Below, in pieces: positions 1-64,000 of a stretch of DNA of 64,000 nucleotides; positions within the stretch are counted from its first letter, which is position 1, and the number at the start of each line of letters is the position of its first letter. The stretch lies in the NCBI GenBank assembly GCA_048939015.1, contig JBHLPW010000001.1, positions 1 to 64,000 of the forward strand, read 5' to 3'. The translations under genes and the position numbers were made by a program. The notes beneath the pieces are model-generated. The model saw only the letters and a program-made list of their open reading frames with translations, did no database searches and had not been told where the DNA came from. This DNA comes from Promethearchaeota archaeon. GTDB taxonomy: Archaea; Asgardarchaeota; Lokiarchaeia; Sigyniarchaeales; SOKP01.

Positions 1-2
1 TG

Positions 3-1187
3 TTTTATATTAAAATAGAATTTTCTAAAAGGGTAAAAAGACTCCCAAAATATATTTTTGTAGAAATAGAACAACTTTTATCAGAAAAAAGAAAAAAGGG
101 CATTGATTTAATTACACTTGGTATTGGTGATCCAGATTTACCTACACCAGAGCTTATTATTACAGAATTAATAGAACAAGTGAAAAATCCTAAGAATCAT
201 AATTATCCTGCTAGCATGGGAGAAGATGATTTTAGAGAAGCGGTCTCAAGATGGTATAAAGTCAGATTTAATGTAGATTTAAATCCAGAAGATGAAATTT
301 CTAATGTTATAGGAGGTAAAGAAGGAGTTGCTAATATAGCAAGAGCTTTTATAAATCCTGGTGATATTGTTCTTTGTCCTAATCCAGGATATCCCGTTTA
401 TGAGAATGGAGCAACAAAGTTATGTGATGCAGAACCTTTTTCAATGCCATTGTTAAAAGAGAATCAGTTCTTACCTGATTTTGAGGTAATTGATAAAAAG
501 ATTCTTAAAAAAGCAAAATTGTTGTATTTAAATTATCCAAATAATCCTACAGGTGCTATTGCTTCAAAAGAATTCTTGAAAAAAGCAGTCGACTACGCTG
601 AAGATTATAATTTAGTTATTGTTCATGATAATCCATATTCAGAATTTACTTTTGGTGATTATATCGCACCTTCAATATTACAAATCGATCATAACCATGT
701 TGAGATTAATAGCGCTTCTAAAATGTTTAATATGACAGGTTTTAGATGTGGTTGGGTTGCAGGCAATAAAGATATTATTAATGGTTTAAGAAATATTAAA
801 TCTCAAATAGACTCTGGCTGCCCAAAATTTATACAAAAAGCGGTAAGTAGGGGATTAGATGAATATCATTCTAATAAAAAACCAGATATTGTTCAAGAGA
901 CAGTTAAGACCTATGAAAAACGGAGAAATATTCTTCTTAAAGGTTTAAATGATTCTGGTTGGAAAACAGCCATGCCAAAAGCAACATTCTATGTCTGGAC
1001 TCAAATACCTGAGAAATATAGGAATGTTGGATGTATGGAATTTGTAAAAGTTTTAATTAATATTGGTGTTGTAATTACTCCAGGAATTGGCTTTGGTCAA
1101 TATGGTGAGGGGTTTGTAAGATTCGCTTTAACTCAACCTGAGGAAAGGATAAAAGAAGCAATAGAAAGGATAAAAACAATATTATAA
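3..1187 (+). CDS. PLP-dependent class I/II aminotransferase (LL-diaminopimelate/aspartate aminotransferase-like); 5' end at the window edge
   Basis: Motifs LNYPNNPTG, HDNPY and SASKMFNMTGFRCG (PLP lysine). The frame is open upstream of the track start (FSKRVKRLPKYIF...LGIGDPDLPTP from nt 3), so the true start is at or just before nt 1. Confidence 0.9.
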   Translation, partial: FYIKIEFSKRVKRLPKYIFVEIEQLLSEKRKKGIDLITLGIGDPDLPTPELIITELIEQVKNPKNHNYPASMGEDDFREAVSRWYKVRFNVDLNPEDEISNVIGGKEGVANIARAFINPGDIVLCPNPGYPVYENGATKLCDAEPFSMPLLKENQFLPDFEVIDKKILKKAKLLYLNYPNNPTGAIASKEFLKKAVDYAEDYNLVIVHDNPYSEFTFGDYIAPSILQIDHNHVEINSASKMFNMTGFRCGWVAGNKDIINGLRNIKSQIDSGCPKFIQKAVSRGLDEYHSNKKPDIVQETVKTYEKRRNILLKGLNDSGWKTAMPKATFYVWTQIPEKYRNVGCMEFVKVLINIGVVITPGIGFGQYGEGFVRFALTQPEERIKEAIERIKTIL

Positions 1188-1239
1188 AAAAAGATTTTAA
1201 AAAAAAGATTTATAAATAGAGAGAAGATTGTTATTATTT

Positions 1240-1419
1240 TTACTCCAGTCTTTTCCTCATTTTTGCCCTCAACGCTTTCATTCTTTTCTCATCTTCAGCC
1301 TCTAAACTTTCTGAAAATTCATTTGGCACTTCTAATGACATCATAACTGGAGCGTTATAAGAATCCCAATCCTTATAATAATCTAATATCAGATCCATTT
1401 TATCTGATCCTTTTGCCAA
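1240..1419 (-). CDS. Small hypothetical protein, 59 aa (MAKGSDKMDLILDYYKDWDSYNAPVMMSLEVPNEFSESLEAEDEKRMKALRAKMRKRLE); not in ORF track
   Basis: Translated by hand. Strong SD GGAGGTGA (1426-1433) 6 nt before a TTG start; protein-like charged C-terminal helix. Confidence 0.7.
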   Translation of the reverse strand: MAKGSDKMDLILDYYKDWDSYNAPVMMSLEVPNEFSESLEAEDEKRMKALRAKMRKRLE

Positions 1420-1445
1420 TATTTTTCACCTCCTTATTTAATTGA

Positions 1446-1660
1446 ATCCTTCACATGGAGGGATAAATCTAATATTAACCTAATTCAAATGATCTTTATT
1501 GGTTTGTAGTAATAAAAGAGAACAAATCAGTAAAATTTATAAGAAAAAGGTTAAGAGGTCTGATTTATTCTCTCTTAATAATACTACCGATAAAGGTAGG
1601 CTTTACTTGTAAATGTAAGCCGTGCCGATAATCTGTAGTATTATACTGTGAAAAACTCAT
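1446..1660 (-). promoter_or_regulatory. Putative structured 5' leader or ncRNA upstream of the 59-aa gene
   Basis: Stems at 1578-1587/1635-1644 (perfect 10 bp) with inner stem 1599-1606/1615-1621, at 1517-1530/1560-1573, and at 1446-1452/1458-1464. A minus-strand promoter-like GGGAAAGTTTATAA lies at about 1685-1698. Confidence 0.4.
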
Positions 1661-1825
1661 TATATTAAATAAGATATAATCACCTTATAAACTTTCCCAT
1701 TTCCTTCCCATTTGTCAGATTATTTAGACGTGTAATTTGACAAGTATGTCGATAAGAACCTATTAAGGTGATTCCACTTTTAATTATTTAATAACTTGAT
1801 TTTCGAATAAATTGGTTTGAGCCAT

Positions 1826-3148
1826 ATGAATAAAAAGATAGTATTAATAGGAGCAGGTTCGACTTCATTTGGACCTCCTACGTTTAATGATCTTTATTTA
1901 AGTGAGGTTTTAGAAGGTTCTACAATCGTTCTTCATGATATTAATAAAGAGAAATTGGAATTAATTTATGATTTATTGATTGTTGAAAATGAAAGAATTA
2001 ATAATAAATTCAATCTTGAGTATACAACCGAAAGAAAAAGTGCCTTTAAAGACGCAGATTTTTTAATTAATTCAATTGAAGTTGGAGATCGAATGGAATT
2101 ATGGCGTCAGGATTACGAGATACCAAGAAAACATGGTTCTATACAAATCTTAGGTGAGTGTGGAGGTCCTGGTGGCACATTTCACGCTTGGAGGATTATA
2201 CCTCAAATTATTGACATTGTTAAAGATGCTGAAAAAATATGTCCAAATGCATTTCTCATTAATTTTTCAAATCCCATGGCTCGTGTGTGTCTAGCAATAA
2301 AGCGAAGTGTACATAAATTAAAATCGATTGGATTATGCCATCAAATCGATTCTTTGGTAAGGCATTTACCTAAATTATTTAACAAATCCATAAATGAATT
2401 AAAAATGAAGGTAGCAGGACTCAATCATTTTGGCTTTTTGTTAGATTTAGAGGATTTAACAACTAAGCGAAGTTTGATGGATACTTTCAATTCAACTGCT
2501 TTACAATACTTCAAAGAACATGAGTTTAAATGGGAATTTTCTAAACTCACATTTGAAGTTTTTAAAAGATTTGGATATTTTTCTTATGCTGAGGATACTC
2601 ACTTAGGAGAATATCTACAGATTGGTGAGGAATTCACTAAACCTCTGGATATGATTGGTTGGATAGATTATATTGATGCTTTAGGTTATTATCGTTATAA
2701 AAAATATCTAAGAAATTATAAAAGGCTAAAAAGAGGGAAGTATCCTAAAAAAGGAATTTTGGATAATAAACCATCGGGAGAACGAGCTATACCTATAATA
2801 GAAGCTATAATAAATGATACTAACTCTTATGAAACCGCAGTTAATATACCTAATGACAATATAGTTGATAACTTACCAAAAGATTTAATTTTAGAGTGTT
2901 CGGCAACAGTTGATAAAAATGGAGTTCACGGTGTTAAAGTAGGGTCTTTACCAAAGAATATTGCTGCATTACTTCGTATAGAGGCTTCAATTCAAGACCT
3001 ATGTGTTGAAGCTGTTCTAAAAAATTCTAAAGATATTGCAATCGCTTGTTTAGCAATCGATCCGAACGTAGGAAGTTTTGAAATGGCAGATGATATTTTT
3101 AATGAGATGATTCAATTGCAGAAAGATTTTTTACCCAAGTTCAAATAG
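1826..3148 (+). CDS. Family 4 glycoside hydrolase (NAD+/Mn2+-dependent alpha-galactosidase/glucosidase-like)
   Basis: KIVLIGAGS Rossmann motif, GE-x-GGPGG, NFSNP, GLCH and GLNH GH4 motifs. ATG at 1826 preferred over TTG at 1817. Confidence 0.92.
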   Translation: MNKKIVLIGAGSTSFGPPTFNDLYLSEVLEGSTIVLHDINKEKLELIYDLLIVENERINNKFNLEYTTERKSAFKDADFLINSIEVGDRMELWRQDYEIPRKHGSIQILGECGGPGGTFHAWRIIPQIIDIVKDAEKICPNAFLINFSNPMARVCLAIKRSVHKLKSIGLCHQIDSLVRHLPKLFNKSINELKMKVAGLNHFGFLLDLEDLTTKRSLMDTFNSTALQYFKEHEFKWEFSKLTFEVFKRFGYFSYAEDTHLGEYLQIGEEFTKPLDMIGWIDYIDALGYYRYKKYLRNYKRLKRGKYPKKGILDNKPSGERAIPIIEAIINDTNSYETAVNIPNDNIVDNLPKDLILECSATVDKNGVHGVKVGSLPKNIAALLRIEASIQDLCVEAVLKNSKDIAIACLAIDPNVGSFEMADDIFNEMIQLQKDFLPKFK

Positions 3149-3248
3149 TCTTTGGTATCATTGATCATTTTAAAATTTATGAGAAATGAAAAGAATTCTC
3201 CAGTTTTTCATACATTTCAAATATCTCAAATTATAAGTTAAGCTTATG

Positions 3249-3308
3249 CCACCAATATTTTGAAAATACCACTAAAATTTCAAATTTACCATTAAAATCA
3301 AATAAAAG
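3249..3308 (+). repeat. Three imperfect direct repeats with 20-bp period upstream of the giant membrane protein promoter
   Basis: ccaccaatattttgaaaata / ccactaaaatttcaaattta / ccattaaaatcaaataaaag starting at 3249, 3269 and 3289. Confidence 0.4.
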
Positions 3309-3410
3309 CTTTTAAGTAAGCTGTACAAACTAGTTATTAAACTCTTATATATTTATAAATTAATATTTACATTATTTTCACGAAAAAATTATAATTATAT
3401 TTATTGGGCG

Positions 3411-6400
3411 ATTGCAACGGATAATAATAATAATTCACAAGAACGGATTAGAAAAGCCACAGAAGTACTTCAGAAATTCTGGTGGTTTGCATTCTTTCTA
3501 ATTATTGCTCCATTAATAGTAGCAATAGTTACCTTCTCAATTTTTAATTTTGTATTAGGTAATGTACTCGTCGTAATATCTTTATCAGTTGTAAGCTTTA
3601 TGTTCGCTTTACTTTTTTTTTATAAAGCTTTTGATAAATACAGAAATAAGCCTTTTTTCCTTAATAAGAGTAATAATCTTACAGCAAGAATACACGTTCT
3701 TTTTATAATTTCTATCTTATCATTCATATCAACACCCATTTTTATTATAATATCAGGATTTGGTTCATTTTATCATCTTCCAGTTATAAGCTATTCAATC
3801 CTTTATTGTATTGTATATTATTATTACCATTTCCAACCAATAGATTTTTTTGACTTATCTAAGGAGGAATTCAAACATGCAGGCAGTTTTAACTTAATAG
3901 CAAAGCAACCGTATAATTTTTTCGTTGGTATTAATCATATTGTTCATATTATATTCTTAACTTTTACTGCTTATACTAATTTTTCTTGGCTTTTTGCTCT
4001 TACAACAAATTTAATCTTTTATTTCATCTTATTAAGATGGACAAAAAGTCAGGTTAAAAATATTAATAAATCGATAAGTGAAAAAGTTCCAGTTTTAAAA
4101 GAATTAACTGTTTTTAAAAGAAAATTTGTAGTTTCCATAATTGGTTTAATCTTCTTTTTAATGATTCAAATGCCGTTTGTAATAATTGTAATCTTCAGTT
4201 TATCAGGAGTCCGATATTCAAGCTTAGATATTATAAATAATTCTTTTTTGACGATAATTTTTATCTTATTTTACTTCAAATCTAGCTTTTATGTAAACTA
4301 TTATTATGGATCCAAATTCGATCTTTACGATAAACCTGGAAAATTAGCGGAATCTGCGGAGACAACTCCCTCTTTAAGTATAAAATATCAAAAATATAAT
4401 TCTTATATGTCAATTATTTTAATATTGCTAATCACATTATTCTCTTTTTTGATTCAAATTCCCTTATTAATGATTTTCATCCTTCCATTTATTTATATAC
4501 TTCTACATTATGAGCAGAAATACAATCTTTGTTCTAAGAGATATAATAAATCTGTAGTTTTATTGAATTCTATTGCTCTTTTGATTTACATTTCTTTTGG
4601 AATATTTCTGCCTGCAATAGAAACTATTTTATTAAATTTTCTTGCATTTTGCATTTCATTATATATTGTCTTACAGGTATTTGTTAAATTTGAGTATTTC
4701 AGTAAGGAAAATGTTTTAATAGTTCAAAATCTTCTCGCTGTCGCTAGTTTTACTTTATTAGTGTATAGCTTTTTTCCTATAATTGTTGATTATATATCTT
4801 ACACCGATCCAATTTTAAATCTCATTTCAAATATTCTTTTACATTCATTAATTCTGTCATTGGTTTTTTTAATCTCCCAATATATTATGGGAGTAAGGTA
4901 CTTTTATGGCAAATCTCCAAAATTATACAGAGTAGTAGTCTTAATAAATAGTTTTTTAGTTGAATTATTCATTTTTATCTTTATTTTATTTAGAATTTAT
5001 TTCTTAAGCGAATTAATTACTTTTCTACAAAGTATTCTTTTATCCTCTATATTATTTCCAATTTTTTTCATTTTTTTTCTTTACATAAATTATGGTTTAC
5101 ATGTATTTCCATTGAAATATTTCCTGAAATCATGTTATTTTACTCTCTGGATATTTTTAGTGGATTTTTTCACATCATTATTGATTCTCTCTCTATCTAC
5201 CACCTACTATATTATTATACCAATTGATTGTATTTTTACATCCATTCTATATTACTTCATCTCAAAATTTGGATTTAAAATGGAGAGAATAGATGAAAAT
5301 AGATTTAAAAAGCGAGTAAAAATAAATTCATATTTACTAACTATTGAGCTTTTTTCCCTATTTAGTTTGTTGTTTTTTAGTGCATTTAGAGCTTTTTCAT
5401 TGTTTGAGAATGTTATTTATTCAACATATTTATCTTTAGCAATAGTTTGTGGATTGATTAATCTATTTTCTAAAAAAGAGATATTTTCTGAAGATCTTTA
5501 TATCAAAATTAATACTTTTTTTCTACTATATACTTCCCTTATAGCGTTCTACTATTTTCTACTATTGACACGTAATATTCGTTTTGTTTATATTATACCT
5601 CTAATGGTTTCAAGTATAATTTTTTACGTACCGATTTTATATTTAAGGAAGAAGAACCTGTATCCTAAATTCATTAGTAAGTCAATTATAATTAATAGTA
5701 TCTTATTATCAACCACGATATCGTTAATTCCAACAATAACAGGATTAGAATTATACTTCTTAGGTATGTATTCCGATATAATTTTCTTAGTTATGACTGT
5801 AATAAATTTTACATTTTATATTTTATTAACAATTTCCACAATCGTTTACAATGTATTAAAAAAACCAGATACAATCGAAGAACGAGCAAAGCAAATTCAG
5901 AAGTTACAAATGCTTATATTATTTTGTTTAGGCGCAACAACAGTTTTTTATTATCCATACTTCTTATTATATAATTTCATCCAATATAATATTGTTATAC
6001 CTTTAATTTGTACTTCCTGTTTCCTATACATCCCTCTAAATATATCATATAAGAACAAAATTTTCAATCTTAAACATATAACTAAAATTATCATTTTAAA
6101 CACGTTATTTTTAACAGGTTTAGTCACTTTAATTCCAGTAATAATAGGACGGGATTTACTTTGGTTAGGACTTGTTGATGATTACAATATTTTTGTGTTG
6201 AATATTTTAAATTCCTCAATATATGTCTTCTATATATTTCTATTAATTCTAATTAATATATCTAAAAAGTTCAAGATTAAAGTAAAGTATATATTAAACT
6301 TAAATAGACTTAGAATTATTCTATTATTTTGTATTTCAGTTACAACTATTTTTTGCTATCCATTTTTCTTATTAATCAATACTCTTCATGGAATATTTAT

Positions 6401-9400
6401 TTCAATAATTTCCTTATTATTTTCTTGGTTCTTTTTATTTTATTATTCCTACAAGCAGGAATACTTCAATTTAGAATTTGTAAAGAAAATAACAATTTAT
6501 AATTTTATCGCCTTCTCACTTTTGATCATTTCTTTACCAACTATTATAGCTCTAGAATTAACGAGAATTGGATTAAGAGCAGATATAATACTTACAATAA
6601 CTATAACCTCATTTTTACTATTCAGTTTTCTCAGAATTTCTGAAGCCGTGAGCGAAAAGATCAAATTGAAAGAGAAATATGTTAAAAAATTTAAATTAAT
6701 AGGATTAATTTCTTGGTTTCTATTTTCACTTTTTATCTCTTATTACATAGCATCCATTTTTATTTTAGAATTAGTTTTCACTCCATTAACTAATCTAGTT
6801 TTAGCTTGTTCTTTCTTTATCTTCTTTATTTTGAGTATATATACGACAAATCTTATATCTAAAACTTTTCCAGAATATTCAAAAATTAAATATTTTCAAG
6901 ATTTAATCATCTACGGAATAATTATTTCAATTTCAAGTATTTTTACATTTTTAGGATTATCATCTGGGCTGTTTTCTTTTCTTATTTGGTGGCCATCGCT
7001 GCTAGCTATATCATTTTTAATTGGCTTTTTTCTTGCTATTTTTATTATATTATTAAACGCATTAGATAAGCAATTTCAATTATCACAAACTAAAACTGTT
7101 TCCAAGCTAGTCTCATGGTTAACCATAAAGATAATTATTTGTCTTTCAATAATTTCACTTATTGAATTTTTAGGGTTTTCCTATTCTATTATTAATAGTA
7201 TATTTTTATTCTGTTTAACGTTCACATTTTTTACACCTATAAGTCTTTATATATTGGAAAATTTGAGATATATTTCATCTGAAAAACAAATATTGTTGAA
7301 AAGGATCACATTAACAACCTTTATTGTATCAATTTTAACTGTATATGTTGAATTCCTCTACTATTCGATATATATAATCCCTATTTTTTATCTTAATCTT
7401 TTTATAATGATTACTGCTATCGCAGTTAATATCTTATTGTTTTTATATTATTATAGCTTAAGAATTAATAGAATAATTGAAGCAAAATCTGTTTTTGATT
7501 TATATAAAGTTTACTTCCCTTCCTTCTTCTTGTTTTTGAGTTTACTTTATTTTGATTCAGTTTTTTCAATTTTTCTAATTTTGATTACTTATTCACTAAT
7601 CCTTTCAAGGAGGAGTATTTTACCTAGTATTAGGTTTCTCTCATATTTCTTACTCAGTTATTATACTTTTATTGAAATCATAATTATTCTCAGTTCTTAT
7701 GGTATTATAGCAGGCTTTGAAATCGCAATGACAGGATTATACTTTATAATATACCTCTCATCAATGAGTGGAATCCTCATTTTCTCTATATTACTACATA
7801 CAAAGAAAAATAACAATCTTGAAAAATTTGCTCTTTATGCTCTTGTTTCTCTTTTGTCTTTTGTTTCATTGATGACTTACACTAATATACTACTTTTATA
7901 TAACATAACAATATCGCTTTTCGAAGTTTTGTTATTTTTAGGAATATTCTTTTATCATCAAAAAGATGAGCGTTACAAATGGTTCATCAAACCATGTATT
8001 ATTTTATTTGTGTTCGATCTTATCAGCTTTTTATCATACTCTTGGTTATTTAATAATCAGGTTTTCCTAGTCTACAGTTCAATTTTAACTTTCACATTAA
8101 CATTAACTGTTACAACACTGGCATTTATTCTAATATATAACTCATCTCCAGCTAGATTTAGGAAAAGATCTTTTTTTATTGCTTTATCGTCATTAATAAG
8201 TTCCTTTCCTACTTTCTTATATTTTATTATCATAGCATCATTATCAATGCCTATTTTTTCAATAGTTCCTTTAATATTCTCAATAGACATTGGAGTCCTA
8301 TTGTTTTATCTATCCATTGGAATATACCAATGGAAGATATCATGGGCAATCTGGAAATCTGGATGGTATGCGTGGAATATATTACCATTTGTAAACTTCT
8401 TTTTAATTTATCAAAGTCTTACAGGAATAGATGTTTATACGAGATCATTACCAGTATTCAACGCAAGTGGTTCATTTATTTTATCAATAATTATTTGCTC
8501 ATTATTTTTCTTTCCTGTGGTCTATACAAAAATCAAGAAATACTTTTCTACTATAGTTTTTATTATCTGGGGTGAAAGCTTATTTTTACTTTATTGGGCG
8601 AGCTTTAATTTGTTTACAACAGATCTTTGGTTAAGAAATTTTTCTTTTATTTTGTTTTCAGTTGTCTTATTGATACCTTTGTTAATAGCATTTAAATATT
8701 GGAAATTAGTATCTATTCTTTGGATATTTCCTTTAACAGTAATTAATACAATATTTCTATTTTTCTATCTGTTATCGATCGGTATCTCATTGGGGATGAC
8801 TATTTCATTAGTTATTTTAGCAATAGGGTTATTTTTCATGGTATACTCATTTTTTCCAAATATTAGATCAATTGGAGTTATTTTAATAAGTGCATACTTC
8901 ACAACTCTACTCGGCATTTTCTTAACAGTCTATTTCATTTTGTATTTGATTTTATTAAATCCAATTTTTTCAATAAACCTTAGCTTTCTTGTCGTAGGTT
9001 TCAGTCTCTTTTCTTCGAAATATGTTGAAGTTCCTAAAAGACTAATAGATATGTGCCTTTCCTGGATTTTAATTTTTAATTTATCATGGTTTACTTTTAA
9101 TACTTTCAATTTATTTCCCGGTTTATTTCTATTTGCTCTCTCATTAGCAATTACTGTATTTGGTTGTTCATTTTTTATATTTAATCGCTATAAAATGAAA
9201 ATTTCTCTTAATAAGATATTTCCATTTTTAATGGTAGCATTAGGAACGTCTTCTTCAATCACATCTTTAATTTATAGTATTTTTAATACCTCTCCTGGAA
9301 TATTAATTTCTATATTTTCTTCAGTGTTTATTATATTTTTATATTATATTTTCATTGAATATCGCTATTTTCTTTGGTTTCTTATTCCAATTCCTATAGC

Positions 9401-12350
9401 AACTCTTATATTAGAAGGGATGTTAACAATTGAAGTAATTGAACCTTTTTGGCTTTTAACTTGGGCTATGCTTTACCTTTTCTCATTTCAAATAATATTT
9501 AATCTATTTAAAAAGTCAATAAAGAAAGAACCTCAAGAAATAAAAAATAGCATTTTTAAGCTCTATCAAGATGAAAATCAAGTAAATTTACTCAATCTTA
9601 CATGCTTCTTTTTAAATTCTATAATCTTTTCCTTATTCATAGCAATAATTATTCCACAATTACTACCATATTTAGTATTCTCTCATATTCTATTTGTTTA
9701 TCAAATCTGTGATTTTCTAATAATCTGGCCAATCTTATTTTTAATTTGTATGAAATATATCGAAAAGTCAAAATTAGATATAAAAGTAAAGGATATATTG
9801 CAACTTTTCAACAAAATCAGTTCAATTTTATATATTTTGATTCCAATTGCCGTAAGTACCAATCTTCTTCTTTATATGATTCTAATTAATTCAAGCTTGA
9901 CTTCTTCAATTTACACATTAATATTAATGATTAGTGGTTTAATTTTCATAGAAGTATCTATTATAGACAGGAATGTCCTGCATTTCTTACTAGATGCCAC
10001 CCAGAACCTTTTTACTTTATCATCATGGATAATCTTAAGTAATGGTTTCTCATTATTCTTATTTTTATTTCATTCAAACTTATTCCTATTAATTTTAATG
10101 ATTTCACTTCTAGGACTTATTTCCTTTCATTTCTTATCTAAATTTGATGTTTCTAAACAAATTATATCTAAAGGTCGTTTGATATTAATATATAATTCAT
10201 TTATTTGGAGTTCTTTATATCTAGCATCTTTAATCTCTGATTTATTGGTCCAAGTTTTTGAAGGCTTAATAGGATTTCCCTACTTTTCTTTATTATTCCA
10301 GAATACATCAATTCTATTATTTATTTTAAGTGTTATTTTCGTTAAAATTGAAAAAAATTTAAAAAATAGAATCGAATTTATCCTTTTCATTATTTTCCAG
10401 GGATTGCTTGCTATAAATTTAATTTTTATATTTTACATATATGCTATTTTACACTTTTTATCAATTAATTTCGTGATCTTTATAGAAGTATGCCTTATGT
10501 TCATATTTGTTTACTATTTCGATATTATATTTGCAAAGCAAAAATATCCGAATTTTAAACTAAAAATGCATTCAATTTTGATTTTGATATTATATTGCGA
10601 AATAAGTATTATGAGTTATGGTCTATTGTATGCTGTCATAGGGATTTATGAAAGTCTGATTGTAGCTCTTTCTATACTATTGATTTTAACTATGCTGGAT
10701 ATTTATTCATTTAAGAAGATAAAAATAGGTTATGCACGTTTAATTCATACCATCAGTTTCTTTACAATTTCGATAATGATACTTTTACTTATATTTAGCT
10801 TTATCTTTCAATTTCCATTCTTACTTGGTTTAGGAATTTTTATTTTAGTAATTATGCAATTTTATACTAATTATTCTCTTTTTAAATCATTGGAAGAGAT
10901 ATTTCCTAAAGGTCAAAATACTTATAAAGAAGCTCAATTAATTATTCAACAATTATTAGGAACCGTTTTCTACGGTACTATATGCCTATTTTTAGCTCAA
11001 GTTTTAATTTTTTATAACGTGGATTTTCTATTAATACTATTAATATTAAGTCTTATAATCCATGGATTAATGATTATAGACAAAATTTCATTTAAATTTC
11101 TACGTGAAATTGCGAATTATATTCAAACAATCTCTTGGATATCTATTATGACATTTACATCGACATATTTTATTTGGTTATTTTATACATATTTCGGTAC
11201 TTTCTTTTACAGAGCAATTCCTATTATTGTTATTATCCTTCTCCTTGAGTTTGCCTATCTCATCAAATTATTAGCTTTCTGGAAATTCGTTGCCACTTAT
11301 AAGGAGAAGATTAAGTTCTTACTGGTAATAATTGCGTATCTTAATTTTATAACGTGGCCGTTATATTTTGCTTCTTTGAATCCATTTCACCTTCTAAATT
11401 TAGTGCTAGCTTCATTTAGTATTATGTTTTTCTTAAGTTTAATTGATAGAACTTTGAAGATACGTTCCCGTGAATCCTTAAGATCTTACTCCTTTCTCAT
11501 AGTTGGAATATTATTATCAATAGATTTATTTATTATATTTCTTTTAAACGTCGGGCTTAATGTTTTCTTAAGTTTTAGTATTTCTTCCTTAATTTTTGTA
11601 ATATTTCTAGGAATAATTATAAAACCATTTAAAGGACACTCAGCTGGAGCTCTAATATTTTGGATCGTAATATTTCTTCTATTAAGTGTAATAATATATA
11701 ATGTATCATTATCCTTAATCGCGGCAGGAATATTTTTTGCCTTTACAATTTTAATTTATCCCTTTGTATTTCTGTTGGAGGAACTTAAAGAGTTAATTAA
11801 TAAAATCGTTGGAATTATTACAAGATTTTTTACACATCTCAAAATTGTAATTAAGAATATGTTTATCAGAATGTTTATTTTATTCAAAAAGTATTTTAAA
11901 TTCATTTGGATCCTAATTTGCGCAATTATCGCTTCATTTTGCGGTATTCTATTTTCTGATTTGATTCTTGGACTATTAAATCCATACCACTCTATTCTTT
12001 TAGTATTCCCTGTTTTTGGGATATTGTTTTCTCTTAAACCTTCAGAAAAAACTGAAGACGTGGATATAATGTTTAGAAGAAGAATGTTACGTTTAGTTAC
12101 TAGCTGGGGTAGCATAATAATAATTTTGTTCTCCTTTATGTTTGTTCAAAATGTAGAGCCTTATTGGTACGCATTAGCGGTATGGATTTCAATTTGGATT
12201 TTGGGAGCAATATTATTGCCTTATATCATTTTCAAAGAGAGAAGGGAAAATATTTCGATTAAATGGAGATTTTATACCTTAATTATATTGATATCAATGT
12301 TAATCTTATTTGGTATTATTGTAGCACTTCAGTTCTATCTGAATGCTTAA
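3411..12350 (+). CDS. Giant polytopic membrane protein (~2,980 aa), function unknown
   Basis: Uninterrupted 8.9-kb ORF of hydrophobic ~20-25 aa segments separated by short Lys-rich loops. The frame is open upstream of the track ATG (3600) and adds IATDNNNNSQERIRKATEVLQKFWW... plus two more TM segments; ATT at 3411 is the inferred start. Confidence 0.8.
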   Translation: MATDNNNNSQERIRKATEVLQKFWWFAFFLIIAPLIVAIVTFSIFNFVLGNVLVVISLSVVSFMFALLFFYKAFDKYRNKPFFLNKSNNLTARIHVLFIISILSFISTPIFIIISGFGSFYHLPVISYSILYCIVYYYYHFQPIDFFDLSKEEFKHAGSFNLIAKQPYNFFVGINHIVHIIFLTFTAYTNFSWLFALTTNLIFYFILLRWTKSQVKNINKSISEKVPVLKELTVFKRKFVVSIIGLIFFLMIQMPFVIIVIFSLSGVRYSSLDIINNSFLTIIFILFYFKSSFYVNYYYGSKFDLYDKPGKLAESAETTPSLSIKYQKYNSYMSIILILLITLFSFLIQIPLLMIFILPFIYILLHYEQKYNLCSKRYNKSVVLLNSIALLIYISFGIFLPAIETILLNFLAFCISLYIVLQVFVKFEYFSKENVLIVQNLLAVASFTLLVYSFFPIIVDYISYTDPILNLISNILLHSLILSLVFLISQYIMGVRYFYGKSPKLYRVVVLINSFLVELFIFIFILFRIYFLSELITFLQSILLSSILFPIFFIFFLYINYGLHVFPLKYFLKSCYFTLWIFLVDFFTSLLILSLSTTYYIIIPIDCIFTSILYYFISKFGFKMERIDENRFKKRVKINSYLLTIELFSLFSLLFFSAFRAFSLFENVIYSTYLSLAIVCGLINLFSKKEIFSEDLYIKINTFFLLYTSLIAFYYFLLLTRNIRFVYIIPLMVSSIIFYVPILYLRKKNLYPKFISKSIIINSILLSTTISLIPTITGLELYFLGMYSDIIFLVMTVINFTFYILLTISTIVYNVLKKPDTIEERAKQIQKLQMLILFCLGATTVFYYPYFLLYNFIQYNIVIPLICTSCFLYIPLNISYKNKIFNLKHITKIIILNTLFLTGLVTLIPVIIGRDLLWLGLVDDYNIFVLNILNSSIYVFYIFLLILINISKKFKIKVKYILNLNRLRIILLFCISVTTIFCYPFFLLINTLHGIFISIISLLFSWFFLFYYSYKQEYFNLEFVKKITIYNFIAFSLLIISLPTIIALELTRIGLRADIILTITITSFLLFSFLRISEAVSEKIKLKEKYVKKFKLIGLISWFLFSLFISYYIASIFILELVFTPLTNLVLACSFFIFFILSIYTTNLISKTFPEYSKIKYFQDLIIYGIIISISSIFTFLGLSSGLFSFLIWWPSLLAISFLIGFFLAIFIILLNALDKQFQLSQTKTVSKLVSWLTIKIIICLSIISLIEFLGFSYSIINSIFLFCLTFTFFTPISLYILENLRYISSEKQILLKRITLTTFIVSILTVYVEFLYYSIYIIPIFYLNLFIMITAIAVNILLFLYYYSLRINRIIEAKSVFDLYKVYFPSFFLFLSLLYFDSVFSIFLILITYSLILSRRSILPSIRFLSYFLLSYYTFIEIIIILSSYGIIAGFEIAMTGLYFIIYLSSMSGILIFSILLHTKKNNNLEKFALYALVSLLSFVSLMTYTNILLLYNITISLFEVLLFLGIFFYHQKDERYKWFIKPCIILFVFDLISFLSYSWLFNNQVFLVYSSILTFTLTLTVTTLAFILIYNSSPARFRKRSFFIALSSLISSFPTFLYFIIIASLSMPIFSIVPLIFSIDIGVLLFYLSIGIYQWKISWAIWKSGWYAWNILPFVNFFLIYQSLTGIDVYTRSLPVFNASGSFILSIIICSLFFFPVVYTKIKKYFSTIVFIIWGESLFLLYWASFNLFTTDLWLRNFSFILFSVVLLIPLLIAFKYWKLVSILWIFPLTVINTIFLFFYLLSIGISLGMTISLVILAIGLFFMVYSFFPNIRSIGVILISAYFTTLLGIFLTVYFILYLILLNPIFSINLSFLVVGFSLFSSKYVEVPKRLIDMCLSWILIFNLSWFTFNTFNLFPGLFLFALSLAITVFGCSFFIFNRYKMKISLNKIFPFLMVALGTSSSITSLIYSIFNTSPGILISIFSSVFIIFLYYIFIEYRYFLWFLIPIPIATLILEGMLTIEVIEPFWLLTWAMLYLFSFQIIFNLFKKSIKKEPQEIKNSIFKLYQDENQVNLLNLTCFFLNSIIFSLFIAIIIPQLLPYLVFSHILFVYQICDFLIIWPILFLICMKYIEKSKLDIKVKDILQLFNKISSILYILIPIAVSTNLLLYMILINSSLTSSIYTLILMISGLIFIEVSIIDRNVLHFLLDATQNLFTLSSWIILSNGFSLFLFLFHSNLFLLILMISLLGLISFHFLSKFDVSKQIISKGRLILIYNSFIWSSLYLASLISDLLVQVFEGLIGFPYFSLLFQNTSILLFILSVIFVKIEKNLKNRIEFILFIIFQGLLAINLIFIFYIYAILHFLSINFVIFIEVCLMFIFVYYFDIIFAKQKYPNFKLKMHSILILILYCEISIMSYGLLYAVIGIYESLIVALSILLILTMLDIYSFKKIKIGYARLIHTISFFTISIMILLLIFSFIFQFPFLLGLGIFILVIMQFYTNYSLFKSLEEIFPKGQNTYKEAQLIIQQLLGTVFYGTICLFLAQVLIFYNVDFLLILLILSLIIHGLMIIDKISFKFLREIANYIQTISWISIMTFTSTYFIWLFYTYFGTFFYRAIPIIVIILLLEFAYLIKLLAFWKFVATYKEKIKFLLVIIAYLNFITWPLYFASLNPFHLLNLVLASFSIMFFLSLIDRTLKIRSRESLRSYSFLIVGILLSIDLFIIFLLNVGLNVFLSFSISSLIFVIFLGIIIKPFKGHSAGALIFWIVIFLLLSVIIYNVSLSLIAAGIFFAFTILIYPFVFLLEELKELINKIVGIITRFFTHLKIVIKNMFIRMFILFKKYFKFIWILICAIIASFCGILFSDLILGLLNPYHSILLVFPVFGILFSLKPSEKTEDVDIMFRRRMLRLVTSWGSIIIILFSFMFVQNVEPYWYALAVWISIWILGAILLPYIIFKERRENISIKWRFYTLIILISMLILFGIIVALQFYLNA

Positions 12351-12508
12351 TTGGGACTCTTTGATTTTATTTTATTATTATGTTGATAGTTCATAAAAAA
12401 ATGTGAAACCTTTAAATATATGTTAAAATGAACTATTATTTGAAAATCTAAAAATAAACATACATATTAAATTTAAAGAAAAATTTTGAATTAGAAGTGA
12501 TCTATAAT

Positions 12509-13942
12509 ATGGAATCTTTAACAAAAAGAATTTTAGCTATTGTTATTATTGCTGTTATAGGCGTAGGCATCGGAGTTGGCGCTTGGTATTTTCTATTAGC
12601 ACCTGGAGCAGGCGAATATGCGTGGAGTGCTAGTGATTGTCCAGGAGCTCCCACTACTATTAATGCGAGTCAAATAATCAAAATTGGCTGTGCTGGAGAT
12701 ACAGGAGAAATTCAAGGTGATGCTAATTATGAAGGGGCTTGGTTTGCAGCAAAAAGAATAAATGAAGCTGGTGGCGTTGTAGTTAATGGTACAACATATT
12801 ATATTGGAGTCACACAAGAAGATACTGATGAATCTAATCCAAACCTCGTAACTTCAAGAGGAGTGGCTGCTGCTCGAAGGCTTATTTATAACAAAAAAGT
12901 ACAGTTTGGAATTGGTGGCTTTCGATCAGAAGCATTATTAGCATATCAGGAAGAATTTATGGATGCAAAAATGATTTTTATTGATACTGGAGCTGCAACT
13001 GATGATTTCTGTACAAATGTTAGGGATGATTATGATACTTATAAATACTTTTTTAGATGGATGCCAATTAATTCCACTTCATTAGGAGGAGAAATATTAG
13101 GAACCTTAGCTGCCTTTATTGTATCCATGAATCTTACTTATCCTAACCATGATGTTAAAGAAATTGGAATCCTAGCTGAAGATCTAACTTGGGTAGATTC
13201 TTTAGTAGGTGCTATTCAATTATATTTACCCTATTACACAAATTTAACCGCTAATGCATTAACCAATAAATCATGGTACCCAACAATTTTAACTCCGATA
13301 AAGTATGATGTTACTCTTAGTGCCACAGATATGAATACACACCTTCAAACACTTCAGACCGCGGGTGCAGATATAGTAATTCCTGTTATATCTGCTCAAG
13401 GTGGAATTTTAATGATGCAACAATATGCTCTTAACCAATATGATTATCTCATATTTGGGATCGATGTTCAGTCACAATTAGATACATTTTGGACTTCAAG
13501 TGGAGGGGATTGTCTTTATGAAACAATTATGCAAACTTTGCATCAAACTAACAAAACAGAAAGCTCTCTTGAGTTTTGGAGTGCTTTTATAGCACAATTT
13601 TCCCACGAACCACTTTATATTGCATGTGGTGCTCATGATGCTGTAATGGGAATTGTAGATGCTATAAATGCAACTCAGTCTTTTAATGCAGATGCAATCA
13701 TAGCCCACTTTGAAACGTGGACAAAAGCGAATCCTCACCCTGGTGTAAGTGGAGGAGGTGCATGGTGGCCTGGTACTCATGACCTCGTGGAAGGATACCC
13801 ATATGGATATACATTGTGGTGCCAATGGCAAACTGGTGGCGCGAAGAAAGTTATTCCAGCTCCAAACCTTTATCCTAATTGGATGGCAACGGGAAGTTAT
13901 TTGATTGCACCATGGGTCAACGCTACATGGTATGTAAGTTAA
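12509..13942 (+). CDS. livK: Branched-chain amino acid/acyl-type ABC transporter substrate-binding protein, membrane anchored
   Basis: N-terminal TM anchor, Peripla_BP type-1 pattern (IKIG...GAWFAAKRINEAGGV, IGGFRSE), many N-x-S/T sequons, upstream of livHMGF. Confidence 0.85.
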   Translation: MESLTKRILAIVIIAVIGVGIGVGAWYFLLAPGAGEYAWSASDCPGAPTTINASQIIKIGCAGDTGEIQGDANYEGAWFAAKRINEAGGVVVNGTTYYIGVTQEDTDESNPNLVTSRGVAAARRLIYNKKVQFGIGGFRSEALLAYQEEFMDAKMIFIDTGAATDDFCTNVRDDYDTYKYFFRWMPINSTSLGGEILGTLAAFIVSMNLTYPNHDVKEIGILAEDLTWVDSLVGAIQLYLPYYTNLTANALTNKSWYPTILTPIKYDVTLSATDMNTHLQTLQTAGADIVIPVISAQGGILMMQQYALNQYDYLIFGIDVQSQLDTFWTSSGGDCLYETIMQTLHQTNKTESSLEFWSAFIAQFSHEPLYIACGAHDAVMGIVDAINATQSFNADAIIAHFETWTKANPHPGVSGGGAWWPGTHDLVEGYPYGYTLWCQWQTGGAKKVIPAPNLYPNWMATGSYLIAPWVNATWYVS

Positions 13943-14146
13943 AATCTAAAAACCCAAATTATTTTTTTTTTATTTTTTCACTCATTTCATCTCAATTTCT
14001 ATTATAATAATTCTATTAGGATGTTTTTTTATTCCTAGAAATGCCAAAATTGTTAAAAAAGTCAAAATGATCAGTTTTATAAGAAATGACATAAAAATAA
14101 TATTAAGATAAATTTAATATGTAAATTTATTTTCGATTTGATTTAT

Positions 14147-15028
14147 ATGAGCACTGAGATTATTAATTTTTTATTTAATGGAACTTTAAATGGTGCTGTC
14201 TTTTCATTAGTAGCACTAGGTTATTCACTGACATATGGTGTTGGACATATTATGAATTTAGCTCATGGAGCTTATTTTATGTTAACAGGATACTTTCTTT
14301 TATGGTTTCGAGACGTCTTGCCAAATCTTGAATTTTTCAATGTTGTTCTTATATTAATTATTATCACCGTAATTGGAGCCCTTACATATTTACTGCTCAT
14401 TAAACCTCTGCAAGATACAAGTGTTGGAGTTGTATTAGTTACTTTTGGTTTAGCTTTCTTCCTAGAACAAGTTGTTTTAATTATATCCGGAACAGAATCG
14501 TATTCTATTAATGATTATAGATTGACTACGGGAACAACAAATTTTTTTGGATATTCTATAATTAATCAATATCTTCTTCTTATTATTGTATCGTTACTTA
14601 CTGTATCATTATTTGCTTTATTTATTAATAAATCAAAATTAGGTAAATCAATTAGAGCTGTTTCTCAAGATAGAGAAGCTGCAACACTCATGGGGATAAA
14701 TGCTAATAGAATTCTTTTATATACCCTCATGATTTCAGCATTCTTAGCTGCAATAGCTGCTGTTTTTTACTTACCTGCAGCCGCACTTAATGGTCCTTCA
14801 ATGGGATGGGAATTCTTAACTAATTCATTTGCTGTAGTAATTTTAGGAGGAATGGGAAGTCTTGTAGGAAGCGTAGTAGGAGCATATATAGTAGGGTATG
14901 TAACAAGTTTTACAAGTATTTATATTCCTTATGGTCCTTCGTGGGCTCATATAATTCCTATTATTGTAATTATTGTAATGCTTATAATCAGACCTAGAGG
15001 GTTATTTGGTAAGAAAGAACTTAAATAA
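14147..15028 (+). CDS. livH: Branched-chain amino acid ABC transporter permease
   Basis: LVALGYSLTYGVGHIMNLAHG, GKSIRAVSQDREAATLMGIN, VILGGMGS, RPRGLFG. Confidence 0.93.
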   Translation: MSTEIINFLFNGTLNGAVFSLVALGYSLTYGVGHIMNLAHGAYFMLTGYFLLWFRDVLPNLEFFNVVLILIIITVIGALTYLLLIKPLQDTSVGVVLVTFGLAFFLEQVVLIISGTESYSINDYRLTTGTTNFFGYSIINQYLLLIIVSLLTVSLFALFINKSKLGKSIRAVSQDREAATLMGINANRILLYTLMISAFLAAIAAVFYLPAAALNGPSMGWEFLTNSFAVVILGGMGSLVGSVVGAYIVGYVTSFTSIYIPYGPSWAHIIPIIVIIVMLIIRPRGLFGKKELK

Positions 15029-15054
15029 TAAATAAATTTAGAGGTAAAATAAAA

Positions 15055-16107
15055 ATGGTAAAGGACAGGATAAATGAAAAAATAAAGAATTTTCCAGGTT
15101 ATTTAAAGTATTGGGTGAAATCATTTAGTGGGGGTTTAACCCTAGTATGTTTAATTATTCTTGCTATTATACCCTTATTGTCTAGAAATGAAAGTTTTGT
15201 AAACTTTTTCTTGCCTAACTTTACGTTAGCAATGATATTTGCCATTTTTGCTGCAAGTTGGGATCTTCTAACTGGTATTTCAGGACAAGTTAGTTTTGGT
15301 CATTCAATCTTCTTTGGAATTTCTGGTTATCTATGTGCCTATTTAATTAGTTATCAAAATTTTTCTATTTGGCCTGCTATTTTTCTTGGTGCGATTGGTG
15401 CTGTTGTGTTTGGATTATTAATCGGAGTACCCTGCTTAAGACTAAAAGGACCATATTTAGCATTGGGTACTCTTGCATTTAGTTTAATTTTATTAAAATT
15501 GTTTTTATTGGGATCACTTGCTCATATTTTTTTTGGTTCTGAAGGAATTTCTGCTCTTCCAAAATTATCTGAAGATCCTGTAATTGAATATTTTATAATA
15601 TTTATTTTTATGATTATCTCTTTTGTTGTTATTATTCAAATCAGTAAATCAAAATTAGGCACAATTTTCAAATCCATTCGTGATGATGAAACAGGGGCTG
15701 GTGCATCAGGAATTAACACTACAAAATATAAAATTTACGCTTTTATGATAAGTTCGTTATTCGCAGGATTTGCAGGCGCTTTCTATGCTTTATATAATAC
15801 TGCTGTAAATCCAACAGGTAACTTTGGGACTGTTATTTCATTTTTTGCTATCCTTATGGCATCATTAGGGGGATTAACAACCATTACTGGAGCAGCATTA
15901 GGTTCTTTTTTCTTCATTTTTTTGGAATATATTCTTATCGAAATTGGGGTAATACAAATTGGAACTTTTGTGTTTGATGTTGGTATGTGGAAATTTGCAA
16001 TATTTGCGGTTATTTTAATTGTTGTTGTTAGATTCGCAGAACAGGGTATTTTAAGACCTATAGTAGAACATCTAAGAGATTTATGGGATGTATTAATGGG
16101 AAGATAA
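15055..16107 (+). CDS. livM: Branched-chain amino acid ABC transporter permease
   Basis: WDLLTGISGQVSFGH, LRLKGPYLALGTL, SIRDDETGAGASGINT. Confidence 0.93.
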   Translation: MVKDRINEKIKNFPGYLKYWVKSFSGGLTLVCLIILAIIPLLSRNESFVNFFLPNFTLAMIFAIFAASWDLLTGISGQVSFGHSIFFGISGYLCAYLISYQNFSIWPAIFLGAIGAVVFGLLIGVPCLRLKGPYLALGTLAFSLILLKLFLLGSLAHIFFGSEGISALPKLSEDPVIEYFIIFIFMIISFVVIIQISKSKLGTIFKSIRDDETGAGASGINTTKYKIYAFMISSLFAGFAGAFYALYNTAVNPTGNFGTVISFFAILMASLGGLTTITGAALGSFFFIFLEYILIEIGVIQIGTFVFDVGMWKFAIFAVILIVVVRFAEQGILRPIVEHLRDLWDVLMGR

Positions 16108-16148
16108 TATTTAAATAAATAATAAAGAACATCATGGTGTAATAAATT

Positions 16149-16889
16149 ATGGGAGTAATTCTAGAAGTAAAAAATTTAACAAAAAAATTTGGTGGTTTAA
16201 CTGCTGTCAATGATTTTAGTTTTGAGATTAAAAGGGGTGAATTTGTAGGACTAATTGGTCCAAATGGAGCAGGTAAAACTACTGTGTTTAACCTAATATC
16301 TGGGTTTGAAAAACCGAGTTCGGGTAGTATTCGGTTTGATGGAATGAATATAACAGGATTTAGACCTTTTAAAATTGTTAATTTGGGAATTGCAAGAACT
16401 TTTCAATTAGTTAGATCTTTTAAGTTTTTAACTTTGTTAGATAATATTTCGGTATCTTGTCTTTCAAAAAGAGGAAAGCAAATTTCAAAAAGAATCGGAA
16501 CTGATGAGCATGCAAGCTCAATTCTTGCAGATGTTGGACTTGTTGATAAAGCTAGAATTCCTCCAATTATTTTACCTCATGGTGATTTGAGAAAATTACA
16601 AATTGGTAAAGCTCTTGGCACCAACCCTCAATTACTCCTTCTTGATGAACCGTTTAGCGGTCTTTCTCATGAAGAAAGTATAATTATAACAGAATTAATT
16701 AAAAAATTACATGAGGATGGTGTCACCATTTTTATGACTGGTCATGTTTTGCGTGAGCTTATGACATTAGTACCGAGAGTAATTGCGATGCATCAAGGTA
16801 AATTTATTGCAGATGGCCCTCCAAGGGAGGTTGCTAATAATAAAATTCTTATTGAAGCATATTTAGGAAAAGGTGAAGCATTTGCTTAA
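16149..16889 (+). CDS. livG: ABC transporter ATP-binding protein
   Basis: FGGLTAV, Walker A GPNGAGKT, GIARTFQ, LLLLDEP. Confidence 0.95.
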   Translation: MGVILEVKNLTKKFGGLTAVNDFSFEIKRGEFVGLIGPNGAGKTTVFNLISGFEKPSSGSIRFDGMNITGFRPFKIVNLGIARTFQLVRSFKFLTLLDNISVSCLSKRGKQISKRIGTDEHASSILADVGLVDKARIPPIILPHGDLRKLQIGKALGTNPQLLLLDEPFSGLSHEESIIITELIKKLHEDGVTIFMTGHVLRELMTLVPRVIAMHQGKFIADGPPREVANNKILIEAYLGKGEAFA

Positions 16890-17586
16890 AATAAAAAAAA
16901 TATATCATTATTATGGAAAAGCAAGAGCTCTTGAAGAAATAAATTTGGATTTAAAAGAGAAAGCTCTTGAGTCTGTTATTGGCCCTAATGGAGCTGGAAA
17001 ATCAACTCTCCTTAGAGTCATATCAGGTTTGGAAGAACCTGACAGAGGAAAAATAGAGTTTTTAGGTGAGAGAATTGACGAGTTAAAACCTCATAGAATT
17101 GCTAGAAAAGGAATCTCTCATTGCCCTGAACGACGTAGATTATTTTACGATTTAACAGTTTCTGAAAATTTAGATATGGGTGCTTACACACTTAAAGATC
17201 GTAGTAAAGCGAAAGAATTAAGAAAATTTGTTTTTGAAATTTTCCCACGACTTAAAGAAAGGAAAAAACAACGAGCTGGTACTTTAAGTGGTGGTGAACA
17301 ACAAATGCTTGCTATTGCACGGGCTTTAATGGCTAATCCAAAACTTCTTCTTATGGATGAACCTTCATTAGGGTTAGCTCCAAAGATTAAAAAAACAATA
17401 TTTGATGCCATTGAAAAGATAAAACAAGAAGGTACAACTTCTTTATTAGTTGAACAGGACGCAGTACTAGCTATGAATATCTCAGAATATATTCATGTTC
17501 TAGAGGAAGGGAAAATTGAAATGAGGGGAACAAAAGAAGAATTAGAAAAAGAACCTCGTATAAAACAAGTTTATTTAGGAATTTAA
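16882..17586 (+). CDS. livF: ABC transporter ATP-binding protein
   Basis: GPNGAGKS, PERRRLF, LSGGEQQMLAIAR, LLMDEPSLGL. The track GTG at 16873 lies inside the SD GGTGA, so TTG at 16882 is preferred. Confidence 0.93.
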   Translation: MLKIKKIYHYYGKARALEEINLDLKEKALESVIGPNGAGKSTLLRVISGLEEPDRGKIEFLGERIDELKPHRIARKGISHCPERRRLFYDLTVSENLDMGAYTLKDRSKAKELRKFVFEIFPRLKERKKQRAGTLSGGEQQMLAIARALMANPKLLLMDEPSLGLAPKIKKTIFDAIEKIKQEGTTSLLVEQDAVLAMNISEYIHVLEEGKIEMRGTKEELEKEPRIKQVYLGI

Positions 17587-17596
17587 GGTGATTTAA

Positions 17597-19015
17597 TTGT
17601 CAGCTCCTTTAGAAAAATTATTAAGAGACGCTAGAATCGATCTGATCTTAGCGAGGATAGAAAAAGATGAATCTGTTATAAATGAAGTAATTGGACATTT
17701 AAACAGTGAGAGTAGGTCTGTCAAATTTAATTCTATACATGTTTTAGGAGAAATTGGTCAAAAATCAATAGATGCTGTTTCAAAAATAACTAGTTGCTTG
17801 GAAGATCAAGATTGGAGTATTTGCCGGGAGGCTGCTCGAACATTAGGTAAAATTGGTAATTCTGCTAAAGATGCAGTACCTCAATTATCACAAATGTTAA
17901 ATGATAAAGAAGAATCAATTAGAACAGAATCCGCAATTGCTCTTGGAAAAATACGTAATTCTAGTCCTGACTCAATCTCTCTTCTAATTAAAGCGTTAGA
18001 TGATAAAAGTGAAATTGTAAGAACTGAAGTAGCAAAAACTCTAGGTGAAATAGGATCAGATGCTTTTGACGCCATCCCTTATTTAATGAATTCCCTTAAA
18101 GATATAAGCTGGACAGTAAGAACTGCTTCAGCTCAATCGATTAGTCTTATTGGAAAAGGATCTGTGAAGGCAATTCCTAGTCTAATATATGCTCTTGAGG
18201 ATCAAGATTGGAGAGTACGTTATCGGGTCGTGAATACTCTTGCGGAAATTGGAGATCCTACTATTCCAAGTCTATTAGAAGCCATAGAAAGTAAAAATAA
18301 GATAGTAAGAAAAGAAGCCGTTGATGCTTTAGGAGAAATTAAGACTTCAGATCCTAAAATAATTGATACTATCTCAGAATTATTACATGATAAATCTGAA
18401 ATGGTTAGGGGAAAAGCAGCCGATGCTCTTAGAAGTATTGGTAAACCTGCTGTTCCAAAAATAATAGAAATTTTTGATAGTTTGAATACAAAAATGAAAA
18501 TAATCATTCTTTCTGCTTTGGGGGGTATTGGGTCTGAAGCTAAAGAGGCTATACCACTTATTATTAATTGTTTAATGATACCTGAACAGGAAATAGAATA
18601 TATTCCTTCTTTTATTAATAAAATAAAAAGAGCGATAACAACTTTTTTAAAAGATCCCCGAAAAAAGGGAGCTTCAATTCGAGTAGAAGCAGCAAGGGCA
18701 TTAGGAAAAATTGGATTTGATTCAGAAGATAGTGTTCATGCTCTTGAAATTGTTTTAAACGATCCCCGAAGTAGTGTCCGACGTGAAGCTGCACTTTCTT
18801 TAGGAAAGTTAGGAGCTAAAAGTGCTGTCTCCTCTCTAATAAAGGCTTTAAAGGATGAAAATCGAGATGTTAGGTGGAGAGCCTCTGAGGCATTAGGAAC
18901 TCTCGGAATAAATACAGAAGAGGTTATTTCAAATTTAAATGCTTTGGTTCATGATAAATGTGATTATGTTTGTGAATCAGCAATTCTCGCTCTCGATAAT
19001 TTAACAGAAGATTAA
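17597..19015 (+). CDS. HEAT/PBS-lyase repeat protein
   Basis: About 13 repeats of L-x-D-x-x-x-x-VR-x-x-AA-x-ALG-x-IG; SD GGTGA upstream. Confidence 0.88.
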   Translation: MSAPLEKLLRDARIDLILARIEKDESVINEVIGHLNSESRSVKFNSIHVLGEIGQKSIDAVSKITSCLEDQDWSICREAARTLGKIGNSAKDAVPQLSQMLNDKEESIRTESAIALGKIRNSSPDSISLLIKALDDKSEIVRTEVAKTLGEIGSDAFDAIPYLMNSLKDISWTVRTASAQSISLIGKGSVKAIPSLIYALEDQDWRVRYRVVNTLAEIGDPTIPSLLEAIESKNKIVRKEAVDALGEIKTSDPKIIDTISELLHDKSEMVRGKAADALRSIGKPAVPKIIEIFDSLNTKMKIIILSALGGIGSEAKEAIPLIINCLMIPEQEIEYIPSFINKIKRAITTFLKDPRKKGASIRVEAARALGKIGFDSEDSVHALEIVLNDPRSSVRREAALSLGKLGAKSAVSSLIKALKDENRDVRWRASEALGTLGINTEEVISNLNALVHDKCDYVCESAILALDNLTED

Positions 19016-19088
19016 CAAAAAAATTATTAATTAATATTAATTTTATTCAAAATAACTAAAATAAATATAAAAAAGAGGTAATAAGTGA

Positions 19089-20774
19089 ATGAGTGAAGAC
19101 CCATATGCAGAGAAAATTTGGACTAATAATTACGATAAAGGAGTTCCTAGTACTATTGATTATCCTGAAATGAATGTTTATGGATTTCTTGATAATTCAG
19201 CAAAAGATTTTGGAAGTCGGACTGCGATTTGGTTTATGAAGAACAAAATATCTTATAAAAATCTAAAAGATCTTGCTGAGAGATTAGCAACCGCATTAGT
19301 TGATTTAGGTCTTAAAAGGAAGGATGTTGTTGCTATAATGATTCCAAATTTCCCTCAATTTATTATAAGTTATTATGGAATATTGAAAGCAGGTGGAATT
19401 GTTACAGCTTGTTCAGTATTACACACTGAGCATGAACTTGCTTATCAATTAAATGACGCTGGAGCAGAAATAATAATTGCTTGGGATAATCAAATTGAAA
19501 AAATCAATAAAATTAAAGATAGAACTCGTCTAAGACATATAATAATAACCAATGTTTTGGATTACACTCCAATGGCTCCAAGAAATCCTCCAGAAATTGC
19601 AGGTACTAAGCAATTTATTAATTTACTCAATAACACAAAACCAAATCCACCTACATTTGAAACTAATGCAAAAGAAGATATATTATGTCTTCAATACACC
19701 GGAGGGACAACAGGATTACCTAAAGGAGCAATGCTTACTCATTATAACATCGTTTCAAATTGTGTAGCAGTAGGGACATGGGCAGGCGAAGAATTTAGAA
19801 GGGGAAAAGAAACCATTCTAACCAATTTACCATTATTTCATATTTACGGGCAGACTGTATGTATGAATTTGCACATTTATATGGGATCAACAATTGCCTT
19901 AAATCCTGATCCTCGGGATCAAAAATCTTTATTTGAAATAATAAAATCTACCCATCCTACTATGTTTCCAGGAGTACCAACAATGTATATGCGTCTGTTA
20001 GAAAGGGATGATCTTGAAGATTATGCTAAAGATTTAAAATCTATAAGAGTTTGTAATACAGGAGCAGCCCCAATGCCACCGGAGGTTCAAAAAGATTTTG
20101 AAGAAAGAACAGGAGGTATTATTCTTGAAGGTTATGGATTAACAGAATCATCTCCAGTAACACATAGTAATCCGTTTTCAGGCACAAGAAAAGTAGGGTC
20201 TGTTGGTATGCCCATTCCTGATACAAACGTAAGAATCGTTGATATTGATGATTATACGAAAATATTACCCCCTGGAGAAGCTGGAGAAATACTAATGAAA
20301 GGTCCTCAGATAATGAAAGGATACTGGAATAAACCGGAAGAAACAGAAAACCAGTTAAAAGATGGTTGGTTATTAACTGGAGATATTGGAAAGATGGACG
20401 AAGACGGATATTTTTTTATTGTTGATAGAAAGAAAGATATGATTGATGTTAGTGGGTTTAAAGTATATCCAAGAGAAATTGAAGATGTTTTATTTGAATA
20501 TGAACCAATTGAAAAAGCAGCGATCATAGGAGTTCCAGATCCCGACCTTCCTGGTAGTGAAAAAGTCAAGGCATATATCGTATTAAAAGATGGATATCAA
20601 GATACTGAGGAAGCAAAGAATGAAATAAAAGAGTTTCTACGGAAAAATGTAGCACCCTATAAAGTACCTAAATTCATAGAATTTCGTAAGGAATTACCTG
20701 AAACATTAGTAGGAAAAGTACAAAGAAAAGAATTAAAAGATATCGAAGCTAAAAGAAGAGGAGAAGAAGTTTAA
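19089..20774 (+). CDS. fadD: Long-chain fatty acid--CoA ligase
   Basis: AMP-binding motifs YTGGTTGLPKG, EGYGLTE, TGDIG, DRKKD, PETLVGK. Confidence 0.92.
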   Translation: MSEDPYAEKIWTNNYDKGVPSTIDYPEMNVYGFLDNSAKDFGSRTAIWFMKNKISYKNLKDLAERLATALVDLGLKRKDVVAIMIPNFPQFIISYYGILKAGGIVTACSVLHTEHELAYQLNDAGAEIIIAWDNQIEKINKIKDRTRLRHIIITNVLDYTPMAPRNPPEIAGTKQFINLLNNTKPNPPTFETNAKEDILCLQYTGGTTGLPKGAMLTHYNIVSNCVAVGTWAGEEFRRGKETILTNLPLFHIYGQTVCMNLHIYMGSTIALNPDPRDQKSLFEIIKSTHPTMFPGVPTMYMRLLERDDLEDYAKDLKSIRVCNTGAAPMPPEVQKDFEERTGGIILEGYGLTESSPVTHSNPFSGTRKVGSVGMPIPDTNVRIVDIDDYTKILPPGEAGEILMKGPQIMKGYWNKPEETENQLKDGWLLTGDIGKMDEDGYFFIVDRKKDMIDVSGFKVYPREIEDVLFEYEPIEKAAIIGVPDPDLPGSEKVKAYIVLKDGYQDTEEAKNEIKEFLRKNVAPYKVPKFIEFRKELPETLVGKVQRKELKDIEAKRRGEEV

Positions 20775-20839
20775 ATTTAAGTTACATTTATATTTTCTAT
20801 TTTAGCTAAATTTTTTTTTTATCCTATTTAATTATTATT

Positions 20840-23431
20840 ATGTTTCTATATATAGAGAATTTAAATCAGACTGATGCAAAAAAAGAAGAATTATTGTTAA
20901 TTCCCTTGCCTCAATATATTAGAATATTAAATTCTCAGAAAATGAAAATTGATGAATCTTCAAAATTATATACCGATTTAAATGAAAAAAATAATCATTT
21001 TATTTTACAATTACAAAGTTTCTTAAAATCTGTAGATTTAAAAAAGGAGTTAAAGGTTTTTAGGGAGCAAGATCTTGAAAAATATCATGAAATAGAGTTA
21101 TTTTTAGAGGAGAGTATATCTCTTTTTCCAGAAACACTTTACAATAGTGTTAAAGAGAGGAAAATTTACCAAGATCAAGGATATCTAATTATTTCAAAAG
21201 ATTCTAGAGTTATTATAGAAGCTAACTCTGAAAATGGCTTATTTTATGGAATTCAAACATTTATTCAAGTCTTAAATTCTAGCCCGGATAGATTGTCAAT
21301 AAATAATTTTATTATATTAGATTTTCCTTCTCTCCAAATTCGTGGTATTTCTGATGATATTTCAAGAGGCCAAGCACCTAACATTGAAAATTTAAAGAAA
21401 TTTATAAAAACTCTTAGCCATTATAAGATAAATCAATATTATTTGGTTTATATGTTAGATATGATTAAATTTAGAGATTATCCTGACATTGGAAAAGATA
21501 GAGGTGCTTATTCTAAAGAAGAGATAAAAGATTTAATTGATTTTGCAAAAAAATGGTGTGTTGAAATAATTCCTGTTTTTCAAACAATAGGACATTGGGA
21601 TAATATTTTGCAATACCCGAAGTATTGGCAATATGGTGAATTTCCAGGCTCAAATAGTCCAAATTTAGCAAATGAAGAAATATATGAGATGTTAGATAAA
21701 ATGATAGGAGAACTTAGTGAAATATTTACTTCTGAATATTTTCATATAGGAGCGGATGAAAGTATCGATGTCGGTAAAGTAAATTCGAAATCATATATTA
21801 ATGATACTGGACTTGGAAATGCCTACTTAAAACATTATAAAAAAGTATATGAAATTGTTAAAAAACATGGATATAAAAAAGTTCTCATCTATCATGATGT
21901 TTTACATAAGTTCAAGGATATTCTCGAAAACTTACCTAAGGACATGATTATTGTATATTGGAATTATAATTTGAAAAAAATTCATCCTATTATAGACAAA
22001 ATTAAAAAATATGACTATTCAATAATTGTTAGCCCTTCAATTATGGATTTTAATCGAATTTTTCCATCGATTGATAAGTATGAACGAAGTATTTCATACT
22101 TGCTTAAATACGGTCATGAAAAAGAGGTGATTGGTGAAATCACATCGAGTTGGGGCGATTATAGGAACAAAGAGATTCGAGAAAATAGAATTTATGGATT
22201 TATTTTCTCTGCTATGGTAGGGTGGAATCCTATTAAAGAAATTAATAAATTTTTATTTTGGAAAGGTTTATTTCTTCATTTCTTTGGGATTGATGATCGC
22301 CGATTAGTGGAGATATTTAGCAAATTTAGATTAATACAAGACAAAAATTTATTACATACACGTCCTTCAGGATACTATAATCACTTTTTTGCTCATCCTT
22401 TTAATAAAAATACCTCTAAATACAAAAAGAATATAAAAACTAGGGGTTTTGATAAATTAATTTCTGATTTGGAAGACATCATTGAAAAATGTAAAGAATT
22501 GGAGATAATTATTCCTAAAAACAAAATTAATATTAGAAATCTTACTTTTGTTGCTAAACATATAAAATTATATTGTAAAAAAAGGACTAATTCGAAAAAG
22601 TCGATAGATTATATTCTAAAAAAGAAAAAAAATAATAAAGACCAATTTATAAAACAAATTGAAGATGTAAAGGAGGAATTATTAGATTTATTAAATGAGT
22701 ATGAAATTTTATGGCTAAAATGTTCTAAGAAAGAGGGGTTCAAATCAATAAAACAGAAATATTTATGGTTATTAAAGTTTTATGATGATAAATTAAGTGA
22801 ACTCAAAAATAATAAAGAATGGGAAGATCCAAACATTCCAAGTGAGTTAATTTATTTAAGTTCGAATAAGATCCATGAAGTGAATAAGACCTATTACAAA
22901 AAAGATTTTTTTATTGATGATGAAATCGAACACGCTCATTTACAAGTAATTGCAGGTTGTTTTGCTAAAATTTATATAAATAATGAATGTATTGGTCATG
23001 TAATTACAAGAAGAACCTTAAATGTTGTAGGAATTGAAAAAAATATTCAGATTTTTAATATTACTGGTTTTATCAAAAAGGGTGAGAATTCAATTATTAT
23101 TGAAAATTTTGATTATATAGGAGGAGTAGGTCCAATTAATGTTTTTGGAACTATAAGATTAAAATCACAAGAATTAATCTTCATCAACACAGATAAAACA
23201 TGGTTAGGTTCAACAACTAATAAAGAAGAGTGGAGAAAAGTAAAAAGTTTTGGTAAACCTCCTAAAGCAACTGGTGGACTAAATTGGCCTGATTTTGAGA
23301 AAAATATACCATCTAATGCTGATGATAGTATGCCATTCTTAAACACCTTAATTAGTAAAATTTCAAAGAAATATTTCTGGTTTGTAAAGCTAATCGTTAA
23401 ATTATTTAACCGATATGATATAATTGAATAA
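20840..23431 (+). CDS. GH20 beta-N-acetylhexosaminidase-like protein with C-terminal beta-sandwich extension
   Basis: [12 protein letters not shown]...RG...DISRG, catalytic FHIGADE; no signal peptide. Confidence 0.88.
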
Positions 23432-23511
23432 CTTTTTTCAATTTATATTAAAAATTCTCTTTACTTTAAAAGATAGTGCATATAAAATTCTGAGAAATAG
23501 TTAGAGGTTAA

Positions 23512-23667
23512 TTAAAGATTCTTTTTTTTCCATTTTTTCATAAAATCTTTAAAGGATTTTTCTGATATTCCAATCCCATTGAGATTATCATCAATTACTT
23601 TCTTACTTGATTCATTCTTACTTTTGAATGATAATTCCCAATCATAATAGGAAATTGCTTTTGACAT
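23512..23667 (-). CDS. Small hypothetical protein, 51 aa (MSKAISYYDWELSFKSKNESSKKVIDDNLNGIGISEKSFKDFMKKWKKKNL); not in ORF track
   Basis: Translated by hand. ATG start, open frame in an otherwise AT-rich intergenic region; no strong SD. Confidence 0.45.
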   Translation of the reverse strand: MSKAISYYDWELSFKSKNESSKKVIDDNLNGIGISEKSFKDFMKKWKKKNL

Positions 23668-23918
23668 GATCTTATAATTTATTTCTTTATAAATAAAACA
23701 ATACAGAGTACCAATTTTCTAAAAGCTAAGAAAATAGTACAAATTTGTCTATATAGATTTTGGTATTATATATTATAATCCGTGCCAAAAGAACGAAATA
23801 GATAAAGAAAGTTAAAGATTATAAATGTTGAGTTAATAAGATAATTGTTAGATAGTGCCCGACAAAAATTGGGCATGAAATAATTCATATGGATATCAAT
23901 ATTTATCGTTCAAATGGT

Positions 23919-24944
23919 TTAGAGCGTGTTTAATTCTTTAAGTGAATAGACTTTTTTTGGTTTTCCCACACTTTCTTTTATCTCATTCTCTTCTACTTCT
24001 CCTATTTTGGTAAGATAATCAAGAATTTCCCTCAATTTTCCTCCACCAATCTTAGATTCCATACTTAATTCCTTGGTTGAAATCACTTTTTTATTTCGAA
24101 GAATATCTAATACAATTTGAAAAGATTCAGGATATTCAATTTTAATTCTTTTGATAATATTTTTCACTTCTAAATATTTCTTCGATTGTTGAACAAAATT
24201 TATACCATAAAATCCATCAAAATGGAAGATATCATCATTCAAAAAAAGTACAGTATTGAGATATTTTCCATCAATTAAGACAACACCGTTATTTACAATT
24301 ATATCATTATATCGAACATGTTGACATGTAGTCTCTTTAGTTTGGATTATTTCTATTGGAGTTCTTTTAAGAATATTAGTAATCTGATCAAAATAGTCTT
24401 CAATTGAATCAAAATCATCTTTAGAAAAATATAATACTAATTTAATTCCCTTTAAAAAAGCATTATAAAATGCAGGTTCTAGCTTTTTTAACAATGTAGG
24501 GGGTAATGCTGACATATAAATTTCATTTTTACAATTTTCTATTAATTTATAGTAATATTCAACTGCTAAATTAACATCTGTATAATGATAGAAAGTTATA
24601 TTTGCATAGCATTTACCTACTGTGCTTTCTTCTGCTTTTACAGTCTCACCTATCAAATTTATTTGTTTCTTAAATCCCTTCATCCTTTCGTCCAATACCC
24701 TCATTAAAGCGATTTGAGGATCAATTCTGAAGTATTTTTTATTCTTTTTACTTTTTGAAGAAAAAATTAGACCCATATCCTCTAAAATAGACATGTTATA
24801 ATTAACTTGAGAGTAAGATAAGTTCAAGTTTTCTTTAATTTCAAAAGTAGTACCTGATTTTCGTTCGATTAGATAATCATATAGTTGAATTTGAATTTCT
24901 GATAATCCAATATCTCTTAAGTAGGGATGATAGTTTTTTAGCAT
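23919..24944 (-). CDS. TrmB-family transcriptional regulator with a second C-terminal wHTH
   Basis: N-terminal TrmB HTH (LRDIGLSEIQIQLYDYL...LEDMGLI...YFRIDP), PLD-like effector domain, C-terminal ISTKELS...LREILDYL...GKPKKVYSL. Confidence 0.8.
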   Translation of the reverse strand: MLKNYHPYLRDIGLSEIQIQLYDYLIERKSGTTFEIKENLNLSYSQVNYNMSILEDMGLIFSSKSKKNKKYFRIDPQIALMRVLDERMKGFKKQINLIGETVKAEESTVGKCYANITFYHYTDVNLAVEYYYKLIENCKNEIYMSALPPTLLKKLEPAFYNAFLKGIKLVLYFSKDDFDSIEDYFDQITNILKRTPIEIIQTKETTCQHVRYNDIIVNNGVVLIDGKYLNTVLFLNDDIFHFDGFYGINFVQQSKKYLEVKNIIKRIKIEYPESFQIVLDILRNKKVISTKELSMESKIGGGKLREILDYLTKIGEVEENEIKESVGKPKKVYSLKELNTL

Positions 24945-25100
24945 TATTATAAACTTTGCTCTCTGGTTATGTATATAATATGTGACACAATTAAAAAGTA
25001 ATTTCCAATATATATTGGTTATTTATGGTTTCAAATATACTTTTAAAATAATACAATAAGAATTTTAATTAAAAAATGATATAAAAAGAAGTGATAAAAT

Positions 25101-25232
25101 ATGGCTCAATGCAAAGATTGTAAATTTTATAAACCAATAGATGAAACAAAGGGAGACTGTTTTGGTCATGAAGTTCCTGCAACACTTGATGTGAGTAATT
25201 GTCCTGCCCAGAGTTTTCAGCCAAGAGAGTAA
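25101..25232 (+). CDS. 43-aa four-cysteine protein (MAQCKDCKFYKPIDETKGDCFGHEVPATLDVSNCPAQSFQPRE), BssC/TutF-like small Fe-S or Zn protein; not in ORF track
   Basis: Translated by hand. SD-like AAGTGA upstream, CxxC-x12-C-x13-C spacing, ends 12 nt before the GyrI-like gene. Confidence 0.75.
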   Translation: MAQCKDCKFYKPIDETKGDCFGHEVPATLDVSNCPAQSFQPRE

Positions 25233-25244
25233 AATGGTGAGGAT

Positions 25245-25868
25245 GTGCCTGCGAAAAAAGATTTTAAAAAAGAGATGAAAGAACTTTATCAACCGAGTTC
25301 GAAAGAAGTTATATCCGTTGAAGTTCCTGAGATGCCATTTCTTATGATTGATGGTATGGGTTCTCCAGGAGATTCTAAGGAATATGAGGATGCTCTCGCT
25401 GCTCTATACCCTATCGCTTTCAAAACTAAATTCATAAGTAAAGGAAAGGGAAGAGACTATATAGTACCCCCACTTGAAGGATTATGGTGGGCAGATGATA
25501 TGAATGATTTTACAGAGGGAAATCGTGATAAATGGAAATGGACAATGATGATTATGCAACCTGAGTGGATAACTCAAGAAGTGATCGATGAGGCTATTGA
25601 GAGTACTAAGGAAAAGAAAGGGGAACTTGCAAAACTGCTTCCTAAATTAAGATTCGAGAAATATAAAGAAGGTAAAGCCGCTCAAATATTGCATATCGGA
25701 CCTTATTCTGAGGAAGGTCCTAATATACAGAAACTTCATGATTTTATTAAAAAAATAGGTGGCAAATTTGATGGCCATCAATTAAAGCACCATGAGATAT
25801 ATCTTAGTGATCCACGAAAATCTAAACCAGAAAATATGAAAACTATAATAAGACAATCATATGAATAA
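25245..25868 (+). CDS. GyrI-like small-molecule-binding protein
   Basis: FLMIDGMGSPG, VPPLEGLWW, WTMMIMQP, HIGPYSEE, HHEIYLSDPR; SD GGTGA. Confidence 0.88.
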   Translation: MPAKKDFKKEMKELYQPSSKEVISVEVPEMPFLMIDGMGSPGDSKEYEDALAALYPIAFKTKFISKGKGRDYIVPPLEGLWWADDMNDFTEGNRDKWKWTMMIMQPEWITQEVIDEAIESTKEKKGELAKLLPKLRFEKYKEGKAAQILHIGPYSEEGPNIQKLHDFIKKIGGKFDGHQLKHHEIYLSDPRKSKPENMKTIIRQSYE

Positions 25869-25960
25869 TCTTTTTCTTACTTTTTTCTAATCTACATCAT
25901 AATCTTTAAATTCTAAGTCTCAAGTATCTTTAAATAATATACAATTTTAGGATTAAGAAT

Positions 25961-26512
25961 ATGACTAGTGTAGAAAATCAACAAAAAATCAATGTCAGAG
26001 ATTGGATTACTCTTAGTACAGTTATGATTGGAGCAGTATTAACAATTTTAGCATTAATTTGGCAAAACCCACCACCTATAACTCATGGTATTGTTACAAG
26101 CACATTTCTACTAATGATTTCATTCATATTTTTCGTAAACTCCGTTTCAGCAAATTCAAAAGCTCAATTTGAAGCTAATCAAGGAAGAATCCCTGAAGAG
26201 CGAATTGAACGCTTTGTAACCTTCGCAGAATATTCTTTCGGTTTTGGATTTACTTTAGTTATTACTGGTTTTACGATTCTTGCCTATGGATATTTGTTCG
26301 ATTATATAGGACGCGTACTAATCACATTATTACTCCCAATTACGTTTTTAGTAACTACATGGGTATTAATTTTCATATACAACATTATTAATTATATGGG
26401 TAAACCTTTAGGAGCTATTAGAAGTCTAAAACGAAACCTCTGGATATTTTTAGAACTGATCTGTTTAGTAATAATCATATTTGATTTTTTTGGGATACTT
26501 TCAATTCCCTAA
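25961..26512 (+). CDS. Hypothetical membrane protein (~5 TM)
   Basis: Hydrophobic segments; no recognised motif. Confidence 0.7.
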   Translation: MTSVENQQKINVRDWITLSTVMIGAVLTILALIWQNPPPITHGIVTSTFLLMISFIFFVNSVSANSKAQFEANQGRIPEERIERFVTFAEYSFGFGFTLVITGFTILAYGYLFDYIGRVLITLLLPITFLVTTWVLIFIYNIINYMGKPLGAIRSLKRNLWIFLELICLVIIIFDFFGILSIP

Positions 26513-26525
26513 ACTTTTTTTATTT

Positions 26526-28925
26526 TTAAATAAAGCAAGAGATATCTTTTTGAATTGACTTCTTGTTATAATCTGATGTCAGTAATTCTTTAAGTTCAGG
26601 AAACTCAAATGGGAAGATGTTTTCGAAGGCTCTTTTTAGCAGTTCAACATATTTTTTTCTATCATATTCATGTTTTTTTTCATCATACAAATCTGAAAGA
26701 ATAACCTTCTTTTCAGGAAAATTCGGATCAGCATCAGCATTAAGAATAATATATTTCACATTTTTCCCTGCAGATGCGATTTCACCCAATCTTTCTAGCT
26801 GTCTAGCAGCAACCGCTTGATAGCTATTTACTTTGTATTGATTTGGACTTCGAGAGATTTTTTGTTTTATTGTTAACTCATCTCGAGATACTCTCCCAGA
26901 GTACACCCTCTCAACATATTCATAGAGTTTTTTCTTTACTTTTGGAATTCTTTCAATGAACTGGTCAACAGTTTGAGCACCTTGAAATACATCAATAAAT
27001 GCATATTGTGCATCTTTCACAATCTTTGGCATATCTCTGCGCCTTACTTCAATTCCTCTCACCTTTGCCTCCCCATTACTTTTTATCCCCCAGTAGTGAC
27101 TAAGAGCCGGAACATCTGATTCTGCCCGAGAAGGCAAGAAAACGATCACATTATATCTTCCCTCCCAATGCATAGGAATGCCAGTACTCTCAGATATCTC
27201 TTTAGCAATTTCCTTCGTTAATTTTTCAAATTCTTCTGGAGTTCTTCCCGTTGTATCTTTTAGCCACATTGAATCAACAATTCCGTGAACAATTTTACAG
27301 TGGTATTTTTTTGCAATCTCGGCAGATCTCAATAGAAATTCACGAGCAAAAGCACAAACTGTTTGATGCGCCTCAATTTTACCAAAACGAGCATTCTTAA
27401 ATCCTAAATATCCAAAACTAACGACAAGTACCCATTTTAATGCAATATCAGTAAATTTGTACCGTAGATCATTATGTGTCTTGTTGTATTCTTTGCATTC
27501 CAAACGCTTCTTTAGTGGTAGACTTATTGACTTTGAGATAATTCCTTGTCTCTTTGTGCAAATATGAAAATTTGTGCCAGGTACTCTAATTCCCGTACCA
27601 TCATCTTTACAGCATTGACAGTTAATAGTTTCAGAAGAGATGTTGAAATTAGCCATTAGAGATGGATACATTGAAGAAAAATCTAATTCTACTACTTGAT
27701 CAAAGATTCCAATTAAAGGTTCAAATATGTGCCCTCCTCGATCATTTATAATTAAATCCATCCCACTTCGAAAACCTTCTGGACTCTTCTTGAAAGGTGG
27801 GATAAGGTGATCTAGTTTATATGCATTATAGTATTGAATTGATTGCAAAGCACCCCCAATTGTTACCCTACATAATCTTTGCATCGGAACTCGAGACACT
27901 CTTGCAACTTCAATAACACCGGGTATGTTGCCTTCACTAAAATGTAGACTACCATATGTTGTAGTATCCAAATGAAAACGTCCCGTAAAATAAACTTGTG
28001 TTTTTGAACGTCGCATTATTATTCCGTATGACATATAATGATCTGAATTTCCTGACAAATTAAAGATACAATTTCTAAGTGGTGTTTTTGTGCGAGAAAA
28101 ATAGAGATCCTTAGAAACTCGATTTACCGATGCCCGAGCTACTAAGTAAGGAAATACGAATTCATCTCCTCCATGTGTTAATATAATGTCAGGATCCAAT
28201 CGCTCAATTACCTTACTGATAGTCTTGATCGTTTCAGCTTCATCGGCTTTGTCAATTAGGATCTTTCTTCTTCTCAGTCCATCTGCTCTTGGAATGTTAG
28301 CCTCTTCATCGTTTTCAACAATACTAACTTCTGCATATGCTAGAGGATCGTTATAGTAGGATCTCATTCCACAATGCTGTACTTTTATATCCAACCATAC
28401 AGCCTTTAGAGGAGGTAATTCATAGAATAATTCCTCGTTGTCATCTTTTAATTCTAATGAAATTAAACGTAGTTTAGTTTTTTTTTCATCTTCAAACTTG
28501 ACTTTTAAATTACATCGAGACATTGGAAATAAATCATTAACATAGAAATACATTTGAGAGATTGGAAGATCCGTGTTATATAAGGTAAAAAAGCCAATTT
28601 TTTCGATTTCTTTTATTGTCTTCTTAAACACCGAAGGTTTTTCAACAGAAACTCCGAATATTTTTGTTTTTTCATGTTCCTCTAGCTTTACATATTTTTT
28701 GCAGATTCTTACTTCTTTTATATTATGATGAGATCTAAGAATCTGTTTTAATCTCTTGAGATCATTACCCACATGCTTTTTTGGTACAGCAAAAAACTCA
28801 GGGTGGAAATCATGAAATATTTTCACAACCTTTTGTTCTCTTACTGTTTTTACCCATAGAATTACTCCATTTCGGTAAGTAGAGACATCCAAAAGCCAGC
28901 CATCGAATTGATCTTGGTAATCCAC
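26526..28925 (-). CDS. polB2: Family B DNA polymerase, archaeal PolB2 group
   Basis: Motif A DFSSMYPS intact; motif B altered to KWVLVVSFGYLG; motif C altered to HGIVDS (canonical YGDTDS); RGIEVRRRD. These changes and the upstream small gene are typical of PolB2. Confidence 0.9.
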   Translation of the reverse strand: MDYQDQFDGWLLDVSTYRNGVILWVKTVREQKVVKIFHDFHPEFFAVPKKHVGNDLKRLKQILRSHHNIKEVRICKKYVKLEEHEKTKIFGVSVEKPSVFKKTIKEIEKIGFFTLYNTDLPISQMYFYVNDLFPMSRCNLKVKFEDEKKTKLRLISLELKDDNEELFYELPPLKAVWLDIKVQHCGMRSYYNDPLAYAEVSIVENDEEANIPRADGLRRRKILIDKADEAETIKTISKVIERLDPDIILTHGGDEFVFPYLVARASVNRVSKDLYFSRTKTPLRNCIFNLSGNSDHYMSYGIIMRRSKTQVYFTGRFHLDTTTYGSLHFSEGNIPGVIEVARVSRVPMQRLCRVTIGGALQSIQYYNAYKLDHLIPPFKKSPEGFRSGMDLIINDRGGHIFEPLIGIFDQVVELDFSSMYPSLMANFNISSETINCQCCKDDGTGIRVPGTNFHICTKRQGIISKSISLPLKKRLECKEYNKTHNDLRYKFTDIALKWVLVVSFGYLGFKNARFGKIEAHQTVCAFAREFLLRSAEIAKKYHCKIVHGIVDSMWLKDTTGRTPEEFEKLTKEIAKEISESTGIPMHWEGRYNVIVFLPSRAESDVPALSHYWGIKSNGEAKVRGIEVRRRDMPKIVKDAQYAFIDVFQGAQTVDQFIERIPKVKKKLYEYVERVYSGRVSRDELTIKQKISRSPNQYKVNSYQAVAARQLERLGEIASAGKNVKYIILNADADPNFPEKKVILSDLYDEKKHEYDRKKYVELLKRAFENIFPFEFPELKELLTSDYNKKSIQKDISCFI

Positions 28926-28928
28926 TCT

Positions 28929-29204
28929 CTAACCTTTCCCTTTTATCATTTCTTCAAATTCATTTATTTTTACTTCTAATGCTTCAATTTTTTTTTCTTG
29001 TTCGACTGCAATGGAGATAAAAAGTATTTCTGACAACATTGGACGTGCACTCATGCTACCCGCATCTGCGTGTATTCGAGCAAAATTCATCAATTTGTCA
29101 AATATCTTCTGTTCCTCTGGACGTAGTGCTCTTTTGAAATCTTTCCAACTTTCAATCTCATGTTCCAAAGCAGGTCGAAAAGAAGGCACAGTTCTACCCA
29201 TCAT
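28929..29204 (-). CDS. PolB2-associated small alpha-helical protein (arCOG07300-like)
   Basis: N-terminal MGRTVPSFR signature, FKRALRPEEQKIFDKLM, C-terminal coiled coil; ends 3 nt before polB2. Confidence 0.8.
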   Translation of the reverse strand: MMGRTVPSFRPALEHEIESWKDFKRALRPEEQKIFDKLMNFARIHADAGSMSARPMLSEILFISIAVEQEKKIEALEVKINEFEEMIKGKG

Positions 29205-29383
29205 TTCACTTCCATTCTTTTCAAATCCCAGAAAGTAAGTATTTCAGTAAATTAAAAGGAGAATACATTACTAATTTTCTAATTTCTGAGAATTTTGATT
29301 TTATTTAGTATATTCATTCTAAATAAATAGAATCCTTAATTATTATTTCTAATAATCAGATTTAAACAATAGACCGGATACAA

Positions 29384-30355
29384 ATGAGTTATAAAATCAT
29401 TGATTCTCTTTGTTATGTGCCTACTGAAGAGGTATTCATAGATCTTTTAGTATCCTTACCTCCCCAAATGGCAAGATACCTTAAGGATGTGTTTGGACCG
29501 AGAGTAGCTCCTCTTTTGGGTATTACATCAGAAGAACTCTATAAAATGAAATCAACACTTAGTACATCCGAACTCAAGAAGGCAATTAAACCACTTTTGC
29601 CCAAAATAAGGAAATTAACAATGTCTATTGAAGAATTTGTTGAAGAACTCAATAAAATGGGTGTAGAAAAGGCTGTAATTTTCAATTTAGACGAAGAGAC
29701 GCCCAGTGGTATTGCAGGACTTCCAAATGATTATTATGCAGAGATTGTGAGACAATTTCCCGATAAATTTATAGGAATCGCGGGGATTGATCCCTTGAAA
29801 AAAAAGAAGGCTATTCAAGAAATTAAAAGATCATTTGAGTTAGGTCTTAGAGGAATTGCGATTAGACCTTTTATGTTTCAAATAAGACCTACTGACAAAA
29901 AAATGTACCCAATTTATGATAAATGTGTGGAATTAGATATTCCAATATGGTTTCATATGTCTATAAATTACTCAACTAATACAATGGAGGTTGAACGTCC
30001 AATTTATCTTGATATTGTTGCTCAAGACTTTCCTGAATTAAAGATAATTGCTGGACATGGAGGATGGCCTTGGGTGAATGAATTAGTTGCTGTTGCGTGG
30101 CGGAATCCCAATATTTACATTGATATTGCTTCTTACCTTCCTAAATATATAGGCATGAAAGGAACAGGATGGGAACCCCTAATACATTATGGAAATACAG
30201 TGATTCAGGACCGTATCCTTTTTGGGTCAACTTGGCTTTTTATGGGCATGTCAGTAAAGCAACTTGCAGATGAAGTAATGAAATTGCCATTAAAAGAAGA
30301 AGTAAAAGAAAATTGGCTTTATAATAATGCTGCTCGTCTTTTTAGAATAAAATAG
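29384..30355 (+). CDS. Amidohydrolase family 2 protein
   Basis: PDKFIGIAGIDP, PIWFH, IIAGHGGWP, NIYIDIAS, DRILFGS, YNNAARLF. Confidence 0.88.
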   Translation: MSYKIIDSLCYVPTEEVFIDLLVSLPPQMARYLKDVFGPRVAPLLGITSEELYKMKSTLSTSELKKAIKPLLPKIRKLTMSIEEFVEELNKMGVEKAVIFNLDEETPSGIAGLPNDYYAEIVRQFPDKFIGIAGIDPLKKKKAIQEIKRSFELGLRGIAIRPFMFQIRPTDKKMYPIYDKCVELDIPIWFHMSINYSTNTMEVERPIYLDIVAQDFPELKIIAGHGGWPWVNELVAVAWRNPNIYIDIASYLPKYIGMKGTGWEPLIHYGNTVIQDRILFGSTWLFMGMSVKQLADEVMKLPLKEEVKENWLYNNAARLFRIK

Positions 30356-30367
30356 ATGATTAGGTAT

Positions 30368-30526
30368 TCATTTTTCTTTTTTATTGCACTCTGGACACAA
30401 GATTTCATCATAGTCTTCTAAATCACTTCTCCAAACATATATTATACCACATCCCCCACATAATTTGCATACCTTCATATCTCCTTTTGGATGCACAAAA
30501 TAACTCAGTATTTTATTCACCTCCAT
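30368..30526 (-). CDS. Small zinc-finger protein (..SYFVHPKGDMKVCKLCGGCGIIYVWRSDLEDYDEILCPECNKKEK); not in ORF track
   Basis: Translated by hand. CxxCxGxG and CPxC motifs. The SD GGAGGTGA at 30517-30524 suggests a CTG/ATA start near 30508-30511, although an in-frame ATG exists at 30526. Confidence 0.65.
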   Translation of the reverse strand: MEVNKILSYFVHPKGDMKVCKLCGGCGIIYVWRSDLEDYDEILCPECNKKEK

Positions 30527-30738
30527 TAAAGACGAATAAGATTTTTTTATTATAAATTCTTAAGTTTCAAATATTGTGAAACTCCATCTATATATTAATA
30601 AACTACCTATATAAATGTTTTCATATTTTTTGAAGCTTGAAAAAAATTTTTTTTGAATTCTAAATTTTAGTTTCACATAAAATTATATTGAAATAAAAGT
30701 CTAATAGTACTATAAAAACTCTATTCAATAACTTAATA

Positions 30739-31155
30739 ATGACTGATGAAATAAAAAAATGGCACGCTCCATGTGGAATTTATTGTAAGAGATGTCCTGG
30801 AGTAGGATCTTTTGGGTGTACTGGCTGTAGAGAGAAAAAGGGTCAAATTCTTAAATTTCCCATATGTAAAACTTATGAATGTGTTACAAAAAAAGGATAT
30901 AATTTTTGTTTTGAATGTAATGATTTTCCCTGTGAAATGCTTCAACCTATTGTTAATTTTGAAATTTTCACACCACATAATTCTAAAATCTATAATTCAA
31001 TTATGATTCATAAATTAGGATTGGATGAATGGAATAAAATCTGTGAAGAGAAAACTACACTCTATTACAATGGAAAAAAAATCCAGTATGGTGGTGATCC
31101 TCTCACATTAGAAGAAAAAGATCCAAATATGTACAAAAAGAAAACAAAAAACTAA
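30739..31155 (+). CDS. DUF3795-like Cys-rich metal-binding protein
   Basis: APCGIYCKRCP, CTGCR, CKTYEC, FCFECNDFPC pattern. Confidence 0.8.
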   Translation: MTDEIKKWHAPCGIYCKRCPGVGSFGCTGCREKKGQILKFPICKTYECVTKKGYNFCFECNDFPCEMLQPIVNFEIFTPHNSKIYNSIMIHKLGLDEWNKICEEKTTLYYNGKKIQYGGDPLTLEEKDPNMYKKKTKN

Positions 31156-31185
31156 GATTAACAGTTTTCTATTACTTGATTAAAT

Positions 31186-31344
31186 TTAATCTAACGATTC
31201 GATTACTCTAGCATAATCTTCTTTTTTAGCCTTCCTAATCGCTTGCGCTCCACACGTTTCACAAAATTCTACTTTAGTGTGCGCAAATTTACCACATTTA
31301 TCACATATAAAAGGAAATGATTTTTTATATAATTTTAAATCTAT
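31186..31344 (-). CDS. Small zinc-ribbon protein, 52 aa (MDLKLYKKSFPFICDKCGKFAHTKVEFCETCGAQAIRKAKKEDYARVIESLD), paralog of the adjacent gene; not in ORF track
   Basis: Translated by hand. Aligns along its full length with the N-terminal half of 31441..31755; SD GGTGA at 31351-31355; only ATA is available as start. Confidence 0.8.
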   Translation of the reverse strand: MDLKLYKKSFPFICDKCGKFAHTKVEFCETCGAQAIRKAKKEDYARVIESLD

Positions 31345-31440
31345 ATTTATTCACCTATTTTTTTATATAGATGAGACCTCTAAAAAAATAGAAATAAACT
31401 GATCCTAGAAAATATTATTTCAGATATTATATATTATCTT

Positions 31441-31755
31441 CTATTCATTTTTCTCTGCCTTTTCAGCTTTCTCTGTAGCTCTTTTCTCTGCTCTTTCAGC
31501 TTTCTCTGTAGCCCTTTTTTCTGCTCTTTCAGCTTTCTCTGTAGCTCTTTCCTCTGCTAAAACAGCCTTGTGTTCTGCTTTCTCTCCAGCTAAAACTGAT
31601 TTCTGTTTTGATTCATATTTAAGATAATCGTCTCTTGTTGGTTTCCTCATATTTTTTGAACCACATTTTTCACAGAAGTCTGCCTTTGTATGCATAAACT
31701 CTCCACAATCATCACAGATAAACTTATAGGTCTTTTTAAATCTTTTTATATCCAA
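31441..31755 (-). CDS. Zinc-ribbon protein with charged repetitive C-terminal helix
   Basis: FICDDCG...FCEKCGS; tail (AEKRATEKAER)n; SD GAGGTG places the start at TTG 31755. Confidence 0.8.
   Translation of the reverse strand: MDIKRFKKTYKFICDDCGEFMHTKADFCEKCGSKNMRKPTRDDYLKYESKQKSVLAGEKAEHKAVLAEERATEKAERAEKRATEKAERAEKRATEKAEKAEKNE
31449..31557 (-). repeat. 33-bp coding tandem repeat, about 3.3 copies
   Basis: ctctgtagc recurs at 31471, 31504 and 31537; encodes an 11-aa repeat. Confidence 0.9.
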
Positions 31756-31936
31756 ATTTGTACACCTCAATGCTTTAATTTTTTTCTAGATGTTATTGAC
31801 ATTTAGTTAACATTATTTAAATAATTATTTACTTTGTTTCAGATAACTTTTTTGAAGTGTTTTAGTCTATAATAAAATTTCATCTATATTTCCAAAAATA
31901 AAACTTTATAATTTCATACTTTAATAATAATTTATT

Positions 31937-32674
31937 ATGTATCAATTGAACATTGTGCAATTAAATCTCATTGGTGCAATCTTTGAAATTTTTATCATCA
32001 TATTTGCTGCAATACTATTGATCCTCATTACAAGAAAATATTTTATTAAACGCCATAAACTTACACGGTTACTATTAATAATTTTCATAGCCTATTTTAT
32101 AGCAATCTTCTTTTCTTGGTTATCAAAAATTTTTGTATTTTTAGGATTTACTGCCGTGCAAGACGGTTCTATAGGGGCTTGGTTATATAACATTATAACA
32201 GATTTTAGATTAAGCGAATTTTTTGTGACTATCGCAATCTTTTTGTCTTACATTTTGAAAGTAAATGTGTTCGAAAAGGGATATAATACAGTACAAAAAT
32301 ACGTAATTATTATTTACGGAGTATTTGCATGTGTGTATGTTTTATTTATTTATGTTTCGGGGAATACTCTATTAGACATATTGGCTTTTTTAATAGTTTT
32401 TATATATATGGTAATGGTCTATGGACCATTTCTAAGAAGATCTATTGAATCCTATAAAGCTGTTGAAGGGAAAGCATATAGACAAGCATTTTTATCATTA
32501 GCTATAATGTCAATTAGTTTTATGTTGATTTTTCTTAATTTTGCAATCGATAGACTACTAATCTTTTTAGGGAGTCCTGGTTTTACTGTGTTTTATTTTC
32601 TTGCATGGATTTTTGCATTAATTGGAATTTTTGGAGCATACTATGGATATATTCGACCGAAAGCTACTGAATAA
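31937..32674 (+). CDS. Stand-alone 7-TM membrane protein
   Basis: Seven hydrophobic segments by eye; no retinal-binding Lys in TM7; no soluble output domain. Confidence 0.75.
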   Translation: MYQLNIVQLNLIGAIFEIFIIIFAAILLILITRKYFIKRHKLTRLLLIIFIAYFIAIFFSWLSKIFVFLGFTAVQDGSIGAWLYNIITDFRLSEFFVTIAIFLSYILKVNVFEKGYNTVQKYVIIIYGVFACVYVLFIYVSGNTLLDILAFLIVFIYMVMVYGPFLRRSIESYKAVEGKAYRQAFLSLAIMSISFMLIFLNFAIDRLLIFLGSPGFTVFYFLAWIFALIGIFGAYYGYIRPKATE

Positions 32675-32764
32675 TTACCATCAATTTTTAAAACACTAAA
32701 CATTAAAGATTTTATATTTATTTTTTCTTTACTAGTTTTAGAGTAAAAAGGAAAATATCAAGCA

Positions 32765-33187
32765 GTGATTTCTGTGGAAAAGATAATACAAGATATTTGG
32801 ATATTAAACGATGCCGGAATTGTTTTATTCAGTCGAGTTTTTAATCCTAGAGTAGATGATCAGTTATTTGGAGGTCTTATGAGTGCTCTGAATACTTTTG
32901 CAGAAAATATCTCTGATGGAGGTCTATCTAGTTTCATCATCAAGGATGTGAAGTATATAATTATGAAACAATATGGATTACTATTTATTGTAAATTCTTC
33001 AAAAAAAACTAAAGAGAAGAAAGTCAATGAAGAATTGAAGAGTATCGTAAGTAAATTCTTCAAATTATATCCAAAAGATATGTTTGAAACTTGGAATAGT
33101 GATATAAGTGTTTTTGCTGATTTCGAAAAACATATTCAAAATAGTCTACAGGATACTATAGACAAATTTGAAAGAGCTTTTTGGTAA
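32765..33187 (+). CDS. Longin/sigma-adaptin-like (profilin-like fold) domain protein
   Basis: IQDIWILNDAGIVLFSRVF...QLFGGLMSALNTFA...YGLLFIV pattern typical of Asgard longin/roadblock-like domains. Confidence 0.7.
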   Translation: MISVEKIIQDIWILNDAGIVLFSRVFNPRVDDQLFGGLMSALNTFAENISDGGLSSFIIKDVKYIIMKQYGLLFIVNSSKKTKEKKVNEELKSIVSKFFKLYPKDMFETWNSDISVFADFEKHIQNSLQDTIDKFERAFW

Positions 33188-33191
33188 TACA

Positions 33192-33963
33192 TTAAAACCA
33201 GTAATCTATCGTTGTATTCTTTAAAGGAACTTTTTTCTTGGGTATACGGCGCTTCCATTTTTTCAGCCTTTTTTCAGGCAAGTAAGGATGTTGTACTAAA
33301 ACATATTCATCAAACCTTTCGTCGTCATTTATCATCACTAATACATTTCCAAAATGACTTAATATCTTTCCTCCTTTCGGTCTGAAAAGAGAGTGTTCAT
33401 GTAAAGGCGCTGTTATAATAATAAGAGGTTTTGTCTTCTGGAGTATTCGTTTAATTCCATCTATCATTTTTAGCAGTTCTTCGAACGTTTGCTTTTCATA
33501 GCCTTCAAACATGGTTGTTATCCCTGAGATTAAGACCACTTTCACATCTTCAAGCATGGAGAGCCTGTTCTCTAAAATTTCAACCATTTGGTCAAAAGTG
33601 AAAGATCTACTTATGAGGATATTTTCTAATACTTTTCGAGGAGACAAATTCTGCGAAACCGCAAATTTGCTTACATCATAAGGGTTGAACCTATTATTTC
33701 CATCGATGAAAGCGACTTTAATGCCCTCTCCAAATCCTCCATTATCAATCGGTTTTTGGGCAATAACTGCAGTTGTTAGCAAAATGTTTGTCGTTAATTT
33801 CTTATCTCCATAGAGTAAGTACACTAAATCACGATGAAAACCTCCAGAAAGCAACTCATCTAGTGTGTGATCCCCACTTGAAATGAGTGGCAAATGATTG
33901 TTTCTTTTCAACACCATAAATCCATCATCATAAGGGAGTAAAGATTCTTCGAAAGTCATCATA
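33192..33963 (-). CDS. Inactive RadA/Rad51-like protein, PolB2-associated type (arCOG04294-like); start approximate
   Basis: SGDHTLDELLSGG, degenerate Walker A LYGDKKLTT, AFIDGNNRFNPY, LENILISRSFTFDQM, PKGGKILSH. The track ORF runs to 34025, but the MMTFEE start near 33960 is more plausible. Confidence 0.8.
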
Positions 33964-34299
33964 TGATTTAAAGATTCTTCAAAATAAAACAGCCATACAC
34001 CGACAATTTTCTGAAATAGATGCAATTTCTATCTAGTTTAGACATAATGTTTCTGTTCTCCAGAAGAAAGGTTCTCTTAAAAGAAATACTATTTCAGGGA
34101 GACTGAGAGGGGAGATTAAAAGTAAAAATAAAATATAAAAAAGTCTTTAACATGCTTTATAGGCTTTAAAATTGAGAATCTATAATTGATCATATTAGGA
34201 AATTTGGAGGATAACTAAAATCAAACTTTATAATAAGTGTTACAAAATTATTTATTATCAATAATTTAATTATAAAAATCAAAAAAAAATTGTTATAAA

Positions 34300-36006
34300 A
34301 TGTCATATAAAGATAGGTTTTGGAAGTCTAAATGGGACTCTCATGTTGTAGATCTAGAACCTCAAGAGTTTGAAACCTCTTTTACTCAAGCAATAAGGAG
34401 AACCTTCGAAGAACTTCCTGAGAAATTAGCTTTTGGTTTTTATGGAACAGAAATTTCATATGGAGAATTGGATAAATTATCAAATGAATTTGCTCATATG
34501 CTAATTGAGAACGGAATGAAAAAAGGAGACGTTTTAGGAGTAAATGTAGCTAATATTCCTGAATATATTATTGGAGTTTTAGGTGCAATGAAGGCTGGAA
34601 TAATAGTTTCTGGAGTTTCACCACTACTCTCCGCGATTCAAATACAATATCAATTAAACGATTTGGGATCTGAGGGAAAGAAGGTTGCACTTCTTACTTT
34701 AGATGCAATATTTGCCGGGCATATCACTAAAATTTACACGCAACTTCCTTCGTTAAAATTAGTCATTACAACAAGTGTAGGGGGATTTATGCCGAAAATG
34801 CTTGCAAAACTAGGGAAAATGGTAGGAAAAATACCCAAAGGTAAGGTTACTCCACTAGAGGGAAAAATAGTTCTTGAATATCATAAAGATGTCAAAGGAA
34901 AGTATTCTGATGCGCTTCCAGATGTTAAAATTACTCCAGATGATATAATATTTATTCAATATACTGGAGGAACAACAGGACCACCTAAGGGAGCAAAACT
35001 AAGTCATAGGAATTTCGTTGCTGATATAAAAATCTTCCAACACTGGCTTAGTTGGGGATTCGGAGCCGGTTTTGCATTATCTGGATTTCCATTTTTCCAT
35101 ATAGCAGGATTATTCACATGTGCGAATGTAATAATGTTAGGTTGGAGTCAGATATTAATCCCAAATCCAAGAGATACTGACCATATGATAAAAGAAATGT
35201 TGAAATACAGACCAACCGTTTTAGCAAACGTACCTACATTGTACCAATTGATAATTAAAAACCCAAAGTTCAAGAAGATTGATAAAGATATGATTGACTA
35301 TGCAATCTCAGCGGCAGCTCCATTTCCAAAAGAATCTCAAGAAATTTTTGAAAGTGTTATTGGTAAGGGAAAAATAATAGAACTTTATGGAATGACTGAA
35401 ACCTCACCATTAACAGTAGGGAATCCATCAAGGGGAAAAAAGAAATTGGGACATATTGGCTTACCATTCCCTAATGTAGAATTTAAATTATTAGATCCCG
35501 AATCTGGAAATGAAGTACCTTTAGGAGAAGCTGGTGAAATCTGTGTAAAAGGTCCAATGGTTATGGTAGGTTACCATAATAAACCAGAAGAAACTAAAAA
35601 GGCTATTGATTCAGATGGCTTCATGCATACTGGAGATGTTGGAATAATGGATGAAGAAGGTTATGTAAGGATTGCTGATCGAACAAAAGATATGATAATT
35701 GTAGGAGGTTTTAAAGTATTCTCGGCAAAATTAGAAGATACTCTTACTAAACACCCTGCTATTGAAATGGTTGCTACTATTGGAGTTCCTAATCCCGATA
35801 GACCTGGATCTGAATTGGTAAAGGCTATTATCCAAATTGCTCCAGATTATGAGTATAATAATGAAGAATCATTAAAAGAAGAAATAATTGCATTTGCCAA
35901 AGAAAAATGCTCTCCTTATGAAGTCCCCAAAATCATAGAATTTACAGAAGAGCTCCCACTAACAGTGGTGGGAAAGGTAGACAAGAAATTATTAAGAAAT
36001 AAGTGA
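34300..36006 (+). CDS. fadD: Long-chain fatty acid--CoA ligase
   Basis: YTGGTTGPPKG, YGMTE, HTGDVG, DRTKD, PLTVVGK. Confidence 0.92.
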   Translation: MSYKDRFWKSKWDSHVVDLEPQEFETSFTQAIRRTFEELPEKLAFGFYGTEISYGELDKLSNEFAHMLIENGMKKGDVLGVNVANIPEYIIGVLGAMKAGIIVSGVSPLLSAIQIQYQLNDLGSEGKKVALLTLDAIFAGHITKIYTQLPSLKLVITTSVGGFMPKMLAKLGKMVGKIPKGKVTPLEGKIVLEYHKDVKGKYSDALPDVKITPDDIIFIQYTGGTTGPPKGAKLSHRNFVADIKIFQHWLSWGFGAGFALSGFPFFHIAGLFTCANVIMLGWSQILIPNPRDTDHMIKEMLKYRPTVLANVPTLYQLIIKNPKFKKIDKDMIDYAISAAAPFPKESQEIFESVIGKGKIIELYGMTETSPLTVGNPSRGKKKLGHIGLPFPNVEFKLLDPESGNEVPLGEAGEICVKGPMVMVGYHNKPEETKKAIDSDGFMHTGDVGIMDEEGYVRIADRTKDMIIVGGFKVFSAKLEDTLTKHPAIEMVATIGVPNPDRPGSELVKAIIQIAPDYEYNNEESLKEEIIAFAKEKCSPYEVPKIIEFTEELPLTVVGKVDKKLLRNK

Positions 36007-36071
36007 TTCTCTTCGATGAAATAAGGTTTAACTTTAAAGAAATTAAAGATTTTTATTTTCTTTCTATTTAT

Positions 36072-37172
36072 TTAATTTCTACTAGCTAAAATCTTTTTAT
36101 GTAAAATCTGAAAGTCCTTTTCTGGTATTTTATCCTTTAAACCTTCTCTTAATACAATTTTAATTGCATCATTTGGGCACTTTGAAACACAAACACCACA
36201 CCCTATACACCAATCATTATCGATTACTGCGATATTATCCTCTAAATTTATGGCATCTGCTGGACAAACCTCAATACAATTACCACAGCCAACACACTTA
36301 TCATTCAAAGTTTCCCGGATAAAATATGTAGCAATTATTTCATCCCGGGGGATCATTCTTCTTCTTATTCGCCCTAAATTCCAACAAGAGCATCCACAAC
36401 AATTGCAATTCTGTTGCACATTATCAATAGCATTATCTGTAAAATGAACTAATCCCGCTTCTGAAGCTTTTCGACTAATTTCTAATGCTTCTTCAACACT
36501 AACTTCTCGAGCAAAACCTTTATCAATAATATAGCGTGCTAAATCATTAAATTTCATACAAACTTCTAAGGGATGATCGCAACCTCTGCCTATTAATTTC
36601 ATAGATTGGCGACAGATACAGTGAGCTACTGCTATAACTCTCGCTTTTTTTATAATTTCTCTCATTACTTGATAAGGTAAGATTGCTTGAGTATTTGGTT
36701 CAATAGTTTCCTCTATGGGGATAAATCTGAAAGGAATAGGTTCAGTACTATAAGCTTCTTTTGTTACTTCTGTATTAAAATATTTGAGTACTTGTTTTGC
36801 CATTTCTCTTGATTGAGGAGTGTTTTCACCCTTCCAAAAAAATACTTGAGGAAAACCAAACGCTGATTGTTGGAGAGCATACATAAGTTGTCCATTATTT
36901 TTATCTATGTAAGAAAATACTAGACCTCTACTAGCTAGATTTTCAAGAATTTCTTTTAGATGATGAAAAGGGATCTCTATTGACTTAGATATTTCATTAA
37001 TGGAAATTCCTTGAAAAGGTATTTTTTTTGAAGGTATTGAAAGGAGGATGTTGGCTTCCTCTTCACTAAAATTAGACTTCAAAATAGCGAGTAAGTCTTC
37101 TCTTGGTGGTGTCATCATTCCCATTTGAGAAAAATGAATCATTAATTTTTCATAGATATCTAATATTGTCAT
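36072..37172 (-). CDS. Fe-S protein with C-terminal 2x[4Fe-4S] ferredoxin domain
   Basis: CICR...[27 protein letters not shown] and [12 protein letters not shown]; N-terminal wHTH-like region. ATG at 37172 preferred. Confidence 0.85.
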
Positions 37173-37363
37173 GATTAATCCCAACTATATTGTTTTAAGT
37201 TTAATTATTTGCTAAACTTCTATTTTTCTATTTTATCTTATACGTTTTTTATTGAGATCGAAAAAATAACATAATTATAATAAACTTTTTTAATAAAATG
37301 TAGCTTATTAAATATCACAATTCGATTTTGAATTGTACTTAATAACAAAAATGTGAAAAAAAA

Positions 37364-39079
37364 ATGTCAAATCCATACGAAAGTCGCTTTTGGATGAAAA
37401 ACTGGGATCCTGGAATGAAAGACATTCCTCCTGAAGAATTTGAAACTACCTATCCAGAAATGTTAAGACCAACATTTGAAAAATTTTCTGATAAAATGGC
37501 ACTTGCATATCAAGGATTAGAAATCAGCTTTGGTGAGGTTGATAAATATTCTAATCAATTTGCTAATATGTTGATTGAAAATGGATTTAAAAAAGGTGAT
37601 GTAGTTGGAATTAATCTAGCAAATATTCCCGAATACGTATATTCAGTTTTAGGCACACTTAAAGCGGGATGTATTGTTTCAGGCGTTAGTCCTCTTCTTT
37701 CTGATGTACAGATGCATTATCAATTGGATGATCTTGGAAAAGGTGGTAAAAAAGTAGCTTTAATCACTTTAGATGCTATTTTTCAACATAGATTGACTAA
37801 AATTGCGGATAAACTACCACAACTTAAAGTTGTAGTAGCAACAAGCGTAATTGGTTCATTCTCTAAAGAGGCACAAGCAAAAATTAAAGCTGTTCAAGAA
37901 ATCCCCTCAGGAGAAGTCACTCCTTTAGAGGGAAAAGTTGTCTATAATTTTCAGGATGACGTTTTGACAAAATTTTCTACTGATTTACCAAAAGTTGATA
38001 TATCTCCTGATGACCTTGGCTGGATTCAGTATACTGGTGGTACAACAGGTCCTCCGAAAGGCGCAATGTTAAGTCATAGAAACTATGTTTCAAATATGAA
38101 AGGGATTATTACCTGGCTTCAATGGGAACCGGGAAAAGGAGTATTACTATCAGGATTCCCTATGTTTCATATTGCTGGCTTAACAGTATGTCAAGGAGCT
38201 CTTTATAATGGAATGAGTCAAATTATTATTGCTAATCCGCGTGATGCACTCCATATTTGTAATGAAATGAAGAAATATAAACCAACAATGCTAGTAAATG
38301 TACCTTCCTTATATCAAATTTTAATCAATTTTCGCAAATTTAAAAGGTTAGATCATTCAAATTTAAGATTGTGCATCTCTGCAGCGGCTCCGTTCCCAAA
38401 AGAATCACAAGAGGCGTTAGAAAGCGTAGTAGGTGAAGGAAAACTATTAGAACTTTGGGGAATGACTGAACTTTCACCAGTTGCGAGTATGAATCCTTCT
38501 ATAGGTACGAAAAAATTAGGTACTGTAGGTTTACCGTTTCTAAATGTCGATTTAAAAATTGTTAATCCTGAAACGAATGAAGTAGTCTCAATAGGAGAAC
38601 CGGGAGAACTTTGTGTAAATGGTCCCTTAGTTATGCAAGGATACTATAATAAACCAGAAGAAACCGCAAAAGCCATAGATAAAGATGGTTACATGCATAC
38701 GGGGGATGTTGGAATTATGGATGAAGATGGTTACATTCGAATTGTCGATCGTACAAAAGATATGATAATAGTCGGGGGATTTAAAGTTTTTTCGGCAAAA
38801 GTTGAAGATACTCTGGCGAAACATCCAGCAATTGGGATGGTAGCATTAATTGGAGTCCCTAACCCTGATAGACCTGGATCCGAAATTGTAAAAGCATTCG
38901 TCCAAATCTCCCCAGACTATGAATTTGATGGAAATAAAGAAGCTTTAAAGGAAGATATAATAAGTTTTTCTAAAGATAACTTAGCCCCGTATGAAGTTCC
39001 CAAATTAATAGAATTTTCAGAAGAGCTTCCATTAACTGTCGTTGGAAAGATTGATAAGAAAATTTTAAGATCTAATTAA
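37364..39079 (+). CDS. fadD: Long-chain fatty acid--CoA ligase (paralog of 34300..36006)
   Basis: YTGGTTGPPKG, WGMTE, HTGDVG, DRTKD; collinear with the upstream paralog. Confidence 0.92.
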   Translation: MSNPYESRFWMKNWDPGMKDIPPEEFETTYPEMLRPTFEKFSDKMALAYQGLEISFGEVDKYSNQFANMLIENGFKKGDVVGINLANIPEYVYSVLGTLKAGCIVSGVSPLLSDVQMHYQLDDLGKGGKKVALITLDAIFQHRLTKIADKLPQLKVVVATSVIGSFSKEAQAKIKAVQEIPSGEVTPLEGKVVYNFQDDVLTKFSTDLPKVDISPDDLGWIQYTGGTTGPPKGAMLSHRNYVSNMKGIITWLQWEPGKGVLLSGFPMFHIAGLTVCQGALYNGMSQIIIANPRDALHICNEMKKYKPTMLVNVPSLYQILINFRKFKRLDHSNLRLCISAAAPFPKESQEALESVVGEGKLLELWGMTELSPVASMNPSIGTKKLGTVGLPFLNVDLKIVNPETNEVVSIGEPGELCVNGPLVMQGYYNKPEETAKAIDKDGYMHTGDVGIMDEDGYIRIVDRTKDMIIVGGFKVFSAKVEDTLAKHPAIGMVALIGVPNPDRPGSEIVKAFVQISPDYEFDGNKEALKEDIISFSKDNLAPYEVPKLIEFSEELPLTVVGKIDKKILRSN

Positions 39080-39181
39080 TAAAATTTATTTTTTTCTAAT
39101 TATTATTTATTTGTTTCTTACTTTTCTATTTTTAAGTTAATTAATTTAGGAAAGTTTTTTTTAAAGGGAAATCATTAATTT

Positions 39182-39925
39182 TTGATGAAATTAAAAACAT
39201 CCTTTTTAAGCTTTATTTTAGTTTTCTTTTTGATTTTTTCCTGCATATTAAGCCCAGCTTTCGCTGTTTTTACTCTAGGTGATTCCTGCCTTCCCGTAGA
39301 TGAGGAAGGTTTCATCGAATATGATTTTGATAAATATACTGCTCCGGAACCATTAAGACTCAAAGTTGATTTTGTAGATTTATATAAAATGTACGAACCA
39401 GTTGAAGCTTTGGGAGTTAACATAACCGTGAGTGAGCTCAATTCAACTACTAATAATTATGAAATATCAATTGTTGATTCTATAAAATATCAAAATCATG
39501 TATTTTTAGCTTATAATAAAACACTTCAATTTTTTGTATATAATCAATGTATGAATAACCTTCTAATAAACGGCTATGGAGGTTATTTTATTATTCCGAA
39601 TGACCCTGTAGATGTAAATATTGTAAAAGTATTCATTGAGGGTTATACCATTTGGTCCGCGAGCGTTAATAACTACTCAGTAACTATTGATATTGCTAAT
39701 GATCAAGTTATTCTGACTTATAATCAAAAAGGAATATTGATAAAAGAAGAAGTTAAAAGCAATAATGTCACAATTTCAACTTTAACATTTATATCATATG
39801 CAGTAAATCAAAAAGACGATATCGGAGAGTTAGACGTCATCTTATTATTATCAATAATTACTCTAATATCAATAGCTTCGGTACTAATTAATAAAAATTC
39901 TATAAAAAAGATGGAATTCTCATAG
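39182..39925 (+). CDS. Secreted surface protein with C-terminal TM anchor
   Basis: Signal peptide ending SPAFA, N-x-S/T sequons, C-terminal hydrophobic helix with basic tail. Confidence 0.7.
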   Translation: MMKLKTSFLSFILVFFLIFSCILSPAFAVFTLGDSCLPVDEEGFIEYDFDKYTAPEPLRLKVDFVDLYKMYEPVEALGVNITVSELNSTTNNYEISIVDSIKYQNHVFLAYNKTLQFFVYNQCMNNLLINGYGGYFIIPNDPVDVNIVKVFIEGYTIWSASVNNYSVTIDIANDQVILTYNQKGILIKEEVKSNNVTISTLTFISYAVNQKDDIGELDVILLLSIITLISIASVLINKNSIKKMEFS

Positions 39926-40039
39926 CAGATATTTTTATTTTCTATATATCTAGAATAAATAATAAATCGCATTTAGTGCCTTAAGTGGTTTAAGTAAAAA
40001 AAAAATGTTTATTTTATTATTCTTTCGAGCTATCCTTAA

Positions 40040-40723
40040 TTACGTTTGTTCAATCTTCAAGTTTTTAAAGCTTCCTATCGCTAAACTTATACACCATAAA
40101 TAAAGTACGATTTTTTGCAATGTAACTTGGATAATTAAACCCTCAGGTGTTTGGTTACTCGGTCCTAAAAGGACAACAACCATAAAAACAACTAATGCAA
40201 TCGCAAAAATAATAAAGGGTAGAGCATATTTTTTTGGATATTTATCATTCAAATAAAGGATTATTGAATATAATATGCAAGGTAATAATGCCCAAAGAAA
40301 AGCACTTGCTGCAAAAAGGTTATGTTCATCAAAATAAAGATCTTGTGGAGTAAAAACAACGCCTATTAATGAAATAGCAGAAACCGCTGCGAAAATTAAT
40401 CCAATAAGACTTAGTTTTTTTTCTAATTTATTTTCTTTAAAAAGGAAAACTGCATTAATGAAAAAAAGTAGATATGAAAGAGCAAAAATTGATAAGGTTA
40501 TAGAAAATAACACAAACGAGATAAGATTATTTTCACCAGAATATGCAATTGTATTTCCTAAATCACTAAAATAATTAGAAAAGAAAGAATATCCAGAAAT
40601 ATTTGGATCAATGTACGTCCCTCCAGGATAAAATAACATTGCAATGAAAGTAATAATTATGAACTGTAAAGATCCAAATAAACTTATACGAGAAAGCCAT
40701 TCTATTCTGCTCTCCAACTTCAT
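40040..40723 (-). CDS. DUF998/Frag1-like membrane protein (~6 TM)
   Basis: AMLFYPGG...GYSFFSNYFSDLG, GVVFTPQD...H pattern. Confidence 0.7.
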   Translation of the reverse strand: MKLESRIEWLSRISLFGSLQFIIITFIAMLFYPGGTYIDPNISGYSFFSNYFSDLGNTIAYSGENNLISFVLFSITLSIFALSYLLFFINAVFLFKENKLEKKLSLIGLIFAAVSAISLIGVVFTPQDLYFDEHNLFAASAFLWALLPCILYSIILYLNDKYPKKYALPFIIFAIALVVFMVVVLLGPSNQTPEGLIIQVTLQKIVLYLWCISLAIGSFKNLKIEQT

Positions 40724-40890
40724 ATGAATTTCACCTAGTTTTAAAAAAATATTTTATTTCCTAAAAAGTATAAAATCGTAATCATTATGAATTTTTAAAT
40801 ATTTCTTAATTTTAGCAATAAAGTAAAAGAACAAAAATAAATATAACCACAGATTTTCTATTTATCTTAAACCGTGTAATATCTAATTTT

Positions 40891-41664
40891 TTATTCTTTT
40901 CTTATCTGGTTCTCAACAAGAGAGAGGACTTTTGGAAGAACATCACCAATTTTTTCATGAATTACTACTTCTGCTAATGAATCCATATCAGTTTTTTGAA
41001 TATTTATAATCGCTAATTTTGCTCCAATTGACAGAGCTTTCTGAGGATAAAATGCAACTGGATAAACTACAAGAGAAGAACCAAGAACTAACAGCATATC
41101 ACATTCTGCAATCATATTATCTGCTGCTTCGAGCGTTTTTGACTCAAGTGCTTCTCCAAAAAATATAGCATTTGGTTTTAACATCCCTCGACATTTATCA
41201 CAGGAGGGAGAATAATTCCCTTTCATAACTTGATTTACCATAAATGTAATTTCGTAAACTTGTCCACATGTCATGCATTTTGCTTCATATGCATTCCCAT
41301 GAAATTCTACAATGTTTTTTGTCCTTGCTTTGTGATGTAACCTATCTATATTCTGGGTAAGAACTCCTTTTAGCTTTCCAAGTTTCTGAAGTTTCGTTAG
41401 TGCTTTATGGCCTCTATTGGGCCTTGCTTTAAAAATATTCCTTCCTGTTTCAAGCATGAATTCTAAATTTTTACCTGTATTAGCTACATATGAATGAATT
41501 GATGCGAATTCATAGGGATCCACTTTTTCCCATAAACCAGTTCCGGGTGTTCGAAAATCTGCAATCCCACTTTCGGTTGACATTCCCGCTCCTGTTAATG
41601 CTACTATATTTTTGGAGTCAATGATTAATTCTGCAAATTTCTCAATTTTTTCCCCTAATGACAT
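40891..41664 (-). CDS. cobB: NAD-dependent protein deacylase, Sir2 family
   Basis: TGAGMSTESGIADFR, TQNIDRLH, EFHGN, CxxC...CxxC zinc site, GSSLVVYP. Confidence 0.95.
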   Translation of the reverse strand: MSLGEKIEKFAELIIDSKNIVALTGAGMSTESGIADFRTPGTGLWEKVDPYEFASIHSYVANTGKNLEFMLETGRNIFKARPNRGHKALTKLQKLGKLKGVLTQNIDRLHHKARTKNIVEFHGNAYEAKCMTCGQVYEITFMVNQVMKGNYSPSCDKCRGMLKPNAIFFGEALESKTLEAADNMIAECDMLLVLGSSLVVYPVAFYPQKALSIGAKLAIINIQKTDMDSLAEVVIHEKIGDVLPKVLSLVENQIRKE

Positions 41665-41758
41665 AATTTATCCTTTGTTCGAAGTGTATAAACTGAATAT
41701 AATTAATATTCGAATTATTTTATAAAATATTTTATTGCCTTATGATTTTATTGTATTA

Positions 41759-42580
41759 ATGCTTGTTGAAGAATTTAAACAAATTAAGTATGAAAAAGAA
41801 GAAAATGGAATTGTAACAGTTACTTTAAACTGGGCAGAAAAAAAGAATGCTCTCTCTCCATTAGGCCTTTTGGAACTCTGGTATGCTGTAGATCATGCTG
41901 AAAAGGATAAGCAAATCAAAGTTATGATATTAACAGGTTGTGAAGAAGCAGGAGCGTTTTCTTCAGGAGGTTACTTTTCAGTAGAGATGTTGAAAGAAAT
42001 ACCTGAAAAGTATAGATCCGAGATCAATTTAAGAGATATGGCATCAAAAAGGTTATGTCTTAAGTTTTGGGATTTTTCTAAACCAGTGATATCTGTAATT
42101 AATGGATTTGCTGTGGGAGGAGGTTTTACACTTCCTGTAATTTGTTCAGATTTAGTTTATATGGCTGAAGACGCATGGTGGGCATTATTTTTTGTGAAAA
42201 GAGCGGTAATGCCTGATTTTGCCACTACTGTTCTTTTACCATTCATGATAGGAATGCATAAAGCAAAAGAGTTGTTTTACTTTGGTGATCGTATGACTTC
42301 TCACGATGCAGAAAGATTAGGTCTAGTCAATAAGGTGCTTCCTAAAGAAAAATTAATGAAATATGCACGAGATCAAGCTTTAAGACTTATTCCTCCCAAA
42401 GGACCATCATTATCAATTAAATTGATGAAAAAAACAATGCATACATATTTTAGGGAAATTATAGAATCACAATTAGATTTAGAAAATAAAATGTGGACCA
42501 AAGCGATTCAAAGTAAAGATTTTGGAGAGTCCCTAAAAGCTTTGAAGGAAAAAAGAGATCCAACTTTTATTGGAAGATAG
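41759..42580 (+). CDS. Enoyl-CoA hydratase/isomerase (crotonase) family protein
   Basis: KKNAL, AFSSGG, KPVISVINGFAVGGG, AERLGLVN, EKRDPTF. ATG at 41759 preferred over TTG at 41735. Confidence 0.9.
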   Translation: MLVEEFKQIKYEKEENGIVTVTLNWAEKKNALSPLGLLELWYAVDHAEKDKQIKVMILTGCEEAGAFSSGGYFSVEMLKEIPEKYRSEINLRDMASKRLCLKFWDFSKPVISVINGFAVGGGFTLPVICSDLVYMAEDAWWALFFVKRAVMPDFATTVLLPFMIGMHKAKELFYFGDRMTSHDAERLGLVNKVLPKEKLMKYARDQALRLIPPKGPSLSIKLMKKTMHTYFREIIESQLDLENKMWTKAIQSKDFGESLKALKEKRDPTFIGR

Positions 42581-42813
42581 TTCAAGATGATCTTCTAATA
42601 CGGATCTTAACTAATTTTTTGATGGTTTTCCTTAAAAAATCATTAAAGAAAAAGATTAATAACGATTATTTTTATTTATTGAATATATTATATTAATATT
42701 AAAAACACTCAAATATACAACTTTCATTATTTAATTAAATAGTAAAAAATTAAATTAATGGACTTGGACTAAGATTGAGTTGATCTACTTAACCAAAATG
42801 GTGATTCGGAGAG

Positions 42814-43359
42814 ATTAGTACTAGATCTTTCATTTATAAGGTGGTTGTGGTAGGCGATGGTGGTGTAGGAAAAACATCTATGGTTCTCCGCTACTGTGAG
42901 AATACCTTTAAAGAAAACTATATTATGACTATTGGTTCTAATTTCTCCACCAAGCAAGTTGATTTAGATGAATACCCAAACTTTTTGATTAAGCTCCAGT
43001 TATGGGATTTAGCAGGCCAGAAACATTTCAGTTTTGTTCGTCCACCATTTTATAGGGGAGCAACAGCCATTGTGTATGTCTTTGACCTTACGCGGAGGAG
43101 TTCTTTTCAGAACATACTAAATTGGAAAGCTGAAGTGGAAAAAGTAATTGGTGATGGAAAGCCAAGTATTTTAGTAGGAAATAAAATAGATTTAGCAGAA
43201 CAGGGACAAAGAGAAGTAGGAGAAGGGGATGGAGAAGCATTAAAAGAAGAATTAAATGCTATAAAATATTATGAAACAAGTGCTAAGAAAGATCTTAGAG
43301 TATCTCCAGTCTTCCAAGACATTACACGGGCTATCCTAGAGAAGAGTCAAAAGATCTAA
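42814..43359 (+). CDS. Rab-like small GTPase (eukaryotic signature protein)
   Basis: G1 GDGGVGKT, G2 TIGSNF, G3 WDLAGQ, FYRGA, G4 GNKID, G5 ETSAK. The in-frame extension ISTRSFIYK precedes the track start; SD GGTGAT at 42800-42805 fits ATT at 42814. Confidence 0.93.
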   Translation: MSTRSFIYKVVVVGDGGVGKTSMVLRYCENTFKENYIMTIGSNFSTKQVDLDEYPNFLIKLQLWDLAGQKHFSFVRPPFYRGATAIVYVFDLTRRSSFQNILNWKAEVEKVIGDGKPSILVGNKIDLAEQGQREVGEGDGEALKEELNAIKYYETSAKKDLRVSPVFQDITRAILEKSQKI

Positions 43360-43440
43360 CTTTTTATTATACATAAACCATAAATTAAAATTTAGTTGTA
43401 AATTTTAGAAGTATAAATCAAATAATATTAGGTAATTTAA

Positions 43441-44160
43441 ATGTTTGGAGCAGGACAAAGAGCTTACGATCGTGCACTTACTGTTTTTAGTCCAGAAGGA
43501 CGTTTATTTCAAGTAGAATATGCCTTAGAGGCTGTAAGAAGGGGAACACTTGCTGTAGCTGTTAAATCTAAAGAAGATGTGTGCCTTGCAGCTCAGATTA
43601 AAGTAGCATCTACATTGATGGATGCAGATTCAATTGACAAGATTTTTCAAATAGACGAGCATATAGGAGTGGCAATTTCAGGATTGCATGCGGATGCACG
43701 AGCACTGATAAATCATTCAAGAGTTCAAGCACAGTCATTTAGACTAACATATGACGAGCCTGTCCGTCTGAGTATGCTAACAAAAGCAATAGCAGATTTG
43801 AAACAGCAATATACGCAGTTTGGAGGTGTTCGACCATGGGGATGTGCACTTTTTTTCATCGGAATTGATGCTAGTGGAACACAAATTTATACTACATCTC
43901 CAAGTGGTATTTATCGTTCCTTTAAGGCATATGCTATTGGAACAGGAGAGGCATCTGCTAGAGAATATCTTACAGAACACTATAAAGAGGATATGACTTT
44001 CGAAGAATTGATTAATATGGCGTTAAATTCACTTAAAGAATCAATAGATGAAGATGTAACAAAAGAAAATGTTCGACTAGCATATATTAAAGGTGAAACT
44101 AAAGAGTTTCATATGTGTAATAAACAAGAAGTAGAAGAATTCCTAGCAAAATTAACATAA
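43441..44160 (+). CDS. psmA: 20S proteasome alpha subunit
   Basis: YDRALTVFSPEGRLFQVEYALEAV, KIFQIDEHIG, SGLHADAR, YTQFGGVRPWG, AIGTG. Confidence 0.96.
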   Translation: MFGAGQRAYDRALTVFSPEGRLFQVEYALEAVRRGTLAVAVKSKEDVCLAAQIKVASTLMDADSIDKIFQIDEHIGVAISGLHADARALINHSRVQAQSFRLTYDEPVRLSMLTKAIADLKQQYTQFGGVRPWGCALFFIGIDASGTQIYTTSPSGIYRSFKAYAIGTGEASAREYLTEHYKEDMTFEELINMALNSLKESIDEDVTKENVRLAYIKGETKEFHMCNKQEVEEFLAKLT

Positions 44161-44267
44161 TTCTATTTTTAACATCTTCATAAAAGGTTTTATTTTCTCA
44201 ATCTATATTATAGATATTAATATTACATCTAGAATTTTACTTAAAAACAAAAAGATAGTCGATTTTT

Positions 44268-44660
44268 ATGGCTAAGAAGAAGATTAGAGAAGAGTTTGAT
44301 AAACTTTTTAAGAAAGGAGATGAAAAAGCTATAAAGAAAATGTTAGATAAGAATCCCTGGCTTCTTAATGAAGTTTCAAATACTATGGATGCTGGTATGT
44401 TAGAACAGAATCAAGTAATAGCAGCATTAGGTGTAATGGAGGATGAACTTGGAGGACCTGTACCAATTGATGAAATTGTATTTAGCTTAAGAGTTGATTT
44501 TAATATTCGGAAAAGTGAAGATGAGATACATAGAATTTTAACTAGCAGTGAAGATCTTAATCTAGTTAAAAGAGAGGCTAATGGGTGGAGTTTAACTAGT
44601 GAAGGAGGGAGATTATGTGATGACTATCTTAACAAAAATTTGGGAAAGTTTGAATTATGA
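44268..44660 (+). CDS. Hypothetical protein with C-terminal winged-helix domain
   Basis: VPIDEIVFSL...SEDEIHRIL...LNLVKREANGWSLTSEG wing pattern. Confidence 0.7.
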   Translation: MAKKKIREEFDKLFKKGDEKAIKKMLDKNPWLLNEVSNTMDAGMLEQNQVIAALGVMEDELGGPVPIDEIVFSLRVDFNIRKSEDEIHRILTSSEDLNLVKREANGWSLTSEGGRLCDDYLNKNLGKFEL

Positions 44661-44772
44661 TTAATTAAATATTTATTTTGGCTTAATGATTTTTAAATTA
44701 AACTAACTAATTATTTTGAGATTTTTTGTTTATTAAGTTCATTCTAAATTCTTCTAAAAATAGTTGAGATAT

Positions 44773-47700
44773 ATGGAAGAGAAAAAAGAGGAAGAATTCG
44801 ACGACGAATTCGATGAGAACGGATTTGATCCTACAAAAGAGGCATTTTTTTCTGATATGATGGAAATGGAAGAAGAAATCGCTTCTGAAGCTTATGAATT
44901 GGTTGAACATGCTATTAATTTGATTCAATCTCAATATTATGATGATGGGATTGAAATTTTACGGCAAGCCATTGGGTTATATAGGCAAATCAATAGAGAA
45001 GAGGAAATTAATGCAATTAATGATAAAATATCAGAAATTTACATTCTCAAGGAACAGTCCTTCCGAGAAATAGAAACTAAACCTATAAGCGAAGGGGAGG
45101 TTATTGAGGAAGCTAAATTGATCGAGGAACATGAAGAGATTGATGAGTTGGAAGTTATTGAAGAAGCTGAGATTGTTGAAGATATTGAGACTGAAGCTAA
45201 AATGATTAGTGAAGCAGATAAGCTAATAGTTGAAGCTCATCAATTAACTAATTCTGGTCAGTTTGAAGATGCTCTTAATAAGTATGATGAAGCTGAAAAA
45301 ATTCTTGAGAAATTAAATAAATCAGAAGAAGTTGATAGATTATTTGTATTGATTGAAGAATGTTATAGTAGAAAGGCTGAATATTTACGTGGTGTTAAGA
45401 AAGAAGAAATAGAAGCGGATATGGAATTAGAGGTATCACTAAGCATAGAACAGAAAAAGGAACAAAAATTGGAACAATTTATGGAGGCTAAAAAGAGAGA
45501 AGAGGAAATTTCAACTGAGGCATACGAAATTTTAGATCAAGCAGTAGAAAAAGCTAAAATGTACGAGTATGATCAAGCTATAGAATTATATACAAAAGGA
45601 ATAAGTTTATTTGAGGAACTGAAATGGACATATGAGGTTAACAGAATTCAAGACACTGTTGAACAATTAGAAAAAGAAAAGATTAATCATCTTAAAGCTG
45701 TTGAGAAAGAAAGAATAGAGAGTCAGCAAAAAATTGAAGTTGAATTACAACAAGAGGAAATCATTGATCAGCATGCAAAAGAGATAGGTGAGCAGGAAAA
45801 ACTTGCACAAATGGAAAGGCTGAAAGGAATAGAATTTCAAAAAATGGAACAAGAATTCTTTAAGGCACAAATTGATAATATGGCAACAGAAGCAGTTAGG
45901 ATGGCACGTGAATATGAACTTGATATGCAGAAAGCGATTAAAGAGGGAAAATTAGTAGAGGAATGTATATATCCTAAAGTAATTGAGATTTATAAAAAAA
46001 TAAAAGATTTATTAATTGATAAAGGTTGGAATAAGGAAGCAGCTATTTATGATGATACAATTGATGTTTATATACAAAAATTCGAGAATGATAAAAAAAT
46101 AAGGCAAATTGAGGCAGAGAAAGCTAAAAAGCAAAAAGAGACTGAGGAATTATTAAAAGCCAAGGAACAAGAAGTAGAAGTTCGAATTAGTGAAGAACAA
46201 CAACAAATTCTAGAAAAACAACGTCAAAAAACAATAGAGATTGAGAATATTCGAAATGAAATTGATGAAATGACTAAAAAAGCTGAAAGAATTGCGAGAG
46301 AGTATGAAGTAGCATTAAGAAAGGGCAAATTTGAGCTGAAATGTCCTTATCCTAAAATTATAAGCATTTATGAAAGAGCTCAGCAAATGTCATTAGACAG
46401 AGGGTGGGAGACAGACGTTAAAATCTTTGCAAATCAGATTTATAATTATAAACAAAAGTTTGAGAAAGATAATCGATTAAGACAAGTAGAAGCTGAAAAA
46501 GCAAGAAAAAAAGAAGAGATTGAAGAAACATTAAAAGTGAGAAAAGAAGAAACTCATGTAGGACTAGATGTAGAAAAGTTAAAGCTTCTTGAAGAGCAAA
46601 AAAGATTAGAAGAAGAAAAAGAAGATTTTGATTCTACAATCGATATAATGGTAAATCGAGCTGAAAAAATGGTTCGAGAATATAATTCTGAAATGAAAAA
46701 AGCCATAAAAAAAGGTACATTAGCAGAAAACCCTCCTTTTTTGAAAATTATAGGAATATATGAAAGAGTTAAAAGAATGGTACTTGAAAGAGGGCGTGAA
46801 GAAGAAGCTAAAGCATATAGCACTCAGATTAATTTTTATACTCAAAAATTAGAACAGGATAATAAATTACGAGAAGTAGAGGCTAAAAAGGCACAGAGAG
46901 AAAAAGCACTCGAAGAAATGCATAAGATTGGTAAACAAATTGGTGTAGATGAGGATAAGTTAAGTGCAATAGAAAAAAAGAAAGAATTAGAAGATTTTGA
47001 AAAATATATTGATGAAAGTATAAATAGAGCCGAAAAATTGGTTCGAGATTATGAAATGGCTTTGAGAAAAGCTTTTAAGGATGGAGAAGTAATAAGAAGT
47101 ACTCCATATCCTGATGCTATTGAAATTTATAAAGAACTTCGAGAAAAAGTATATGCAAGAGGATGGAAAGATCAAGCTGAAGTGTATGCTAATCAGATTA
47201 AAATTTATCAAGAGAAATTAGATAAGCATGAGAAATTACTAGAAGTTGAGGCTCAAAAAGCTCAAAGAGAAAAAGAAATTGAAGCAATGCATAAGGTCGA
47301 GGGACAAGTTGAAGTTGATCATAAAAAACTAGAAATTATTGAAAGAGAAAGAGAGGAAAAAGAATTCCAGGAATATATTGCTGAAGAAATCAAGAAAGCA
47401 GGAAAACTTGAAAGAGAATTTGATTTAACTATGAAAAAAGCTATAAAAAAAGGAGAAATAATGGAACAAACACCTTATCCTGAAATAATTGAACTTTATA
47501 AAATATTACGAGAAAAAGTGTATGTAAGAGGATGGAGAGATCAAGCTGAAGTATATGCTAATCAGATTAAAATCTATCAAGAGAAGTTAGAGAAGCATGA
47601 GAGATTACTAGAAGTTGAGGCTCAAAAAGCCCAAAGAGAAAGAGACATTGAAGAGATGCATAAATCCGCAAAAGAAGTCGAAGTGGACCAGGAAAAACTA

Positions 47701-50700
47701 GTAAGTGTTGATATTAAGAAAGAAGAAAAAGAATTTCAGAAATTTATAACGGGAGAAGTAAATAAAGCAGAGAAACTTGAAAGAGAATTCGATTCAGTTA
47801 TGAAAAAAGCTATTAAAAAAGGCGAAATTTTAGAACAAACGCCCTATCTTGAAATAATAAACATATATAAAGAAATACGAGAAAAAGTGTATGCAAGAGG
47901 ATGGAGAGATCAAGCTGAAGTATATGCTAATCAGATTAAAATTTATCAAGAGAAGTTAGAGAAACATGAGAAATTACTAGAAGTTGAGGCTCAAAAAGCC
48001 CAAAAAGAAAGAGATATTGAAGAGATGCATAAGTTAGCAAAGGATATTCATGTAGATCAAAAGAAAATGGCTGTTCTTGACAAGAAAAAAGAGGAAAAAG
48101 ATTTTCAAGGTTATATAACAGGAGAAGTAAATAAAGCAGAGAAACTTGAAAGAGAATTCGATTCAGTTATGAAAAAAGCTATTAAAAAAGGCGAAATTTT
48201 AGAACAAACGCCCTATCTTGAAATAATAAACATATATAAAGAAATACGAGAAAAAGTGTATGCAAGAGGATGGAGAGATCAAGCTGAAGTATATGCTAAT
48301 CAGATTAAAATCTATCAAGAGAAGTTAGAGAAGCATGAGAGATTACTAGAAGTTGAGGCTCAAAAAGCCCAAAGAGAAAGAGACATTGAAGAGATGCATA
48401 AATCCGCAAAAGAAGTCGAAGTGGACCAGGAAAAACTAGTAAGTGTTGATATTAAGAAAGAAGAAAAAGAATTTCAGAAATTTATAACAGGAGAAGTAAA
48501 TAAAGCAGAGAAACTTGAAAGAGAATTCGATTCAGTTATGAAAAAAGCTATTAAAAAGGGGGAAGTTCTAGAACAAACGCCCTATCTTGAAATAATAAAC
48601 ATATATAAAGAAATACGAGAAAAAGTGTATGCAAGAGGATGGAAAGATCAAGCTGAAGTATATGCTAATCAGATTAAAATCTATCAAGAGAAGTTAGAGA
48701 AGCATGAGAGATTACTAGAAGTTGAGGCTCAAAAAGCCCAAAGAGAAAAAGAATTAGAAGAATTACAAAAAGCTGGAAGAAAAGAAGTCAAACCCTTTAA
48801 ACCTGAGAAATTAGAGGAACTTAAAGCTGAAAAAGAAGAGGATATATTAGTAGATAAAGCAATGAATCTCATTGATGAGGCAGAAAAGGATGTAAAGAGT
48901 TATGAATTAAGCATGAAGAAAGATATTTTAGCATATTCCAGTCCTTATGAGCAAGCAATATCAAATTATGAAGAAGCTCGAGAATTATTCAAAAAAGTTG
49001 GTTGGAATGATGAAGCTAATCGTTTGATTAATACAATCAATTTCTATAAAGATAAAAAAGAAAAAGATGAGAAATTAAGAGAAATAGAGGAAGAAAAATT
49101 AAAGAAACCTGAGTTTGAAATGATAGCAACTCAATATGATGTTGATAAAGATTTTCAAGAAAGACAAAAAAGACTATTAGAAATTCAACAGAAAAAGAAG
49201 GAAAGTGATGATATTGCTGCAGGAATTTTTAATATGATTCAAGATGCTGAAAGAATGGCTCAGGAATATGAATTAAATATAAAAAGTGGGATTTTTAATT
49301 TCGAGGCACCATATGAAACGATTATTGAAATTTATCGAGAAGCAAGAAAAGAATTCGAAAAAATAGATTGGAAAGAAGAATCAGCTAAACTAATCGAAAC
49401 GATTAATTTTTACAAGGAAAAATTAGCAAACGATAATAAAATACGTGCCTTAGAAGCTGAAAAAGTTAAGAAACGAGAAGAAGAGTTAATGCTTCAACAA
49501 AAATTGCTTGAACAAGCAAGAGTTGAACAAGAACAAATATTAAAACAACGAAAAGAGACTTTACATTTGAAAGAAGAACGAATAGCTCAATTTGAAACAA
49601 AAAAAGATAAAGCATTTCGTTTAATGGATCAAGCTAAGCGTGAATTAAGACAAAATCAATTTGATAAAGCGATTGAAATTTATAAAGAAAGTGAAGAAAT
49701 ATTTTCAGAAATAGAATGGCAAGAAGGAATCAGGATGGTTCGTGATTCGATTACAATGATTATGAATAAGAAAAAAGCTTATGAACTTGAACAAGAAGCA
49801 CTCGAAAAGAAAAAAGTTGAAAAACTCCTTATTGAAGAAAAATTGGAAGAAAAGTTAGTTGAGGCTCAAATTATAAAAGAGCGACAACAAGAAGAGAAAA
49901 GAAAGGAATTACTTAAAATTCAGAGAGCAAAGGAGCAGGAAAGAGAAATATCTGAAGAAGCATATGGACTTTTAGAAGAAGGCACCCGATTAATGGATCG
50001 AGGTAAATTTATTGAAGCATACGAGAATTATATAGCTGCGCGAGAATTATTTCAACAAATATCTTGGCAAAGAGAAGTTTCACGGATAAATAATGACCTT
50101 TTATTCAAACTTAAGAAGGAACAAAAGCAGGCTGAGATTCTAAAAGAAATTAAAATAAAGAAAATTGAAGAAGAAAAAGAAATGACTTTATTAAAGCAAC
50201 AAGCTAAAATAGAACGTAAAGAACTTGAAAAAAGAAAGAAGGAAGAGAAACGTAAACTTGCTAAAGAAGAACTTGAAAAAAAAATATCTATAAAATTAAA
50301 TAGAGCAAAAAGATTAATTGAAGAGTTTAGATACAACGAGGGAGTTTTAATTCTGAGAGAAGAAATCCAAAGATTAACGAAATTAGATAAACTAGCTGAA
50401 ATCGAAATGATAAACGAGCAAATTAGTAATATTAAAACTGAAACCCAAATTCCATTAATAACATATGATACACCTTTTGATCTTTTTGAAAATAAGAACT
50501 TTGAATCTGCCTATAAAGCGTTGGATAGAGCTCTTGTATCAATAAACAATAACCGTTTGAAAAAATCTATTTCTGAATTAAATGAGGCAAAATTCAAACT
50601 TGAAGAACTTAAATTTGGACAAAATTTTATTAATTTAATTAATGAAAAATTAATTGAGTTCAAAACTGAGATAAGTAAGAGCCCAATTAAAGAAATACAT

Positions 50701-50817
50701 GAAGTTAAAAAAGAAATTGTTATAGATGAGATGGAAGAACTTAGAAAACGTGTTGCTGCGAGAAGGGAAGAAAGAAGGAGAAAAGTTTTAGATTTATTGG
50801 GAAAGAGCGATGAATGA
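44773..50817 (+). CDS. Giant Glu/Lys-rich helical-repeat (TPR/SNAP-like hairpin plus coiled-coil) protein, ~2,014 aa
   Basis: Recurrent PY..II.IY...R......GW.DQA..Y..QI..Y..K units joined by charged helices; no TM segment or signal peptide. ATG at 44773 preferred. Confidence 0.8.
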   Translation: MEEKKEEEFDDEFDENGFDPTKEAFFSDMMEMEEEIASEAYELVEHAINLIQSQYYDDGIEILRQAIGLYRQINREEEINAINDKISEIYILKEQSFREIETKPISEGEVIEEAKLIEEHEEIDELEVIEEAEIVEDIETEAKMISEADKLIVEAHQLTNSGQFEDALNKYDEAEKILEKLNKSEEVDRLFVLIEECYSRKAEYLRGVKKEEIEADMELEVSLSIEQKKEQKLEQFMEAKKREEEISTEAYEILDQAVEKAKMYEYDQAIELYTKGISLFEELKWTYEVNRIQDTVEQLEKEKINHLKAVEKERIESQQKIEVELQQEEIIDQHAKEIGEQEKLAQMERLKGIEFQKMEQEFFKAQIDNMATEAVRMAREYELDMQKAIKEGKLVEECIYPKVIEIYKKIKDLLIDKGWNKEAAIYDDTIDVYIQKFENDKKIRQIEAEKAKKQKETEELLKAKEQEVEVRISEEQQQILEKQRQKTIEIENIRNEIDEMTKKAERIAREYEVALRKGKFELKCPYPKIISIYERAQQMSLDRGWETDVKIFANQIYNYKQKFEKDNRLRQVEAEKARKKEEIEETLKVRKEETHVGLDVEKLKLLEEQKRLEEEKEDFDSTIDIMVNRAEKMVREYNSEMKKAIKKGTLAENPPFLKIIGIYERVKRMVLERGREEEAKAYSTQINFYTQKLEQDNKLREVEAKKAQREKALEEMHKIGKQIGVDEDKLSAIEKKKELEDFEKYIDESINRAEKLVRDYEMALRKAFKDGEVIRSTPYPDAIEIYKELREKVYARGWKDQAEVYANQIKIYQEKLDKHEKLLEVEAQKAQREKEIEAMHKVEGQVEVDHKKLEIIEREREEKEFQEYIAEEIKKAGKLEREFDLTMKKAIKKGEIMEQTPYPEIIELYKILREKVYVRGWRDQAEVYANQIKIYQEKLEKHERLLEVEAQKAQRERDIEEMHKSAKEVEVDQEKLVSVDIKKEEKEFQKFITGEVNKAEKLEREFDSVMKKAIKKGEILEQTPYLEIINIYKEIREKVYARGWRDQAEVYANQIKIYQEKLEKHEKLLEVEAQKAQKERDIEEMHKLAKDIHVDQKKMAVLDKKKEEKDFQGYITGEVNKAEKLEREFDSVMKKAIKKGEILEQTPYLEIINIYKEIREKVYARGWRDQAEVYANQIKIYQEKLEKHERLLEVEAQKAQRERDIEEMHKSAKEVEVDQEKLVSVDIKKEEKEFQKFITGEVNKAEKLEREFDSVMKKAIKKGEVLEQTPYLEIINIYKEIREKVYARGWKDQAEVYANQIKIYQEKLEKHERLLEVEAQKAQREKELEELQKAGRKEVKPFKPEKLEELKAEKEEDILVDKAMNLIDEAEKDVKSYELSMKKDILAYSSPYEQAISNYEEARELFKKVGWNDEANRLINTINFYKDKKEKDEKLREIEEEKLKKPEFEMIATQYDVDKDFQERQKRLLEIQQKKKESDDIAAGIFNMIQDAERMAQEYELNIKSGIFNFEAPYETIIEIYREARKEFEKIDWKEESAKLIETINFYKEKLANDNKIRALEAEKVKKREEELMLQQKLLEQARVEQEQILKQRKETLHLKEERIAQFETKKDKAFRLMDQAKRELRQNQFDKAIEIYKESEEIFSEIEWQEGIRMVRDSITMIMNKKKAYELEQEALEKKKVEKLLIEEKLEEKLVEAQIIKERQQEEKRKELLKIQRAKEQEREISEEAYGLLEEGTRLMDRGKFIEAYENYIAARELFQQISWQREVSRINNDLLFKLKKEQKQAEILKEIKIKKIEEEKEMTLLKQQAKIERKELEKRKKEEKRKLAKEELEKKISIKLNRAKRLIEEFRYNEGVLILREEIQRLTKLDKLAEIEMINEQISNIKTETQIPLITYDTPFDLFENKNFESAYKALDRALVSINNNRLKKSISELNEAKFKLEELKFGQNFINLINEKLIEFKTEISKSPIKEIHEVKKEIVIDEMEELRKRVAARREERRRKVLDLLGKSDE
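46640..48750 (+). repeat. Coding tandem repeat, 369-bp (123-aa) unit with a 738-bp higher-order duplication
   Basis: PY/PF codons at 46735, 47104, 47473, 47842, 48211 and 48580 (exact 369-bp spacing). The linker KSAKEVEVDQEKLVSVDIKK recurs at about 47661 and 48399. Degenerate copies at about 45967, 46345, 48943 and 49309. Confidence 0.92.
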
Positions 50818-50867
50818 AATATTTATTATTTTAAGAAAATAATTTAAAAAAGAATAAAAAAATTTAG

Positions 50868-51089
50868 TTAGATTAATAAGTTTTCTTGAATCTCATTTTC
50901 TACTTCTGATTCTATTAAACTCGGTTCAATATTTCTATTTACTGATTCTTCTATTAGATACTCAGTTTTAATTAAATCTCTAATGGCGACTCGTATGGCT
51001 TCTGATCTATTTGGAAATTTCCCATCAATAACAAGTATCTCTAAGACTTTTAAATAAGATTCTGGTAAATTAACTGAAATTAATTTAAT
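50868..51089 (-). CDS. Ribbon-helix-helix transcription factor, CdrS/aCcr1/CopG-like
   Basis: KLISVNLPESYLKVLEILVIDGKFPNRSEAIRVAIRDLI. SD GGTG at 51096-51099 fits ATT at 51089; the track ATG at 51128 is an alternative. Confidence 0.85.
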   Translation of the reverse strand: MKLISVNLPESYLKVLEILVIDGKFPNRSEAIRVAIRDLIKTEYLIEESVNRNIEPSLIESEVENEIQENLLI

Positions 51090-51296
51090 GTTAGACACCA
51101 ATTTTTTTACATATTGATGAATATACATATCACCTTAATAATATTTAAAGGTTTAGTGGAAATTGACCCCAAGAAGTCCGACAGAATATCTAAATAAAAT
51201 TTTATAATAGTTTTGAATAATGTTTTTCTTGTTTTTCCGTAAAAAGTTATAGTCCAAAACCTATTTTGAATTCAGATTTTTAGACCAATCCAAAAA

Positions 51297-51328
51297 TTTT
51301 TATATAGTGTTACATGTAACGTGTAACA
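51297..51328 (+). promoter_or_regulatory. TATA box followed by the palindrome GTTACATGTAAC and an extra TGTAAC half-site; candidate operator
   Basis: ttttatata-g-tgttacatgtaacgtgtaaca in the divergent intergenic region between the RHH gene and 51395. Confidence 0.5.
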
Positions 51329-51394
51329 ATAGAATATATAAGTATTTCTAAAAAAAGATTACAAAAAGCAAATACCAAATTAGGAGGAAAAAAT

Positions 51395-51712
51395 ATGTCA
51401 AGTATTGAAAACCAATTAAAAGATCATTTAAAAAATGGAAATGATTGGGAAAAAATGGAGACCCCTGTTCCGGGTGTTTTTGTAGTAAAGGTGCCCGCAA
51501 CAAAAACGAAACCTGCATTACTCTTCTTAGAAATTAATCCTTTAAAGGACGATGGAAAACCTTTAAAAAAGAGAGGATTATTTGTAGGAAATAAAGAAAT
51601 GCTTTTAAAATTTAGTGAAGCATTGAATGATGATAAAACATTTCAATTAATTGGGGAATTAGAAAAAATTAATCCGGAATCAACGAAAAATACTAAAAAA
51701 CTAAAGATGTAA
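51395..51712 (+). CDS. Conserved-looking hypothetical protein (beta-rich, basic)
   Basis: Strong SD AGGAGG; TPVPGVFVVKVP, LEINP...KKRGL. Confidence 0.75.
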   Translation: MSSIENQLKDHLKNGNDWEKMETPVPGVFVVKVPATKTKPALLFLEINPLKDDGKPLKKRGLFVGNKEMLLKFSEALNDDKTFQLIGELEKINPESTKNTKKLKM

Positions 51713-51918
51713 ACATAATATAGCTTAGATCTATTTCTTGATTTCAAAATTTTTTATAAGTGGTTTTTAGTTTTAAGAAAATATTTTATTTATAGATTTA
51801 TTATTACTTTAATATTCTACCCATAAATAATAAAGATTTTAATTAAATTAATTACTCAATATAAGAATAAAAAGGTCAAATCCAAATAATTATTAAAAGT
51901 TAGAGTTGAATTAAAGAA

Positions 51919-52203
51919 ATGTCTGAAGAGGATGGAGTTCACTGTATAGTGTGTGGAAAGGACTCCTTCAATCTTGCACACGATGAATGGATGCGAAGGG
52001 CTTTTCCATTTGTTGAACAAGGACAACTAAAGATGTGTTCTGGATGTGGAGCTAAATATCTTGTATGTGCAAATTGTGGAGGCTTGTATTGTCGAATTCA
52101 TCCCGCTCTCGAGAGTTGGGAACTTCCAGATAAATGTCCTAAATGTGGATGGGTAAATGAAAGTGTTAAAGCCTGGGATGGAACATCTGCTCGCCACTTT
52201 TAA
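51919..52203 (+). CDS. Multi-CxxC zinc-finger protein
   Basis: CIVC, CSGC, CANC, CRIH, CPKC. Confidence 0.8.
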   Translation: MSEEDGVHCIVCGKDSFNLAHDEWMRRAFPFVEQGQLKMCSGCGAKYLVCANCGGLYCRIHPALESWELPDKCPKCGWVNESVKAWDGTSARHF

Positions 52204-52382
52204 CATTTTTGATTGTAAATATTTATTTTATTTTAATTTTTTTAAAAAAAGATCGTTTTAATGAAAAGATGTATTAAATATCATCTCACATGTTATTTTA
52301 TTAAATTTTAGTCAAGAAAATTTAAATTATAAAATAGCAATAATTACTTTAATACAAAATATATGACATTTACGAATGGATT

Positions 52383-52850
52383 ATGAGCTCAAATATTAAA
52401 GTTGAAGTAGCTTCACCGGATCACATTGAAGACTTAAAGGATTTAACTAAAGAATTAGTAGAAGGATTAGGACAAAAATTTGATCCCAAACGTTTTGACT
52501 GGGGAATTCGTCGTCGACTTTACGATCCACTACAGCGCCATGGTATATTAATAGCTATTGATGAATATTCAGAGGAGATTGCAGGAATGATTATTGCTGA
52601 ATTAAGAATTGACCCATTTGGTTCATCAGAAGGTTACATAAAACAATTTTTTTTGAAAAAACAATATCGAAAAAAAGGAACTGGTAGTCTATTATTAGAA
52701 AAAGCATTAGAACATTTAAAGAAAATCAAGGTAGAGAAAGTTAGAGTAAACATTAAGGAAAGGGCATTAGACGCTTCAAAACTCTATGAGAAAATGAAAT
52801 TCAAGAAAGTATATGAAGTCTTAGAATTGGACTTAATGGATGAGAGCTAA
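52383..52850 (+). CDS. GNAT family N-acetyltransferase
   Basis: YRKKGTGSLLL acetyl-CoA motif A; ASKLYEKMKF motif B. Confidence 0.88.
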   Translation: MSSNIKVEVASPDHIEDLKDLTKELVEGLGQKFDPKRFDWGIRRRLYDPLQRHGILIAIDEYSEEIAGMIIAELRIDPFGSSEGYIKQFFLKKQYRKKGTGSLLLEKALEHLKKIKVEKVRVNIKERALDASKLYEKMKFKKVYEVLELDLMDES

Positions 52851-52874
52851 TAAAATCATTGTTAGATTAAGAAT

Positions 52875-53840
52875 ATGAGCTTAGATACACCTTGGGTAGA
52901 AAAATATCGACCACACACATTTGAAGAAATTGTAAGTCAGAGTATTGCTATAAAAAATTTAAAAGAATTTGCAAAATCAACTAATATTCCTCATATCATT
53001 TTTGCTGGTCCAGCAGGAACTGGAAAAACTAGTACAGCTTTAATAATAGCAAGGTATTTTCTTAAAGAAGAGGAATTTGAAACAAATCTCTTAGAATTAA
53101 ATGCTTCAGATACCGTTAGAATTGATTTTGTTAGGAGTATTCTTAAAAATTTTGTCAATCAAAATATAATTAGAAATGGTGCGATAAAATTTGTAATTTT
53201 AGATGAAGCTGATAATATACCTGGACAAGTTCAACAAGCTCTTAGAAGAATTATAGAAAAAGCATCTATTAATGTTAAATTCATTTTTTTATGCAATTAT
53301 ATCAATAAAATAATAGATCCAATCGTTTCTCGATGTGCAGTATTTAGATTTGTAAACTTACCAAAAGAAAGCATAATAGATAGACTAAAATATATTACTC
53401 AACAAGAAAAGTTAAAAATCCCTTCTAAAAAAGCCGAACAGTTTTACAATCAATTATTTTTTATTTCAGGAGGAGATTTAAGAAAAGCAATTAATACTCT
53501 TCAGATGGCTGTGTCTCTAGAACTTTTGGAAAATTTAGATTTAAACGAAATATTAAGAATTTCTGGATTTTTAGATAAAGATACGTTAAATAACTTAATT
53601 TCAACATTAAAAAGTAAAGATTTTAAGAGTTCAAAAGATATTATAGATTCAATTGAAATTCTTGACTGTAACAATTTCATAAGACAAATATCAGAAGTTT
53701 TATCGCTATTACCTTTAGATCCCAGAAATTTAAGTAATTTAAAGACATATTTAGGGGAAATTGATTTTCGATTAAGTCAAGGTGCTGATGAAAAAATCCA
53801 AATTACAGCACTTTTAGCAGAAATTATTGAAAATTTATAA
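52875..53840 (+). CDS. rfcS: Replication factor C small subunit
   Basis: PWVEKYRP, GPAGTGKT, LELNASD, LDEAD, SRC arginine finger, GDLRKAIN. Confidence 0.95.
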   Translation: MSLDTPWVEKYRPHTFEEIVSQSIAIKNLKEFAKSTNIPHIIFAGPAGTGKTSTALIIARYFLKEEEFETNLLELNASDTVRIDFVRSILKNFVNQNIIRNGAIKFVILDEADNIPGQVQQALRRIIEKASINVKFIFLCNYINKIIDPIVSRCAVFRFVNLPKESIIDRLKYITQQEKLKIPSKKAEQFYNQLFFISGGDLRKAINTLQMAVSLELLENLDLNEILRISGFLDKDTLNNLISTLKSKDFKSSKDIIDSIEILDCNNFIRQISEVLSLLPLDPRNLSNLKTYLGEIDFRLSQGADEKIQITALLAEIIENL

Positions 53841-53885
53841 GATTTAGAAATATTTAAAAAAAAATTAATCTTAAGGTTAAGAGAT

Positions 53886-54932
53886 TTGACTGAAGAGATT
53901 CCAATTTGGCGAATAAAATACCATCCTAAGAATTTGGATAAAATTTATGGAAGAGAAACGGTTAAAAACATTTTAAAACATATTATTCAACGAAATAATT
54001 TCCCTCATTTATTGTTTGTAGGAGTGAAAGGTATAGGCAAAACTACAATTGCTCAATTATTTTCAAAAGAATTTTTAGATAAAGATTATGATGCTAATTT
54101 TAAATTAGTTTATGCGAATGTTCCTTTAACTGATGAAGAAAGAAAACAAGCAAGATCTGATGCATATGTTTCTACAAATAAAATTGGTAGTAGTGCAGGA
54201 AGGAGAATTACAACACCAGCGTTTATTCAAGCAAGAATAAAGCCATTTGTTCAATTAAAAGTGTTAGGTAATGCTCCTTTCAAGATTCTTGTCGTAAAAA
54301 ACTTCGAAGCTTTAGGATCTAATCAACAAGGTTTTAGAAGATTGATGGAAATATATGGTACAAATTGTAGGATGATTTTAATAACATCTAAAATATCGAG
54401 TGTTATTAATCCTATAGTCAGTAGATGTCAAATCATTTTATTCTCTCGTGTAAAATTCAATGAATTTAAAGAACTGATTCAAATTATTGCTAAACAAGAA
54501 TCCTTAGATATTAAAGATGAGATTATAGAGATTTTATATCGTATATCCGATGCTAAAATCTCTCAGGCAATTGATCTTTTACAATTATGTAGTATTACTG
54601 GAAATATTATTAATACTGAAAGTCTGTATGAAAACGTTCAGAAATTTCATACGGATCTTATAAAGAGTCTTTTATTAGTCGCTCTTAAAGGAGATTTTCC
54701 GAAAACACGGGAATTAGCACGCAAAATCCTTTCGAATTATAAATTTAGTGCTCATGATTTGTATAAACTTTTGCTTATTGAAATTAATAAATTACCACTA
54801 AGTAAATTTACGAGGATTAATTTAATTAATCTCATTGCAGATTCTGACTTTAGAACTCTTGATGGTAGAGATATTGATATTCAAATATCTGCTCTTCTGT
54901 CGAAAATTTGTCTGTTTTCTGAAAATTTATGA
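53886..54932 (+). CDS. Second, divergent RFC small subunit
   Basis: IWRIKYHP, Walker A GVKGIGKT, Walker B replaced by VVKNFE, QQGFRRLME, SRC retained, RFC C-terminal collar. Confidence 0.85.
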   Translation: MTEEIPIWRIKYHPKNLDKIYGRETVKNILKHIIQRNNFPHLLFVGVKGIGKTTIAQLFSKEFLDKDYDANFKLVYANVPLTDEERKQARSDAYVSTNKIGSSAGRRITTPAFIQARIKPFVQLKVLGNAPFKILVVKNFEALGSNQQGFRRLMEIYGTNCRMILITSKISSVINPIVSRCQIILFSRVKFNEFKELIQIIAKQESLDIKDEIIEILYRISDAKISQAIDLLQLCSITGNIINTESLYENVQKFHTDLIKSLLLVALKGDFPKTRELARKILSNYKFSAHDLYKLLLIEINKLPLSKFTRINLINLIADSDFRTLDGRDIDIQISALLSKICLFSENL

Positions 54933-54961
54933 TAAAGATAATATTTATGTGAGTAATATAA

Positions 54962-56317
54962 ATGTCAAAAAAAGATTCAGATATTCCATGGGTGGAGAAA
55001 TATAGACCAAAAAGCATTAAGGAAATGGCTTTGCCCACAGCTAGACTTGGTAGACAACGAGTGAAATTAGATGAAGAATTAGAGCGTTTTTTAAGAAATT
55101 TCTTTAAAGAAAGAAAAAAAATTAATTTAGAAAATAAGGAAATTCGAGAATTTAATAGAAGAGTTATTGAAAAAGAGCAAAAAGAAGAAAAGCAAATATC
55201 TCCTGAGGCTGCCGCAGTTCTTTTGGAAGGACCCCCAGGTATTGGAAAGACATCCATTGTTTATGCTCTTGCTAATGATTTTAATATGGAAGTTATAGAA
55301 ACTAATGCCTCTGACACACGAACGAGGAGTACATTGGAAAAAAGATTAAAGGAAACCACCAAATCTCGTGGAATCATGGATTTTATTATGGAATCAAAAG
55401 AAAAATTAATATTAATTGATGAAATTGATGGAATTTATGGAGTTCAAGATCGAGGGGCAATTCCAACTGTATTGGAATTAATTCAAAACACTCAGTTCCC
55501 AATCATAATGTGTTCAAATGAATATAAAACAAATCTACAACCTTTATATAATAAGATAAAGAGGTATGAGGTTCAACCCTTACACAAGAATGAAGTAATC
55601 AAAATAGCTAAAGATATTCTAAAAAAGGAAAATATTACTAATCTTAAATCCGATGATTTAGAGTTAATTATAGATAAAAATAATGGAGATTTAAGAGGTG
55701 TGATTAATGATATTCAAGGCATTGGTCAAAGTAAGATAGATCAAAATGTTCGGGAATTAATTCTAAATTTACATCGTGATACTCTAGAAGAGATTTTCTC
55801 ACTAATTAGAGACTTATTTAAAGTATCATCTTTAAGAGAAGCTCGAAGTTTAGCTGATAAGTCCGATGTCGATTACAATTTTTTGTATAAATGGATAAAT
55901 GAAAATCTACTTTCTTTCATAAAATCAAACAGGGATCTAGTTAATGCTTTTGAGAATCTCTCATTGGCAGATGAAATTTTTGGGAGAATCAATTCTACTC
56001 AATATTGGGGATTATTACCATACTTTTTTGATCTATTCGCTGGTGGAGTTGCTTTATCGCGAAAAGATACGACTATATCAAAAGGATTTCAAAGAGTTGT
56101 ATTTCCAAGATATACAACTGGAACATATTTTTCTTTAACAAATGTTGAAATGGAATTCTTTGAAAAGATTACTAAAAAGTATGAAATCTCTCAAATTGAT
56201 TTCATCCAAAATTTTCTTCCGTTTTTAAAAGTTTTATGTGGTTCCTCAAGAAAGCAACTTAAGAATGTAAGTGATTGGCTAGAATTAGATGCTAAAGAAA
56301 AAAAAGTGTTAAAATGA
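54962..56317 (+). CDS. rfcL: Replication factor C large subunit
   Basis: PWVEKYRP, GPPGIGKT, IETNASD, IDEID, GDLRGVIND, WINEN. Confidence 0.93.
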   Translation: MSKKDSDIPWVEKYRPKSIKEMALPTARLGRQRVKLDEELERFLRNFFKERKKINLENKEIREFNRRVIEKEQKEEKQISPEAAAVLLEGPPGIGKTSIVYALANDFNMEVIETNASDTRTRSTLEKRLKETTKSRGIMDFIMESKEKLILIDEIDGIYGVQDRGAIPTVLELIQNTQFPIIMCSNEYKTNLQPLYNKIKRYEVQPLHKNEVIKIAKDILKKENITNLKSDDLELIIDKNNGDLRGVINDIQGIGQSKIDQNVRELILNLHRDTLEEIFSLIRDLFKVSSLREARSLADKSDVDYNFLYKWINENLLSFIKSNRDLVNAFENLSLADEIFGRINSTQYWGLLPYFFDLFAGGVALSRKDTTISKGFQRVVFPRYTTGTYFSLTNVEMEFFEKITKKYEISQIDFIQNFLPFLKVLCGSSRKQLKNVSDWLELDAKEKKVLK

Positions 56318-56610
56318 AATACATTTAATGCTAATTTTTCTTAATTTGAAGAATTAGTAAATATCTCCAAAAATGCGTAGATTAAAAGTTGGAAATAATT
56401 TGCTCTTTATTAAAATATAATGAATTTAACATCTAAGTTACCGAGATATGCAAGAATTTTAACAATATTTAATATAAAGTCGTAAACTTATGATTTAGTT
56501 ATATTTGCTAAGTGTAATTTATTAAGTATATATTACCTAAAACAATTTAAATACTAAAGTACAAATTATCATTAGAATATAATATGAAAATTCACGCTTA
56601 AAGAAGAAAA

Positions 56611-57234
56611 ATGACTGAAACTGAATTTAATGAAGAAAAAGAGACAGAAACTTTTTTATCTAAAAGCACAAGATTAATACTGCAAATTGTTGGGGCTGCT
56701 ATTTTTGGAGCACTATCTTTAATTTTATCTCTTTATGTTGTACCATATTTACCAAGAACCCCACAGGGTTTTGCATATTTTGATCCCGTTTCAATAATAT
56801 GGTTTACATGTTTTTTAATATTTGGCCCATTAGCAGGAATTTTGTGTTGTGTAATTGGAATGTTAGTACTTTTTCCTTTTGATCCTTTTACTCCAATTGG
56901 TCCTCTTATGAAGTTTTCAGCCACATTTTCCTTAATGATTGTCCCTATATTACTATTATATCTTATTAATCGGAAAGGAGGAGGGCGAAAGAGCCAAAAA
57001 TTAAAAAAACCGAAAACTTACATAATTTATGGGGCATTAGGTATATTAGTTAGAATAATTGTAATGGTAATTTTAAATATCGTGGTTTATCTAGCTTTCT
57101 ATGGATCAGATGGATTAGAATATTGGATTATAATAGTTATTCTGCTTAACGCTTTAACGAGTGTATGGGATTTATTAGTTCCCTATTTACTAGTTTTCAT
57201 TCCAAAACTCGATCAAAAATTCGAAATTTGGTAA
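56611..57234 (+). CDS. ECF transporter S-component-like membrane protein
   Basis: AAIFGALS, FDPVSI...FLIFGPLAG, about 6 TM segments. Confidence 0.75.
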   Translation: MTETEFNEEKETETFLSKSTRLILQIVGAAIFGALSLILSLYVVPYLPRTPQGFAYFDPVSIIWFTCFLIFGPLAGILCCVIGMLVLFPFDPFTPIGPLMKFSATFSLMIVPILLLYLINRKGGGRKSQKLKKPKTYIIYGALGILVRIIVMVILNIVVYLAFYGSDGLEYWIIIVILLNALTSVWDLLVPYLLVFIPKLDQKFEIW

Positions 57235-57335
57235 AATATTTTATTATATTCCACTTTTTTCTTTTTTAAACTCATTCTAATTAAAAATCGAATGAAATTT
57301 ATTTTTTTAACCAAAATATATCTTAATAATTTAAT

Positions 57336-58148
57336 TTGGAGACGATTCAGATTTTAAATACAAATTTTAAGGATATAAGATATGCGTTTAAGCAGGGGAT
57401 TGCGAAAATTACTATAAATCGTCCAGATAAGTTGAATGCTTTACAGTACCCTCTACTAATGGAAATTGCAGACGTTTTAAGCTCAATTAAGAAAAAGAAA
57501 GTTATTCGTGTTATCACTATTGAAGGAGCGGGTGAAAATTTTAGCTCTGGTGATGATATGAAAAGTATGGGACCTGAGGGCGTCAAATTCACACCATTAG
57601 ATGATGGCTCACGTATGCCTCATCATAAAGTTGTTAGTTTAATACGGGAAATACAAAAACCCGTAATAGCTCTACTGAAAGGTTATTGTTTAGGGGCAGG
57701 ATTTGATATTGCACTTGCATGTGATTTTCGATTAGCAGCTGATAATTTAAAAATTGGAGATCATCGTACAAAAAGAGCTCATTGTATTTTAAGTGGAGCT
57801 AGTTGGTTCTTGCCTCGGATTATAGGATTTGGAAGAGCAACAGAAATAATTTTAACTGGGCGTCATCTTGATGCAAAGGAAGCTTTTGATATCGGATTAG
57901 TAACTAAAGTTTATCCACTAAATGAATTTAAAGAAAAATCAGACGAATTCATAGAAGAAATCGCAGAGATGCCGACAAAATGCTTAGGATATAATAAGAC
58001 TATGTTGAACTTTTCCCAAATTAATGATTTATTTCCATCTTTACAAAATGAGTTTAGATTGTATTGTAAAAATATAAGGACTTACGATTTTGGAGAAGGA
58101 ATGAAATCTTTTATGAAAAAAAGAGAACCAAAATTCAGAGGACGATGA
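57336..58148 (+). CDS. Enoyl-CoA hydratase/isomerase family protein
   Basis: INRPDKLNAL, FSSGDD, KPVIA...GAGFDIALACD, KREPKF. Confidence 0.92.
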   Translation: METIQILNTNFKDIRYAFKQGIAKITINRPDKLNALQYPLLMEIADVLSSIKKKKVIRVITIEGAGENFSSGDDMKSMGPEGVKFTPLDDGSRMPHHKVVSLIREIQKPVIALLKGYCLGAGFDIALACDFRLAADNLKIGDHRTKRAHCILSGASWFLPRIIGFGRATEIILTGRHLDAKEAFDIGLVTKVYPLNEFKEKSDEFIEEIAEMPTKCLGYNKTMLNFSQINDLFPSLQNEFRLYCKNIRTYDFGEGMKSFMKKREPKFRGR

Positions 58149-58208
58149 ATATTCATTCTTTTAAGGGGAATTATCTAACTTTAAAATTTAAGATTAATTT
58201 TTCTTGAT

Positions 58209-59471
58209 ATGGAATTAACAAAAACAATTCAAGAATTTTTACTAAAAGATGCTCTAGAACGATTTTTAAGATATGTTAAGGTTTGGACTACTTCAGATGA
58301 GAGTGTAGAAACTGTACCCACCACAACAAACCAACTAGAGCTTGGAAAGTTGCTAGTCAATGAATTAAAAAAGTTAGACTTAGAAAATATAATTCTTGAT
58401 GAGTTTGGGAATGTATATGCCTTTTTACCTCCAAGTAAAGGGTTTGAAGGTATAGAACCTATTGGTTTTTTAGCTCATGTTGATACTGCACCTACAGTAA
58501 GTGGAAAAGATGTAAAGCCTGTAATTCACAGGAATTATAATGGAAATGAGATAAAATTCTCTCAAAATAAGGATCTAGTTTTAAATATTGAAGATTCTCC
58601 TATCTTAGAAGAATATAAAGGTTTAGATATAATCACTTCTGAAGGTGATACACTACTTGGAGCAGATGATAAAGCAGGTATCGCTGAAATAATGGCCGCA
58701 TGTGCAGCTTGGAAAAAATTTAACGAATTAAAACATGGCCCTCTCTTCATTTGTTTTACCACAGATGAAGAAACAGGTTTAGGAATTGATATGGTTGATT
58801 TGAAGAGGCTTCCTAAAATTTGTTATACTGTAGATGGTGGTGAAATGGGTGAATTAGAATATGAATGCTTCGATGCTTGGTTAGCTCAAACAAAATTTAT
58901 TGGTTTAAATGTTCATCCTGGAGAAGCTAAAAATAAAATGATTAATGCAATTCAGATTGCTTCTAGATTTTTTAGTGAACTTCCTGAATCAGAATCACCC
59001 ACCCATACAGAAGAGAGGGAAGGTTTTTTTCATCTAACAAAATTACAGGGTACGGCAGAAGAAGCCACATCAAGAATGTTAATAAGAGATTTTTTAGAAG
59101 AAAATAACCATAGAAGAATGGAGTATCTAAAAAATTTAAAGAAAGCCTATGAAATTCGTTATCCAGGATTGAAAATTGAGTTAAATCTTAAACACCAATA
59201 TCAAAACATGATTGTTTATCTAGAAAAAAATACTAAAGTGGTTGATTTAGCTAAACAAGCTATTGAAAAGGTAGGATTAGAATTGAAAGTTCATCCTATT
59301 AGAGGCGGTACAGATGGAGCCCGGTTAAGTGCTAAAGGAATTCCAACCCCAAATATATTTTCTGGAGGTTTATTATTTCATTCTAGAAAAGAATTCATCC
59401 CAACATTAGCCTTGCAAAAAGCCTCTGAAGTTTTGATATATCTTTCCTACTTATGGACACAATATGAATAG
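58209..59471 (+). CDS. pepT: Peptidase T (M20B tripeptidase)
   Basis: AHVDT, LLGADDKAG, TTDEE, TVDGG, IRGGTDG, PNIFSGG..FH. Confidence 0.95.
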   Translation: MELTKTIQEFLLKDALERFLRYVKVWTTSDESVETVPTTTNQLELGKLLVNELKKLDLENIILDEFGNVYAFLPPSKGFEGIEPIGFLAHVDTAPTVSGKDVKPVIHRNYNGNEIKFSQNKDLVLNIEDSPILEEYKGLDIITSEGDTLLGADDKAGIAEIMAACAAWKKFNELKHGPLFICFTTDEETGLGIDMVDLKRLPKICYTVDGGEMGELEYECFDAWLAQTKFIGLNVHPGEAKNKMINAIQIASRFFSELPESESPTHTEEREGFFHLTKLQGTAEEATSRMLIRDFLEENNHRRMEYLKNLKKAYEIRYPGLKIELNLKHQYQNMIVYLEKNTKVVDLAKQAIEKVGLELKVHPIRGGTDGARLSAKGIPTPNIFSGGLLFHSRKEFIPTLALQKASEVLIYLSYLWTQYE

Positions 59472-59485
59472 AATTGGTAAATCCA

Positions 59486-60286
59486 TTATAATCTATCTAT
59501 TTCTAACATAGCAGATAATGCAATATCTCCTTCCAATTCGACACATTTTCTATATCGGTTTTCATTCCAAGAAATATGCCACCCTTCAAGAGGATTATAA
59601 TAACTATAAAAAAAAGCACCGAAATTTATCTTATTTTTATTACATATGGTTGCAAGAACATTGAGTTCTCCATTTTCCATAGAAATACAGCCCCTTTTCT
59701 GTAATTCAAAAATTTCTGACTTATTAATACGATAGAATGCTTCTTTACAAAAATTCTTCCCAATATGGTATTTTTCAGTTCTTTTTTTAGTTTCTTCGAT
59801 AAAAATTTCTACAATCTCCTTTTTTAAATCAATATCTTCATTTGATTCTCTACCATAATGAGTACTTGTTCCATCCATCCCTAAGCCATGGGTAGGAATG
59901 AGATAATCAAGTAAGGTCACTTTATTACCTATTCCCCAAGAACCACAAACTAATAAAATAGTTTTTGCTCCACAATAGATTAAATCTTCAGCAATTGAAG
60001 CTATAGGGGATGCTCCCATGGGAGGTATCAAAACTGTAAGTTGGATATCTTGATATTTGCTTCGATAAATGTATTCTGGTGCACTATAGGGATGAAATGG
60101 TAATAACCATTCAATTTGGCTCAATTTAATTTTTTCCATTAAGTAATTCACAAGAAATCGAGAAAAAACAATCATAACACAGGGATCAACATTAAAATCT
60201 TCCGGACTTTTACCAGAAGATCTTATAGCTGCTTGAATTACATCCTTTGATGTACAACATAAATTATTTTTCATTAAAAAAATCAC
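59486..60286 (-). CDS. Nucleoside phosphorylase family (PNP_UDP_1-like) protein
   Basis: MGASPIASIAEDL..CGAK, DGTSTHY, EAFYR, SMEN; divergent member. Confidence 0.7.
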   Translation of the reverse strand: MIFLMKNNLCCTSKDVIQAAIRSSGKSPEDFNVDPCVMIVFSRFLVNYLMEKIKLSQIEWLLPFHPYSAPEYIYRSKYQDIQLTVLIPPMGASPIASIAEDLIYCGAKTILLVCGSWGIGNKVTLLDYLIPTHGLGMDGTSTHYGRESNEDIDLKKEIVEIFIEETKKRTEKYHIGKNFCKEAFYRINKSEIFELQKRGCISMENGELNVLATICNKNKINFGAFFYSYYNPLEGWHISWNENRYRKCVELEGDIALSAMLEIDRL

Positions 60287-60470
60287 TTAAAGTAAATAAA
60301 TGATCATATGTTCTTTTACCTCTTCTATATTTATAGATTATTCTTATCTTAGATAGTGTTGAGGGAATTTGTATTAAAAAATCTAGAAGAAGCATTGTAT
60401 TGATTATTATTTTTATTAAAAAATTAAAAAAAAAAATTATTAGAAATTTTGAATTTTTACCATTTCATTT

Positions 60471-62189
60471 CTATATATTCAAATAGTAGCAGTCTCTGAC
60501 CCAATAATTGCCTTGGATGTTATAGCAGACTTCCTTTAGATCTGCATCATGTACATACATTACCATGTCATTTCCAACAGCTAACTCAACATAGAGTTCA
60601 TTAAGTGCTCTATTTTGAATTTTATATAGTAAATTAGCTCTTGTAGCTGTATCCAATGGATCAGTTTCTTGATATTGAGTTAACCAATCCAAAATTTGTT
60701 GATCGTTGAGTTGTATGTGATTTGCGCTAGATGCATTATTCAATAAAGGTTCAATCATATTGAATGGATCTAAGTAATCTGGACCCCATCCAGTATGGAA
60801 TAATTCAAGTCTATCTTCGTTGTGGGTTGATACCCAAATGTAGGTCTCCCAGTCCATGATATCTGATACAAGGGAGATACCAATTTTGTCCAAGTCTTGT
60901 CTGAAAGCTTCATTCATCTCTATACCTGTGGTCCATCCTTCATGTTCTAAGACCATATATGTGGCAAAAGTTTTGGCAGACCAGGCTGCATCATTAGTAG
61001 GATTAACTCCAACTGCTTCAGCTGTGAGTCCAGTTGCATCCCAACCCATGTCAGCACAAGCAGCTAACATTGCTTGTCTAGCAATACCTGTATCATGGTG
61101 TGGTGCTTTAAATGATGCATTATAATATGGAAATCCTGGTGGTAGGAATTGTTCAGCTCGAATCATAAAGCCAAGACGGATTATATCGATATAATAGGAA
61201 TAATTATAAGCGTAAGCAATAGCTTTTCTTACATTTGTATTGTTGATCTTATGGTTATTAATACCCCAATATCTGTAAATAGTACTAGTATTTAAATTTA
61301 CAAATTTTATATCTGGATCTGCTTGAAATGTAGCAATAAGAGATGTTAATGGGCCTCCAAGATAATCAACCTCTCCACCTAACATAGCATTGTTAGCGGT
61401 TAAATCATCAGGGTAATACACCCAGATTATCTCATCCCAATAGGTAGAAGGCCCCCAATACATATCAAAGCGTTTAAACTTTAATTCTTCACCTGGTATG
61501 TAGTGTACATATTCAAAAGGACCAGTTCCTACTAAAATATCATCTCCAAGGGTTAAATATTCTGTTGCAGAAGTAGATTCGGGAGATAGAATTGCGCAAG
61601 CATCATAAGATAATAAAGGAATAAACACACCATTTGGTTTATTCAAAACAAAAGTAACATTATAATCATCATTAACAATGGTTTCATTAAGAATTGGATC
61701 ACCTTTCATATCGAAAAATAAGCTGGAAGGATCACATACATGAGAAGTATCAGGTAAAGTCCCAGACCAATTTGTAAAGTACATAATCCTGTCAAAGGTA
61801 AATTTTACAGCATCTGCGTTAAATAGAGTTCCATCATGGAAATACACATTTTCTCTTAAAATGACGGTTAATTCAGTTTGAGTTGCATCCCAGGTAGGAT
61901 ATTCTGCGGCTAATCGCATTTCAAGAGCAAAATCTGGATCATATAAGTCATAGTACCATAAATTATCACAAATATGTCTTATCATATCGTTTGATACACT
62001 ATCCCATGAATCGGCTGGATCCAATACTGCAGGTCCTGAAGTTTCTGCATCTGCGTCTCTAAGTACATTCTTTTTTTCTGGTTGTCTTACTGTACCTGCA
62101 CTTATTCCTAGGATAATATTTCCAACACCAGAAGCAGCAAGAACAATAGCTAAAATTATTATGGCTAAATTTTTTTTCTCCATTTCCAT
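60471..62189 (-). CDS. Oligopeptide/dipeptide ABC transporter substrate-binding protein (family 5), stand-alone
   Basis: LDPA, LRENVYFHDGT.FNADAVKFTF, VGTGPF, VRKAIAYA, GWGPDYLDP; N-terminal anchor. Confidence 0.92.
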   Translation of the reverse strand: MEMEKKNLAIIILAIVLAASGVGNIILGISAGTVRQPEKKNVLRDADAETSGPAVLDPADSWDSVSNDMIRHICDNLWYYDLYDPDFALEMRLAAEYPTWDATQTELTVILRENVYFHDGTLFNADAVKFTFDRIMYFTNWSGTLPDTSHVCDPSSLFFDMKGDPILNETIVNDDYNVTFVLNKPNGVFIPLLSYDACAILSPESTSATEYLTLGDDILVGTGPFEYVHYIPGEELKFKRFDMYWGPSTYWDEIIWVYYPDDLTANNAMLGGEVDYLGGPLTSLIATFQADPDIKFVNLNTSTIYRYWGINNHKINNTNVRKAIAYAYNYSYYIDIIRLGFMIRAEQFLPPGFPYYNASFKAPHHDTGIARQAMLAACADMGWDATGLTAEAVGVNPTNDAAWSAKTFATYMVLEHEGWTTGIEMNEAFRQDLDKIGISLVSDIMDWETYIWVSTHNEDRLELFHTGWGPDYLDPFNMIEPLLNNASSANHIQLNDQQILDWLTQYQETDPLDTATRANLLYKIQNRALNELYVELAVGNDMVMYVHDADLKEVCYNIQGNYWVRDCYYLNI

Positions 62190-62427
62190 AACAATTACAC
62201 TTTTTTTTGTTTGTTTAGTTGTTTTTATATATATAGTAAAAAAAATTGCTCTTTTTTACTTAGTTTTTTAAATCTAAATTTTAGATTAATTAAAACACGC
62301 TTTTCTCCTATATAAGGTTTTTATTTATTGTTTTTAGCAAATGTAATTTTCCAAAGTTTCGAGATACTATGTAAAAATTGATTTTTCCAATATTTCAAGA
62401 TATTAGAGAATATATAAAAATCTTCAC

Positions 62428-62595
62428 ATTATTCATATATGTCAAGAAATTATGAATAATTAGAAATACCTAAAAATTGAAGAATTCTCCTAGAAGCAAT
62501 ACTTCTAGGAGAAGAGTAATCATTCTTCAATATAAAAATGGAAAAGAAAAGGGAGAGTTGATAAAATAATAAACATAAACCTAATTTTATCAACT
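62428..62595. other. Three consecutive inverted repeats; possible structured RNA or non-autonomous element
   Basis: attattcata/tatgaataat (62428-62460); ttgaagaat+tctcctagaag-caata-cttctaggaga+attcttcaa (62477-62530); agttgataaaat/attttatcaact (62556-62595). Confidence 0.5.
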
Positions 62596-62945
62596 TATTA
62601 GCGTCAGGATATGTATATTTCGATTTCATTAGTTCACATTAATATTAATTTTGTTTATTTTTTATCTAATATAACTAATTTAGTTTCAAAGACTAATTCT
62701 ATATTTCAAGTTTTACTTAAATTAAAACAACCCAATCTGCTATTTAAATCCCGATTATAACATTTCTCAGAAATTTTTATTTTTTAAAATATCATGATAT
62801 CAAAAAGTACATAGTTTTTCAGATTATTCACAATATTAAAGAATTTTAAACTTTTTTAGGATATATTCAATCTGAACTGATATATTATATCACGTCAAAA
62901 TATTTGGACTATAGGTTTTTAGACTTTATTATGGTTTGAGAGTAA

Positions 62946-63998
62946 TTATTTTTTTTCTATAATTCTCGAAAAATCTGTTCTGATAAAGACAAAAATACAT
63001 AAAGATAGTAATAGTGAAATATAGAAAAATGCCCAAAAAAAAGAGAATAGATCATAAATTAATCCAAAAAGTAGGGATTCACTTAATGAGATAAGTCCCA
63101 CAGAAAGGTAATAATAACCATATGCTCTACCTCTCTTGTTTTTACCCGCTAAATCAGCGATATATGCCCTTGAGATAGGATCCACTGATGCTAAATAAAA
63201 ACCATATAATCCATAAATGATAGTAATTATAATAAGTGAAAATAATGAAGATTCTATTGGAATCGCTAAAATTATTGAAGAAAGTAAAAGAGTAGATAAT
63301 CCGCTAACAATTATAGGTTTACGACCGATTTTATCTGATAAAGAGCCCATTACAGGTGATAAAACCATATAAACTATGTTTGTTAACAAATAAAAGATAG
63401 GTATGAGAAATATTAATTCGGAAAAAATATAGTCTCTTGACCTAGCTTGAAGAAATACAATATCTAAACTCGCAAATTCAATTACTCCTAGAATTACAAT
63501 GAGTTTAATAAAATTCTTATCTAATTTATCCATTTTAGGTTCACTATGATGTTGTAATTTTGTTTCATCTATTTTAGTCGGATCAACGTCCTTAATAAAA
63601 AAAATTAATACAATCGCACAGATACCAGGAAAGATAGAAAAGAATATAATTTCAGAATAACTCCATGTCCAAAATAAAAATAAAAATGCAAGAAGAGATC
63701 CAACAACAGCCCCTAATGTATCCATTGCACGATGTACTCCAAAAGCTTTTCCTTTCTCTACTGCATAATAAGATATAAGGGTATCTCTTGAAGATGTTCT
63801 AAGTCCTTTCCCAAATCTATCAGTTGCTTTCAATCCCAAAACCAATTCCCAAGAAGGGCTAAAGCCTATAAAAGGTTTAGAAAGATTTGATATAGAATAT
63901 CCTGCTACAACAAAGGGCTTTCTTCTATTAATTTTATCACTCATCCAACCAGATACACCTTTTAAAATATTAGCTAAAGCCGTTGTGATTCCTGCGAT
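62946..63998 (-). CDS. MFS transporter, 5' partial
   Basis: GWMSDKINRRKP and GSLSDKIGRKP motif A, DRFGKGLR, GKAFGVHRAMD; frame open to the window end. Confidence 0.92.
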   Translation of the reverse strand: MAGITTALANILKGVSGWMSDKINRRKPFVVAGYSISNLSKPFIGFSPSWELVLGLKATDRFGKGLRTSSRDTLISYYAVEKGKAFGVHRAMDTLGAVVGSLLAFLFLFWTWSYSEIIFFSIFPGICAIVLIFFIKDVDPTKIDETKLQHHSEPKMDKLDKNFIKLIVILGVIEFASLDIVFLQARSRDYIFSELIFLIPIFYLLTNIVYMVLSPVMGSLSDKIGRKPIIVSGLSTLLLSSIILAIPIESSLFSLIIITIIYGLYGFYLASVDPISRAYIADLAGKNKRGRAYGYYYLSVGLISLSESLLFGLIYDLFSFFWAFFYISLLLSLCIFVFIRTDFSRIIEKK

Positions 63999-64000
63999 TA

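Follow-up and report, generated by a model that had tools for sequence, protein, structure and literature searches.

Identification of the giant gene

The window, the whole stretch of 64,000 nucleotides that was analysed, contains near its start a giant gene whose product was designated P0001 (Table 1). Its frame is open without a break from a stop codon upstream of position 3306 to the stop that ends the gene, and the other five frames contain 142-410 stops at this locus. The original prediction of an 8.9-kb ORF encoding a protein of ~2,980 aa was confirmed as a single frame of 2,979 codons with colinear orthologues. The earliest ATG, GTG or TTG in the frame is found at 3600, downstream of the ATT at 3411. 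This ATT occupies, base for base, the position of ATG in three orthologous loci, and 89% of 81 orthologues have Met at column 1 of the family alignment; the start codon is ATT in P0001 and ATG in the other orthologues. Alignment of four upstream regions revealed an AT-rich block holding TTTATAAA with conserved columns around it, and this TATA-like sequence is a putative promoter element of the giant gene.

Table 1. Positions in the window of the giant gene and of the features assigned to it.
Feature	Position	Strand	Description
Giant gene (protein P0001)	3411..12350	+	2,979 aa; ATT start 3411-3413; stop 12348-12350
TATA-like element TTTATAAA	3352..3359	+	From sequence; ~52 nt upstream of the giant-gene start
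N-terminal module, aa 1-320	3411..4370	+	8 helices; opens with the conserved cytoplasmic motif SQERIRKATEVLQKFWWF
Three tandem 4-helix cassettes	5508..6722	+	~134 aa each; aa 700-834, 835-968, 969-1104
Conserved core, aa 1450-2030	7758..9500	+	21 helices; Trp/Pro-rich; conservation profile
Trp-rich signature, aa 1633-1666	8307..8408	+	Y-x(7)-W-x2-SW-x2-W-x2-G-x3-W-x3-P-x2-N; cytoplasmic interface
C-terminal region, aa 2120-2740	9768..11630	+	Older ~250-aa repeats; HHalign
Long amphipathic helix, aa 2789-2830	11775..11900	+	Within the 42-residue Lys/Arg-rich cytoplasmic loop 88
Last five helices and tail, aa 2831-2979	11901..12347	+	Conserved tail motif SIKWRFY; alignment A4

Membrane topology of P0001

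Hydropathy averaged over 81 orthologues detected 93 membrane segments in the giant protein, and P0001 alone gave 83 segments at a Kyte-Doolittle value of at least 1.6. The earlier view that nearly the entire chain is transmembrane therefore holds, but the count of 80-90 helices made by eye was slightly low because the family-averaged profile counts 93 segments. AlphaFold helices corresponded one to one to the hydropathy segments in the core (21/21) and in the cassette region (13/13). The density in the family is ~1 helix per 36 residues.

The 47 inner loops of P0001 carry 190 Lys and Arg residues versus 9 in the 47 outer loops. The alternation is perfect over the 94 loops with at least one Lys or Arg in each inner loop, and an imbalance of this size was reached by none of 200,000 permutations. 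P0001 is an array of ~46 transmembrane helical hairpins (~93 helices) with a cytoplasmic N-terminus. Short stubs of 3-22 residues alone are exposed outside, and the slightly longer Lys/Arg-rich loops, of which the longest has 44 residues, are cytoplasmic. In agreement with the original prediction of a chain without a large soluble domain, ATPase motif or enzyme motif, Pfam and NCBIfam gave no family for P0001 at E≤1.

The polar residues conserved in at least 85% of the sequences number 58 in the cytoplasmic loops, 3 in the outer loops and 18 in the helices. Many of the conserved cytoplasmic Lys and Arg residues may merely follow the positive-inside rule. Conserved polar residues in the middle of the membrane (E518, N1662, Q2330, E2397, H2551, and D2705) are few and scattered, and mapping of the conserved polar residues detected no chain of buried charges through the modules of P0001.

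Distribution of the family and selection on the gene

Among 301 genomes representing the phylum, 57 were found to encode the giant family, and these belong to just two families within a single Asgard order; the gene is single-copy. P0001 has the colinear alignment, N-terminal motif, Trp-rich core signature, KWRFY tail, and helix density by which members are recognised. The Lokiarchaeial orthologues (P0003-P0098) have the N-terminal motif, the Trp-rich core, the KWRFY tail, and the hairpin architecture in common with P0001 but differ in length and cassette number; some are split in two genes, and one, P0095, contains a zinc ribbon inside the Lys/Arg-rich loop 4. P0008, P0010, and P0011 are colinear with P0001 over 99-100% of its length. 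In other genera the N-terminal module is encoded by its own ORF, which overlaps the main ORF by 14 nt at one locus (L018; 317 aa and 2,712 aa) and by 11 nt at another (L022; 313 aa and 2,534 aa). The 317-aa product is 51% identical to aa 1-301 of P0001.

The dN/dS ratio of the giant gene relative to the P0003 gene was 0.144 at a dS of 0.76. When calculated per 300 codons, the ratio was 0.11-0.24 along the length and was highest (0.21-0.24) in the region of aa 2120-2740. Judging from these ratios, the giant gene is under purifying selection along its whole length.

The composition of P0001 is extreme (Ile, Leu, and Phe make up 45% of the residues, and the DNA has 24-27% G+C), which, like the non-canonical ATT start, speaks for an artefact, be it a frame open by chance in DNA rich in A and T, a chimeric assembly or a gene in decay. 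We regard such an artefact as refuted by the many stops in the other five frames, by 97 homologues within the full-length range, by colinear orthologues, which occur on contigs as long as 1.8 Mb and in a complete circle of 4.36 Mb (a closed genome), by the low dN/dS ratio, and by the perfect charge alternation. The original prediction had listed far fewer helices, a chimera, absence of purifying selection, and a full-length match to a characterised transporter family as observations that would speak against it. We found instead 93 segments, colinear orthologues, and a dN/dS ratio of 0.14, and no such match was returned by Pfam, NCBIfam, PDB profiles or fold searches.

A cassette array of variable length

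The suggestion of degenerate internal repeats proved to be real, as three units of ~134 aa were located at aa 700-1104. Their diagonal score was 110 versus at most 68 in shuffled sequences, and pairwise comparison of windows of the family profile with HHalign gave a probability of 99.8%. In each cassette, helix 3 has a kink where a conserved Pro is located, and a G-x-E/D-L motif follows this helix on the outer face. Outside the array, repeats were detectable only at the profile level or not at all, so that three of the ~23 four-helix stretches of P0001 are detectable repeats.

The AlphaFold model of the cassettes (aa 690-1110; pLDDT 92, pTM 0.74) had as its sole weak Foldseek neighbours soluble helical-repeat and designed solenoid proteins (E 0.02-0.3, TM ~0.2, probability up to 0.97), which is compatible with a solenoid-like array in the predicted structure. 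Soluble alpha-solenoids and designed repeats (PDB 7rdr, 5cwm, TPR arrays) resemble the cassettes in having stacked hairpin repeats of variable number, but they are soluble, whereas the helices of P0001 are hydrophobic and span the membrane, with charges distributed strictly between inside and outside. The solenoid proposed earlier is compatible with the cassette array and its helical-repeat neighbours, but most of the chain is without detectable 4-helix repeats.

The number of cassettes varies among orthologues (1, 2, 3, 4, and ~6), and family members range from 2,500 to 4,300 aa. P0005 and P0006 are 90% identical and differ by exactly one 134-aa unit. Deletions relative to P0001 cluster at ~70, 140, and 270 aa, which correspond to 2, 4, and 8 helices, and they mostly remove an even number of helices (78 vs 21). 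The parity of the insertions (29 vs 28) was not resolved because helix calling in single sequences and the alignment edges are noisy. This variation in cassette number and size agrees more readily with a scaffold than with a catalytic machine whose parts are tightly coupled. Shorter proteins considered as free-standing cassette relatives were just fragments of the giant family cut at contig ends. P0134 (1,497 aa), considered as a minimal form, is truncated because its frame reaches the end of the contig without a stop.

The conserved core and the C-terminal region

Conservation in the giant family is strongest in the core, whose alignment (A1) has 21 invariant columns. BLAST aligned aa 1531-1922 with a 4,296-aa orthologue of the sister family (30% identity, E 8e-34). 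In the Trp-rich signature, all 81 sequences share W1648, G1651, W1655, P1659, and N1662. The core was modelled with a pLDDT of 82 and a pTM of 0.71, and the signature is the least confident stretch of this model (pLDDT 53-78).

In the C-terminal region, HHalign matched aa 2158-2245 with aa 2409-2488 (97% probability) and aa 2366-2440 with aa 2614-2689 (49%); aa 2205-2340 also matched aa 1101-1250, ahead of the core (90%). The amphipathic helix noticed earlier near the C-terminus was verified, as aa 2789-2830 holds the highest hydrophobic moment of P0001 (0.63); E2790 and K2793 within it are each 99% conserved. Orthologues of the sister family matched the C-terminal part by BLAST over aa 2748-2961 (26% identity). 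Complex prediction for a pair of C-terminal modules (aa 2690-2979) gave no verdict (score 0.00), which counts neither for nor against oligomerisation.

Searches for relatives

Searching the whole of P0001 with hmmscan against Pfam-A at E≤1 gave 0 families, DUF2339 and DUF2157 included, and no NCBIfam family was found at the same threshold. Pfam searches with 48 core sequences and three orthologues returned nothing relevant, and the core and the cassettes had 0 matches among PDB sequence profiles at E≤10. The C-terminal profile hit a PRA1 family protein (8hf2_A; E 0.025, 17 bits), but the alignment was biased by hydrophobic residues and was judged to be due to chance. The same profile weakly matched contig 90 of the same genome (19.9 bits). 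When 1.84 billion proteins were searched with the family profile, the giant family alone was returned, and searches of the models with Foldseek, VIA-align wide, and the ESM Atlas (shape and features) gave no row above background. Neither the sequence nor the predicted fold of the giant family points to a detectable relative. As far as sequence comparison reaches, the family is an orphan confined to one order of Loki-type Asgard archaea. We found no paper describing the family, and a survey of huge proteins (PMC11573180), which reports 23 Asgard proteins of >5,000 aa, does not mention it.

The highest VIA-align rows for pieces of both models were the NuoK/ND4L and MrpF subunits (3rko_K, 7d3u_F, 7tgh_4L; Z 8.2-9.3 over 77-87 residues), although by the calibration of the tool such Z values are usually obtained with helical bundles as background. 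The matches to these complex I and Mrp subunits span 3 of the 93 helices, and P0001 has no Pfam antiporter domain; neither a Proton_antipo profile match nor a conserved mid-membrane Lys or Glu per 14-helix module was found.

Comparison with Piezo channels

Piezo1 and Piezo2 have 38 helices per subunit and nine 4-helix units per blade. P0001 resembles them in being very large and polytopic, in having a repeated 4-helix unit, and in carrying, close to a conserved C-terminal module, an amphipathic helix on the cytoplasmic side; its membrane footprint could be large, like that of Piezo. P0001 might be a giant channel or a Piezo-like mechanosensor, in which the helical bundles serve as a lever or blade and the core or the C-terminal module forms an oligomeric pore. 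The 4-helix unit and the very large footprint agree with this, as do the strongest amphipathic helix directly ahead of the last five conserved helices and the conserved polar residues that lie deep inside helices, both in the core and in the C-terminal third. The low confidence of the invariant Trp-rich stretch is also often seen with mobile or partner-dependent elements.

However, no kinship was found with Piezo, to which the original prediction had drawn attention: P0001 has no Pfam Piezo domain, and no Piezo chain was among the best 50 rows of Foldseek or VIA-align with either model. P0001 has ~2.5 times as many helices as Piezo, just three recognisable repeat units, no 4-helix periodicity in the rest of the chain at the profile level, and a distribution limited to one archaeal order. 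The Piezo cap lies between the last two helices, whereas the outer loops among the last five helices of P0001 are at most 12 aa and the longest in the whole protein is 22 aa, so that a cap is absent. Nor does a chain of buried charges run through the modules. We consider a channel or mechanosensor unlikely.

Gene neighbourhood and a possible enzymatic core

An MFS gene, an aminotransferase gene, a GH4 glycosidase gene, and the giant gene are arranged in this order in four lineages, whose giant proteins are from 35-37% to 71% identical to P0001 (BLAST). Hexuronate genes are located upstream of the giant gene in another lineage, and a partial orthologue, P0141, was labelled 'O-antigen polymerase' by its submitter. 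These observations, together with the invariant polar and aromatic residues of the core, would be in line with a core that is a membrane enzyme or a lipid/glycan translocase (e.g., a polymerase, ligase, flippase or scramblase), with the remaining chain as an elaborate anchor. However, the synteny extends to unrelated genes too and therefore may reflect mere genome collinearity. The label of P0141 was not reproduced with any Pfam or NCBIfam family at E≤10. Family profiles of GT-C and Wzy enzymes did not match P0001, P0141 or the 48 core sequences at this threshold, nor did any polymerase or glycosyltransferase family match one of the 48. Large outer loops serve GT-C and Wzy enzymes for their action on the outer face; in P0001, a large outer loop with conserved catalytic residues is absent, and the short outer loops contain just the three conserved polar residues mentioned above. 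We consider an enzyme or translocase less probable still than a channel.

Possible role in membrane organisation

The reading that we favour, though tentatively, is that P0001 is a structural platform or ribbon embedded in the membrane, and most likely not an enzyme or a classical transporter. We count for it the topology without soluble domains, the tolerance of size variation, the bias of conserved polar residues to the cytoplasmic side, the helical-repeat proteins as sole weak fold neighbours of the cassettes, the selection, and the absence of an enzyme or transporter family from all libraries searched. In such a platform, function or assembly would be centred on the conserved core and the C-terminus, and its size would depend on the cassette array. 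Partners would have the cytoplasmic face as their sole docking surface, and the membrane around the body would become stiffer, organised or curved. By a rule-of-thumb estimate, the helices would cover ~90-130 nm2. Several observations count against the platform: the conservation of the core, with its invariant Trp, Pro, Gly, and Asn, is far beyond the need of a passive scaffold; the mid-membrane polar residues and the core could mark a transport or catalytic site; many of the conserved cytoplasmic charges may follow from the positive-inside rule; and the neighbourhoods of the orthologous loci revealed no conserved operon partner.

Cultured Lokiarchaeia have an unusual membrane architecture. 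A more specific and rather doubtful proposal is that P0001 is an intramembrane solenoid of ~46 hairpins with a cassette-tuned length, which would set or sense curvature in Lokiarchaeial cells, for example in thin protrusions, and would bind cytoskeletal or trafficking proteins on the cytoplasmic side. If so, it would be a membrane-shaping machine without a counterpart among characterised proteins. Should P0001 be a structural membrane element of the platform kind, the archaea most closely related to eukaryotes would organise their membrane on a new principle; should P0001 be a channel or translocase, the giant family would be a new superfamily.

No characterised protein known to us approaches a count of 93 membrane spans per chain, and on either reading P0001 tests how such a chain is inserted into the membrane and folds. 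Since the charge pattern is strict hairpin by hairpin and the indels are hairpin-sized, the sequences suggest that the helices may be inserted in pairs.

Gene frame, selection and distribution

The giant gene lies in a single uninterrupted frame at 3306-12350 of the forward strand of the window (G+C 24-27%), and the five remaining frames contain 142-410 stops over this interval. The codon at 3411-3413, proposed as the start in the original prediction, is ATT, and the earliest canonical start in the frame is an ATG at 3600, 189 nt downstream, within the second conserved helix. When four upstream DNA regions were aligned, the ATT coincided exactly with the ATG of three orthologous loci, which upholds the proposed position, and an AT-rich block with TTTATAAA (3352-3359) was conserved upstream. 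Orthologues begin with M-x-S-x-N-S-x-N-S-Q-E-R-I-R-K-A-T-E, and the giant protein (P0001) read from 3411 begins with I-A-T-D-N-N-N-N-S-Q-E-R-I-R-K-A-T-E. Initiation at 3600 would delete one conserved helix, the first, and truncate the next, so the gene is placed at 3411-12350. Judged from the sequence, its first codon is either a rare ATT initiator or an ATG altered in a single base, by strain mutation or base error. A short ORF on the opposite strand within the gene is probably spurious.

Coordinates of the giant gene and associated features
Feature	Location	Strand	Remarks
Giant gene	window 3411-12350	+	P0001, 2,979 aa
119-aa ORF	window 11756-12115	-	entirely within giant gene
Liv-type branched-chain amino acid ABC operon, complete	window 12497-17586	+	directly downstream of giant gene, same strand; binding protein, two permeases, two ATPases
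472-aa protein, HEAT/Armadillo-type repeats throughout	window 17597-19015		HEAT_2, E 8e-82; after ABC operon
Split N-terminal ORF, locus L018 (another genus)	6061-7014; main ORF 7001-15139		11-14 nt overlap, different frame
Split N-terminal ORF, locus L022 (another genus)	5070-6011; main ORF 6001-13605		11-14 nt overlap, different frame
Weak match to C-terminal module, locus L024 (contig 90, own genome)	2804-3004		E 8.5e-4, 19.9 bits

The giant protein is real, selected and single-copy, an order-restricted orphan with a modular plan. The first search returned 97 homologues of 1,660-3,750 aa, several of them colinear with 99-100% of the query and nearly equal in length; their loci lie on contigs reaching 1.8 Mb, and a closed 4.36-Mb genome carries a 4,296-aa orthologue. 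Comparison with the gene of the orthologue P0003 (80% amino acid identity) gave a dS of 0.76 and a dN/dS of 0.144, with 0.11-0.24 in all 300-codon blocks. For the core (aa 1450-2030), dN/dS was 0.09-0.17 against 15 other loci, and one further locus was saturated at synonymous sites. The 4.86-Mb assembly of the window's own genome contains one copy. The colinear orthologues on long contigs and in a closed genome and the dN/dS rule out a chimera or a decaying frame; neither the assembly chimera nor the lack of purifying selection named as objections in the original prediction was found.

The core profile matched 57 of the 301 genomes of the phylum, all confined to two families (50 of 68 and 6 of 7 genomes) within a single order, and none of the 225 genomes of the 28 other families. 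The gene was absent in all five genomes of one genus of the main family, the three listed first being 98-99% complete. Searched exhaustively by HMMER with this profile, 1.84 billion representative proteins yielded 53 matches, all family members or fragments. Homologues are labeled Lokiarchaeota, Lokiarchaeia or Promethearchaeota; the few submitter labels naming other Asgard groups were unsupported by the survey of 301 genomes.

No Pfam or NCBIfam family was matched, and no characterised transporter family, a match considered in the original prediction. One fragment is labelled 'O-antigen polymerase' by its submitter, a name that these databases did not reproduce. PDB sequence profiles gave no match for the core or the cassettes (aa 700-1104) and a single weak, biased row for the C-terminus. 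AlphaFold models of the core (pLDDT 82, pTM 0.71) and cassettes (pLDDT 92, pTM 0.74) had no Foldseek match under E 0.02 and no VIA-align Z over 9.3, a level that counts as background for helical proteins according to the tool's own notes. Designed helical-repeat and TPR proteins were the top Foldseek rows of the cassette model. Nothing pointed to kinship with Piezo, and no Piezo chain stood among the 50 best rows of Foldseek or VIA-align for either model. The ESM Atlas returned nothing by shape or by features, and literature searches turned up no description of the family.

Membrane topology

Ile, Leu and Phe make up 45% of P0001. Kyte-Doolittle analysis of the single sequence gave 83 hydrophobic segments, within the 80-90 helices estimated by eye, and hydropathy averaged over 81 aligned orthologues gave 93, above that range, with the loop register unbroken throughout. 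The family-averaged Lys and Arg content was 189.5 summed over even-numbered loops versus 11.0 over odd-numbered loops. In P0001, inner loops (median 20 aa, maximum 44) hold 190 and outer loops (median 8 aa, maximum 22) hold 9 of these residues, which occur in 47 of 47 inner versus 7 of 47 outer loops; none of 200,000 permutations matched this imbalance. Under the positive-inside rule, every Lys/Arg loop is cytoplasmic, and so is the N-terminus of P0001, a protein of about 93 helices. DSSP helices of the models, matched by hand, corresponded one-to-one to the hydropathy segments in the core (21/21) and the cassette region (13/13). Each of the 97 homologues has one hydrophobic segment per 32-41 residues, and their loops never exceed 138 aa. 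In the orthologue P0095, a CxxC...CxxC zinc ribbon (residues 159-194; Pfam Zn_ribbon_3, E 3e-4, under the curated cut-off) is inserted in the Lys/Arg-rich, cytoplasmic loop 4, in agreement with the assignment of such loops.

Modular architecture and possible functions

Conservation was lowest at aa 800-950 and highest in the core, where invariant residues include W1648, G1651, W1655, P1659, N1662, P1702, W1720, P1756, W1764, W1771, F1782, F1815, P1816, Y1829, P1993 and Y2022. The minimum corresponds to an array variable in copy number. The internal repeats noted originally are borne out by three tandem cassettes of ~134 aa and four helices apiece. Profile comparison revealed ~250-aa repeats in aa 2120-2740 and linked aa 1101-1250 to aa 2205-2340; the first 600 residues showed no repeats. 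The homologous region in orthologues measures 153, 283, 420, 555 or 794 aa, equal to 1, 2, 3, 4 or about 6 units. P0003 has one unit more than P0001, and P0005 and P0006, 90% identical, differ by exactly one unit. Deletions relative to P0001 cluster near 70, 140 and 270 aa, sizes that correspond to 2, 4 and 8 helices. In sister-family proteins (4,200-4,300 aa, about 120 hydrophobic segments), BLAST similarity to P0001 is confined to the core and to the C-terminal module. This module contains the predicted long amphipathic helix, located at aa 2789-2830 within a 42-residue cytoplasmic loop ahead of the last five helices and having the strongest hydrophobic moment of the protein. The weak match to its profile at L024 falls in a frame with a reported open length of 1,001 aa and may reflect either chance or a different polytopic protein. 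The 8-helix N-terminal module (aa 1-320) is a distinct ORF of 313-317 aa in two other lineages, where the arrangement reflects either programmed frameshifting or a gene split that has been conserved.

Polar positions conserved in at least 85% of sequences total 79. Cytoplasmic loops contain 58 of them, outer loops 3 and helices 18, and a few (E518, N1662, Q2330, E2397, H2551 and D2705) are buried deep in the membrane. The outer face is short and nearly without conservation. We tentatively propose a membrane-embedded platform or ribbon. Such a structure would accord with the absence of a soluble domain and of known catalytic or transport signatures, with a tolerance for whole hairpin cassettes being gained or lost between close relatives, with a cytoplasmic side as the sole conserved exposed surface, and with a cassette repeat model that appears similar to helical-repeat arrays. 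Counting against it, the core is more conserved than a passive scaffold needs. This conservation, the buried polar residues of the core and an invariant Trp-rich interfacial element (of low model confidence) keep two other readings in play, a channel or sensor, which is rather unlikely, and a lipid- or glycan-handling site, which is more doubtful still. About a third of the probability falls to functions other than those named.

Genomic neighbourhood

The giant gene is preceded by aminotransferase and GH4 glycosidase genes and followed by the Liv-type operon, the HEAT-repeat protein and an AMP-binding enzyme. The Liv-type operon is missing at the corresponding position in more distant relatives. 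A gap of 263 nt and a TATA-like element of its own suggest that the giant gene is transcribed separately. The order MFS-aminotransferase-GH4-giant gene recurs in three other lineages with different genes downstream, and in a further lineage hexuronate genes take the upstream position. We read the conserved upstream order as genome collinearity rather than an operon.
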